DNA of 64,000 nucleotides from Heptranchias perlo (taxonomy: Eukaryota), in NCBI RefSeq assembly GCF_035084215.1, contig NC_090350.1, positions 29,326,001-29,390,000 of the forward strand. The letters run 5' to 3'. The position numbers were made by a program, and so were the translations under genes. Shown piece by piece: positions 1 through 64,000 of this stretch. The notes beneath the pieces were generated by a model. It was given only the letters and a program-made list of their open reading frames with translations. It was not told the DNA's origin and made no database searches. The number at the start of each line of letters is the position of its first letter. The stretch's first letter is position 1.

Positions 1-1437
1 TTTTTTTTAAAGCATAAAAAATAGAAAAGACAGTTATTTCCTGCTGGTTTCTGTGATCTTGATAACCTAGTCTCTCCCCAAGGGAAGGAGCTGGAGATTT
101 AAAGCAGCTGCCAAACTAGAAATACTTCCCTCAGTGACAGCAATTAGCTATTTAGAGTACTTTCTCAAAGACCTTAAAAGGGACAAGTTAAACACTGAAC
201 CACCTTAGCAGCTAATGTCATGGGTGGGTGGGGGAGGAGGAGGGGGAATAGGCACTTTAGATTCCTAGCTGGTTCTTATGGATACTCAACATTGTTTCTA
301 CATTCATCGTATTTCCTTGTTCTACTGCCTCTCTTTATATACATCAGTTAGGCATGCGAATCAGCCAGGTGTGGTTAAAAATAACTTTTATTTGCTACCA
401 AAGTGCCGTCATTGAATCGACCACTGTACAATCTAGGAAATCAAAAACCACAGCTATTAAATCATTTACAATTCCTTCCTTAACTCCCGTATAGCTAGAG
501 GTACAAAATACAAATTCCCGAATTAAATATATACAAATTATAATACCTTTTGGAGAAAGAGAGAGATAAAGCTAGGTCTTGTCTACAATCATCAAGTAAG
601 CAGGCTGTTGCATCTGGCTACAAGGTGGGTTTTTAATTTTTTTTAAAGGTTTGCACCAGCCCCAGCAATGTTGGACTCCAGCAACATGCTGGCGATACTA
701 GTATCCAGGGTTGCAATGATGGTAATGAGGGAAGTTGTAGCACGCAATGTCCCTTTATTATTGCCACCTTATTTGGTTATCCTTACTGGTTTTTGGGCAG
801 TGCTTTTGCATCACTAGAAATGACACCAGAAAATTGCTCCTGGGCCAGAAATTGGACATAATAGAATGCCCAATGTTCTGCCACTGCCCATCCAAGTTAC
901 ACCAGAAAACTGGCATAACTTGAGAGGAAAATCCTCCTGACCATGTCTAATACATAGGCCTCAATGCTTACTCGAATGATGACCGAATGCTTAAACCTTT
1001 ACTCTGTTGTTCTAGTATTTGTCTTCTCTCTGGCAAAAATGAATGAAAGCAATTCAACCACTCAGAACAATCATAAAATAAACAAGCAGTGCAAAATTTT
1101 AAATATAAAGTTTCACTTGTCACACTAAGCATCACAACTGTGCTCCACCATTTGTTGACAATGTCCCAGGAGATCAGCTTGTAATTAAGTGTATGTCTGG
1201 CATTTTGATAAGAACTTTATGAAAGGGAAGGTAATAATGTCATGATGTTTAATAGAGAAGGCACCCATATTGGTTACAAACTGCTATTAACATTGCAGTA
1301 TTCCTTTTCATTGTTGTATGAGGCCTATAATAATCTCTGAAAAAGTTGCAGTACAGTTCTAGCAATTTCAATTTTTTTTTAAACAAAATCACGTTTTATT
1401 GTAGTAATCCACTTGATTACTGTCATTTTTAAAAGCA

Positions 1438-1650
1438 TGATGTGGAGATGCCGGTGATGGACTGGGGTTGACAATTGTAAACAATTTTACAACACCAAGT
1501 TATAGTCCAACAATTTTATTTTTAATCCCACAAGCTTTCGGAGGCTTCCCCCTTCCCACACCACCTGAGGAAGGGGGAAGCCTCCGAAAGCTTGTGGGAT
1601 TAAAAATAAAATTGTTGGACTATAACTTGGTGTTGTAAAATTGTTTACAA
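1438..1650. mobile_element. Penelope-like element fold-back (hairpin) mini-insertion with hammerhead ribozyme
   Basis: Near-perfect ~84-bp inverted arms (1473-1556 vs 1569-1652). ~35-nt unpaired tail (tgatgtggagatgccggtgatggactggggttgac) matches the 3' end of the GIY-YIG element at 50490-50527. Flanking duplication ttttaaaagca at 1427-1437 and 1651-1661. Confidence 0.9.
1561..1597 (+). ncRNA. Minimal hammerhead ribozyme motif (PLE type)
   Basis: ccac-CTGAGGA-a-gggg-gaagc-ctcc-GAAA-gctt-gtgg: CUGANGA and GAAA cores, 4-bp stem I (ccac/gtgg), 4-bp stem II, palindromic AGCU stem III. Confidence 0.75.
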
Positions 1651-2539
1651 TTTTAAAAGCAGACTAAGGCTCAGAGAGCAATTTTTTTGAATCTATGAAA
1701 TTGTCTAGACAGTGACAGCAAATAAATATATAGTTGCATCACTTGATATTTTATATCTTTCTATTTCTTTTCGCAGGGCAAAAGGAAAGAAAACCAAAGA
1801 TCTTTTAAATATCAAGAGCTTTTATATTTGACTATAACACCAACAATGTCAAAAATACCAAAATGTGCTAAATACAGTGATCTTACAGCAATTTAGAAAT
1901 TGAAAATCTCCAACAAAATGGTTTGCTGTGACAGTCAAGCTTTTACTTATGGGAAATAGTAACTGCATTAAGAGCTGGTGGAAATTAAAAGTTCATCATC
2001 TTCTCTGGATATTATTTGTTAAAGGTACACATCTGTGAAATTCTTACTTCTTGGGGGGGATCACTAATATGTTTAATGTTTGACAGTTATCACTGCAGTT
2101 TTTAAAAAATCTCTTGTGAAGGCTTTTTTCATACTGTCACATACTGATTGTGACAGTCTCTGATGCACCCACTGAATCTTTACTGATGCATTAGTACAGC
2201 CAATCAGATGAATGCCTCAAGGTCAATTTTCAAACAGGATATACAGGCCACAGCAGCTATGTTGTTCTGAAAATGATGTCTCCATGTTTGATAAGCAAAG
2301 CAGACAAGAACAGGTGGGTAAATGAATGACACTAATAGAATTTGAGCTGAGCATAAAGATGGGAGAGAAGAAATAACATAACCAAACAGGTTATTTTATA
2401 AATAACTTATCAATGTCACCAAAATTCCATCATTTCTTCCCTCTTCTCCCCTTTTGTCCTTTCTTCTTTCCGTCACAAGGTGTTTACTCATGATAGTGTA
2501 TGGTTGCACAGGCATAAGCAGCTCTACAGTGCCTCACTC

Positions 2540-2730
2540 AAAAGGCCAATCCTCTTTTGGGAACCTGGACAGTGAGCAGGCTATTCCACCATGGGATCTA
2601 TCACAGCCAAGCCAGATCCTGTACTCACCTGATAACCACACATGCATACTTTCCAGCAAGGGTGACTGGATAGCAATCAGGAATGGGAATTCTAACTGAC
2701 TTTTGCCTTCCAATCCCAGGGACATTGGAC
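2540..2730 (-). mobile_element. SINE family B fragment
   Basis: Similar to 56550-56850 and 32870-33130 (ggcca.tcct...gacagtgag...gatcaggaatgggaa). Confidence 0.55.
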
Positions 2731-2905
2731 AGAGTTCAACTTCAGCGGGGACGTACAATGGACAATATCAGATCAGCCGCCTGCTATTCTCCCACCCAAT
2801 TTTCCTTTCTATTGACCGCAAAGGAAAGGAAAACTTGGTGTGTATAACGAGTGGCCAATCTGATATTACCCGTCTTCATGCCCCGCCGAAGTTGAAAGTT
2901 CCAGC
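2725..2905. mobile_element. Short palindromic MITE-like element
   Basis: Imperfect ~45-bp inverted arms: ttcaacttcagcggggacg...aatatcagatcagccgc vs gtggccaatctgatatt...ccccgccgaagttgaa. A half copy lies at ~59320-59410. Confidence 0.6.
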
Positions 2906-3640
2906 GCTTGAGTCCAAATCTTAATGAGATCAGCCAACTCTGCGTAGACCAGCAATCAAACAAAGGATCTTCCTGATGTGTATGACTCAGCAGCACAACA
3001 ACTTGCATTTATTTGGTGACTTTTGCATAGGAAAATATGTCAGATTATTTTACAAGATGATGCCAAAATGGATATGGGAAAATGTTACCATACCAGGTAA
3101 CGCATTCCCCACTGAGCCATAAGAGTCACCGGGTGCTAAATTAGGCCATGTAGCACCCGTTGTTTTGATGCTAAGCAGCCTGTCCAACATTCAAGATGGC
3201 GTCTTGGCTGTGCACGCTCGTTTCCAGCGTGAAGTGCTCCAGACGCCATCTTGATATAGGAGTTAGTGCATGCGCAAATACCAAACACCGGAAGCATGTG
3301 AAGTAGGGAGAAAATGCGTGCAGTATGCAACGTTGATTTAAAGTGATAGACACCATTTTGGCACTTAACGCTCAACTCAACGCACAGTCCTAACCCCAAC
3401 CACCTGAAGGTGGCTTAGAGTGCCTGGAGGACCATCCACCAGTGCTATTTAAAGGGACTATGCAGGTTTTGCAGGTTAGTTGCTGGATTATTGCTTCTGG
3501 CTGCTGGTGGAATAGGAAGTGTTTTTTGAAGTTCCCTATACTTACTGAGAGTTCCTAGAGTATATTTGAGAGTGGTTTGGCAGGTACTGCCTTATCATTC
3601 GGAAAGTTACAACCATGGTTGAACAACATTCCAGGCAAAC

Positions 3641-4836
3641 ATGGGTGGTCTGCTAGGGCTCCCGCTGGGCATTGAGCATGACTGGGAGTATGCAGAGAAG
3701 CCACTCATAGTAGGTCAAGCTGCAAGGAGAGGGAGAACGAGGAGGCGCAGGGCACTGAGCTGGAGAACCTATCCAATGAGAGCCATCCGGGACCAATTCT
3801 CTTATCTCAACATGACCGAGGAGGATTGCATCCGAGGTTCACCAAAAAAGCCGTGACTGAGATCTGTCAACTGGTGCGGTCACAACTGCAGCCTCAGAGC
3901 AGGGCAAGGACAGCATTGCCTGTGGCTGTAAAGATCACCGTGGTGCTGAATTTCTACGGCTCAGGATCATTTCAGGCCTCTGCTGGTGACGTGTGCAACA
4001 TCTCGCAATGTGCAGTGCACTGCTGCTTAAGAGAGGTCAGAGACACACTGTACCAGATGAGGACCATGTTTATCACCTTCCCTCTTGACAGAGACAAGCA
4101 GAACGAGCGAGCATGGGGATTCGCTCGCATTGCTGGCTTCCCCATGGTGCAGGGTGCCATTGACTGCACACACATTGCCCTGCGTGCCCCTCATATCAAC
4201 TCAGCCGTCTTCATCAACCGAAAGGGCTTCCATTCCCTCAACTTGCAGCTGGTGTGTGACCACACGCTTCGAATCATGGAGGTCGATGCCCACTCCCCTG
4301 GAAGCAGTCACAACTTCATCATCATGCAGCAGTCCAACGTGCCAGCTATCTTTCACCCACCTCGGCAAGTCAAAGGCTGGCTACTGGGCAACAAGGGCTA
4401 TCCCCTCACACTGTGGCTCATGAATCTGGTCAGGAACCCACGCACAAGTGCACAGTAGGCCTATAATGAGAGCCATGCTGCCACACGCAACATCGTGGAG
4501 CACACCATAGGCCTCCTCAAACAACGCTTCCGCTGCCTGGACTGGTCTGGAGGAGCCCTGCAGTACTCCACTGAGCAGGTGGGCAGATTCGTGGTGGTAT
4601 GCTGCATGCTGCAAAACCTTGCCATCATGAGGGACCAGCCTTTGCCATCAATGATCGGAGAAGATACTGAGCCAGAGGTGGAGGAGGAGGAAGCTGAGGA
4701 GGAAAAGACTGAGGAGGAGGAAGAGGGGGAGGAGCCGGAAGAGGAAGTGGAGGAAGACACAGGTGTGCAACAGGGACCACACACCTTGTCTGCAAGGGCT
4801 CTGCTTGCTCGCCTGACCCGTGCCCGCGATCAATAA
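3641..4836 (+). pseudogene. Harbinger (HARBI1-like) DDE transposase pseudogene
   Basis: Motifs LNFYGSGSFQ, GFPMVQGAIDCTH, NRKGFHSLNLQLVCD, EHTIGLLKQRFRCLD and an acidic tail. Frameshift near 3826-3840 and in-frame TAG at 4456-4458. Confidence 0.92.
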
Positions 4837-5083
4837 TGTCAACTACATCCCCCAACTTACCAACAATGCTACACTCCCCACCTTTCCGCTTCCACAAGAC
4901 AATCAAATCGCCCTCCATCTGATTGCACATTGGTTTCTCCCTCAGCTCATCACACCAATAAAAACCACCACCAAATGCAAATTCAAAGTCGCATTTATCA
5001 ATGAATAAATGACATTATGGAAACAGAACAGAACTATTCACCCTTGTGCATTGCCTTAATGCCTGTTGTTTGTGTGCCTTTAC

Positions 5084-5960
5084 CTATCCTAGTGCTCCGA
5101 CGAGGTGCTTCCCCAGTGGCTGGAACATGGGTGGTGGGAGGCTGCTAGCCTTCAATGGAGGAGCATGCAGATAACCTTGGAGGATGACCTCAAGCAGCTC
5201 TGGGCCGGGAGGGCTCGGTTTCATACTGCACCATCTCAGCATGGGCTGCAGCAGTCTGGCCGATAGGCAACAACAGGGGCACTGGTGGAGTGGCAGGGGT
5301 GGGAGCAGGAACGCTGTTGTCCTGAGAGAGGGCAGGAGGTTCGACTGCCATGATGCCACTGCCACTCTCCCGGGGCGGTGTCTCAGCAATCCTGGTGATC
5401 AGCTGGAGAACGGATTGCTGGAGTGCTGTGACGCCCTGGAAGCCCTGTTCCACAGTGATCCCCACAGCCACGATAGCAGCAGTCTGAGCTTCATATGCAG
5501 CAGTCTGAGCTTCCATTGCAGATGGAGATGCAGATCTTTGATGACATCAGTTTGTGCTGCAATGGTAGCCTCGACCTCGGCCATCAGACGCTGCATCATG
5601 GTGGGTTCCACAGGTGTGATGATGGAGGTGACCACCCGTTACATGTTGGAAAGGATGGGCTCCGAGCTCTGCACAAAGTCCTGTGCCAAGTTGGAGCTGG
5701 ACTTCTCCGTGCCCCTTCTCATTGTGTGCAGGCTTCCTGGCAGGCTTTCCAGTGCCCCAAGCATTTGGTGGTGTACGCCCATCAGCCGTCCTCTGTAGCC
5801 TGGCCCATCGAAGTCCTCATCTGACTTCTCTGCAGCAGAACTAGTGAGCGACCTCGCCGTCTGGCAAGCTGGCACCTGTGGTATCCGTCCCCCCCCCCCC
5901 GCCCCGGCTCCTGCGCACTTCTGCTCAGTGTCTCACCACGTGCAGATCCCTCCTCTAACC
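5084..5960 (-). pseudogene. Degraded 3' part of the Harbinger Myb/SANT-like accessory gene
   Basis: Broken minus-strand ORFs with low-complexity, coiled-coil-like content (e.g. MMQRLMAEVEATIAAQT), lying between the transposase and the Myb exon. Confidence 0.55.
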
Positions 5961-5961
5961 T

Positions 5962-6203
5962 ATGCAAGGAATCTTACAACACCAAGTTATAGTCCAACTG
6001 TTTTATTTGAAAATCACAAGCTTTCGGAGGCTTTCTCCTTCGTCAGGTGAGTGTGGGATTCGGATTCCATGGAAGGTTACCGCATTTATAGTCAGAGAAC
6101 AATACCTGGTGATTACAGATAATCTTTCCAACTGCCCGTTGTCAAGGCAATCAAAGTGTTCAGACAGAGAGATGTTACCTACAGGACCACCGAATACACA
6201 AAC
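5962..6203 (-). mobile_element. Penelope-like 3' terminal fragment with intact hammerhead motif (6014-6050), inserted in Harbinger
   Basis: Homologous to 48434-48670. Reverse strand reads tcac-CTGACGA-a-ggag-aaagc-ctcc-GAAA-gctt-gtga. Confidence 0.88.
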
Positions 6204-6241
6204 GGCTCTGGATGTGCCACTTGCCACTTGCATTCACTCAC

Positions 6242-6457
6242 CTTGACCACTCGTGTCAAATCATTGAACTTCTTTTGGCACTGCACCCACGCCACAACCT
6301 GTCAATGCCTGCGGAGCTGCAATCTGGAGGGTCTCCTGCCACCCTGCGGGTACTTGTTGGCCCTCCTTTCATCCATCCCTTCCACCGGAGCCTCCAGTCC
6401 ATCATCCGTGAAGCATGGGGCCCTCTCTTGCGCCGGTCCTGCCATCCTTGCGGCCAT
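6242..6457 (-). pseudogene. Harbinger Myb/SANT-like DNA-binding protein exon 1 (disrupted)
   Basis: My translation: MAARMAGPAQERAPCFTDDGLEAPVEG...*QVVAWVQCQKKFNDLTRVVK, then a gtgagt donor. Matches the RAPxF...QCxKKFNDL trihelix signature; contains one stop. Confidence 0.8.
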
Positions 6458-7478
6458 CTTTCCCTCTTAGTGAGCTGCGTATGTCCCATCTAAAATGGGC
6501 ACCTGCACCATTAAGAGATGCAGGCTGCTGATGATGTGCGCTGAGCACGCCCCATTTCCAACTTCCTCATTCTCCACGCAGCCTCTCAGCAGCGCAGGTA
6601 GCGCTGGCTGCATGGAGATATCATGGTAAATAGCAGGCAGCTCGAAATTCACGTGCTGCCTGTGTAGGGGCCATCGGGCGGTGGGTAATAGCGCATCACG
6701 CTACCCATGCCCGAAAACGGCCTTTATCGAATTTTTTCCAACATCCACTTTTATGTCATTTTGTTCGTCCACAAAAACCATGGTACTTAAAAATAATAAT
6801 TAAACTTAAAGAACATTTGACTGTTCAGAGTGAGATAAAGGGGGAATCTATTAGACTGTAAGGAAATCAATACTTGCTGTTGGCTGGAGGTGTTTTTCAG
6901 TCAGTTTCTACAGATTTTTTATATGTCAATTGTAAGCTAAAAGAAAAATACACACAAAATTAATATCTAAATTCTTCCTTGTTGATAAATCTGTAAAATG
7001 CATTGCAAAACTTCTCATAATCATTAAGTGGCCAGAATGAGTTCTGTCAAAAAGCTTTTTTTGAAAAATTTCTAAGTTAATGTAGCGATTTAATAGTAAA
7101 ATATGATGGGTATAATTATCTATGAAATAATACTAGTAAAGTTAAAAAAAAGCACAGAATCATGAGCACTTAGGGGTTTGTAGATTGTCCTTTCACATCT
7201 GTGCTCTGAATTTGGATCCAGCCCAGTATCTTCCATCTGTTAGCTGTAAAAGTCCTAAATGAAATTAATCTGGGCAATCTCAATTTAGTTTCCAGAAACC
7301 ACTGCTCCATGGAGTAAAGTTGCCCAAAATTCTATACTGAAATACATGAAAATGGCTCGGGTGGGGGTTAATGCACATTATTGGGAGCTTTCTTCCACAT
7401 TTAATCACTGTTACACTTGACCCAAGAAAGCATTTTGCTGATAAAGGATATATAAAAGTTGAAGTTAATTTTATAAAA

Positions 7479-7655
7479 GTTAATTTTAGCCTAACCTGCC
7501 CAACGGGAATGGAGCGGGTTCAGTTCATATGCCTCTTTTATACCCCTGCTCAACTTGACACTCAAAACAGAGCGTAAAATCGGATGGGGTGTAAAACGGG
7601 CACCTGACTGGAACCCACTCCGTTCCTGCTGGGCGGGTTAAGTTAAAATTACCCC
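7479..7655. mobile_element. Palindromic MITE-like element
   Basis: ~45-bp imperfect terminal inverted arms (taattttagcctaacctgcccaacgggaatggagcgggttc / gaacccactccgttcctgctgggcgggttaagttaaaatta) plus inner arms. Confidence 0.65.
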
Positions 7656-8255
7656 GAAAGTGTTTCATTACCTAGCAATGATCCCCCTCACCTTAAAAGG
7701 GCATGACATTTCAGCTAAACATATGAGGTGAACAATTAAAATTCTGAGAGAATTTCTAACATTTCTAAAATAAGGAGCTGCTGTAGTTCAACAGTGTGAA
7801 CTGTTAATCCTAATACAGGCTCTTAATGAGGCTTATGACATTTACTTCATTTTCATGTTTACCATGACCTCTCTTCCCCATGTTTTGGATGAATTGTATT
7901 TTGTAGTCGGAACCAAAAGCAGTGTATTATCAGAAAAATGGAAAATTTGTGACGGTAATCTGCTCTTTGTACAGAATATGCCCCATGTAGTCTCTTGTTA
8001 GTTAACTTGTTACATAAACTAAACATCACGATATCAGCAGAATGTAAGATCTGGGGCTGTTACATTCTGCTAATACTCCAAAGAGAGAGAGAGAGATTTG
8101 ACTATATTTCTATATGTACAGCTCTTATTTTCCCACAGCAAGCTTTGAATAAAATTATAGAGACTATCCCTAATCTGACACTTACCCAAACAGAACTGTC
8201 ATGAACGTAATTTGTTTGGTTTGATCACTAACAACCCCAAGATCCTCTACCCCAT

Positions 8256-8269
8256 ATCTCCATGGTAAC
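8256..8269. promoter_or_regulatory. Candidate RFX X-box
   Basis: atctccatggtaac resembles the GTYNCCATGGYAAC consensus; ~600 bp upstream of the ATG of a ciliary-family gene. Confidence 0.45.
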
Positions 8270-8751
8270 CATCATCTTGGAAGCCTGCAACAACAAAGCT
8301 TCATCTCTTTCTCAAATCACCTGAGGATGCCAAACACTATTGTTATCAGTTGGGTACCATTAACAGAATGTCAGATAATGCTTTATGATGATCTAATATA
8401 AATTCCTGATGTGAATTTTCTCATGTGCATTTCTACAGGAAATTAAAAATCCGCACTCGTATTGTACTAGCGCACAAACTAAAACTGAACAGCCCTGAAT
8501 AGAAACTGAAGAAGAATGCACTCAGTTTGGGGCACCTTTTGGAACTGAATGCTGTCCATATGGGGCCTATAGTAATGGGGTATAACTCCAGCCCCCATTT
8601 AATATCCCTATTTGGAAATGGGTATGACTCAGAGCAGTGGCATTCTTTGATTTAGAAGCTTGTAACCAAACAATAGGTGTAAATTTATCTTATTGACTTG
8701 AGCTGCTGTTCTACTGGCAGCACTACACACAAAGCAACCATTGATGAAAAC

Positions 8752-8765
8752 AGCACCATGGAAAC
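8752..8765. promoter_or_regulatory. Candidate RFX X-box (weaker, strong half site)
   Basis: agcaccatggaaac ~105 bp upstream of the ATG. Confidence 0.3.
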
Positions 8766-8868
8766 CAAGGTAGCTTTGCATTGCACAGTCGCTCACGGCA
8801 GTCAATAACTTTAGTAGCAGTTGAAGTATGTGATAAAGAAAAAAAAGTTGGTCTTTAAGTTAAGGAAA

Positions 8869-9146
8869 ATGGCCTCAACGGGTATTTTTGTTGCCCCTCA
8901 GGCAAAGAATGTGGTAGTCTTTAAGAATGGAGATCCTTTCTTTACTGGAAGAAAGCTTGTGGTCAACCAGAGGCAGATTCTAACTTTTGAGACTTTTTTA
9001 AATGAAGTAACAAATAACATCAACGCTTCTGTGGCTGTGAGGAACATTTACACACCAAGCGGGGGACATCGGGTCCTTGAGTTAAATGATCTACAGAATG
9101 GATGCCATTATGTGGCCACAGGATTTGAAAAGTTTAAAAAATTAGA
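8869..9146 (+). CDS. dcdc2b: Doublecortin domain-containing 2 family, coding exon 1 (DCX domain 1)
   Basis: MASTGIFVAPQAKNVVVFKNGDPFFTGRKLVVNQRQILTFETFLNEVT...AVRNIYTPSGGHRVLELNDLQNGCHYVATGFEKFKKL; Kozak aaaATGG; donor gtaagt at 9147 (phase 2). Confidence 0.93.
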
Positions 9147-10479
9147 GTAAGTGCATTTATGCTATTCTGTCTCAATCTATACATGAACTAAAGTTGCTGC
9201 TGTTTTTTCAGTGTTGGAGAAATTGGTGCAGTTTTTCAGCATAAGTGCACAATTTATTTTTCACTATTGCTTACGTGAAGCAGTTTAACCTTAGGAGGCA
9301 AGTTATATTGAGATTCGTGTTTACTTTGGGCCTTGGCAAGGGTATGAACCTGCATTCAATTAAAGCCATGAGATTATATGCTATGTTATGCTTTATTATT
9401 CACGAGGATGTCTCATCCAAGGGATAGTCCATAGGTGGGGCTTGGACCCCTTCAAGTTTCTGGTTAAGACACAAGAAGGCAAACATAAATTTTAGATGCC
9501 ATTACTTAAAATATAATAGAATAAAATAAATCTTAATTAAGCAACAATATTCTAAAATGTGAAAGGAAGTATCTAGCTAAATTTTCTAATTCCTATTTCT
9601 TTATTGAATAGTTTTAATTCACCTCCTTGGATTAATAAAAAGATAGAAATGTTTTATGCTCCAGAATCAGAGGATTGGTTGTATAGCAGAGTCCTGATAA
9701 AATTGACTCCAGGGAAAAGCTGATTTTAACTTGGATCTGAATTTACCAGGATGGAACTACCGTGGTCCAGTGATATGCAACCAAGGTGCAGTCACTCACA
9801 CAATAATTCTGGGAATCAGAAGCAGAGGACGAGTTAACCCGCATCACCTGATGATCTCCTACCAAGCAATTAGTGATGCTGCTCATATGCACTTTATTCC
9901 AATTTAATACAATTCTTTTATATTGTTTTTACTTCTGATAGGTGACTTGAAATTTAATTGTAAATCATCTTAACAATATGCTTATTTTATGCACTGGGGA
10001 AGATTTCCAGTGTTCTCTATTTGTAGGGAAATTGTAAACATATATAAAGAAAGCTCTTGTGATTTTACTACAAATAGTGAAGAGAGCAAATCTCCTTTTG
10101 CCACCATCCCCTTCCGCAGCTACCACCCCTCCCCCCCACCTCCTCCGGTGTTTACAGACTACATTTCATCCAGTTTCATTCCATGTCTTGTTTTTTTGTA
10201 GTACAGTTTGTTTTTCTTCCCACAAAAGTACTGCAAAGTAAAATAAATACACAGAAACATAAAAAAATGGAATGAAGAAAGGCTACTGGGCTGTCAATCC
10301 AATTCCTTCCAATCGACGACATCCTCATAATGATTAGAGAGAGTATGGAAAGAATAGTAGATAATCACATCCATATATTTTATTTTCCACTTTTGTCAAT
10401 TGATGTGCATATAATGTGCATACTTGTTTTATGTTTCCTGCTTCAATATGTAATACTTTACATTGTTCAAATTAAAAAT

Positions 10480-10850
10480 CCATCTCCTATTCCTTAACCC
10501 ATCTGCTAAATTTGTATAGATTTCTTTGAATGCTATCAATCTGCTTCATAGTAATCACCTAACCTCGTGCTGTGGTACTAACAGCAAAGTTTATAATATA
10601 TCATCATTAAAATTTCCCTCCACCGTATCATTTATGGATAGTGTAAATAACAAAGGACGCAGAACAGATCCCTGCCCAGCTTCAATCATTAACTACCTCC
10701 CAGACAGAGCCTGGCATATTTCCCTCCTGCTTTCTATTGCCAAGGCAATATTCAGTCCAGTTAGCAAATTTATCCTTAATTCTATGAGTCAACATTTTCT
10801 TTAAAAGCCTTACATGTGGAACTTTATCAAATACCTTTTGAAATATAATT
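10480..10850 (-). mobile_element. Old CR1-group LINE RT fragment
   Basis: Minus strand shows decayed FQKxFDKVPHxRL and QGSVLxPLLFTxxIND motifs. Confidence 0.65.
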
Positions 10851-12454
10851 GTATCAGTTTAATATGTTTCTGTCATATTTTAATTATAGCTTATAATGAA
10901 TCAGAAGTGTTAAGAACAGATAAGTAAAAGAAAACACTTTATAACAGTTTATTTGTTAAACAAGAATTACATTTTGTTTTAATTAATAATAGTAAAATAA
11001 ATCAATATTTTATTTTCATTTTTTATAGAATTAAAAGTAATTTAAATTTGCCTCAACTATTTTACCACTTTGCCCTAGCCATAAATTTAGGTAAAAATGC
11101 AGTTTGATTAACAAACAATTAAGTTTTCGATGAGCCTGTGTGGTACCGTTATTAATCAGCAGTGTTCCAAAGACCTGAAGGATCAAGGATAAATCAAATT
11201 TACACAGCAAATATCAGTGTCACAGAAAGGTAACAAAACCGTGATTAATTATAACTGTTTCTGGAGAGAAAAATTCAGAATATTCAATTTTGTGTGATAG
11301 ATTATGTCAAATTATGGTTTAGCTCAAGGAACACCCAACAAACCACAGCTATCAAAAGCAGCTTTGTATCATGATTAAAATAATATGGTAAAGTAGAAAT
11401 TCCGATTGGCAAAGTTTAGGTACCAACACAATGCACACATACCACATTTTTATGTATGCTATTTTTATGCTGGCGTTAGTTATCCCATCAGAATCTCTAC
11501 CTTTATAATCCCAAAGTTTGGTTATGAAACACAAGATGGTAAAATTTAATCAAGGATTTTGGATTTTAATCCTCTGATATCCAGCTAAAATAAAAACTGC
11601 TGATGAAGTGACATTTAACAGGTATTAAGCATGATTATAGTGGTTGGACTGTGAATATATTTACTCCTTTAGTTATGTTGTTGTAGAAAAATATTGCAGT
11701 TAGATTAAGGGTCAACAGACAATGATGGTTTTAGTTTGTAAGTTATGGTATCATACTTTCTGTGAAGCTTAAAGGTAAATTTTGTAAAAAGAAAGTTAAT
11801 ACAATGTGCTATACAATAATTGAAGTATATTAAACAGGATCTTAAACTCCAACTAAGTAGTTGTAAAATATAACTGGAATTGCAAAAGCTTTCTGCTTAG
11901 AGCATCGCAGTTTTTCTCAGTCAGAAAGGAGGAAATCTGGCCAATGTTAGAAAGAATCTTCGTTACAACAGAATGACTGTTCATTCATTGATGTAATTAT
12001 GACTTCCACTTATTAGGGAATCGACTAGGTACCTGTATCTTGCACAGACTACTTCTCAATTACAAGTAGGAGCTTGTTAACTAAATTATTAATCAAGGAA
12101 AATCATAGGCTAATTTTGAAAAGTGAGAGAAAAGATAGAATGGTTTTTGCTGGAAGGCATATGTGCCGCATTTTGATAGTTTTATAAACAGGAGAGTGGG
12201 AGGAGGAGTTAGATACTCTGCTCCTCCTTACACTTGTTAAAGTTTCACAGTTACAACAGCTTTCACTATGCATAATAATGAGATCAGACACACAGAAGCA
12301 TCATATTTGCAAAATCACAACAAGGATACAAAGGTTAAAAGAGGCACTGTCTTCATTAAAAGTGTTTGGCAATGTTTTCTTCTTTGATTGGCAGAAGAGC
12401 CCCCAAGAATAGTTGTATATAATGTGTGTCAAAATGATTTATATATAAATATAA

Positions 12455-13940
12455 ATGTATTTATACAGCGCCTTATCACATTTTCAGGACATTGAAAAAT
12501 ACTTTACAACCAATGAAGTACTTTTGAAGTGCAGTCACTATTGTTAAGTAGACAAACAGAGAGTAGGGGTTAAAGGTAATTACTCAGACTGGCAAAAGGT
12601 GAGAAGTGGTGTTCCAAAAGGATCGGTGCTGGGGCCACTGTTGTTCACCATTTAGATAAATGATTTGAACTCGGGAATCAGAAGTACAATTTCAAAATTT
12701 GCAGACGACACCAAATTGGGGGGGGTATAGTTAGTACTGAGGAGGACTGTGACAATTTAATAAATTTGCAGAATGGGTGAGTAATTGGCAAATGAATTTC
12801 AATATAGATAAGTGTGAGGTGGTACATTTTAGTAGGGAGAATAAAGAGGCCACATACTTCTTGGAAAATAAGAGTCTAAATGGAATAGAGGAGCAGAGGG
12901 TTCTGGGGGTACAGATACACAAATCACTAAAAGTAGCAATACAGGTTATCAAGGCCATTAAAAAAAGCAAGCAAAGCACTGGGCTCATTTCTAGAGGGAT
13001 AGAATTGAAAAGCAGGGAAGTTATGTTAAACTTGTATAGAACTTTGGTTAGACCACACTTGGAGTACTGTGAACAGTTCTGGTCTCCCTATTAGAAAAAG
13101 GATATAGAGGCATTGGAGAAGGTGCAAAAAAGATTTACTGGGATGATACCAGAACTGAGAGGTTATACCTATTAGGAAAGATTGAACAGGCTGGGGCTCT
13201 TTTCTCCAGAAAAGAGAAGGCCGAGGGGTGACCTGATAGAGGTCTTTAAGATTATGAAAGGGTTTGATACGGTAGACGTAGAGAAAATGTTTCCACTTGT
13301 GGAGGAAACCAGAACTAGGGGCCATAAATATCTGATAGAAACTAATAAATCCAATAGGGAATTCAGGAGAAACTTCTTTACCCAGAAAATGGTTAGAATG
13401 TGGAACTCGCTACCTCAAGGAGTAGTTGAGGCGACTAGCAAAGATGTATTTAAGGGGAAGCTAGATAAACACATGAGGGAGAAAGGAATAGAAGGATATG
13501 TTGATGTGGTTAGATGAAGAAGGGTGGGAGGATGCTCGTGTAGAGCATAAACACTGGCATGGACTTGTTGGACAGAATGGCCTGTTTTTGTGCTGTACAT
13601 TCTATGTAATTCTATGTAACATGGCAACCAAGTAAAGTCCCACAAATAGCAAATTAGATAAATGACCAATTAATCTGTTTTTGGTCGTGTTATTTGAAGG
13701 AGAAATGTTGGCCAGGACACCAGGAGAACTCCCTACTCTTCTTTAAATGGTACTGTGGGATCTTTTATCTCCACCTGAACCACAGGAACAGGCAGACAGT
13801 TTAACTTGTCTGAAAATACAGAATTTCCTCAGGTTTACACTGAAGAGTCAGCCTCGATTATGTACTCAAGTCCTGGAGTGTGTCTTGAATCCACGAGATT
13901 CTAGTTAGAAATGAAAATGTTACCAAATGAGCCAAGCTAA
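12455..13940 (-). mobile_element. DeuSINE (SacSINE1-like), split by a CR1 insertion
   Basis: Tail half at 12455-12555 and body/head at 13620-13940, both homologous to the intact copy at 55515-55920. Confidence 0.75.
12557..13618 (+). mobile_element. CR1 LINE 3' fragment
   Basis: SGVPKGSVLGPLLF, FADDTK, WQMNFNIDKC, LYRTLVRPHLEYC, RGDLIEVFKI, WNSLP motifs; ends in (attctatgta)2 repeat. Confidence 0.92.
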
Positions 13941-14759
13941 CATGTACAAATGATACAATAATGTATTGCAATATAATTTTTATTACTGCATTATTTGTTA
14001 GTAAGTACATAAAAAAGCTATATCAAATACTATTTTTCATAGACAATGTTCTTTAAAAATGTTATTTCAAACTAGTAACATGGAATTAACTCGATAAACC
14101 ATGTACTTTATCCCAGTCTGAATAAAGTAGTATAATCAGTATTGGGATTTCTCAAATGTAACATATCAAGTAAAAACTATTCCTTACACACTTTGGTATT
14201 CTCACTCCCTGAAAATTATATTTCATATCATTCAGATTCAAAGAAATATATATGTGTAAAAATATCATATAACCATTCTGTCCACTGAAACCAATTCAAA
14301 ATGCAACCTTACCATCTTCTTCCCCAGAATAAATAATTATATTAGGAGATGGAATATTCCAAGTATTTGCAGTAAAGATTTTAATAGCCTACTTGTGGTT
14401 AAACTTCTCTTGACTTATGTCTTTTACATTCTGAAAGGACAATGGTAGCACTACATCACTAGGCCATATATTACTATTTGTGACACATATTACAACTTGA
14501 GCTTGTTCCCAATACTCCTTATCATGCTCACTACTAAAATCAACTTCTATAAGCAAGTTCTCGTTCTCTATAAACCAAAACATGACCTTAGGCATGAAGT
14601 ATCTGCGAAAGAATGCTACCAGATAAACAATGAGCCATTATACCATTGGTATATGCACTGGAAACAGTACGGTCTGTCCCCTGTGTACCCTGGATTTCTC
14701 TGCTAGATGGAAAAACACCACATTGAACTGCATCTGACACCTATCCGCCCACCATGTTT

Positions 14760-14875
14760 AATATTTCCTACATTACAACAGTGACTACACTTCAAAAGTA
14801 TTTCACTGGCTGTGAAGTGCTTTAGGATGTTCTGAGTTTGGGAAAGGCGCTATATAAATGCAAGTCTTTCTTTCA
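14760..14875 (+). mobile_element. DeuSINE 3' tail fragment
   Basis: tttcctacattacaacagtgactacacttcaaaagta...ggcgctatataaatgcaagtctttcttt. Confidence 0.7.
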
Positions 14876-15495
14876 TGATGACCTTGCATAATCGTCATCA
14901 CAATTTGCCATACCCACCACTTTGATAACACCAGCAAATTTTGATATTATTTGCTCAATTCCTAAGTCTTTTACAAATGAATTTACTTTTACAAATGCAG
15001 CAACTAATATTTAACAAGAGCTGTAGAAGCATGTCATAGCTCGCAATGAGATATGATGCTGAATCAATAACTTGTGATGGCAAAGTCACAAGTTGAATTG
15101 TGGTCAGCCTCACATGTGGCAATATTTACATCCCATTCTAACTGCCAGCTATGACAACATTCTATTTACGACATTTGCAGCATAATCAACTGTAAATATA
15201 ATAAATGGATGTAATAGTTTTTAAGCTTAATAAAACCAGAGAACACTGCCTGGTGATATCACTTCTTATTTTGATATCAAATCAGTGAAGATTTTTTTGA
15301 CATCTTTCTGTAGTCTGTTTGCTATGCTTTAACACAGTGATGTTGAAGAAACTTAATTTGCTATTGAGCACAGATTTAGAGGCAATATTAAATGTGTGAC
15401 ACACATCATTTGTCAATGCATTTCCTTTTGGTCAAAAATGGCTTCCTAGGTTTCTTCCATCATCAACTGCTTAATATCAATTTTTCTTTTATTAG

Positions 15496-15553
15496 CTATT
15501 TGCAAAAAGGGAACCAAAAACCTAATGGAAACAGAAGAAAAAATGGGATAATG
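15496..15553 (+). CDS. dcdc2b: DCDC2-family coding exon 2
   Basis: Pyrimidine tract + ag; encodes (D)YLQKGNQKPNGNRRKNGIM; donor gtgagt. Phase 2 to 0 bridges exons 1 and 3. Confidence 0.8.
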
Positions 15554-16429
15554 GTGAGTTCCTTTAAATAACATATTGAGAATGTTGCCATATTTTCTTT
15601 ATCGTTAAACCCTTTCAGCTGAGAACTGTTTATATTACTGGGTAATACTGTTAGCATATTGCTGTCAATGTTAGTGGACAAACATTTAATGTATTTATAT
15701 CACATTCCCCTATCTTTTATTTTAAATGAGTTAAAAGGGTGGACAAAGGAATGTCATGAATGAGTTAAAGTGTTAATCCACTAATAACTTCAATACTAAT
15801 TTCTAGGCCACGGTGATTGCCCTATGTTTAAACTGGTCCGTTACAGTTTAAACATGTAAAACTGGGAAGTACAGCATCTTATTTGGGATAAATGCCTGTG
15901 ATACATTGTCACTTCAGATTCTTTTCAGCAACAAAATCTGGAGGATTCGTAGAAGAGACTTTTGTTAGGGATATTGCTTAGTCTAAGAATCAATTGTTGG
16001 ATGTATCTGTTGGAGTGAGGTTAGAGATGCATTTTGTGGAAATGAGCTTGGCCAGGTCAGAAAAGTTACTGAGAAGGTCTAGACTTAGTTCTGAGGAGAG
16101 GATAGTTATGTACTGTAAAGACTTTGAGTTGTAGATGGACTTATTGCTTGTATTAGATTAAAGTTAGATAGTGAAATAAAGTGAGAGGACCTATATCTTT
16201 GAGTATATGTTTGAATATGCTGCGTTGTGATCTACAGTTGGAATGTTACATTCCTACGGTTTTTAGATGAAGGTCTTGAAATTAATCTCTGAGAAGCACA
16301 CTTTGTTCTGTTTTGATGCTCCTGCTGCATAACTGCGTCTGATGGAGCACTCTTCATGAAATTGAGCACCCCTAGCCTGTGACTCGTGGTCTTCCCAGTA
16401 AATTATTATGCTCCTCCTCACAACTAAGT

Positions 16430-16790
16430 CTGGCAATTAAAGCACTGCAGCAACTCGCCAAGGCTTCTTCGACAGCACCTCCCAAACCCGTGACCTCTAC
16501 CACCTAGAAGGACAAGGGCAGGAGGCACATAGGAACAACACCAACTGCACTTTCCCCTCCAAGTCACACACTATCCCAACGTGGAAATATATCACCGTTC
16601 CTTAATCATCGCTGGGTCAAAATCCTGGTACTCCCTACCTAACAGCTCTGTGGGAGAACCTTCATCATACGGACTGCAGCGGTTCAAGAAGGCGGCTCAC
16701 CACCACCTTCTCAAGGGCAAATAGGCTTTGGCAATAAATGCTGGCCTTGCCAGTGACGCCCACATCCCATGAATGAATACAAAAAAAAAA
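16430..16790 (+). mobile_element. Poly(A)-tailed non-LTR retrotransposon 3' end (clade unresolved)
   Basis: Highly similar to the reverse complement of 26865-27395; encodes ...SKSWxSLP...; ends in an A tract. Confidence 0.85.
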
Positions 16791-17062
16791 TTCTGCCAAC
16801 TTGTGCATCCCTGACTTCCTTCGCCTCCAACATTGGCGGCCGTGCATTTAGCTGTCTAGGCCCTATGCTTTGGAATTCCTTCCCTAAGCTTCTCCACTTC
16901 TCCAGCTCCTTTAAGACACCCCTTAGAACCTACCTCTTTGACCAATCTTCGAGTTACCTGTCCTAATGTCTCCTTCTTTGGGTTGGTGTCAATTTTCTTG
17001 TCTGATTATGGTCCTGTGACGTTTTGCTACGTTAAAGTCGTTATATAAATGCAACTTGTTGT
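16791..17062 (+). mobile_element. L2 LINE 3' end
   Basis: GGRAFSCLGPMLWNSFP...FKTPLRTYLF, and tail tatataaatgcaacttgttgt. Confidence 0.8.
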
Positions 17063-19539
17063 AACTGCCTCATTTAAAGAAGTGCATCTCAAGATTGGAG
17101 CAGCAGTATTAAATGATGTCTCTGTGCTTGTCTGTTCCACCCACTCAACCAAGGGGGGAAACTAGGAGTAAACTCGAGTAAGGGAGTGAATACGAAATGG
17201 AGAAAGAAATAGAACAAAGTATATTTTACAAACATTCTGAGTAAGATGAATGGTTACTTTTGGCAGTTAATGTTGGGACAAGTGATTTGGCGAGGCATGT
17301 CAATCCACAATAAAACCTGCAAACTTTTACATTTAATACCTGAAGTGATTTGTTGCCCAAGTATCATGATTTTGCATTAAAAATCCTGGAGGTAGTGTAA
17401 ATACTGGTTTCTGAGCAGATCGAAGCAATATCAAATCTCTTGCCCCAATTATTATTTCCAACTAAAGCTTAGTGATTTGTTCAATGAGAATAAGTATCCC
17501 ATAGTTCTTTATTAAAATTAAAGAGGGTAATCTGTAAAGATATATTGCTTAGAAATTGCTGTTGGTGTGCTATTTGGGGGTTAACCGTGGTTACTATAGT
17601 TTTTCAGAAGAATTCTTGCCTGCCAGTTAACCCACAATACTTCTGTTTCCAACAGCACTGCAAATTGTACAATCCCCTGCCACACAGCAGAGTGACCAAT
17701 GGAGTGTTGGAACTGACTGGATAGCTGCCCAGCCTTTACAGTCCTGTATTTTTGAAGGGGAGAGCAAAGCAGACCAGGAGTTAGTGCTACAATATTCCTG
17801 GAAAATGTAAACTATCTGAGCATTGCTTGAGCACTCCAATGGTCCGCTTGATGCTGGCTCTAGTGGACTCATGGCTCTGGTTGTATCACAGTCTAGCCAG
17901 CAAGCATGGGTTTCAGGGAGATGCCATGAGCCAGATGTGAAGGGAATAGCCCTTGTCCCCAAGCAGGCAGCCTTTGACTTGCCTGTTACCGGCAGGAGCG
18001 CTAGCCACCTAAATTGAGGCCTGCTCAAAAATTGCATTGGGTGGGCCTCGGATGGGAAGATGGCAGTAAATTTATTTTTACTATTTTCCTCTCGCAACCA
18101 TCCCGTTCACACTGAAAAATGGGCCGATAGAGACAAAAGTCAGGCCCTCTGTATTTACACATGAAAAATAGACACTCATCAAACAGCATGAGTCATCACC
18201 TTTAGGACGAGAAGAGCAAAAAGGAGAAAATTGGAAGAAATAAATAACTGCTCTTTGAAGTGGCTTTGAACTTGATTGTTATTGTGCTCGCTATAACATG
18301 TTCAGACATGTTTCCTCTTAATGTGAACCATATCACATTGCAGAAGTGAACAAACTATTTTACTCAATCATCTATAATTAAGATAATGTTTTGCTTGGTT
18401 TTCCTGTTTTAGGAAGAGACTCAATTAATCTTTGGTTTCTTGAATTGAAATCATGTAAATATGGCCCTTTGTAAGGTTGTTAGGTTCTTTTATCACCAAG
18501 CTCCTCTCCATGTTCTCTTTTCATTATCTATTCACTCCATGCAGAGTTCTCTATGGCATATGAGTCTTCATCATTGCCTTTCAAGTTAATACAGCATGTA
18601 CCCTTGGTTTCTGCATTAAGATGTGTTTATCACATATGGGAGCCTTTAACACTACTCAAGTAGCTAACAATGCATTTAAGTATAAATGAGGAAAAGTTCA
18701 ATGATCCATTTGTAGAGTGTGCAATATTGGAGTGTATACACTCAATGAAAAAGAAATTCTCAATTTCCCCCAAGTCCCTTCATGTAGATTTAATGAAATT
18801 ATCGAGATTATATAACCACCAACAAATTTACGCTTGGAACACAGGATGGAATTGTTTGGTTTACCAGAACGTATCACACGTTAATACGATGTCTTTTCTT
18901 CAGCATGTGCTCTTGTTTGGAAATTAAGTAGATTACTAGGAAGTGGAGTAAGCATCTTTCCACATACAGGGAACTGATGCAGGTACACCTGGTCTCACAA
19001 GATGTATCTCACCAGTGGGTGGCTATGGGGTCCACCTGGGAGTCCAGGCCTGAATTGGGGCCTTCAGGTCCCTTGAAGGTGAGAGGCAGATTTAAAATAT
19101 ATATATATTACAAATGGTATCCTTACACAGGGGGCAAATGGAGGCAACCTCTTCCCGAGACGGGGGGAGGGGGCGAGCGGCAGAACTGCCCCCCCTGGCC
19201 GGCAGACTTCTGCTATACTTTCCAGCCACTTCGGCATGGGGGTGCCTGAGATGTGTCCCACTACCCACCAAAGGCCTGTTAGTCATGATCCCTCCCCAAC
19301 CCATGAAAATAGAGAAATTGTACCCCCAACCCATTATTTTCCACAAAAAAATCACATTGGGGTGTGCAATTCCCTTATTTTCATTCCTGGCATGTGCCAG
19401 GAGCACTTGAAGCATAAATCTCTCCTTATGTAAATTCAAGTCTGTCTTTATTAACAAAAAAACAGCAGATGTGGTGAACGTTGTAGACAGTTTTGCCTTA
19501 GCGTGCAGTTTTGGAACGCTTATCTTCAACAGGATATTG

Positions 19540-19880
19540 AAGCTTTGGCGAGGAATCAGAATAGTGATTGAAATAATTTCAGAATTTAGGGCTCTGAGTT
19601 ATGAAGAAAGACTCAGAACTGAATTTATTTTCATTAAAGAAAAAAGATTGAGAAAAGACATCCAGATTTTCAAAATATTGAGAAGAGGGGACAATATAGA
19701 TGTAATCAGTTTATTTTTAACTTGGACTGTCAGTGCACAGCTATAGGATATATGTATGAAATTATCAAGCCTCAGGCAAGACTTGCGATTAGAAGGAAGC
19801 TTTTATTCCCTACAGAAAAGTGGATCTGTGAAATAGATTGCCAGGCAAGGAAATTAATGTGGTGTTGATTAGCACCTTTA
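19540..19880 (+). mobile_element. Old CR1 3' fragment
   Basis: LSYEERL...EKRLRKDIQIFKIL motif. Confidence 0.6.
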
Positions 19881-20906
19881 GAAAAGAGCAGGGTGGGCTG
19901 TAAGGAATCCAGTGACAACTAATGTAAGAGATTAAATCTGAATTAAAAATTGCAAAATTATTATTGCAATTATAATTCATTTCAAATGAATTGGAGCTGA
20001 GTGAAACTGTTATGAATGGTCAAACTGAACTCAGTAACATCTTTTTCCAAGTTGCAGGCGTGCTGGTAACACTGATGAATTGTTGTCACAGTAAAACTAA
20101 CTGTAGGCACTTTTACCTCATGATCAGGTCCTGGGAGAGCAATGTTCAAATGGAGATTCACAACTCATTGTGCACTGAAGTTATTTTGATCTTAATATTG
20201 ATTTGTAAAAGTTCAAGGTAGGCCTGGGAACCATTGCATCATTATGAAATTGAGTGTCATTATGCACATAGAGTATTGATAATTGAGTTGGTTCTGTGCA
20301 CAATTTAGATAATATTCTTTCAAAGTTTGGATCTTTGGAGCAAGCATAAATGCAGACCAGACATAGGAATCACTATGGAGCCTGTCCTGTGCCTCTGAAT
20401 GGTTACGTAGTGGTACAAAATAGCATTGTGACATAAATATGCAGATGCTCACAAACGGTTCCATGCATTTCATGGGCAAGAAAAGGAGGTATCTAATATG
20501 ATATCCCCTCTGGTTGTCAAGAATTTAAATTTGTGAGTGTCAATAAAGCCAGCAGAATCACATGTCTGCTGTCCATAGATCTTTATCAAAGTAAAAGTGC
20601 TGCTGAATAGTAATTGGCTGAGTTTCAGGAATGTTATTTCAAACCAACTTGTTCAGTCACACAACTTGTTACTTCACCAATGCCAATCAAATCAAAGTAT
20701 CAACAAGATCAGCATTGAAGCCAAACTCTCTGTGTCAATGGACCTAATCTCTTGTTGCTCATTTTAACTCCACTGGCGTATAAGTACTATATACCTTTGA
20801 GTATTTATGTAATATTATATCCAAATATGCACTTCTCTATGCTCTTCCTCCTTTTTATGTCTGTGTTGAAATGTGTCCTATTTTAACGCATTAGGAGTAA
20901 ACGTCA

Positions 20907-21280
20907 GGGTCGATTTTAACCCCCCCCCACCCACTCCGGCGGGAATGGTGCTGGCGGAGGTGGAGTAAGGTGACAGAGGAGGTTTGTGCTGCGTTTCCAC
21001 CTCTCCCATGATCTTACTTGCTTGAATTGAGGGATGGGAAGGCCGCATGCCCCAGAGGAGTGCGGGCCTAATTTAAATGGTGAAGTCATGTCCACATGAT
21101 GTCATCGGGATGCGCTCGCCATTTTAACCGCAAGCCCGACCAAGGCCCACCCAGTCTCCAACCAGCCAGCGAAAGCTGGCAGCAGCAAGAATCCTGGCCA
21201 CAGGAGGCCCGGATAAGTGGCCTTTTTGTATATTTTCAAAGGTTCCTTGTGGGCCAGGAAGTGCAGGAGTGCTCCTAATG
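20907..21280 (+). mobile_element. Non-autonomous Harbinger-like element fragment
   Basis: Starts gggtcgatttt (TIR-like). Shares cttgtgggccagga-g-gcagga with 45090 and 51105. Confidence 0.55.
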
Positions 21281-21603
21281 TAGCAGGTTTCTGTCCCCTT
21301 TTCCTCTCCTGAGTGTTTCCCAGGGACTACAAGTGAATAAATTAGCCATATTCTTTCCCAGCAGCTCAAAATGGTGTGCTTATCCCTTTCTGTCTTTCCT
21401 TCATATAAATCCCAACCTTGATATCATCTAAACACCAATTCCTGTCTCACCTTGTCTTCTTCTTCTCCTATGTTTTTAGTCTTGCTGGTGTGCAGCATTA
21501 TTCACCTTGGCCCTTCACTTAAGCATCTCAGCAAAAAATAAACTAAGGTAACCCAACTGAATTAAATTATTAAAATATATCTTTCTTTTAAATTTGTTTT
21601 CAG

Positions 21604-21680
21604 GTGAGGGCTGTTTATTCCAACAGAGAAAACGTCTCTGCTAGATGGAGGAAATACATTCAGATGCCATGCATAGTTAA
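21604..21680 (+). CDS. dcdc2b: DCDC2-family coding exon 3
   Basis: VRAVYSNRENVSARWRKYIQMPCIV matches the conserved NVSARxRK linker; ttttcag acceptor, gtaagt donor. Confidence 0.92.
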
Positions 21681-22656
21681 GTAAGTACTAAAATCTGCGG
21701 TCACAGTTTACTTAATCACATCTGGCCTGGATTTTGCAAGCATTTACCACCCGTTTTCTGACAATTTCTATGTAGATGTGGGAAATTCAGTCAGAAGCCA
21801 ATCTGCCAGTTTCCCACCCTCCCCTGCCACTTCCAGAATGTTCCATTGGAAGTATGGGCAGCTGTTGGATAGACTTACCCATTTATGAATGTTAATGATG
21901 GAACTCGGTCATCTGACCTATTTGCTCTCATTAATGCCTCAACAATACTGAGCATCAAGAATGCCATTGCTATGAAAGCAGATGAGGAATTTAAAGTTTA
22001 ATGCAATCAGTCGCAGAAATGTTTAAATTCCAACCTTTTTTCAACCAGTATTGCCGACCATGCTGCAGCAATTTCATTTCCCCCTCCACTCCTCCACTCG
22101 CCATTTGATATGTGGAATCCTACAGGACCAGAGGTACTGTTGGGTGCCGACCACAATTACTAGAATTAGGCAGACCCTGGGAGATCTGCTGGGGTCAGGG
22201 CAGAGTGAGGTGGGTGGGTTCAAAATCCCCCCCACCACCAATCCAGTGGGAGGACATGGATAATCAAACACTGCATGGAAAATTGCAGCTCAAGTCCTGT
22301 TGGGACTTTGGGAAGGTCATCCATAAAATGCAGCTGGTCAGGATTAAATACTATCATAATATTATCAATTTCTTGGAGATTTTATTCACCTTCCTCAGGA
22401 AATTAAGTTTGAGGGAGTCGATGACAATGTAATACAAATAGCCTGCTGGAAAGAACAGACTTGATGAAGGGCCTTTTCTAGTTTTATGTTTTCCCTGAGA
22501 TCAACTAACTTAAGATACAAAAGAGATCAAACCTGAAACCTCCCTAATCTGAATGGCTCAGTATCATACCATGACCCCTTTTCAACTACCTATAATTGCA
22601 ACAGTGCCAACCAGGAATAATATGAAATACAGAGGCAGGAAGGAATACACACAACC

Positions 22657-23160
22657 ACCCAAAATTTTCTGGAAAACTGCAGCATAACACAAACATAAGA
22701 ACGGAGTTGTGCCCTTTTTCTTCAAGGAAATTCACAAGTAACTGATTTACGCCAGTTTTATGCCGAATCCACTTAGCGCGAATTTCCTCAATCATTTACC
22801 CTGCTCCCAAGTTACATCTGCTGAAACCCTATTTAGCTCATTAACATAGCTCCGTCCCCATCTAAAAGACCAGAGAAGACAAGTTTCCTGCATTTACCCT
22901 AGTTCTGAATGGGCGATAAATTTACGCCCAAAACTTCAGATGCAGCAGGACCTGAAATCGTTATTTCTGTTCCGTGCTTTCCTCGGGCCCTGATTGTTTA
23001 CATTGATTTCCGTTTGTTTTACGCTGGTTTTTATGTTTCAACATATGCTAATAAGATACTCAGGATATTGCGGCATAAGTTGCTGTTGGCTAGATTGGTG
23101 CATAAACAGGCGTAACTTTCGAAGTATTTCAGTGTAAGTACGATCCAGAAAATTTTGACC
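22657..23160. mobile_element. MITE-like element
   Basis: Inverted termini caaaattttctgga (22660-22673) / tccagaaaattttg (23144-23157), plus inner ttacgcc..tttatgc inverted pair. Confidence 0.6.
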
Positions 23161-23234
23161 CATAGTCTGACCAGATAAATGTGAACCTATTGTTTCTGTC
23201 CAAAGATACAATAGTTTTGTACAACTTAGATCAT

Positions 23235-24222
23235 GGGCTCAATTTTGAAATGGTGGCGGGTTGGCAGCGGTGGGGGGTGAAGGTGCGCGTGGCAAATCCG
23301 AATAAAAAAACTTACCTTTTGCGACGTGATCGCGATATAATTGATGGTGATTACAGCTCTTTCCGGGTTTCGCGCCCGGCAGCCGCTAATTGACAGGATG
23401 GCTGCCGACAGGAGCTGCAACGCTGAGGTCGGGGGGGAGAGAAAGAGAGAGAGCAAGACATCATCCGGCGCTGAACAGAGAGTGGAGGACGCTGAAGATC
23501 GGGGTTGTGGGGGGGGGGGAGAGTGGAAGATTGGGGGGGAGAGGGGAAGATTGGAGGGGAGAGGGGAAGATCGGGGACTGAGAGGGGGAGATGTGGGAGA
23601 GGGACATCGGACAGGGGCATCGGGGGGGGGGGGGTGGAGAAGATCGGAGAGGGACGTCGGTGGGGGAGGGGAGAGGGACATCGGAGAGGGAGACATCGGG
23701 GGCTGAGAGGGACATCGGAAAGGGAGACATCGGGGGGGAGAGGGGGCATCGGAGAGGGAGACATCGGGGGGGAGAGGGGGCATCGGAGAGGGAGACATCG
23801 GGGGGGAGAGGGGGCATCGGAGAGGGAGACATCGGACATTGGAGCAGGGTGGAAAGGTAGGTTTATTTTGTTTTTTTAGCTTTGTGCAATGATTTTTTAT
23901 TTAATTTATTTCATTTATTTTTGCCTGATCCGGCCCTTCACGCATGGATCGGAAGCTGTGGGAAAGCTGCCCAGGTAAGTTTAAAAACATTTCAACTATC
24001 TACTACGTCAGAAATAAAGTACCTTAGGTACCTCAATGAGGTACATTTGGTTCTTTAACTATCATCCCACCGGCTTTAATTGCCGGCGGGACTTCCAGAT
24101 TCGTGAAGCGGGCACGTCTGTGGGGAACTCGGAAGTCGGCAGTTTGGAGCCTGCTTCCGAACCCGCTTGGGATTTTCGCCATTTTTGCAGCGCACCCGCA
24201 TATTAATTTTAAAATTGAGCCC
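23235..24222. mobile_element. Harbinger-type MITE with G-rich minisatellite
   Basis: TIR gggctcaattttgaaat / attttaaaattgagccc (16/17 match); 3-bp duplication cat at 23232-23234 and 24223-24225; CpG-rich. Confidence 0.9.
23500..23836 (+). repeat. G-rich minisatellite (~34-bp higher-order unit of catcgg-purine runs)
   Basis: Repeated catcggagagggagacatcgggggggagaggggg. Confidence 0.9.
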
Positions 24223-25805
24223 CATATGTTTGTTTCTACATTTAATTAAATTTCAGATTCACATTGGGTTTTTGCTTTGTAACCTCTAACCTTTAATTTA
24301 TGCCCCAATGGAAGGTTTTGGCCAGCTCACAAGGTACCTTTGGGTGTTGATTGCTGATGTTTGTGTCCTAGTTTAGGCTACCAAATGCAGTCATCAAACA
24401 ATTCTGTACTTCACTGTAATACCATGGACCTCTGCATGTAAACTATTTACTCTAAAAGATCTAAACAGGTTAGCAATAAACCTGATTGATCACCACAAAA
24501 TGTTGCTTTGATAGTTGGATTAATGACTCATTTTGACCTGACAGATAAAACAAAAGAGAGAGCCATACATAACCACAAACTGGCACTCAAAGGAAAGATC
24601 TGTTCTGTACAAGGAAAACTGAATGCGAAATCAAATATTCAGCTACCTCAGTGTTTGATTCCAGAATGGGGTAAATAAAAAAACTAGCTAATGATTTTCT
24701 AATCAGAACAATAGGCTCTGAAGTTTTGCAAGCAGTCGGTCTTGTAAAAAATGTTTTCGCATTTGCTGTGTATTATAATTTGTCGGGCTCCACAATATTA
24801 AAATTAGCTCAAGCGCTGCATTGAGATGCAGCAGTAGTGTGGTGATGGTGGTGGAGCAGTGGCATGATGATTCAGTGATAGCGTGATTAGGTGGCACCAT
24901 GATCCAGTGCAGTGATGGGTTGGTGAGGTGGAGGCAGTGGTTAAATTGGAATTTGTTAAGAACAGATAATCCCCCCCACCTCCCCGCATGGGAACCTTTG
25001 GCCATGTCCCTGCAACATTTGATTCCACCCACAGTTTTTGGCCCACTCAAGGATTTTATAAGTACTTAGTCATATTCACATAGTAAGGTAAAAAAACAAC
25101 AAAACAATTTTTCAGAAAATTTGTGTTTGTGGGGATTTTGCAGTGCAATTTTTTCCAAAAATATATATGCCTCAACCTACAGCCCTTCCCTGTCTCGGTC
25201 TCACACCTCTCCTACCAGCCTCCACTCCTTCCCTGCCCACTAGATGCCAAACTGTTCTTCCCTTCCATGCTAGGCCCCAAACTTCTCACTCACACCAACT
25301 CTCAACTCGAATCTGCCCACTTGCTCCACATTGCCCCACCACCTGGTCTCTCTCCCCCGCTGCTGAGCACATTTAGCCCACTGCCAGATCTGACCTCAGA
25401 AAAGCCCCCACCACCACTGTCAGAAAGAGATACCAGAATGGCAGCGTGCACACAAAAGATTGGAGCATGCTCAGTCATGTTTCAGGTTTTTGCTAATCTC
25501 GACAGATCATTAGTGGTCAATAAAATAAAACAGCTGAATTCAAGAGATGGCACTATAAAGACTGGTTGAGGAAAGAAGCAGAATGGCCTAAATTAATCCC
25601 TGGTAATGGGATTTTACTATGATCCAACAGTGCAGTGGAGTGATGAGATGGAAGAATGATAGATGGTACAGAAATCTGGTGGTCTAACCACGTGATGGGC
25701 CTAACCATCAGACATAACATTTACTGCAAATCTTTTCATGGTGGAAATATTTTGGTTACAAAATATTTGATTTTGTGCTACTTTAAAAGACATCTGCTTA
25801 TCTAG

Positions 25806-25937
25806 TATTTTTAGGAATGGGGATCTCCTGAGCCCACCTTTTCGGTTAATTATCCCCAAGCATGTGATGCCAGATTGGGACAAGATTCTTGTCATGATAA
25901 CCGAAAAAGCAAACATCCGAACTGGAGCTGTCCGGAG
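25806..25937 (+). CDS. dcdc2b: DCDC2-family coding exon 4 (DCX domain 2, N-half)
   Basis: (N)IFRNGDLLSPPFRLIIPKHVMPDWDKILVMITEKANIRTGAVR(R); 132 bp, phase 2 to 2. Confidence 0.93.
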
Positions 25938-26864
25938 GTGGGTGCCACTGAAAACGTATTAAATGATTGTCACCTTGTTTTCTCCCTGTACCCTTCCAAA
26001 TCAAATACAATGTGAATATATTGACATATAAGTATGTAATTAATCATCTGTATTCTGTGGTACAAACAAGGTTACTGGATGCAACCACTTGAATACAAGA
26101 AGATATTCTAACAAGAAGAGGGGAGAAAAGGGGTTTAGTTTTGAAAAAGCAAAGTGAAGTTCTCTAACTTTAATGTATCATTTCTCGCAGGGCCACCTGA
26201 TTTAACCACACGCACTGTTAAAGAATTGATTGTGCTCGGCCAGCTATTATTTGCAATGGCAGTAATATAGCAATACAATAGTACTCTCTGCAGATCTGAT
26301 AGATACTGTTTGTAGTAATAGAGTCCTTTATCTCTCAGGAGGGAGTTGATATGCACTAAAATTGACAATAAAACCCACCCTGTCTCTCACAAAGCATGGC
26401 TCCTTGATTCTTATAGAACATTTCAATCCACTAATTTGCATCTTCGTTAGTAATATTTCAACATCCAGACTGAAAAGGATCTTCCATTTGTCTAGCTAAA
26501 TATCTATCGTTAGGTGTGAGAGATCAATTTACAATGAGCAACAGAAGTACAGCAACACTCGACAACTATAAATGTTCTCTTCAACCAATGAAGAGTTGAG
26601 ATAGTGGATCAAACTATCCTGAAAAAGTCAAGCTTCAACAACAGTGAAGACAGGAAGAGCTCTGAAACTATAAGGGAATTTTATATTATAGACGTGCTGC
26701 TCAAGATAGATGTGCAGGTCTCTGTCCATCATCTGGACTCCAAAGAATAGCTTCATAGCTTCATTTTGTGCTGTAAACTTCTAAAGATTCAAAAAGAAAC
26801 ACAGAGGATTCTGGAAAAATACCAGATCTATCAGTGTCTATAAGAGAAAAGACAGGTTTATGTT

Positions 26865-27395
26865 TTTTTTTATTCGTTCATGGGATGTGGGCGTCGCTGG
26901 CAAGGCCAGCATTTATTGCCCATCCCTAATTGTCCTTGAGAAGGTGGTGGGGAACCGCCTTCTTGAACCGCTGTAGTCTGTGTGTTGAAGGTTCTCCCAT
27001 AGTGCTATTAGGTAGGGAGTTCCAGGATTTTGACCCAGCGACGATGAAGGAATGGCGATATATTTCCAAGTCGGGATGGTGTGTGACTTGGAGGGGAACA
27101 TGCAGGTGATGTTGTTCCCATGCGCCTGCTGCCCTTGTCCTTCTAGGTGGTAGAGGTCGCGGGTTTGGGAGATGCTGTCGAAGAAGCTTTGGCGAGTTGC
27201 TGCAGTGCATTCTGTAGATGGTACACACTGCAGCCACTGTGTGCCGGTGGTGGAGGGAATGAATGTTTAGGGTGGTAGATGGGGTGCTAGTCAAGCGGGC
27301 TGCTTTGTCCTGGATGGTGTCGAGCTTCTTGAGTGTTGTCGGAGCTGCACTCATCCAGGCAAGTGGACAGTATTCCATCACACTCCTGACGACTG
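26865..27395 (-). mobile_element. Poly(A)-tailed non-LTR retrotransposon 3' end
   Basis: VRSVMEYCPLAWMSAAPTTLKKLDTIQ...LHHRHTVAAVCTIY...SWNSLP; T tract at ~26863. Confidence 0.88.
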
Positions 27396-27829
27396 TTTGG
27401 AGATAGGGGTGGGATTGGCAGATCTGCCAACACCCCATCCCCACCGCAATCCCTTCCTCCCCCTCCTCCGCGATCCCCGGCTGCCGTTAAATTCAGCAGG
27501 ACCTCCACCTTCCCGGTATTTCAGGGTTTCCCGACTGCTAACAGATGTCCCCACTCCCTCCCCGTACGGGACCCTTACATCAGAGACACTTCCAACGTTC
27601 AGTTTTTCTTTTTATCTCTAGTATGGATTCAAGCCTTATATTGTTATTGTGTAACTTAAGAGTATGTAATTAGGTATTTGTGGGACTGTTAATTTGTGGT
27701 TTATTGCACGGTCAAATTCACACATGGTATATATGTGACTTCCATTGGTGGTTTAAATCTCAAACAAAGCCAATGAGAGCTGAAGACATATAGTTGGATT
27801 CAATCATGATCACTCTCTCTATATTCCAG

Positions 27830-28745
27830 CTGTACCTCTCCATTACCTTTCTTGACCCCTCCGCTGCCTCTGTGCTGTCAGACTGCTTTTCCAATATCTA
27901 GTCTTGGATGAGCCACAATTTCTTCCAACTAAAGGAGAAGATGAAAGCATTGACTTCCGTTCCACCTTAAACTTTGTACTCTCACCGCCAACTCCATTCC
28001 CCTCCCTAGACACCATTTAAGGCTGAACCAGACTGTTTGCAACCTTGACATCCTATTCGATCTTGAATTGAGCTTCTGACCTCATATCCTCGCCATCACA
28101 AAATCACCTGTTTCCACCTTGATATAATTATCTGCCTCAGCTAATCTGCTGTTGAAACCCTTATCCATACCTTTATCACCTCCAGACTTGATCATTCCAG
28201 TGTTCTCCAGAACGGGCTCCTATCCTTCATTTTCCATGAACTTCAACTTATCCAAACTCTGTACCCAGATCCTATCACACATTAACTGCTGCTTGTCCAT
28301 CACTCCTGTCCTCACTGAACCTACATTGGCTCCTGGTCCCCCAATACCTCAAATTTAAAATTCTCATCCTCATGTTTAAACCCCTTCATGCCCTGTCCCC
28401 CCCTCTATCTCTGCAAACTCTTCCAGTGTGACAACGCCACCAACTCCCCAAACTCTCCATTCCTCTGACTCCACCTCTTGTGCATACCTGTTTCCCTTTG
28501 CCCCACCATTGGCGGCTGTGCCTTCATCCGCAGAGGTCCCATGCTCATGAATTCCCTCCCTAAACCTCACTGACTTTTCACCTCCCTTTCCTCCTTTAAA
28601 ACCATCCTTAAAACCCACCTCTTTGTTATCCCTCCTAATATTTCCTTCTTTGGCTCGGTGTCTATTTTTTTTCCTTATGATCTGCGAAGCATTTTGGGAT
28701 GTTTCTCTGTGTTAAAGGTACTATATAAATGCAAGTTGTTGTTGT
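27830..28745 (+). mobile_element. L2 LINE 3' fragment
   Basis: Decayed SWMSHNFFQL, NLxILFD, ITPVLxxLHWL, FKIL motifs; tail tatataaatgcaagttgttgttg. Confidence 0.85.
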
Positions 28746-29181
28746 AGTTGCTGCTCTTCTAAATGCTGGTTGATACCAGTTCAAACCAATGCATTAGGTC
28801 AACTGATCCGATGTGGGCTTGACTGTTTAAACTGCAATTTTTTGGCATGGATTCAAAACTGTGATAGCAATGTGGCAGGAGAACAGGCTTTGGAATTCAT
28901 TTAATATTGAAGCTTCTCTCGACAGCCAGCTTAACTAGGGTGATGAGATCACTGTAAATATAGAAATGGAGTGACAGAGGTGTCTTTGAATCATACTGCT
29001 TGTCTCCAGGCAACCACAGCATTGGAATGAATAATATTATCAATAATTTTACAGTATGCAATATTCATTTGCATTATTGCCTGTTAATAAATTGTGAAGT
29101 GGTATCTTTGAAAAAAATATCTTAATGCTAAATCATTCAGGTGTATTTCAGTCTCAATGAAAAGTGAATTATTTTCTCCAG

Positions 29182-29328
29182 ACTTTGTACAATGGATGGA
29201 CATTTAATCAACAGTGGTGCTCAGTTAGAGACCGGACAGTACTATGTAGCTGTTGGATCTGAAAAGTTCAAAAATCTGCCTTACCTTGAACTCCTAGCAT
29301 CCAAAATGTCTTCACACAATGCTCACAG
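29182..29328 (+). CDS. dcdc2b: DCDC2-family coding exon 5 (DCX domain 2, C-half)
   Basis: LCTMDGHLINSGAQLETGQYYVAVGSEKFKNLPYLELLASKMSSHNAH; 147 bp, phase 2 to 2. Confidence 0.93.
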
Positions 29329-30679
29329 GTAATTTCAGTTCTAGAATATGAATTTATACTGTTCTGTCACATTACTTGAGCACTTGTACTCTTTCACTTT
29401 GATCAGAGGATATGGAAAGGACTAATTAGGGGTGAAATTCCTCTTACATTGATAAATGGGTGAATGTCTGTTTTTCTTCATAATTGCTGACCTGTAAACT
29501 AAATTGTATTCTCATAAATCACACAAAGCTCTGCATTCCCACAGTTTTGTGCTGAACTGGTATCCGATCACGTTCCTCTGATTAAGATACTAAGCAGAGA
29601 GTAATGGATGGCTGACTAATCTAATCAAGGGATTGAGCTGACATCATGAATTACGAGAACCGGTACTGCTTCAACTGGACCTTCATGTTTATGCCATGAG
29701 CACATTAGGTGTTGTAGCTGTGCCTTATGTTATGCCACACTGAAATGACTTTTAAACCCATTCCCATCTTATAAAAAGACTAGAACATCTTGACATTTTA
29801 CAAACTCAACCACATACAGTAAAATAGTCACAGGGGACATTACTCCTCTCATCTAATAGGAACACAGGAAGCAAGTCGAAATGAACTGAAATGGACCTTA
29901 TTGACATGAGTCAAATATGCATGATTCCTATGACTGGAAGCTATAGGCTAAGTGTTGACCATGAACAATAATTGAATATGATGACACATAGGGCTGACTT
30001 GAGTTTACTTGGGGCTTTGTGTGTTCTTTGTATTTTCTTTCCCTGATTTCCTTAGGCGAAGGAAGTTCTGCATTAGAATTAGTGCTCTTATATTTCTATC
30101 AATGCTGCAATGAGACAGCCTCTAGTAGACATCCAGATACAGCCCAGAGACAACTCTCCTCTTACTTTTCTCACCCCTCACTGAACAGGTACTTAGCTTC
30201 TGTGCAGTCTCTCACCAATGTATTGCACCTAAGAATTTGGGGCATGGGGATACCACCAGTGTCACCACCTCTGTAGTTCCACACACTGGTCCTCCAATGG
30301 ACTGCGCAAATGAGACACAACAGGCCTAGTGGTGTGTGGCAGTGGGCTGGTTGAGGCACAGTGATACACCATTTTAACATGTGCCTGACCGCACCACTTG
30401 ACACTGTCTTATACCTCTTCAGCTCCATAAAAGCAGAGAGAAAAAATAATACAAATGATTTAAAAAGCAGAAATTATTCCAGTTTCTCAACACTGTTGTG
30501 ACATGACCAGAATGCATGGCCAGTGACTGTGTATGGATTGCAGAAAATGTTCTGTGAGGACACAATCATCACATAACTCACACACAACTTTGGTGCTGGT
30601 TTTTCTGTTGGCTCGGTTGGTAACTTTGCTGGTCTGTGTGGACCTAATTAATACAGAGCAGGAAGGCTTCATATTTGAT

Positions 30680-31075
30680 TGCCAATCTGTGCTGAGTCAG
30701 TTGATCTCACCCAGGTAAGTGGTAGGGTGCTACAATCTACCTCGGTTCTCCTGTGCTAAAGGGGAAGAATCAATTAACGTTCCTGCTCCTGATCACTATC
30801 ATTGTGTGGATATCGGGTGAAGACAGGTGACTCCTCCCAACCCCACTCAACCATTAGTGGCAGAACCTTCTATGTCTGAGCCCCGCTCTTCAGAACTCTC
30901 TTCATAAAGCCCTCTGACCCCATCTCTCACAACCTACTCAAAACCCATCTCTTCAACCAAGCTTTTGGTCACCTCTCCTCAGCTTCCTACAAAGTCTCGC
31001 CATCTGTTCCTTTCTTCCTTTGAATTGCCTCAAGATGTTTTTCTGCATTAAAGATGCTAATGAATACAAGTTAAT
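30680..31075 (+). mobile_element. SINE family B fragment followed by L2 3' end
   Basis: tctgtgctgagtcagttgatctc...cctgatcactatc, then LKTHLFNQAF-like L2 end. Confidence 0.6.
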
Positions 31076-31260
31076 GCAATTGTAGTTTGCCACCTATCTT
31101 CCATGCGGCAAAGGTGAAAACTGCTTTATCATATCTGTAAATACGAACATACAAGTAAGCTCCAGGAAGCAGACACGCTGCCTTTTTAATGATGCTTCTA
31201 ATGAAGCTTTTTTGGGGGGAAAAACAGAAAATAATTGTGAAATGAATATTCACTTTTCAG

Positions 31261-31300
31261 ACATCAGCAAGTGATCAGACACAAGAATCAAAGCAAAGAG
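31261..31300 (+). CDS. dcdc2b: Probable DCDC2-family coding exon 6
   Basis: cttttcag acceptor; (R)HQQVIRHKNQSKE; gtaaac donor. Supplies the phase 2 to 0 link needed between exons 5 and 7. Confidence 0.6.
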
Positions 31301-32869
31301 GTAAACCATCTGCTAAATGGGCATAAGTGAGTAAGCAGAGCTGATCTCTGAGACACAGTGAGACCAGTAATAAAGTAATTTTAGTGGCAGAAACTCCTCT
31401 CTGAACTACTCTTAACAAATCGGTTAATGCTTTTGGATGCAAATCATCTGATTTAACAATCTGTCAATTTTTTCTGTCTGTTGACTGCCTTGTTTTCCAT
31501 TACTTTCAATAATAAATAAAGATTTTTTTTTATAAAGCCACAATAAGTGCTAAAGTTATTTTTGATGAGTGTGTCACCCTCCCCAAAAACACACTCTGCC
31601 TCACAGGACCTCAAGACACTGTTTTGGCTAATTCATTCAGTAGAATGAAAAACATGTTACAATGCTCAATAAATTAAGTAATCCATTTAAATCTATTTCT
31701 GACATAATTTTGGGCATTTTGGATTGTTTTAATCAAAGTAGAACAGATGAAGTAATAAACAAGTGAGTTTTAATAACAGAAAGGCGAGAATATTCCACGC
31801 CACATGCGAGCAGCTCTGTAATCTGTCTGCTTTTACCTCCCTGCCTATCCTGGGGTGGCAGCTCCCACTCATTATGGTCCAAGAAGTTACATAATGTGCT
31901 AGGATAGACCATGTGATCTGAATAATCCTATAATATCTTGTAGCAACTTGGAGAAAATAATGTAATTTAGGGCTAGAAGCTCCTTTTAGTAAATCGATTC
32001 ATGCATTTGGGTGAAAAATCCTCTGTTTGCTCTTTTAACAAAGTCAATAACCTGTCAGCCTTTTCTAAGTCAGTTGTTGACAGATGGCAAAGTTTTTCAT
32101 TACTTTCGATGACAAATGGAGCTTCATACTGAGTTCATTCAACCTGCTCCCAGGCTCAAAACACAGGCACAGAATTATATTTGTGATTGGGAATGTCATA
32201 TCTAATTAACTTATTTTAAAATTTAAATTGCATGATATAGGTATTTGCTGAAACCCCCTCCTTCCTCTTTCTTTATGGCACTTAATAAAAGAAATGTCGC
32301 TCAGCGAATGGGGGAGGATAGGTCCACAGGTTTGATTCATCGCAAAATTGCTAAACAAAAGCATTGTTTAATGTTGCAAACTAAATACAATTCAGTTCAG
32401 TATTTAAACACATTGATCAGAAAATTTCCCAGTTATTACTACCCAATCCTCCTTCACCTAACTTTAGTTGGGCAGAATGATTCTATAAAGACAGCTATGG
32501 GCATGGATATTTAAAAGGGCCACACCACCTATTGAACAAACATTTTTATTTCTGCCATTGTCGAAACCCCAACTTCACCATTTTCCAGTTATCTTCAGCA
32601 CAGAACAGCAGTATTTACCTAACATATTATCATTATAACATTAAGTATACAGATATGTCATTCATGACACATCCACAAACATACAGCCATAACTCAGAAC
32701 TCATTATAATGCAATATAATCAGAGCCCCTGCTTATATAAATCCTCAGTTTATGCTTTCCTTCTGCTTTATTGCTTTGCTTCCCCCGCCCCCATGTAAAT
32801 CTTATTTTACTACAATTTTCTCCTCACGGCAGTGCTGGGATATGGATTCACAGGTGTCAGCAGTACTCT

Positions 32870-33130
32870 GATACCTCACCCAAGTGGCAGTTCTTCGTGT
32901 GTGAGCCTCGACAGTGAGTGTCGCCAGGTTATTCGACTATGAAGGACATTACAGCCAAGCCTGGTCCTGTTCCCATCCAACATCCACGTCCAGCAGGATT
33001 CACTGGACAATGATCAGGAATGGGAACCTTGGCTAATTTCCCGCCCACCAAAGGGTAATGAAGCCACTTGGGATCTCATGCCTGTATGGCTTATTAAAGC
33101 ACCAGGTGGTGCCATCAGGGGAGCTCAGTA
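32870..33130 (-). mobile_element. SINE family B copy
   Basis: Homologous to 56550-56850. Confidence 0.65.
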
Positions 33131-33437
33131 TGTAAATCTGATCTACTATCCCTTTCACATTCACCTTGTGAAAAGTGACGATGCACTTTTTTCTGCAAAA
33201 TAGTCATTAGAAAGTTATAAGATTTTTTTCTGTCGTAATTACATAATTAAAAAGAGGTGGTTTAAAAGCTTCGGAAAGAACATTCAGTTCACCGAATGTT
33301 TAAGTGTCATAAAACTTCTATAGAGATCGACACTGTGCTCTTTAATTTAAAAGTAAATATATAAAATAAAGAATTACATAAACAAATAATTGTGCAACTA
33401 GTTGTTTTCTATTGTTTGCTTCTATTGTGTGAAACAG

Positions 33438-33494
33438 TACAATGTATCCCAAGATGGAGTCAGTGATTCTGCGCTGTTGCCTTCACCTGATCAG
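33438..33494 (+). CDS. dcdc2b: DCDC2-family coding exon 7
   Basis: YNVSQDGVSDSALLPSPDQ; cag/gtaatt boundaries; phase 0 to 0. Confidence 0.75.
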
Positions 33495-34278
33495 GTAATT
33501 ATCACAGACTTGGCTGGATTAGATTCCCCCCACCCCCCTTTTATAATGAAGGCTGGTGATCCCTCCAGTAGACACTTCCTTCTGCTAATAATCTACTTAC
33601 TGCCAAATCCATTTTATTGAGCAGTATTTCTCATATGATATAATCACAATACAGGAGAGTAAAGCTATTCCTCAATGTCCACCAGAGGGAACCAGTGAGC
33701 TCATTTAAAAAATAAAATTGGAATTATTCAGATAACAAGCACATACACGTAAGAGATTATATTTTTGGTTCAGTACATTAAAAAATGGCTTCCAGATTTT
33801 ATTAAATTTACCTTGTGCCTACCGATTGTACTATATTCCGAAGTTAAAAATGGGTTTGTTCATAAATGTATCTTCCCCCAGTGTGGAACCCATACAAAAT
33901 TGGCAGCCACGAAAAGACCAGCTGGTCCATCAAGCCTGCCCCACACTATGATGGTTGGAGCATCATGACTGGACACTTCTTATCACCACCCCCATCCCCA
34001 ACCTGCCCACCACCACAGCCATGTAATACCAGGAAGATTGCAGGTTTGATCCCTGCTCTGTACTGAACCAGGGTGTAACAATTAACCTCAGCATCCCTCT
34101 TCTAGAATGGGCAAAAATCAGCCCCCTTTGCCTCTAGATAGGAGCTATCTGGTGACTCCTGCTATAAAATATACATATTTGGATATTGAGAAAGGACAGG
34201 ACCAGGCTGGCAACTGGCCTTAGCACACGTTCTCGTGAAATCTTGATAAGCGAAGATCCTAATCATTTCAATTTCCAG

Positions 34279-34471
34279 TCAGATAACCGGAGAGTCCAAT
34301 CCACAGGGGGTGCGGGAACAGCGGGAGTCATATTATCTCCACAGACAGTCAGAAGGAAAGCAAGAAAGAGCACCAACCAGGAAGAAAATTCTATATTCTA
34401 TGCAAAGCCAGTTAAAGTGAAGTCAAATCGGAATCTGACAAGGAATTCACAGCTAGGAGGTGCCGACAAAG
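34279..34471 (+). CDS. dcdc2b: DCDC2-family coding exon 8
   Basis: SDNRRVQSTG...SPQTVRRKARK...EENSIFYAKPVKVK...; tttccag acceptor, gtaaga donor; phase 0 to 1. Confidence 0.85.
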
Positions 34472-34894
34472 GTAAGAAAAGTAATTTTAAAAATTGAAGC
34501 TTTGTTAAACACTCATCTGACAATAACAATATTTATAACGTGAACTGAAAGTAACCCTCTTAACACTTTTTCCCTCCAATTTTCCCCATTACCCATAAGA
34601 TAGTGAGTGATATGCTGGGGTACGTGTAGTGTTTCAGATTATTTCATGTAATTACATCAATATGCAGTAGATTGAGTCTAGTCATGGAGGTAATGCCATC
34701 ATTCATTTGTCAAACTACCAGCTAAGATGGAGAAAATAAACAAATAAAAACGTGCTGCTGAAGGAATAAACACAGAGACTGTTAACTTGTAAAAAGAATG
34801 CTCTCTCTTCAATTTTATTTCAATTCCAGTTACCTACCTACACACACACAAAACATTACGGTTACGCAGATGGCAGCAGCTCTTTGATACCATG

Positions 34895-35130
34895 ACCAAA
34901 TGTCCATTCTTTGTGTGTCAATAAGCTCTTCAACACAGGGGCAATCACAGCAAAGCCCAGATCTGGCATCCATAAACTCACAGGTCCAGTAGAAGTCACA
35001 ACATAGAAATCAGGAGTGGAGAACCCTGATTGATTTTATGTTGTCTTCCTCAAAGCTCTCCCACCACTGCCCAAGCTGAGATTGGCTAGGTCTCCTCTGG
35101 ATGGGCCAGTACCACATCAGACAGTGCAGC
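34895..35130 (-). mobile_element. SINE family B copy (degraded)
   Basis: Homologous to 56550-56850 and 58145-58460. Confidence 0.5.
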
Positions 35131-36324
35131 AGAGTGATATATCTGACTTTGATGCCTATTTGGTGGAAATAGAGACGTATGTCAAACTATATTTTAAGAA
35201 TATTTAACCAGGTAGATAATTTGTAATACATGGACATACCTTGCTATAACCTACCAAATTTTCTTGGGGTGGGTTATTACCCCAATTCACCTACATCAAA
35301 TGCTGGAATTGTCCTTCATGTTGCCCCTTTGATTCTTTATACATCTCCCAAAGAGGATCAAATTAGGTCCAATCTCCCATCAGCAGAGCACATGTTATTT
35401 TGGAACCAATTTAACCTCAAACCGATCTACCTACCCTATAAATACACAGGTGTTCAGGTTGTCAAGTGCTAAAATGTTATGTAAATTAATTGCAAAGAAA
35501 CCCATGTCAATATAATCAGTCAGTATTTCTAACCTGAACAGTTACCAAAATACTGCACAATGTCACTTATTCAAAAGTCAAGTATTCAAATTGATTATCT
35601 GATGCCTGTCTAGGTTTTTGGCTGATGTAGATGCAGTTTTTAATATATAAAAGAAACGCCAAATTGTAGCAACTTCAGCACAAACTATTTATGCATTAAC
35701 ATGACAAGTCATTCTTTTCTTGTAATAAAATAGAATTGCTTGCTGTAAGACTAACTACCTTGTATTATCCAAGTCATTTGTACAGATGTATGATATTGCA
35801 TTATAATTGCGTGTAGTTCTGATCCCAGTCCCATAGTTAACCTTCTACTTCCTCACTGGAAACCCCCTCTTCCCCGACACCCCTCAACTTGTCAGTTCAT
35901 TTATGAATCACAACATGGAGCACACCAGAGGTCTCCTTCTTAAGGTGGGAAAGATAGGGAAGGAAAGACAGTCAGGATCAATACTATAGAAGTGCATCTC
36001 CAAGTATTGACAGCAACCTTAAAGAGGCTGGTACGTCGTCAGGCGCATGCTGGGCTGTCACTTAGAGCCAAAAGAGAGAATTTTAACTCCCTCTGCCTCA
36101 TGGAACAGGAGTTAAAAACAAGCGGCTCTATTTGCTGCTCCATTCACGTCCCGCGGCAGGTTTAACCCTACTGTTTTTGCCGGCAGCTGAGGCGCCCACC
36201 TGACTCATTCTATACCTGACCTGGAATTGCCTGGGTGATTAAAGTGGAAAGAATATTGTGTTCCCCTGCACTGACATTGCTTACCTTGGTGACATAAAAT
36301 GTACCCAGATATACTTATCAGGAA

Positions 36325-36745
36325 GGGCTGAACAGTCTGGGGCTCTTTTCTCTAAAAAAGAGAAGGCTGAGGGGTGACCTGATAAAGGTCTTTAAGATTA
36401 TGAAAGAGTTTGATAGGGTAGACGTAGAGAAGATATTTCCACTTGTGGGGGAGACCAAAATTATAAGGTAGTCACTAATAAATCAAATAGGGAATTCAGG
36501 AGAAACTTCTTTACCCAATGAGTGGTGAGAATGTGGAACTTGCTACCACCATGAGTAATTGAGGCGAATAGCATAGATGCATTTAAGGGGAAGCTAGATA
36601 AGCATAGGGGGAGAAAGGAATAGAAAGATATGCTTATAGGGTTAGATAAAGAGGGGTGGGTGGTGGCTCGTGTGGAACATAAACACCGGCATGGACCTAT
36701 TGGGCCAAATGGCCTGTTTCTGTGCTGTAAATTCTGTGTAATTCC
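36325..36745 (+). mobile_element. CR1 LINE 3' end
   Basis: Closely similar to 13180-13618. Confidence 0.9.
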
Positions 36746-37459
36746 ACGTAATTGCATACTTTGATAAAAATGAAATAATGCACAAGTATATGTTCTCGTT
36801 GCATTTGTTGGCAGTTTGAATATGATTTTATTCTGTTTTTTCTGTTTCATTTTTCTAAAGATGCCATGGATAAAAACGATTGTTTAATCAAATCATTGAT
36901 CAAAGAACATTATGAACTCTGATAGTATTTTTTCAGCCCTTTATTCACCCGAATCAGACATTTAGTCATGTTTGAAAATCCTTTTGTCCCTCTGACCACA
37001 TTTTGTCTGAGATGGGGTATGGCAATGAGAGACCCAAGAGGAGGAGAATAATAATCCTTACGCTTAATATAGTGCTATATCATGTCAAAACATCTCAACG
37101 TACTTCACACTATGAATAAATTGGAGGCACAGTGACTATTGAATAGAAGGGGAGAAAATACATCCATATGAAAGAGCATCAATTTGATCATTTTTTTCCT
37201 AGGTGAGTCAGGTTTAAGAGTACCTGGAGTATACTAAAACTGTTCCCGTTGATACAGTTAATATGGTTTGGCACCAGTCAGCTCGACACCTCCTGGAATG
37301 ATTCCAGCAGGATGGAGGAGTTAGTAGGAGTCACTAACATTTTGCTACACTTCAGTGATTCTAACAGGCCGAACTAGTTATGCACACTCTATTTGAAATA
37401 TCTTCATCTTTTGTTTCATTGACTGTTACAGTCAATTTAATATACTTTACATCCATCAG

Positions 37460-37563
37460 AGGACAGAAGTGTTTTTAAAGTGAATGAAAAACGAGCTGAG
37501 CTGCAAGGAGCTCAAGAAATACCCGATGATGAAAACACTAAGGTGGAACTACCAATCGATAAG
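37460..37563 (+). CDS. dcdc2b: DCDC2-family coding exon 9
   Basis: (E)DRSVFKVNEKRAELQGAQEIPDDENTKVELPIDK matches the conserved DCDC2 C-terminal motif (GAxEVxEDExTxVExPxDQ); phase 1 to 0. Confidence 0.9.
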
Positions 37564-38134
37564 GTGGGAAATTATTTTAGGTACTCTATCTTTCAAGCTT
37601 GATTTTCATTAGTTATCTCACTGCTGGCACGATTCCTCTTTCATCTGGGAAGGGGAGGCAGCCTGTGAGACAGATTTTCCTGCAACCACAGTGGGTGTCA
37701 AATGTAATGAATGTGAGGCATGGATTTTTGATGGTTGGAATGTTTCCTGAGATTGAGCACTCTACTACTAGAGAGAGAGAGAGAGGGGGAGTCCTGGTGC
37801 TTCTGAAACCTTGAAAAGCGCACATATATCAGTGAAAGGAGTGAAGTTCAAAGAAAGTCAGAACTGGGATTTGAACTTAGATGCTAAAATTGGAATTGCC
37901 GGAAATCTACCAGCAGGTGGCCCAGTCAGAGCTTATATGCCTGCTTTATATGCTGATGAGCCATGTATACAAGAAATATTCAAAAGTGTGTTATAAGGAG
38001 AATTCTTGCAAGTTTGCTCTGCACCCAATGGTAGCTTGAGGAAGGGAATGTGTTCCTATAAGGGATAGAGAGACAGACAGATAAGCTTACCGGAACAACA
38101 GATTTCTCCCTTGTATAGCTCAATCAGAGACTGT

Positions 38135-40185
38135 GGGCTCGATTTTAGGAGCGTGTTTCCGGCGGGTTCCCAGCGGGGTGGCCCCGAAAATCCCGATCTC
38201 CGGTCACGTGACCGGATCGCGACGAAATCCCGGCCACTTCCGGGTACCGCGCTGACGTGCGGGGCTGCGCGCGCAAGCCCCGCTGGTGGGAATCCCGCAG
38301 GCAATTAAAGCCAGCGGGGTTCCACTTGAGAGTACTTAACTTGCTCGTTGTGGTCAGTTAATGAGCTGAAGCAGCTGTCAAAAGAGGAAGTGTGGGATTT
38401 TAGGTTCAAGGCAGTGAGTTTCCCACACTGGGAGAAACAGTCTCCCTCCAACCAGGCGTGTTGCAGCCAGCAGCCTGTGGCAGGTGCCAAGGTGCACTCC
38501 ACGGGGGAGAGCCCTCACCCACGCAGGAGGCCACCGCGTCACATAGGGCAACCCCTGCCCTCCACCACCCCCCGCCAAGCCAGAGGACAGACCGACACGA
38601 AACCGCAGCCCCAGTCCGAGGAACCACACACCTACCCTGCACAACCCCTCAGACCAACACCTGCCAGTTGGGTGGTGTGTGGACACCCTCGGAGGACGAA
38701 GAGCATGACCAGCACCAGCAGCCTCGCAGTCCACGCCGTCCGCCTCAGAGACGTGGATCCCCCCAACACGGTGTTGTTGCACGCCCACCTGCACAGCAGG
38801 AGGGAGGGCTACCGCAGAGAGAGACGCGTCGCAGAGGGCACTACCCTCGCCACAGGGTCCACAGACCGAGGCGCAGCTCCCCGGACCTCTTCGAGCAGCA
38901 GTGCACAGGGAGGCGCAGATTCGCTCGACATGTAGTCGTGGAGATCTGCAGCCTCTTTCATGCCGAGCTGCTCCTGGCTGGCCCCAGCACCAACTGCTTA
39001 ACTGTCGCTGGCAAAGTCACCACTGCCCACCACACCTTCTCCTCCGCATCCTTCCAGGGTGCAGCCGGCTACACCGCCGATGTCTCTCAGTCGTCTGCGC
39101 GGACGAGCCCTGCAAATACACCTGCACCTACTCTGCAGTAACACGATGGGTGGCATCAGTGGTGGGTCCTCATAGTGATACCCAGGAGCGGGCATTATTG
39201 GACACAACGGACAGGATTTGTGGAGACATGGCAGTGGTGGTGTCAATATAATGTGTGCTGTTTGTTGCTCTGAAATTCAATATGGGTAACACCCATGACA
39301 AACCCTCAGACACCCTTGTGCATCCCCTTCATGCTCACGACACGTTTGCCTTACGCTGCCTACTGCACATATGTGATGCATGCCCTGTGGCTGCAGCACA
39401 GGTGGTGGCAGGTTGAGTGAGGCTGGCCGTGAGGGAGATGCACGAGAGGGTGAGTATGGGATGGAGCCATGAGATTGTATGAGGATTGGGTTGCGTGTTA
39501 GTGGCAGGATGAGTACTGGCGAGGTGAGTAGGTGGAGGTAAGATGAGGATGGGGTGTGAGTGGGTATGAAGGGTGATGTGACAGAATAGTGTTGGCGGTG
39601 CCGAAGGAGATGTGGGGTGGGGGCAGTGTTGTGGCAGACGGAGTGTAGGGGAAAGACTTCGTGTTCTCACTGTGGCTGACCTACTGCGGTCATTGCAGCG
39701 CCTCCTGCACTGTATGCAGTTGGGCCATATGTTGGTGGCGCAGGTGACCCCCTCTGCCACCTCGAGCCAGGCCTTCTTGGTGGCAGAGGCAGGCCGCTTC
39801 CTCCCGCCCGCCGGGGGGAAGATCTGTGTCCTCCCCCTCCTCCTCACCCCATCTGATGATACCTGGGGTGAGGCATCATTAAACTGGGAGCAGCCTTCCC
39901 CCTGGGCTGCTCCATGCTGCAATTTGTCCCATTGGTTGCAGCATCTGTCAGTGGAGGACTGCCCCTTTAACTAGAGAGCCTCCAGCTGACAGATCGTACT
40001 GCGCATGCGCAGCCCGACCGACGCGCAGGCCAGCGCCGTGGACCCCGGAGGAGCAGGTAATTGATTCCTATTAGGGTGTTGCCTGCTACGATCGCGTGGG
40101 CAACCCACTAATTTCGCCGTCCGCGTTTTCGACGCTCCCGGAGGACCACCCGCTGGGAACCCGCAGGCCTGCTAAATTCGAGCCC
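38135..40185. mobile_element. Non-autonomous Harbinger (internal deletion derivative)
   Basis: TIR gggctcgattttag / ctaaattcgagccc (13/14); tgt duplicated on both sides. 5'-only transposase (+, ~38704-39110) and Myb/SANT exon (-, ~39670-39917). Confidence 0.92.
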
Positions 40186-40570
40186 TGTATGTTCATCCCC
40201 ATGCTGATTCACTCTCCTTCTACATAGCTTCAGAGCATCATGTATATTAACTTTTTAATTTAGTTTTGAAACTGAGTCTAAATGAAAACAGAACACAATT
40301 TACAACCAAAGTATTATAAAAACAAATTACTCTCAATTTCTAGCACATGTTACTATGTCTCAAGGCTGCCCATATAAGGTGTGTTGAGAAACTGAGAAAT
40401 TCATGTTTAAAACATAAGTAATTGAAGACAGTTATGTTTGGCTTCCGATTATTCCTGAAATAGGGATTTTATTTAATTGTGTGAAGAGATGAATGCTACA
40501 AATGTAAAGACAAAGGGAACAAAGCCTACAGTCAGGTCTGTGTTCAGAAAATCACATTTATATTTTGTAG

Positions 40571-40633
40571 AGAGTGGCTGAAATTGTTGATGATGAAGTC
40601 ATTCCTGAAAAGAGGACAGATCACATTGAAGAG
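40571..40633 (+). CDS. dcdc2b: DCDC2-family coding exon 10
   Basis: RVAEIVDDEVIPEKRTDHIEE, continuing the RxAEIVDEE motif; ttttgtag acceptor, gtaaca donor. Confidence 0.85.
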
Positions 40634-40829
40634 GTAACAGCAGCACTAAAGTCTTTTATTTACAGTGTTACATTCTTTTAGAAAGTGTTCTTTAGTAATT
40701 TCGTCATGTGATAATCCTCCACCTACTACAAGGCCAGGCAATGAAAGCTCCTGTTCACTGTCCTTCCACAGCGCATTCATTTTCATTGAGACATATCAAT
40801 TTTGTTTAAAATATATATATATATATATA

Positions 40830-41170
40830 TGTGTGTGTTCCTTGGAACCGAGCCAGACAAAGCAGGAAAATTCCTGGTTCAATACTTGATTTATGCTGAG
40901 TTAGCTGATCTCAGCTGGGGCAAGAATAAGGGCACTACAATTATCCTCAGTGCCCCTGACTTAGGGAGGAGAAAAATCAGATAGGGCTTTTGCTCCTAAT
41001 TGCTATTCAGTGTTCTATGCTGGGAAGTCTGCGTGGATGGATGTCAAGAGAAGACAGGATCAGACTCAGCTGTAGTGCTAGTGATTAAATAGATTCATTG
41101 TCTAAGCTTAAACATAAAGAACGGCCATTTGTTTAAGGAACTGGAAGGCCAACTAACACCCATAAAATCA
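40830..41170 (+). mobile_element. SINE family B copy
   Basis: tgctgagttagctgatctcagctggg...ggaggagaaaaatcag...; preceded by (TA)n at 40810-40830. Confidence 0.7.
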
Positions 41171-41667
41171 TAGTCCTCCGAATTAGTGCCTTTGGAGAAA
41201 AGGAAAGAAAATTGGGAGGAAATATATTTCTGTCTGTCTCAGAATAAAGTAAACAACTTTACCCATTTTAATGGATTTGCAAGCTCTTTCAGTCTCCCTT
41301 TCATAGAATCTCATTGTTAACAATGATCTAACCTTGATGACTATGCAATCGCACAATAAAAATGTCACATCTATAAATGAAAATAATTGCTTGATTCTTA
41401 TTCTCACAAATTTTCTTCAGCTACAGTCAACCTCTGAATAAAAGTGATTCAATGTTCACACTACTCTCCTGCTCTCCCCGATGTGAACTCTATCTCTGCC
41501 AGACACAAAGTGAGCCTTCAGCACTGACTGCAGCAGCAGGGGCCCCATCACATGAAATGAGGACCTATTCCCCCATGTACAATCCCCCCATGCAGAAAAC
41601 AGTCTTAGTGTCTGTATAAAACCCTGACGGTATATGACTAAGGACAGTCATTGCAATAGACATGTAA

Positions 41668-42410
41668 GGGTGGAAATTCGTTTGGCCATCAGAATTGACA
41701 GCGTGCGGCTAATCACATGGATAGACCTAGAAAGTAAAATTGGTCAGCTGCCCTCATTATCATGAAATAGCATCGCTGCCGGCGGTAGTTGCGCTTTTGA
41801 TTGGCAAATTGCCTAATCGGAGGCATGAATATCGGGTGTCCCTGAGGCTATTTAAAGGCAGCCTGCTCCTCTTAAGATGGAGGCACACTTTGGCTGCAGG
41901 CAACTATAAGACAACTTCCGAACATGGCAGGTCTAGGAGAAGCTTCAAGGGCCCCCCGCTTCTCGGATGCAGCACTGATGGTCTTGGTGGAGGAGATTGG
42001 CAGGAGGACCTCTTCCCACCTGGTGGCAGGAAGATTTCTTGCCAAGCTGCTCGGCTACAGCATCGCCCCCAGCCCATGAATGCAATGTAGGGATAAGGTT
42101 AATGTCCTGACCAGGGTTGCTAAGGTAAGACTCCTAACTATGATCTTGCATCATTCTTTGCACAACCCTACATTAAATGAAGCTCCAGCACACACATTGC
42201 TTCTCTCCCTCGATTACCAGCACTCTCCTCCATTCACTGCAGCACAATTCATTCTATCTCCTTCTGCTCCACACTCTGCACCTTCTACTCTTCTCACTAT
42301 TACTGCCTTCAACTCCTCATACCTCTGCCATCCTTCACACACCAGCACCACTATTCTACCTTGACATGCACACCCTCAAAACATCTCACTAGCCTACCAC
42401 TAACATTCTG
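41668..42410 (+). mobile_element. Harbinger remnant: terminus, Myb/SANT exon (41923-42124) and CT-rich intron
   Basis: MAGLGEASRAPRFSDAALMVLVEEIGRR..., frameshifted, ending ...DKVNVLTRVAK then gtaag; tatttaaa box upstream. Confidence 0.7.
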
Positions 42411-44084
42411 CCTTCTTGAAAACCAGGTCTAAAAAAATTCCCTTAATTAGTTTTGCAGTGTTTTTTGTTGTTCTTCTCTCTTTATTTTATTATAATGTAT
42501 TAAGACCCTACTTCAGGATATATATAAATCCTGGGAGGTTTTGATTTGCTCTTTCTTATACCCGCCCAGAAAAACACGGTGCAAACACTCAGGAAAGAGG
42601 CTGAAGCAGCTTGCGTTCTACTTGCCAATTTACAAATTTTTATATAAAATCTCTCTTGTGCACACACTTCCTGTCTGCACAACTTAACTTCCTATCGTTA
42701 CGTTTGTCACACTTTTTGTGTCAAATTTTTCCCATTACAAATTCCTATGTCTACATTTATAATGGAGTTGTCTATGTAAACTTGTCATTCTGATTATGCA
42801 ATATGGTTACCAGGATCCCACAAATCACTCAAAATGCTTTCTGAAAATTATTTTCAACTGATAATTTTTTTCCTCAGTAACTGAAATTTCTAATGTTTAA
42901 AATAAGGGTTTAAACAAAAAAAATACATATTTCACAATAACATAGTTAAATTTATCCATTGAATTACCTTTTGTGTCTTAATGCTTTCATTAAAGTTTTT
43001 ACTTGAAGGCCTCAGCCTCTCCCAAAAGCCTGGACTTGGACTTGATGGTTTTGCCCAGAGCATGGATTCCATGAGCTTAATTTGGATCGTGCAGTCTGAA
43101 TGTCTGTGGTGTACCTATTCTCCAGGATGCATCAATACCATTCAGTCAGCTATATACTGATTGAATCTAAAGAAAAATATTCCATCAGTTTCTTTTCAAA
43201 GGTTTTTGAGAATTATTTGAAGAAAAACTAAAGGACAAATTTCAAAATCGTTATTCAAGTAAAATTTATATTGAGTGTGAAAATAATGACACACCTGTTG
43301 CAGCTTTTGTTTAGTGTATTATGAATTTTAGAAAGTGCATTAAGCTCAGCGAGACAGTGGGGCCAATTTTTGCGCAGACTGTGAGCAGAGCAATTGCATG
43401 GCTCACCTCATGGCACCAACAAAAGGCCCAAGCTATTTTCATGGTCAGGCCTAATTTAAATTGATCAGTGAGCTGCCAGCTCTGAATGAGCGCTGGCAAG
43501 CAGCTCGCCAATCGGGGTGTGGGAAATCCGGCCACTTCTCTGCGGAGCCAAGCTGGAAGTAGGCCCTTTAAGGGTGGCACAGAGGGACTGAGAATAGGTC
43601 AGAAGATTTTTATGGGGTCAGGAGGGGCATCCATGCTCCACAAAACTCAGTGTGACAGTTTTTTCCTCTCTCTCAGAGCGGTCCCTATAAAGACCATAGG
43701 TTCAGCTGCTCAACACTTAATTCCATTGGTTGGCCTTATAGTGTCCTTCCTCATTGTAATTTTCATCTTTCAAAAAAAAGTTGCATTTAAAAATTAACAG
43801 CCTCTAATGATCACATCTGATTATCACTTATGTTGAGAGTGCAAACTGCCTAATTATCACCTGTGTTCAGTTGACAGTTAGAAAATGTAAGCATTCTAAT
43901 CGCTAACTGCAGTCAGGGATAGAGACCCAAGAGCAAAGATACGCACAGGGTATGTTTCTTCATTAAATTTGTTTTCTTCTCAAAAAAACAAATGAGTTGA
44001 ATTTTGAAAGCCCTAAATACCACTTGTTTTATTGATTGTTAACAGTTATAATGGTAAACATTTTCCAACAGTTGTGAGAGAGAG

Positions 44085-44430
44085 AAAGAAAGAGCATGCA
44101 TTTGTATAGAGCCCTTCGCATTCTCAGGATGTCCCTCACAGCTAATGAAGTACATTTAAAATGTAGCCACTGTTATAATGTAGGGAAACGTAGCAGCCAA
44201 TTTGAGCACAGCAAAGTCCCACAAACAGCAATGAGATAAATGACCATACAATCCACTTTAGTGTTGTTGATTGAGGGATAAATCTTGGCCAGAAAACTGG
44301 GAGAACTTTTCTGCAAATAGTGCCATGGGATCTTTTTCATCCACCTGAGCAGCTGAGACATTGGATTAATTTCTCATCTGAAAGATGGCACCTCCAACAG
44401 TGCAGCTGTTTCTGAGGTGTCAGCCTAGAA
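44085..44430 (-). mobile_element. DeuSINE (SacSINE1-like) copy
   Basis: Homologous to 55515-55920. Confidence 0.75.
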
Positions 44431-44529
44431 ATTGGCGAGCTCTGCGCCCGTTTTATAGGCATAAAACAAGTGCCAAAGGGTTCAGGGTGCCAGGTAGTAT
44501 GCACGCACTCATTCCACACCAGAAGTGTG

Positions 44530-44800
44530 CTGCTCAACTTTCTTCACCCAACCATTCATGGATGTGCCTTCAGCTTTCTAGGCCCTAAGCTCTGGAACTC
44601 CCTCCCTAAACTTCTCCACCTCTCCACCTCTCTCTCTCTCCTCACTTAACACACTCCTTATAATCTACCTCTTTGACCAAGCTTTTGATCACCTGTCCTA
44701 ATGTCTCCTTCTTTGGTTCAGTATCAATTTTTTGTCTGATTACACTCCTGTGAAGGGTCTTGGGGCATTTTACTATGTTAAAACCGCTATGTAAATGCAA
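44530..44800 (+). mobile_element. L2 LINE 3' end
   Basis: AFSFLGPKLWNSLP motif and tail gctatgtaaatgcaa. Confidence 0.75.
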
Positions 44801-44801
44801 T

Positions 44802-45472
44802 GGGTTGGTTGGGGGCGGGTGGGAAGGTAAAAATTGTAAAAAAATAAAACTCGACCCCAACCCATCTACATCCGGTTTTAACAGAGGCAGGTCAAGGGGC
44901 AGGCGACCAATCCACTCTCAGGAGGCGGGTCGGTCAGTAAAATCTTTTAAGGAGGCTGCGGGCCTCCATTTTAATAGGTTTTTTATTTTTAACTCCTGGG
45001 GGCCGAGATTCCCGGGCCTTCTGATTCTCACCACTTAAGAGGAGGTGAGAAGGCCCAGATCAACAGGTAAGTGCCTTTATTGCCCTGCTTGTGGGCCAGG
45101 AGGAGCAGGAATGTTTCCTCCAGGCCCAACAAGCCCACCTGCCGTGAGCACACACACACAAGCCGACCCCCTCCCCATGTCCGACCTGCTCCCCCATGAT
45201 CTCCGACCCCCCCCACGACCTCAGACCACCCTGTTGTCTGACCCCCCCCACAAAGACTGAGCACCCCCCCAAAGACCGATTGCCCCCCTCTTCCCCCGAT
45301 CTAAGACTTACCTGCTGGCATCCGCTTCCTGGCTGCTCTCCTATCTGAGGCTATCGAGTGGGAAACCTACTGAAAAAAATTGTAGGGACATCCCATACTT
45401 CTATGTTTCCCATCCGGAAATCCCCCTCCCCCCCCACTCTGCTCTCTTCCCAGCTCCCCATTAAAATTTACT
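44802..45472. mobile_element. Non-autonomous Harbinger-like element with C-rich internal repeat
   Basis: 44995-45140 is similar to 51015-51160; ccga-ccccc repeats; ends cccattaaaattt. Confidence 0.6.
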
Positions 45473-45498
45473 CCATTATGTCAATCTATTACAATCTA

Positions 45499-45708
45499 TG
45501 ATGTGGAGATGCCGGTGATGGACTGGGGTTGACAAATGTAAGGAATCTTACAACACCAGGTTATAGTCCAACAGTTTTATTTGAAAATCACAAGCTTTCG
45601 GAGGCTTTCTCCTTCGTCACCTGACGAAGGAGAAAGCCTCCGAAAGCTTGTGATTTTCAAATAAAACAGTTGGACTATAACCTGGTGCTGTAAGATTCCT
45701 TACACATG
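45499..45708. mobile_element. Penelope-like fold-back mini-insertion (second subfamily)
   Basis: ~83-bp inverted arms meeting at cgtca-cc-tgacg; 35-nt tail; duplication ttacaatcta at 45489-45498 and 45709-45718. Confidence 0.92.
45617..45653 (+). ncRNA. Minimal hammerhead ribozyme motif
   Basis: tcac-CTGACGA-a-ggag-aaagc-ctcc-GAAA-gctt-gtga. Confidence 0.78.
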
Positions 45709-45884
45709 TTACAATCTAGTTGCAGCCTCTGACCACTAGGTGGCTTTCTGGAGTGAGTTTCTGAAGAATCTTTCTCTACTCCATTGCTATCTTGTGTACA
45801 AAAAAGAGTAATATTTCTTAACTGACCATGAGCAACATCACAGGCAATTTACTAGTCCTATATTAAAAAAAAATCAATGATTGG

Positions 45885-46300
45885 TTCCCCAAATAGCCTA
45901 GCAGGTAAGTGCACCATCCAGACCAGGAAGGTCCCAAGTTTGATCACCGGTCTGTATTGAGTTACTCGACCTCTGTCAAAGCAGCATTTGGGCCACTAAT
46001 CGAGTTTCAGGGATTTCCGTGGCACTCCTGCCAATGTTACGGCGGAAGTGCAGGAGAAGTCCTGTGGAATTTTTTCCTCCTATGATTGGCTTCATTGTCC
46101 TGTTGTAAGTAAAGGACAAAATCAACCAGCCAGGAATTCAGTAATTCCTGTTGGAAAGTGCGTGTGTGGATGCTCGTTGAGGGCAGGGTTGGGCTCGGCT
46201 GTGATGCCTCTTTGATTGAATAGCCTGCTGGCATTCACTGCCTAGGCTCACGTGAGAAGTGGGCCGTCAACAGCCTGTGGGACCATGAATCAGCGCCTTC
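45885..46300 (+). mobile_element. SINE family B copy
   Basis: tRNA-like head (cagaccaggaaggtcccaagtttgatc) and body ctgttggaaagtgcgtgtgtgga...gctcggctgtgatgcc. Confidence 0.65.
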
Positions 46301-46660
46301 AGCAAAAGAGAAAAAAAGAGAAACTGAGGGCAAAAAAAATCTCGAAACTGCATTGAAAAAATTCATTTAATGTTGTAGTATGTTTGTACATTTATTTATC
46401 TTTATCATCCTCTTTAACTTATTTTAAATGTAACTGTAAATGAGCTTTTGGCTAAATTGAAAATGTCACCCAAGTAAGGCTCAGCTCCATTTGTTACCGA
46501 TTGTATCAAGTGCCCACATCTAGCTTAGATTTTAAAAGTCAACTATTAATAAATAAAATATAAACAGTTCCATTTGTTGTGTATGGTGTTTATTGGCTAT
46601 AGTGTGCACTTCACATGTAACTGATCTTTTCTCTCATTTTTTCCCTGTAAGGTTTTATAG

Positions 46661-46699
46661 CCTAACCTCAATGAAGCCTCCAGAGAGACAGAAGATTGA
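46661..46699 (+). CDS. dcdc2b: Candidate terminal coding exon of the DCDC2-family gene
   Basis: Strong pyrimidine tract at 46625-46646. Phase-0 read from AG 46659-60 gives PNLNEASRETED*; aataaa at ~47000. A competing AG at 46650-51 gives a shorter end. Confidence 0.35.
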   Translation, partial: PNLNEASRETED

Positions 46700-48484
46700 A
46701 AACAAGGCAAATGTCCACTGACACAGTGTTCAGATGGAAAAGACAAGCCCATTCTTTTCTCCTAGTCGGATACACTGAGACACGGAGCGATCATCCAGCT
46801 AGCTATTTGATTTCCCCATTGCAAGTACAATCGCAGACTGACCCTGGAACTGTTCCTAGAGGTAGTGCACAGAGTGCATTTATCCCAGCTACTGATCATA
46901 CCACAGCTACAGATAATAGAGATCGCTCTGAACTCAGCATGTTATTGTACTTCAATTAATAACAGGCACTTCACAACACTAGGATTTTAAAGAAAATTAA
47001 AATAAAATGCTTTGAATCAAACTTAAATTAAAATGAATGAAATGTGCTCATAATGTTTTTTTTTTGTCTGGGAATTGGGTGGGTTATACACTGCCCTTTC
47101 ACCTGAGGATCCTGAATGCAAAAAAAAAGTTCTCTTTCTCTGGGCTGGATTTTCCTTTTGTGGCAAGAAAAATAGGGAGATGTGTCATGTCGCTGCAATC
47201 CCACCACAATAAATAGCCTGCAGAATTGTTCTCCCAGAAAGCTGCCATTCACCATTGGCATCTGAGTCAAGAGCCTGTTCCACTGCACATAATTGGGGTT
47301 GGGTGGGCACGATCAAGCTGTCCCTACAATTAGCGCCCCTAACCCAACATTGAGAAACAACGCCACTATATAGATGGTGATCAGAGTAGCACAGCGGAAT
47401 CCCTGAGGTGGATAGCAAATAGAGGAGACCATCGTTGGAGAAATTTATTGCATGTTTTTGGAGAAATATTTGGGCTCAGGACCACTGAAGAGTTATCCTG
47501 CCATTTACAATGTGTTATGAGAAAATTACAATTTTTAGAGTGGAGAGATGGATTTTCCTAAGAATTTCCTGTGTTAGAAAGAGGAGGATAATGATATGGA
47601 ATATACGAGTTCGTAGGAATGCAGATGGCACTTATTTTCAACACATTGATACCGACTCCACAGGGTTTATAGACCTTGCAGGTCCTATCTTGATTTTTTT
47701 CATGAGGTAATGCATGAGGCTGCTCTTCCCCCGGGAGGCTATTGGCGAGTTATGCCAACTGCTGGCTGCAGATTTGCAGCCCAACTCAACAAAGAGCACA
47801 GCCTCGTCAGTGGCTGCTAAGGTGCCACAGCACTGAACTTTTCTGCCGCTGGATCATTTCAGGCAGCCATAGGTGATTCAATCACATAAGTCAATCTGCA
47901 GTGCACCATGGTATCAAGAAGGTGACAAATGCTCTATTCAGGTGGACCTCATGATTTATATTCTTCACTATGGACCCTGACAAGGAACATAAATGTCCTG
48001 TGAGCTTTTATGGAGGAGCAGGATTCCCCCAGATATATGATGCATTCAAAGGAACTCATTGTTGCATTGAAGGTCGCGTTTGAGAACTCCCTAAATTTTA
48101 TAAACCGAAAGGGGTATCATCAAGGTTCTATCTCCAACAATGGTCTCATCTAGTGTGCGATACCAGCTACATGATCTTGAATGTGAATGTTTGTTACCCA
48201 GGAAGCTGTTTTTGTATTTTGACCTAATACCTGCATTGATGAATTAGAATACAGTATTGGGTTGGTTGATTGGAGATCAGAGGATACTCCCTGCATCCTC
48301 AGCAGATGACACCTGTCCAGCAACTAATTTCCACAACGCAGAACAGGTAAAGCAGGGTGCTGGGATCCACCAGAATTGTTATACAGCAAGCAATCAACAG
48401 GTTGAAATCCTGTTTCAAGTGCCTTGATAGATCTGTAAACAATTTTACAACACCAAGTTATAGTCCAACAATTTTATTTGAAAA

Positions 48485-48521
48485 TCACAAGCTTTCGGAG
48501 GCTTCCTCCTTCCTCAGGTGA
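48485..48521 (-). ncRNA. Minimal hammerhead ribozyme motif
   Basis: Minus strand tcac-CTGAGGA-a-ggag-gaagc-ctcc-GAAA-gctt-gtga. The mirror copy at 50402-50438 has the core mutated to CTGGGGA. Confidence 0.78.
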
Positions 48522-48796
48522 ATGTCAAGAAATCCTCGAACCTTTCGCATTTATAAATCACAGAACAATACCTGGTGATTACAGATAGTCTTTCCAACTG
48601 CCCGTTGCCAAGGCAATCAAAGTGTTCAGACAGAGAGGTGTTACCTACAGGGCCACCGAATATACAAACAACCAAAAAAAAACAGAGAGAGAGAGAGAGA
48701 GAGGCAGAAACATAGAAACATCCGGAAGGAAGAGAAAGACAGCAAATGACCCGTTATATTAAAAACAGATAACTTTTGTTCGCTGGTGGGGTTGCG

Positions 48797-49565
48797 TGTA
48801 GCGTGACATGAACCCAAGATCCCGGTTGAGGCAGTCCTCATGGGTGCGGAACTTGGCTATCAATTTCTGCTCGACGATTTTGCGTTGTCGTGTGTCTCGA
48901 AGTCCGCCTTGGAGTACGCTTACCCGAAGGTCGGTGGCTGAATGTACTTGACTGCTGAAGTGTTCCCCGACTGGGAGGGAACCCTCCTGTCTGGCGATTG
49001 TTGCGCGGTGTCCGTTCATCCGTTGTCGCAGCGTCTGCATGGTCTCGCCAATGTACCATGCTCTGGGGCATCCTTTCCTGCAACGTATGAGGTAGACAAC
49101 GTTGGCCGAGTCACAGGAGTATGAACCATGTACCTGGTGGGTGGTGTCCTCTCGTGTGATGGTGGTATCTGTGTCGATGATCTGGCATGTCTTGCAGAGG
49201 TTACCGTGGCAGGGTTGTGTGGTGTCGTGGACGCTGTTCTCCTGAAAGCTGGGTAATTTGCTGTTTGAGGCTGGGTGGCTGTTTAAAGGTGAGTAGTGGA
49301 GGTGTGGGGATGGCCATAGCGAGGTGTTCGTCGTCATTGATGACATGTTGAAGGCTGCGGAGAACATGGCGTAGTTTCTCCGCTCCGGGGAAGTACTGGA
49401 CGACGAAGGGTACTCTGTTGGTTGCGTCCCGTGTTAGTCTTCTGAGGAGGTCTATGTGATTTTTCGCTGTGGCCCGTTGGAACTGTCGATCGATGAGTCG
49501 AGCGTCATATCCCGTTCTTACTAGGGCGTCTTTCAGTGTCTGTAGGTGTCCATCGCGTTCCTCCT
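48797..49565 (-). pseudogene. Mirror copy of PLE GIY-YIG ORF (frameshifting deletion near 49262)
   Basis: Same protein on the minus strand. It lacks a short segment present in the plus copy and extends further into the RT thumb/linker. Confidence 0.9.
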
Positions 49566-50135
49566 CATGTCATCAATGACGACGAACACCTCGCTATGGC
49601 CATCCCCACACCTCCACTACTCGCCTTTAAACAGCCACCCAACCTCAAACAGACCATCGTTCGCAGCAAATTACCCAGCTTTCAGGAGAACAGCGTCCAC
49701 GACACCACACAACCCTGCCACGGTAACCTCTGCAAGACATGCCAGATCATCGACACAGATACCACCATCACAAGAGAGGACACCACCCACCAGGTACATG
49801 GTTCATACTCCTGTGACTCGGCCAACGTTGTCTACCTCATACGTTGCAGGAAAGGATGCCCCAGAGCATGGTACATTGGCGAGACCATGCAGACACTGCG
49901 ACAACGGATGAACGGACACCGCGCAACAATCGCCAGACAGGAGGGTTCCCTCCCAGTCGGGGAACACTTCAGCAGTCAAGGACGTACAGCCACCGACCTT
50001 CGGGTAAGCGTACTTCAAGGCGGCCTTCGAGACACACGACAACGCAAAATCGTCGAGCAGAAATTGATAGCCAAGTTCCGCACCCATGAGGACGGCCTCA
50101 ACCGGGATCTTGTGTTCATGTCACGCTACACGTAA
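49566..50135 (+). pseudogene. PLE ORF C-terminus: Cys-rich linker + GIY-YIG endonuclease (5'-truncated, frame open)
   Basis: PPNLKQTIV, CxxxxCKTC, CDSANVVYLIRC..C...YIGET...LRQRMNGHR, VGEHF, R..VEQKLI, GLN. Confidence 0.93.
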
Positions 50136-51009
50136 CCCCACCAGCGAACAAAAGTTATCTGTTTTAAATATAACGGGTCATTTGCTGTCTTTCTCTTCCT
50201 TCCGGATGTTTCTATGTTTCTGCCTCTCTCTCTCTCTCTGTTTTTTTTTGGTTGTTTGTATATTCGGTGGCCCTGTAGGTAACACCTCTCTGTCTGAACA
50301 CTTTGATTGCCTTGGCAACGGGCAGTTGGAAAGACTATCTGTAATCACCAGGTATTGTTCTGTGATTTATAAATGCGAAAGGTTCGAGGATTTCTTGACA
50401 TTCACCTGGGGAAGGAGGAAGCCTCCGAAAGCTTGTGATTTTCAAATAAAATTGTTGGACTATAACTTGGTGTTGTAAAATTGTTTACAATTGTCAACCC
50501 CAGTCCATCACCGGCATCTCCACATGATTGATAGATCTGGATCTGGATAGATCTGGAGAATCCTTGGAGTACATTACAGTCCTGCTGCATGTTGCACAAT
50601 TATATACATCTCAGAAAAAGTTAATTCTCCCAGGTGATGATGAGGTGGACAAAGAGATAGATGAAGGAAGAGGCCCTCATCTCCAAATCATGTGGAGGTT
50701 GGTCCAGAAGGGGAGGAGGAGCTTCTGAGAAACCCACTGACAATCACTCAAGAAAAAAGGCAAGAAATAATCTGCAGTTGTCTCCAATAAAGATCAATCA
50801 TAACTTTCATATTAGACTATGAGACACTGAAGAAGCTCCCTCAGTCATCCTACTATGAGCACTATTCCCAAAAGCAATAAATCTTTGGCTTATTCAGGTC
50901 ATTTATGTATAACAAGAAATGCCATGATAAGAGCCCTTACAATTAAGGGGACGGCAGTAACAACTCAGTGAACTGTAGGCAATCCACAGTATTATCATCC
51001 TGTTCCTGT

Positions 51010-51300
51010 AACCTCTCCTCTGGATTCCCAGGCCTTCTGATTCATGCCAGGTAAGAGGCAGCGAGAAGGGCCGGATCAACTGGTAAGTGCCTTTATTGCA
51101 TTGCTTGTGGGCCAGGAGGAGCAGAAGTGTTTCCTCCAGGCCCAACAAGCTAACCTGCCACAATCCGACACACGCGATCGGCTGACCCGCACCCCCTCCC
51201 CGAACCTCCCCCCACCCCCACCCGATGCCTCCGACTCCCTCCCCTGATGACCAACCCCCCTGTTAATCTGGCTGGTTGTCGTGAGGGAAACCTGAAAAAA
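51010..51300 (+). mobile_element. Fragment of the same non-autonomous family as 44802-45472
   Basis: ggtaagtgcctttattgc..gcttgtgggccaggaggagcag...ttcctccaggcccaacaagc. Confidence 0.7.
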
Positions 51301-52504
51301 TTTAAGATATCTTTACATCAAAATTGTAAGGATGTCTGCTCTGGCTCCCTTTCTTCCTCTCTCAAAGTAAATAGAATGTGTCTGGGTAATCTTTCAATAT
51401 TCCTGAGGCACGTGAGTTCATTGTGTTGGAAATTCAAACTTGTCATTAATTTCACAATCTCATTCAGTGTGTGTGACAGAGTGAGAGAGAGAGAGACCAC
51501 GAGGGTAGGCAATGGGAAAAGTATTATAAATTATTGTGTTGGGGTGGTAGGGATATTCATTGGAGATTAGGTTTCCAGCATGTTGCCAAAGTGATGTAAG
51601 GTCAGTGATCATGCCATTCGGCCCATAATATACTTGATCTAAGAGCACATGGTACTCTTTCTGGGTGCAAAGTGGAAATTATGTTCTAACTCAGCTTGAG
51701 AAGCATAACGGTAAGCTTAAAAAAACCTGTGCAACATACTATAGAAAAACCTAATCAGCAACTCCTTGATGTCTTGTCATGGATCAAGTTAAGTGGTTTT
51801 CTCACTAAACTCAGTGATCCTAGCTACAACCATACATTTCAATCCCTATCTATTAAAGTAATTTTAGTTGCATTCTACACTTCATAACCAAGGTTTCTTG
51901 ACAGTGGATTGATTTTTTTTGCTGTTGTTGGCATTGAGCTGGAGGTTTGTACTTTCCTTTATTGGATCTTCTTGCTTGGCTAAATACAAAGGATTCCTTG
52001 CAAATGCTTCTTGGGAAATTACAGTGCCTGCTTCAATTTGGTTAATCCTGCACTCCTGTGCTAAGGCACAAAGGGCAGAAAGTGAAAAGCACATTTAATT
52101 AATGTGAACACTTCGCCCCCCCACCCCAATCCCCCAAGAAATTGGTACTATTCTTTTACCGAAAGTTACCAAAATTAGTTTAATGGCCTTAGTGCTGATT
52201 AGATACTTGTGCTTTATAACCCTAGGCTTGCAGAGTTACTAATGTAACATGCACAACATAAATAGCATCACATTTAAACTCAAATTAATGATTAAATGTA
52301 ATTATAAAACAATAAGCTTATATGGCCAAGTGTCTGTTCACATTCCATATTTTCTTATGTTCTTCTGAACCAATAACAAAAGCTAGAAATTTAGCACACG
52401 TTGTTAGTTTGAAGCAGATGCATTAGAAAGAATCAAATAACTGGCGGTATGAAGGTTTTTTTATAACCTTGATTGCATGGGTAAGTTGTCTGATAGAAGC
52501 TGAT

Positions 52505-53610
52505 AAAGACTTGTTAAAGGCAAGTTGTGTTTGACAAATTTAAGAATTTTTTTTGAGTGACCAATTGCATAGATGAAAGGGAATGCAGCAGATGTAGTGT
52601 ATATAGATTTTCAGAAGGCTTTTGATAAAGAGTTGCACAAGAGGCTTGTTAGAAAAAAATCAGGCGTATGGTATAAGAGGGCATTTAACAGCCTGGATAA
52701 AAAGTTGACAACAGGAAACAAAGAGTTTGGGTAAATTATGTTGCTTGGATTGGAGAAAAGTAGGAAATGGGGTATCCCAGAGGTCAATACTGGGTCCACT
52801 TTTGTTCTTGCTATATATAGATGGTTTTGACTTGGGTATAGGGAGCACAGTCTCAAAATTTGCCGACGACACAAAAGTAGGGGTTTGGCAAACAATGAAG
52901 ACATTGGTTAGCGGAACGGGCAGTGGAAAGCACTGAAAGATTGGATGAACAGCAAGACGTAGGAGATCAAATACATAATTCCCTGAAAGTGTAAGTACGG
53001 GTAGATAAAGCCATAAATAGGGGCATGGAGTACCAGAATAAAGCAGTAATGATAAATCTGTACAAAACATTGGTTAGACCACAGTAAGAGTACTGTTGGT
53101 GCTGCACTGTGGAAAGGACATTAAAGCCATAGAGAGTGTACAGTGTAGATTTACCAGGATGATGCTAAGAATGGGACATTATAATCGTTAAGAGAGTCTT
53201 GAGATAGACTCTTTCCATTGGACAGAGAAGGCCAGGAAGAGAATTAATAGAGGTTTTTAAAATTAAACGGGGTTTTGACAGACTGAATAGGAAAAGACTA
53301 TTTCCTCTGATTGGGGGTGTCAATGACTAGCGGTTATCAATTTAAAATTGTTTCTAAGTGAAGGAGGAGCAAGATTAGGAGAAATTTCTTATTGCAGAGA
53401 GTTGTTGGAGTATGGAATGCCTTACAAAGTGATTGAGGCAGAGCCCATTGTATCCTTTCAAGGGAAAATTCGATAAATATTTGAACCAGAGAAAGATACA
53501 AGGCTATGAGGAGAGAATGGAATATTTTTGGTTTGTTCTATTAAAGAGCCAACACAGACACAATGTGATGAATAGCCTCCTTCTGTGTTGTAAACTTCTA
53601 TGGTTCTGTG
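52505..53610 (+). mobile_element. Degraded CR1 LINE (RT to 3' end)
   Basis: DFQKAFDK, GVSQRSILGPLLFLLYI, FADDTK, LYKTLVRP motifs. Confidence 0.88.
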
Positions 53611-54259
53611 ATACAACCCTATGATCAGTTCAACCAAGGGTAAGAGTCAATGCATCAAATAACTAATTTCTTGCCAACTTTCTTCCCTTTTCTCTTCATC
53701 TATATACGCTTGCCTACATTTTTTTCCCATTTACCATGCATTTTGTGGCAGATTTGGAGCAGATGATGGAAGCAAATGGGGCAGGGAAGTATTGCTCTAA
53801 TTCCACGCTAGTTAAATAAAAAATCTGTTCTGATTTTCTTCTACCCAAATTGACAGTGGTCCACAGCTCCCATCACAATCCTACCCATCACATGCTAGTC
53901 AAATTTAAATCAGGGACTGATGATCAATATTGGATATCCCTCCCCTACTGCCAGTAACCCACTTCAAAATATCAACCCATGTATCAAGCAGACATTGTTG
54001 GTTGCAAGTGGTGTTCAACAGTCAACATTATTGTTAAAGGTCATCTTATTAGGATAGTACAATTGCTCAAACTTTGATGGTGAAGAATTATTTTTGTTGC
54101 TTCTTGGGCTTTTTGTTCTAGCTCCAGCATTCTAATAGCTGCAGTATTGCTGCTGGTGCTATGGAGATAATTTCAGCCATAAAGCACATGCTGTTTTCAT
54201 TAAGGATTTCCCTGTACTTGTGCTTTGAAGAGAAAGAACTGAAAAATGGGGAGGAGCAA

Positions 54260-54800
54260 CTCAGGGACACATTAGGCACCGTCAAAGACATCTGAGGAAA
54301 GGGTATCATTTCTACAATGTGCAGCTGGTGTGCAGTGCAAAACACCTCGCTATATATCTGAATACAAGCTATCCAGGGACCTGCTATGTATGTGAATACA
54401 AGCTATCCAGGGACCTGCTATGATTTCTTGCCATGAGTCCTGCCATTCAGGTCCCCCTTTCGCAGCTACAGCTCATTCTCTTGCTGATATGTAGCTCTCC
54501 TACACAACTACCAAGGCACCCATTTGGAAAATTTGCTACTCTTTCTCACAGGTATGCCCCCGCTTTGCCTCAAATCCTACTCCTATTCATAGATGTCTAG
54601 ATAGCTGATCAGTGACCAAGGTGACCCCCTGTAGCAACGGCTGATGATGCCTTCGGAACCCAGGGAACTCTTAGGATCACAAACACAATCAAAGCCTTGG
54701 TGCCACTGGGATTGTCACTGACCAAGCCATAAAGGATTCTGATGACATGAATTAGGTGCCTGGGTAGATCGAGAGGAGCACTTCAGTATAGTCCTGCTAG
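54260..54800 (+). mobile_element. Very old Harbinger transposase relic
   Basis: RKGYH-like at ~54295 and RCLGRSRGALQYSP at ~54754-54795. A possible Myb relic lies on the minus strand at ~56030-56260. Confidence 0.5.
54359..54422 (+). repeat. Tandem duplication (30-bp identical unit, 34-bp period)
   Basis: tgaatacaagctatccagggacctgctatg occurs twice. Confidence 0.9.
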
Positions 54801-55514
54801 ACTGTGGATGATTGAGAATGGACAACTGCTAACAAAGCTCATAAGAGACAACTTCAGCTAAATAAGAGCCAAGCCCACTGCACAATCATTCCTGCCATTG
54901 TGGTCTCCTTTTTACAACTGCATCAATTCATTCTCTTGCTGACATGTGACATCTTCTCCACAATTACCAAAGCTCCAATTTGGAAAACCTGCTACTCGTT
55001 TTTGAGACATTCTCCCAGACCTGAAATCATTCTGCATCTACCCAGTCAGTGATAAAAGCATTTAAAGGAAGGCAAATTGTGTACCTTCATAATGTGTTTT
55101 GAAACCATGCCCTCTCTGCGTGCCCTTTCATCCCTAACCTCTAACTTCTCCATGCTCCGTCAGTGCCAAGAAGTTCTGAGGTGTCTGGTTAATGCTTTCC
55201 AGAAGGAGCCTTGGAGGACTAAGGTGGTAAATCATTTGCTTTGATTATGGGCTGCTTTCTCCTTGAAGAAGAAAGTAGGGAGTCTGAAGGCACTTTGTTT
55301 CCCATCATATAAAATGCATGCTAATAAGCATTCTTTAATAGGGGTGAAAACAGGTGCAGGAAATGAGTAATTACATATCACATGAGTCTTTAGATGCATT
55401 TCTACATGTTAAGCTATAAGTGAAGGAATACCTGCAGGGAAAAGAAGGATCTCATGGTTCCTTGTGGATTTTTCAGAGAAGTAGCACATGCTGTTCAAGA
55501 CAGGGTGGACACGA

Positions 55515-55920
55515 AAGAAAGAACTTGCATTTGAATAGTGCCTTCCACTACTTTTGAAGCGCAGTCACTTTTGTAATGTAGGAAACGGCCACAAATTTAT
55601 GCATTGCAAGATCCCACAAACAGCATTGAGATAATGACCAGTTATTTAGTGACGTTGGTTGAGGGATAAACATTGGACAGGACACAGGAGAAAAGTCCCC
55701 TGCTCTTCCAATAGTGCCTTGGGATCGTTTACAATCAGCTGAGAGAGCAGATGGGACCTAGGTTTAACTTCTCATCCAAAAGGCGACACCTCCGACAGTG
55801 CAGCATTCCCTCAGTACTGCACTGAAGTCTCAGCCTAGATTATGTGCTCAAGTCTCTGGAGTGGGATTTGAACCCACAACCTTCTGACTCAGAAGTGAGA
55901 GTGCTACCACTGTGCCAAAG
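55515..55920 (-). mobile_element. DeuSINE (SacSINE1/AmnSINE1-related), near full length
   Basis: tRNA-like head with A box (ggcacagtgg) and B box (ggttcaaatcc); Deu-domain-like gctgtttgtgggatcttgc; L2-like tail aaatgcaagttctttc. Confidence 0.85.
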
Positions 55921-56549
55921 TTAACATGTAGATAGAAATGTGAAATGTGGTTCTAATATTGGTTCAATGTGTGACTTCCTCCTCTTACCTTGACTAACCA
56001 GGTGATGTAATTGAACTTTTTCTGACACTTAGTAGCTGTGCAGGGGTTGCTGGAGATGGCACTCATCACCAAGGCAACTTCCTTCCACCGAGCCTAGTAT
56101 ATGCTCTTCATGAGCTTCCTTCCCTTGGTGCCAAAATGTTGGGTCCTTCTTTACTGAAATTCAGCCAACAACATCTCAACTGAAGAGCTTGTAAATATGG
56201 GCTAGGTTCCCTAAATCATCATCAGTACTCAGATACTGCAGAGATCCAAATTATTTAAGACACAAAATGACTGCCATGCCTCCTTAAGCTGTTGCAGACA
56301 GTTTAAAGCTGTCAGGAGGCAAACTCCTAATAGAGGTAACAGATAGTGCTGGGAGCCCACCGACAATATTAAAATGAAATTATCTGAGGAAAGTTGGATG
56401 AGGTCATGGTGAAGTCACAGGTGGGTGGAAGTACAGTCCTGGCACACTTCTGGCAGTAAAGCTGACATGGAGAGAAGTCTGGTCTACTTAATATTGCTGA
56501 GGTACAGTTTCACAAGCACATCAGCTGTCCAGTACCTTACCATAGTGGC

Positions 56550-56850
56550 CATTCCCTATGTGTGAGCCTAGACAGTGACAGTGACCAGGCTATTTGGCCG
56601 TGGAGAGCATAACAGACAAGCCTGAAACTGTTTGCCTCAGTGTCCACAGACACAGAACTTTCACCAGGATTTGCTGGTTTGTGATCTAGAACAGGAATCA
56701 TGGCCAATTTTGTTCTTCCTCAGCCAGGGGCACCAATGCCAGTTGTAGTGCCCTGGCTGAGATCAGCTAATTCAGCACACATAGGGGGTCAAACCTGGGA
56801 CTTTATGTCTGTAGGTTTCAACAACTCCTGGACAAACTAGATGAGCATTC
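56550..56850 (-). mobile_element. SINE family B copy
   Basis: Reverse complement of the 40830-41170 and 45885-46300 family. Confidence 0.7.
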
Positions 56851-58144
56851 AGGGGAGCTCTATGTGGCTAATTTAATGCCTCCCAGCAAGCATATGGAGG
56901 AAGCCCTAAACACAATTCCTAGGGAATCACATGTACATGCAATCTATGGTGTGGTATAGGAGAATGGTATCAACATTGCAGTGATGGTTTTCTTTATAAG
57001 CTGCAGGATGAATACCTAAATTTTATAAGCTCCAAAGCTACCTTCCTCCCTCCACTAAAGAAAAAAATTATCATATCTACAGAATAAATGCAACATATTT
57101 AATTCAGCAACAAAGCTGAAGGTTGACCATATCTGGCTTCTATCTTACCAAGCTGAAATAAAACAAAATAAATAGTAACAGGCTGAGCTCCTCCAAACCT
57201 TTGCTTTCAAATGTTCCAAAGAGTGTTATATCTGGCCTTGGCATAATTGATGCCTCAGTTTACTCACAATAAAACTGGCGACACAATCCTGTTGAACCAA
57301 ACTCTCACCTTTTCATTTTATAATGTTGTAGGTCCTTCAATAAAGCCATTTTAAAGCATATGTGCTGATTCATCTTCACAAATTACAGTTATAAACAAAA
57401 AATGCTTTCTAAATAATTGAGGTTCAGGGATTTACCAGAGGACAAAGCTAAAGAATTTTCAATTCTCCCTAAAATGCCCTCTATTTGTATCAATCACAAG
57501 TGACATTTTATATTTTTGATTAAATTACTATAGATGTTATCATCCAGCACTTGTGTCCCTAACTGAGTTGTTAGTATTGCCACACATAAGACATCCATCA
57601 CATCTTATAAGACAGAAGGAGTTCAAACATGGTCAAAAATATTACCACACTATCGAGGCAAGTTACCTCCAGTAGAGAAAGAGCACAATCCCCTATATAG
57701 TACAGTACTTTACTTCATTCTCCACTTCACTGATGAAACTACTATTTAGATCAGACTTTCACAGGATATATTCTATTTTGGAAGCTTCCGTGTGGGGTTT
57801 TGCATGAGGGCAATTAAGGAAAAAACACCGTAAAGAAGACAAAGTGGATGCAGCACAGATCAATGTAATACAATCTGACAAATCTAGTTGCTTCATTCAA
57901 TGCTGATGTAATTTTGTAATAATGCCTCATCTTTTGTTTAAAATTCATGAGGCTGGGTATGATTCAGTGTTATTCCAGTTCAGTTGGAGCTGATTGTTGA
58001 TAAAGCATTGAAGGAAGGGAGAATAAAACTTACTTGCATTTCAGCAGTAACTACAATTAAATGGGAGGTGTGGATCTGAATAGCACAAGCAATAAACTGT
58101 GAAATAAAAATATATAGACCATCCCTTCCACTCTCCAGTACTTG

Positions 58145-58460
58145 GCCCAAATAGCCATTCTTCATGTTGAGCCCAGAAAGCTTATGTGACTATGGAAGCC
58201 TTAACAGTTAGGCCCAATCTTGCTCTCATCTGAAATCAACACATTTCAACAGGTTCTCTAAATAGCAAGAGGAGCAATCTAGCCGATTGCTTCCCTACCT
58301 AGCCCAAGAGCACTAAGGCCAATTGCTACATCCCAACCGCTGCCCTGGCTGAGGTCAGCTAACTCAGTATAAAACCAAGAGCTAAACCTGTTACTTTTTG
58401 GTCTGTAAGGTATAGTACTTTGCCATACAGTGCCTTTACCCACTAGACCACCAGGGGTGT
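58145..58460 (-). mobile_element. SINE family B copy
   Basis: ctggctgaggtcagctaactcag...aaacctg...gtctgta...cagtgcctttacccact. Confidence 0.7.
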
Positions 58461-59439
58461 GAAGATTATGCGCCTTTAATGCTATAATCGAGAGTGTTTC
58501 CCTTTGGTGGGACTAGGATATTGTTGCACACTCAAAATTGAATGCCTAACTTTATTATTTCCTGCTCTGCTCCTGCACAGTATAATATAAGTTTAAGCCA
58601 AACAAGTTGATACTAATGAGCAAGTGTTGATGCTACACTACCTCATTTCTCATGTGACACCTGCCATTGCACTTTCCAGGTACATTTTAAGTAGTATAGG
58701 TTGAAGGCACCCAAGGGCACTGCTCTACCTCTGAGAAGTTTCACTACTGCAAAGTAAGTGCGTGAGTAGAGCATTATCTTTTTGAGATGCTGAAATGTGC
58801 TGCTGCCAGCTGTTCATTAATTCAGCAAAAGCCTCAAGCCACTTGCCCAATTTGATGGTCCAGTAATTTCTTCATCTGGTTATCCCAATACCCATTACTA
58901 CCCAGGTAAATGAAACCAGATACCATTTCTACTCAAATAATTACCTGTAAGATGAAACTCTGACAGCTGAGTAAAGCAGTAAACACTTCCCTGGCATTTT
59001 AATTGTACTGACTTGTCACCTCACCCTCTTGTTTTGCTTTTCTTCTCCAATTTTGTCTTTAACGCTCCCCTCCTGCAGACAGTGACTGGTACTACAGTAT
59101 GGTTCCCTTTTGCACTGGCAGTCGAAGTGGCCACTCTTCTTGTGAGCCCGTGCAATGACTGTTGGCAGGCTATTTGACCGTGGGTGGTCATTACAATCAA
59201 GCCTACCCCTGTCTCACCTAATGTCCTTAGAAATATAGAAAACCTCAAAGCTGGAAAAGGTCCTGAGGTCCATCTAACCCACCTTACTGTTTCATGGCAA
59301 TTGTAACTAATAGTACAGATGATTTTAACCTTCAGTGGTGGTGGAAAATGGGTGTTTGCAGATCAGCCGCCCATTATATACCCCATCTGATTTTCCTTTC
59401 CATTGAGTTTGGCCTGATTAACGTTCCATAAAATAACAG

Positions 59440-59990
59440 GATCATCTTCAAAATATACTCTATTCCTCTTTTTTATACAAACTAACATCTCATTTGCTTT
59501 CTTGACAAGATTCAGATATTTGCTGGTGACTTGAGGGGTCTATTTGCTATGATCCCCAGATCTCTTTCCTGATTTGTCTTTGTCAGTATTTTCCTGTCAA
59601 TCCTATAATCCCTCTGCTTATTTCATATCTCTAAGTTCATGAATTTGAACTTATCTACATTAAACTACATCTGCTAACTGTCTGTCCATTTCCCCAAACA
59701 GTCTAAGACTCCCCGTAGCTTGTCCACATCTTCTAGCATGTTATCTACTATTTGGTCCCATTTGCAAACTTCCAGATGAAGCTACCGACACCCTCTTCAA
59801 GATCGTTAATGAAAATGTTGGAGTTCTTGTCCCAACACCGAGCCCCGTGGGACTCCGTAGTCGCACCCCTCCACCCAGAACTTTCCCCATTCATATAGAC
59901 CCTTTGTTTCCTATCAGCCAGCCATAATTTGATCTAATGAAGCATGCTGCTGCCAATACCATGGCTGCTAATTTTCACATGTGTGGTACT
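59440..59990 (-). mobile_element. Old CR1-group RT fragment, lying between two halves of a SINE family B copy (59120-59230 and 60000-60170)
   Basis: GVPRGSVLG...NIFINDLEEG...KFA on the minus strand. Confidence 0.7.
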
Positions 59991-62521
59991 TTTTAATGCC
60001 AATCAGGATCAGGAATCCTAACTATTTCCCCCCTCTCTTGCGCAGGGACATTGAGGCTAAATATACGTCAGATACACTAACAAGCCAGGGCTCAAGCCTG
60101 GGATCATCCTGTTCCATATGATTCAGTACCACACCTCCTGGTATATTTATTCACTGACACTCTGGGGAACTTTCACAGTTAAGATTGGTGTGCACAGCTT
60201 CATGAAAATCAACCGTGAAAACACAAGTGACAGTTGACAGAAGTGGGACTTAGGGAAAAACAAGAAAGGAGCAAGTTTATATTTCTCTAAAATGTCTTTT
60301 TAGTGCCTATAATGTAAAGCAATATCTGAGACTGAAAGCTATTTATTGGTAGTGTGACTCAACCTAAATTGGAAGTGCTCCAAAATTGGTCATTTATTTT
60401 CCACACATTTCCACACATTTTGAGATTGAGATGGGTTAATCTTTCAAAAATGCTGATACAAGCACAAACGCAGTTCGTGTCCCTCTGTGTAGGAACAGTA
60501 CCATATTACAAATCTATTATAATGATGGATGTGATGATTGAGTGACTGGCATCTGAAGTTGAAGCTACGGCAATACGTCACTTTTTTTAAAGTTACTGAT
60601 CAAAATACCAGCCAACTGGTGTTCTAATGGGGGCATCTGATTTCTGGTAGAGTGTGTGTCGCATCCCTGGTAATGTAGATGGGAAATTTAACCTCACGGT
60701 AATAGTGGATTTATGCATCTGATCCCTGGAAATCTCATCGGAGTGGTGGAGGTAATACAACCTTGTGGCAGTGTGTTTGTGTAATCCCTGTTACTTACCA
60801 GTGAGTGTACTTACCTGTTTGCCTCAAGGTAATGTTTATTTGCTCAGTACCCGGTTATTGGACCTTCAAAGATGAACATGAAGTTGAATGAAATTATTTT
60901 ATTGCATTTTGATCTTTTTAGTCAGCATGAAATCTACTTTAGCTAAAATGGTGGACCGAAGGACACAGGTATCTCCACTACCTCCAGTCCAATTGATCTG
61001 TTTTACCAACTAGAATATCACTTCCTGAAAGACAAAATGGCCTCTTTCAACGTCATTTTCTTTATCAAGCTGAAAAGCTAATTTTCCACAAAGCACTCTA
61101 ATTACAGCAGTCGCCTGGTCAGGAGCTCATAAAACCTAACTCACAGCTTTGTAATAAAAAATGCGGTCCCTGTTATATACAACCTTCATGGGCTAATAAT
61201 AACAGATGTTGTTTTATGAACACATAAAACAATGCAGATATAACCCAAGAATTATTGGAGTCCACATTAGCATGGTATACTGCATACAGTGTGTATAGTT
61301 ACATCGAAGATGTCCTAGTCCTACATGAGAAACATCACACATAGTTGACTAACAGCACCATTTTCCCCATCAATTATTTTTAATCACTTAGGCAATAGAT
61401 ACATTTATTGATTCATCAAACATGTTTGATGTGATAAATGGACTCTAAGGTTAAAATGCAAATTTCCTTTCAGAAGAAAGCAGGCATCAAATAGAAACTG
61501 TCAGTTTTTTTTCCCCCAGCAAAAAGGAAAGCAAATTGGCCCTTTCCACGTAAAATTGAAAAGAGAAGCTTCTCAGCCTCATTTGCATTTGAAAAATTTA
61601 ATATGCTCTGGAGAACAAGGTACAGCTTCGCTCAGCTCAAGAGATTAGACTCAAAAGTTTCGTAAATTTAAAATGTTATACAAATGGCACAATGGGGCAG
61701 TAGTTCTTATAACCAGTGATACTTTGAGATTCCTGTTCGCAATCTGTTTTCATTGCAAATTCAAGGGAGGAATTAGAGATTTTAGAACTAAAAGAGAGCT
61801 AAAGAGAATAAATATAGGACCTTGAATTTAGAAATGTTTGATCCTATCACAGCAAGGTGAAATGGAGACAAGGGTTTCATCATCTGATATCAGCACTATC
61901 CAGGTTTATTTGAAAGAGTTATTCCACATTTATTTTGCTTAGGGTTTAAAAGATAACAGTCTCACTTTCTAGTTTTATTTCTTCATTCCGAGGCGATGGT
62001 TATACCTTCATAAAAAATGTGGTAAGCAAACAAAAAAAGGTTTGCCAAAGATTAGACAGTCTGATGGGATTGTGTCAAAACACGTCATAGCATTTCAGAA
62101 AAACGTGCCAACTTGCTTGATCTCAATGCAAGGAAAATGATGCACAACTTCTCCTTCCATACTGAGAAAGAGAAGAGGTCCTTTAAAGTTCTATCATTTT
62201 TAACAGCAGCAGGTCCGGGATTTGAGGAATAGAGCCTGGAGAATGAAAACACAAAGAGTGATACAATGTTTCACACACTAATTAGCACACCAGTTTTAAT
62301 TTAAAAACATTCAATCAAAACCAATCTGAACTCATCAAACCCTGAGCCAGAATAAGCTGCTCAAAATCATTAGTTTCGACAGAAAAATAAAATTAGGAAA
62401 GTACTCATTTACTTCATAGCATAGTCTTTATTTTAAAAAAAATACTACTTGTTCCATGACAAATGTGCATTGTTGGCTTGTCTGGCTAGGCAATGTTGCT
62501 CAGTTATTGACCAGACATATA

Positions 62522-64000
62522 GGGCCCGATATTAGGAGGGCGGCGGGTTGGCTGCGGGGGGTCGACTGGGCGCGTGGGTAACACGCCCAGTGAAATCGGG
62601 GTGCTCCGCACGCAATCGCAGGCTAATTGGATCCACTTACCTTGGCTTCCGGGTTTCGCGCTGGAAAGCTGCGTAGCGGGCGGACTGCGCAGCCGCATCA
62701 TAGGCTGTCAGCTGGAGGAGCCCTATTTAAAGGGGCAGTCCTCCACTGACTGATGCTGCAGAAAATAGGCAAAATTACAGCATGGAGCAGCCCAGGGGAA
62801 AGGCTGCTCCCAGGTTTAATGATGCCTCACTCCAGGTATTATTGGATGGGGTGAGGAGGAGGGGGAGGACAGAGATCTTCTCTCCGGCGGGCGGGAGGAA
62901 GCGGCCTGCCTCTGCCACCATGGAGGCCTGGCTCGAGGTGACAGAGGAGGTCACCTGCACCACCAACATATCGCCCACCTGCATAGAGTGCAGGAGGCGC
63001 TTCAATGACCTAAGTAGGTCAGCCAAAGTGAGTACACTTACTCATTCCCCTACACTCCATCTGCCCCATCACCGCCCCCACCCCACATCTCCTTCTGCAC
63101 TGCCAACACTACTCTATCACATCACTCCTCACACCCACTCAAAGCTCATCCTCATCTTACTTGCACTTACTCACCTCGCCAGTACCCATCCCGCCACTAC
63201 CACTCAACTCAATCCTCACACAATCTCATGGCTCTATCTCATACTCACTTTCTCATGCATCTCTTTCACAGTCAGCCTCACCCAACCTGCCACTACCTGT
63301 GCTGCAGTCACAGGGCATGCATCACATATGTGCAATAGGAAGCGTAAGGCAAACATGTCATGAGCATGAAGGGGATGTACAAGGGTGTTTGAGGTTTTGT
63401 CATGGTTTTTACTTATATTTGATTTCTAATCAACTCACACCACATATTATATTGTCATCACTACTGCCACGTCTTTGCGAATCTTGTCTGGTTTGTGCAA
63501 TAATGCCCTTTCCTGAGGATCACAATGAAGACCCACAACTGATGCCGCCCATTGTGTCACTGCAGAGTGGGTGTAGGTGTATTTGCAAGGCTCTTTTGTG
63601 CAGATGATTGAGAGACGTCGGCGATGTCCCTGGTGGCACCCTGGAAGGATGCGGAGGAGAAGTTGATGAGGGCAGTGGTGACTTTGACAGCGACAGGTAA
63701 GAAGATGGTGTTCGGGCCAGCCGGGAGCAGCTCGGCATGAAGGTGGCTGCAGATGTCCACGACTACATGTCGAGTGACTCTGAGCCTTCGTGTACACTGC
63801 TGCTCAGAGAGGTCCAGGAAACTGAGCCTCGGTCTGTGGACCCTGTGGCGAGGATAGTGCCCTCTGCGACGCCTCTCTCTCTGCGGTTGCTCTCCCTCCT
63901 GCTGTGCAGGTGGATGTGTCACAGCACTGTGTTGTGGGGCTCCACGTGTCAGAGGTGGACGGCCTGGACGGCAAGGCTGATGATGCTGTTCATCCTCCTC
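62522..64000. mobile_element. Non-autonomous Harbinger, same family as 38135-40185, opposite orientation, runs off window
   Basis: TIR gggcccgatattag; Myb/SANT exon (+); truncated transposase (-, 63557 onward) with the same junction. Confidence 0.92.
62782..63027 (+). CDS. Harbinger Myb/SANT-like (trihelix) exon, open
   Basis: MEQPRGKAAPRFNDASLQVLLDGV...AWLEVTEEV...TCIECRRRFNDLSRSAK, then gtgagt; tatttaaa at 62724-62731. Confidence 0.7.

Follow-up and report, generated by a model that had tools for sequence, protein, structure and literature searches.

Two fold-back insertions, at 1427-1661 (H1) and 45489-45718 (H2) of a 64,000-nt window (the whole stretch of Heptranchias perlo DNA that was analyzed), very probably arose independently of each other, as head-to-head insertions of very small size from a shark element of the Penelope/Poseidon type. 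They are likely dead by-products of ordinary target-primed reverse transcription, and their turn may lie near the hammerhead motif more often than chance would predict. They represent the short end of a layout already published for Penelope elements, consisting of an inverted pLTR, a palindrome at the junction, and a tail.

H1 is flanked by an 11-bp target-site duplication (TSD), TTTTAAAAGCA, and H2 carries a 10-bp duplication, TTACAATCTA, on both sides. Among 5,000 random site pairs, 0.06% have a direct repeat of at least 10 bp at such positions. The arms of H1 (1473-1556 and 1569-1652) match over 84 bp without a single difference and are separated by a 12-nt spacer, while those of H2 (45537-45619 and 45622-45704) show 2 mismatches over 83 bp, one of which is common to a solo copy described below (S4), around a 2-nt spacer. 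The unpaired tail measures 35 nt in H1 (1438-1472) and up to 38 nt in H2, or less if the ragged outer end of H2 is counted as arm. These new measurements bear out the initial annotation, which had reported two hairpin insertions with TSDs of 10 to 11 bp, arms of about 84 bp, and tails of about 35 nt. The coordinates of all features are collected in Table 1.

Table 1. Penelope-derived arms and target-site duplications in the window.
Feature	Position	Strand	Landmark
H1 left TSD, 11 bp	1427-1437	n/a	
H1 tail-bearing Penelope 3' pLTR arm	1438-1556	-	5' end at core G7
H1 tail-less inverted arm, complete type I minimal hammerhead motif	1557-1652	+	C3 at 1565
H1 right TSD	1651-1661	n/a	
S4, solo, tail-less, 5'-truncated copy	5962-6203	-	C3 at 6046
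H2 left TSD, 10 bp	45489-45498	n/a	
H2 tail-bearing arm	45499-45619	-	5' end at core U4
H2 tail-less inverted arm, complete minimal hammerhead motif	45617-45708	+	C3 at 45621
H2 right TSD	45709-45718	n/a	
L3 left TSD	48424-48434		
L3 long tail-less inverted arm: C-terminal ORF part, 3' UTR, hammerhead	48434-49568	-	C3 at 48517
L3 tail-bearing arm: endonuclease part of ORF, hammerhead with core change, 38-nt tail	49566-50527	+	C3 at 50406
L3 right TSD	50528-50538		

BLAST and profile searches recovered exactly seven Penelope arms in the window, distributed over four insertions. Two of these insertions were absent from the initial annotation. The first, L3 (48424-50539), spans 2.1 kb and is likewise an inverted copy of this element, with the layout of the hairpins and an 11- to 12-bp duplication. 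The second, S4, belongs to the H2 subfamily; no TSD was found around it. The terminal segment of the hairpins is common to L3, with 6 to 8 differences in 78 nt, and L3 connects them to a coding element. Its ORF part shares 93% identity with an RT domain-containing shark protein and 61% identity with the C-terminus of a second RT-bearing protein, of 881 amino acids; the RT core itself lies outside the window. The endonuclease part of the ORF occupies 49566-50135 of the tail-bearing arm. The ORF contains VVYLIRC/WYIGET motifs, which we take to be GIY-YIG, and searches of Pfam and NCBIfam gave no GIY-YIG hit for it. With kinship to an RT-linked ORF, a one-sided tail of 30 to 40 bp, a head-to-head inverted copy, and a TSD, H1, H2, and L3 would classify as EN+ Penelope-like elements (PLEs) on sequence grounds, and likeness in geometry to Anolis Poseidon suggests a placement in the Penelope/Poseidon clade.

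Several further observations concern the surroundings of these copies. The antisense arm of L3 has a 14-bp deletion near 49260, and its right end is followed by short TSD-like duplications (50539-50560). Several annotated isoforms of shark host genes (e.g., XRCC5, septin 5a, and a cytochrome P450) contain 50 to 80% of the L3 endonuclease region, representing either exonization or annotation chimeras. On the plus strand, the antisense of the border between helix I and the core reads CAG/GTGAAT at 48515-48523 and CAG/GTGAGT at 6044-6052. Both presumably resemble a 5' splice donor, and such sites could permit exonization in introns that hold the element in antisense orientation. S4 adjoins or sits inside the region of a PIF/Harbinger-like DDE_Tnp_4 transposase remnant (3682-4836 and about 5200-6500; Pfam E value, 1.6e-12). 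Two 1.5-kb copies with 83% identity lie in opposite orientations at 38698-40192 and 62515-64000, and by eye their ORFs resemble the second protein of Harbinger-type elements. The imperfect inverted repeats at 10001-10093 (78%) and 2793-2840 (82%) are unrelated to the Penelope arms.

The ends of the Penelope copies coincide. All four tail-less arms in the window stop within about 3 nt of one inner site, that of L3 being identical to those of H1 and H2, and all three tail-bearing arms stop at a second site 38 nt further on. Tails are present on one end only and comprise 35 nt in H1 and 38 nt in both H2 and L3. Counted from the start of helix II, the tail ends after 114 nt. Loose contig ends are also piled at the inner site (114 for X1 and 110 for X4), with low agreement, and consist partly of tails and partly of varied flanks.

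The tail-less arms of H1 and H2 keep the CUGANGA box, helix II, the GAAA-GC-UU segment, and a 4-bp helix I. The features of a minimal type I hammerhead are present, namely, the CUGANGA and GAAA boxes, helices I and II, a palindromic minimal helix III, and a UH site. On these motif criteria, the H1 and H2 hammerheads are complete motifs and predicted ribozymes. Across the five hammerhead motifs, 43 of 45 cells are paired, with one compensatory pair in helix I, where H1 has CCAC/GUGG and the other copies have UCAC/GUGA; with five rows only, the pairing support is not significant against shuffles (111/500). No Rfam hammerhead family matched at an E value of ≤1. Pattern scans yielded seven matches in metagenome contigs, all attributable to chance, and none in viral and prokaryote collections. 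The hairpins were also considered as microRNA precursors. This identity was rejected, given that the Rfam scores for mir-4716 (54.7 versus 76 bits) and MIR7696 (53.9 versus 83 bits) are below the gathering score and represent shape-only matches.

The initial annotation had assigned one complete ribozyme to the inverted arm and the loss of the core to the tail-bearing strand. The former part stands, as the whole motif occurs only in the tail-less arm, but the latter overstates the loss in H2, whose tail strand keeps six of the seven core letters and lacks only C3 and the 5' strand of helix I. The CTGAGGA and CTGACGA variants that it distinguished are genuine, with both cores occurring in many contigs of the same organism (position 48513). 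The arms of H1 and H2 extend 24 to 28 nt beyond the predicted cleavage site and, because they pass this site, point to uncleaved templates. The isolated hammerhead folds at -9 to -12 kcal/mol, in contrast to -146 to -159 kcal/mol for the whole-hairpin transcript of either strand, and the ribozyme is therefore predicted to be sequestered inside the hairpin RNA duplex.

The junctions carry 3 nt of microhomology. The arms of H2 overlap by TCA (45617-45619), a natural inverted repeat across helix I and the core, and those of L3 overlap by CAT (49566-49568). The corresponding TCC of H1 (1554-1556) is conditional on an upstream sequence as in S4. An overlap of at least 3 nt has a probability of 0.05 per random junction. 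Together with the two start sites, these features lead us to infer dual priming followed by a joining step. The element protein would make a cut with a 10- to 11-nt stagger in an AT-rich target. From each of the two DNA ends, cDNA synthesis on uncleaved element RNA would then begin, at the tail end for one and 35 to 38 nt further in for the other. The short cDNAs may then be joined, or one of them may snap back, via the microhomology of about 3 nt. The turn may fall near the hammerhead more often than by chance, as this is the first stable structure met by RT and yields a cDNA copy with built-in inverted repeats. The L3 arms agree at 34 of 40 listed variable sites. Five of the six exceptions are letters that hardly occur outside the antisense arm, and the sixth is a CpG. 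Neither these differences nor those between the hairpin arms separate the joining of two cDNAs from snap-back.

An alternative route to such structures is self-priming on an antisense template, in which a short palindrome lets an antisense copy fold back on itself before the resulting hairpin is integrated (Arkhipova et al. 2013). It fits the head-to-head orientation, the identical arms of H1, and the greater length of the antisense-leading arm in all three cases. By itself, however, it leaves the one-sided tail unexplained, for which two start sites on sense RNA account, and we regard self-priming as improbable. The initial annotation further offered two readings of what the hairpins are: stereotyped abortive products, with which the data are compatible, or a self-propagating, non-coding family with its own ribozyme. 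The latter could draw on the retention, in each hairpin, of a complete hammerhead and of the tail, a possible requirement of the protein, and on the existence of non-autonomous PLE-derived retrozymes. These retrozymes are direct tandem repeats, whereas the retrozyme hallmark of two or more direct tandem units that each carry a hammerhead was not found at the H1 and H2 loci, which hold single inverted units and no tandem array. In addition, tail and intact ribozyme lie on opposite strands, and the transcript duplex far exceeds the stability of the hammerhead it would sequester. Over 78 positions, 3 differences separate H2 from S4 and 6 separate H1 from L3, and H1 and H2 differ from each other at 12 to 14. 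The check for clustering and shared junctions, run on H1 and H2, gave different junctions and did not group the hairpins together. Given these unlike junctions and the closer kinship of each hairpin to a non-hairpin copy, H1 and H2 do not form one family, which, with two hairpins only, makes self-propagation highly improbable; they were likely made independently, as dead by-products. That they are chimeric fold-backs created during assembly is more improbable still. Their junctions are indeed absent from the contig joints listed, but both elements have TSDs, a one-sided tail, and, in H2, two differing sites between the arms, and the same layout recurs in L3 and in published elements.

The proximity of the turn to the hammerhead core, as initially annotated, was upheld for both hairpins, with junctions at most 11 nt from CUGANGA. 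The tail-less arm of H1 extends 8 to 11 nt upstream of C3 and that of H2 extends 4 nt. Two of the three inverted copies in the window turn within a 25-nt span, and L3 turns elsewhere, about 840 nt (sense arm) and 1,050 nt (antisense arm) upstream of the core. With one copy serving as a post hoc anchor, the P value for this clustering depends on the null, equaling 0.27 under steep truncation (mean length, 100 nt) and 0.02 to 0.11 under broader nulls. This is no more than suggestive of a hotspot of turns at the ribozyme, and the chances of a genome-wide peak are about evenly balanced. Our literature search, which covered few subscription papers, found no report tying inversion junctions to the hammerhead.

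In a contig test, the L3 arm (48430-49329) was compared to contigs of four of the seven listed runs from one sample (about 46,500 records). Two opposite-strand joints were listed and the H1 and H2 junctions were missed, and the test is hence insensitive. One joint (48483/48522) falls exactly in the helix I register, assuming head-to-head orientation, and the other (48644/49057) lies away from the hammerhead; further joints near the core with unstated orientation were excluded from this count. Joints leading back to 48434-48438 from 48467, 48516, 48760, and 49185, also of unstated orientation, have the appearance of partial-tandem Penelope copies linked via the inner start site. A stack of loose ends at 48522 (53, 59, and 18 contigs) was discarded as hotspot evidence, as its consensus fits the upstream sequence of another subfamily and alignments break there whether or not a copy is truncated. 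Similarly, the roughly three- to fourfold drop in contig depth from the terminal 90 nt to the ORF was not used, because contig depth cannot rank parts of the element.

Whether the fold itself determines the turn point is a separate matter. RT leaving the start site meets its first stable RNA structure in the hammerhead windows, yet these rank only in the top 8 to 16% of 50-nt windows. All four arm ends of H1 and H2 are located 5' of helix II, which RT would by then have passed, so a plain stall at the fold would not be the natural reading, and a causal role of the fold is doubtful. Template run-off, a protein-bound block, or cDNA self-pairing may set the turn instead. For run-off, the template would end 4 to 11 nt upstream of the core, at a transcription start or processed 5' end, and RT from the 5' pLTR would give a strong-stop-like product that folds back. 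The longer arms indeed end at the 5' edge of helix I in every case, at -4 in H2, at -8 to -11 in H1, and at -4/-5 in the contig joint. Moreover, transcription of Drosophila virilis Penelope starts inside the pLTR, and according to the available text of PMC4209133, its intron extends up to the 5' end of helix I. However, no AG acceptor directly precedes helix I in L3 or S4, and both copies continue well beyond this point, leaving run-off unlikely. A more serious contender, with a probability somewhat short of even, is that no hotspot exists: the short hairpins would represent the low end of steep truncation, or inverted copies surviving deletion, and their nearness to CUGANGA would be chance. 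The steep null, the distant turn of L3, and the average snap-back propensity of the cDNA near the core (mean, 0.13 versus 0.13 for the element in L3 and 0.16 versus 0.12 in S4) agree with it. The lower P values under broader nulls and the absence of intermediate arm lengths among the seven arms of the window speak against it. Returning to a hotspot at the ribozyme, a rather doubtful but far-reaching extension is that the hammerhead has a cleavage-independent role. A folded or protein-bound ribozyme would end RT and cDNA self-complementarity would give the fold-back, so that stereotyped 200-bp hairpins would accumulate throughout shark genomes and, on read-through, supply double-stranded RNA against the parent element.

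As known now, H1 and H2 are ordinary Penelope debris, and the layout, the junction palindromes, and opposite-strand hammerhead pairs are already in print. If a genome-wide junction peak at the hammerhead is true, it bears on the function of PLE hammerheads and on the origin of the inverted pLTR, both named as open in the literature. An adjacent, inverted, 5'-truncated copy and a 30- to 40-bp tail are typical of Penelope elements (Craig et al., PMC8557442, in the portion available), and the corresponding text of Arkhipova et al. (PMC3846280) describes inverted pLTRs, duplications of 9 to 10 bp, and junction palindromes and proposes self-priming on an antisense template. Like the canonical EN+ Penelope/Poseidon insertions in the accessible parts of PMC8557442, PMC3846280, and PMC2377424, H1 and H2 combine a head-to-head arm, a one-sided tail (35 to 38 nt here), a TSD of about 10 bp, a palindromic junction, and a pLTR hammerhead. 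They differ in that the unit comprises about 120 plus 90 nt and no ORF, and those parts of the three accounts give no junction position with respect to the hammerhead.

The hammerheads share with the type I motifs of metazoan PLEs (Cervera and de la Peña, PMC4209133, as far as its available text extends) the unpaired base after A9, the G10.1-C11.1 pair, the palindromic minimal helix III, and the short helix I. In that text, minimal PLE hammerheads lie 100 to 700 bp apart on opposite strands, and the intron of D. virilis Penelope ends at helix I. Unlike these dual motifs, only one of the two is complete in H1 and H2, and cleavage here is predicted. Non-LTR retrozymes (bioRxiv 10.64898/2026.07.22.740005, available portion) are likewise short, non-coding, derived from PLE pLTRs, and equipped with a type I hammerhead, but they form direct tandem repeats with a hammerhead per unit, whereas the hairpins are single inverted units with one hammerhead. 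The closest parallel in end geometry is Anolis Poseidon. In the available sections of Frangieh et al. (PMC11167929), its protein cuts AT-rich DNA in vitro and extends both target strands, uncleaved RNA is the main substrate, and two RT start sites bound the tail, with a start region 111 to 118 nt after the helix II start. The ORF of this element (PAc) starts at helix II, where the window copies have no ATG, and inverted junctions fall outside the analysis presented in those sections. The window copies resemble PAc in a tail bounded by two sites, a tail end 114 nt after the helix II start, AT-rich targets, and an uncleaved template, and the two-start-site geometry of Anolis Poseidon also fits the shark element.
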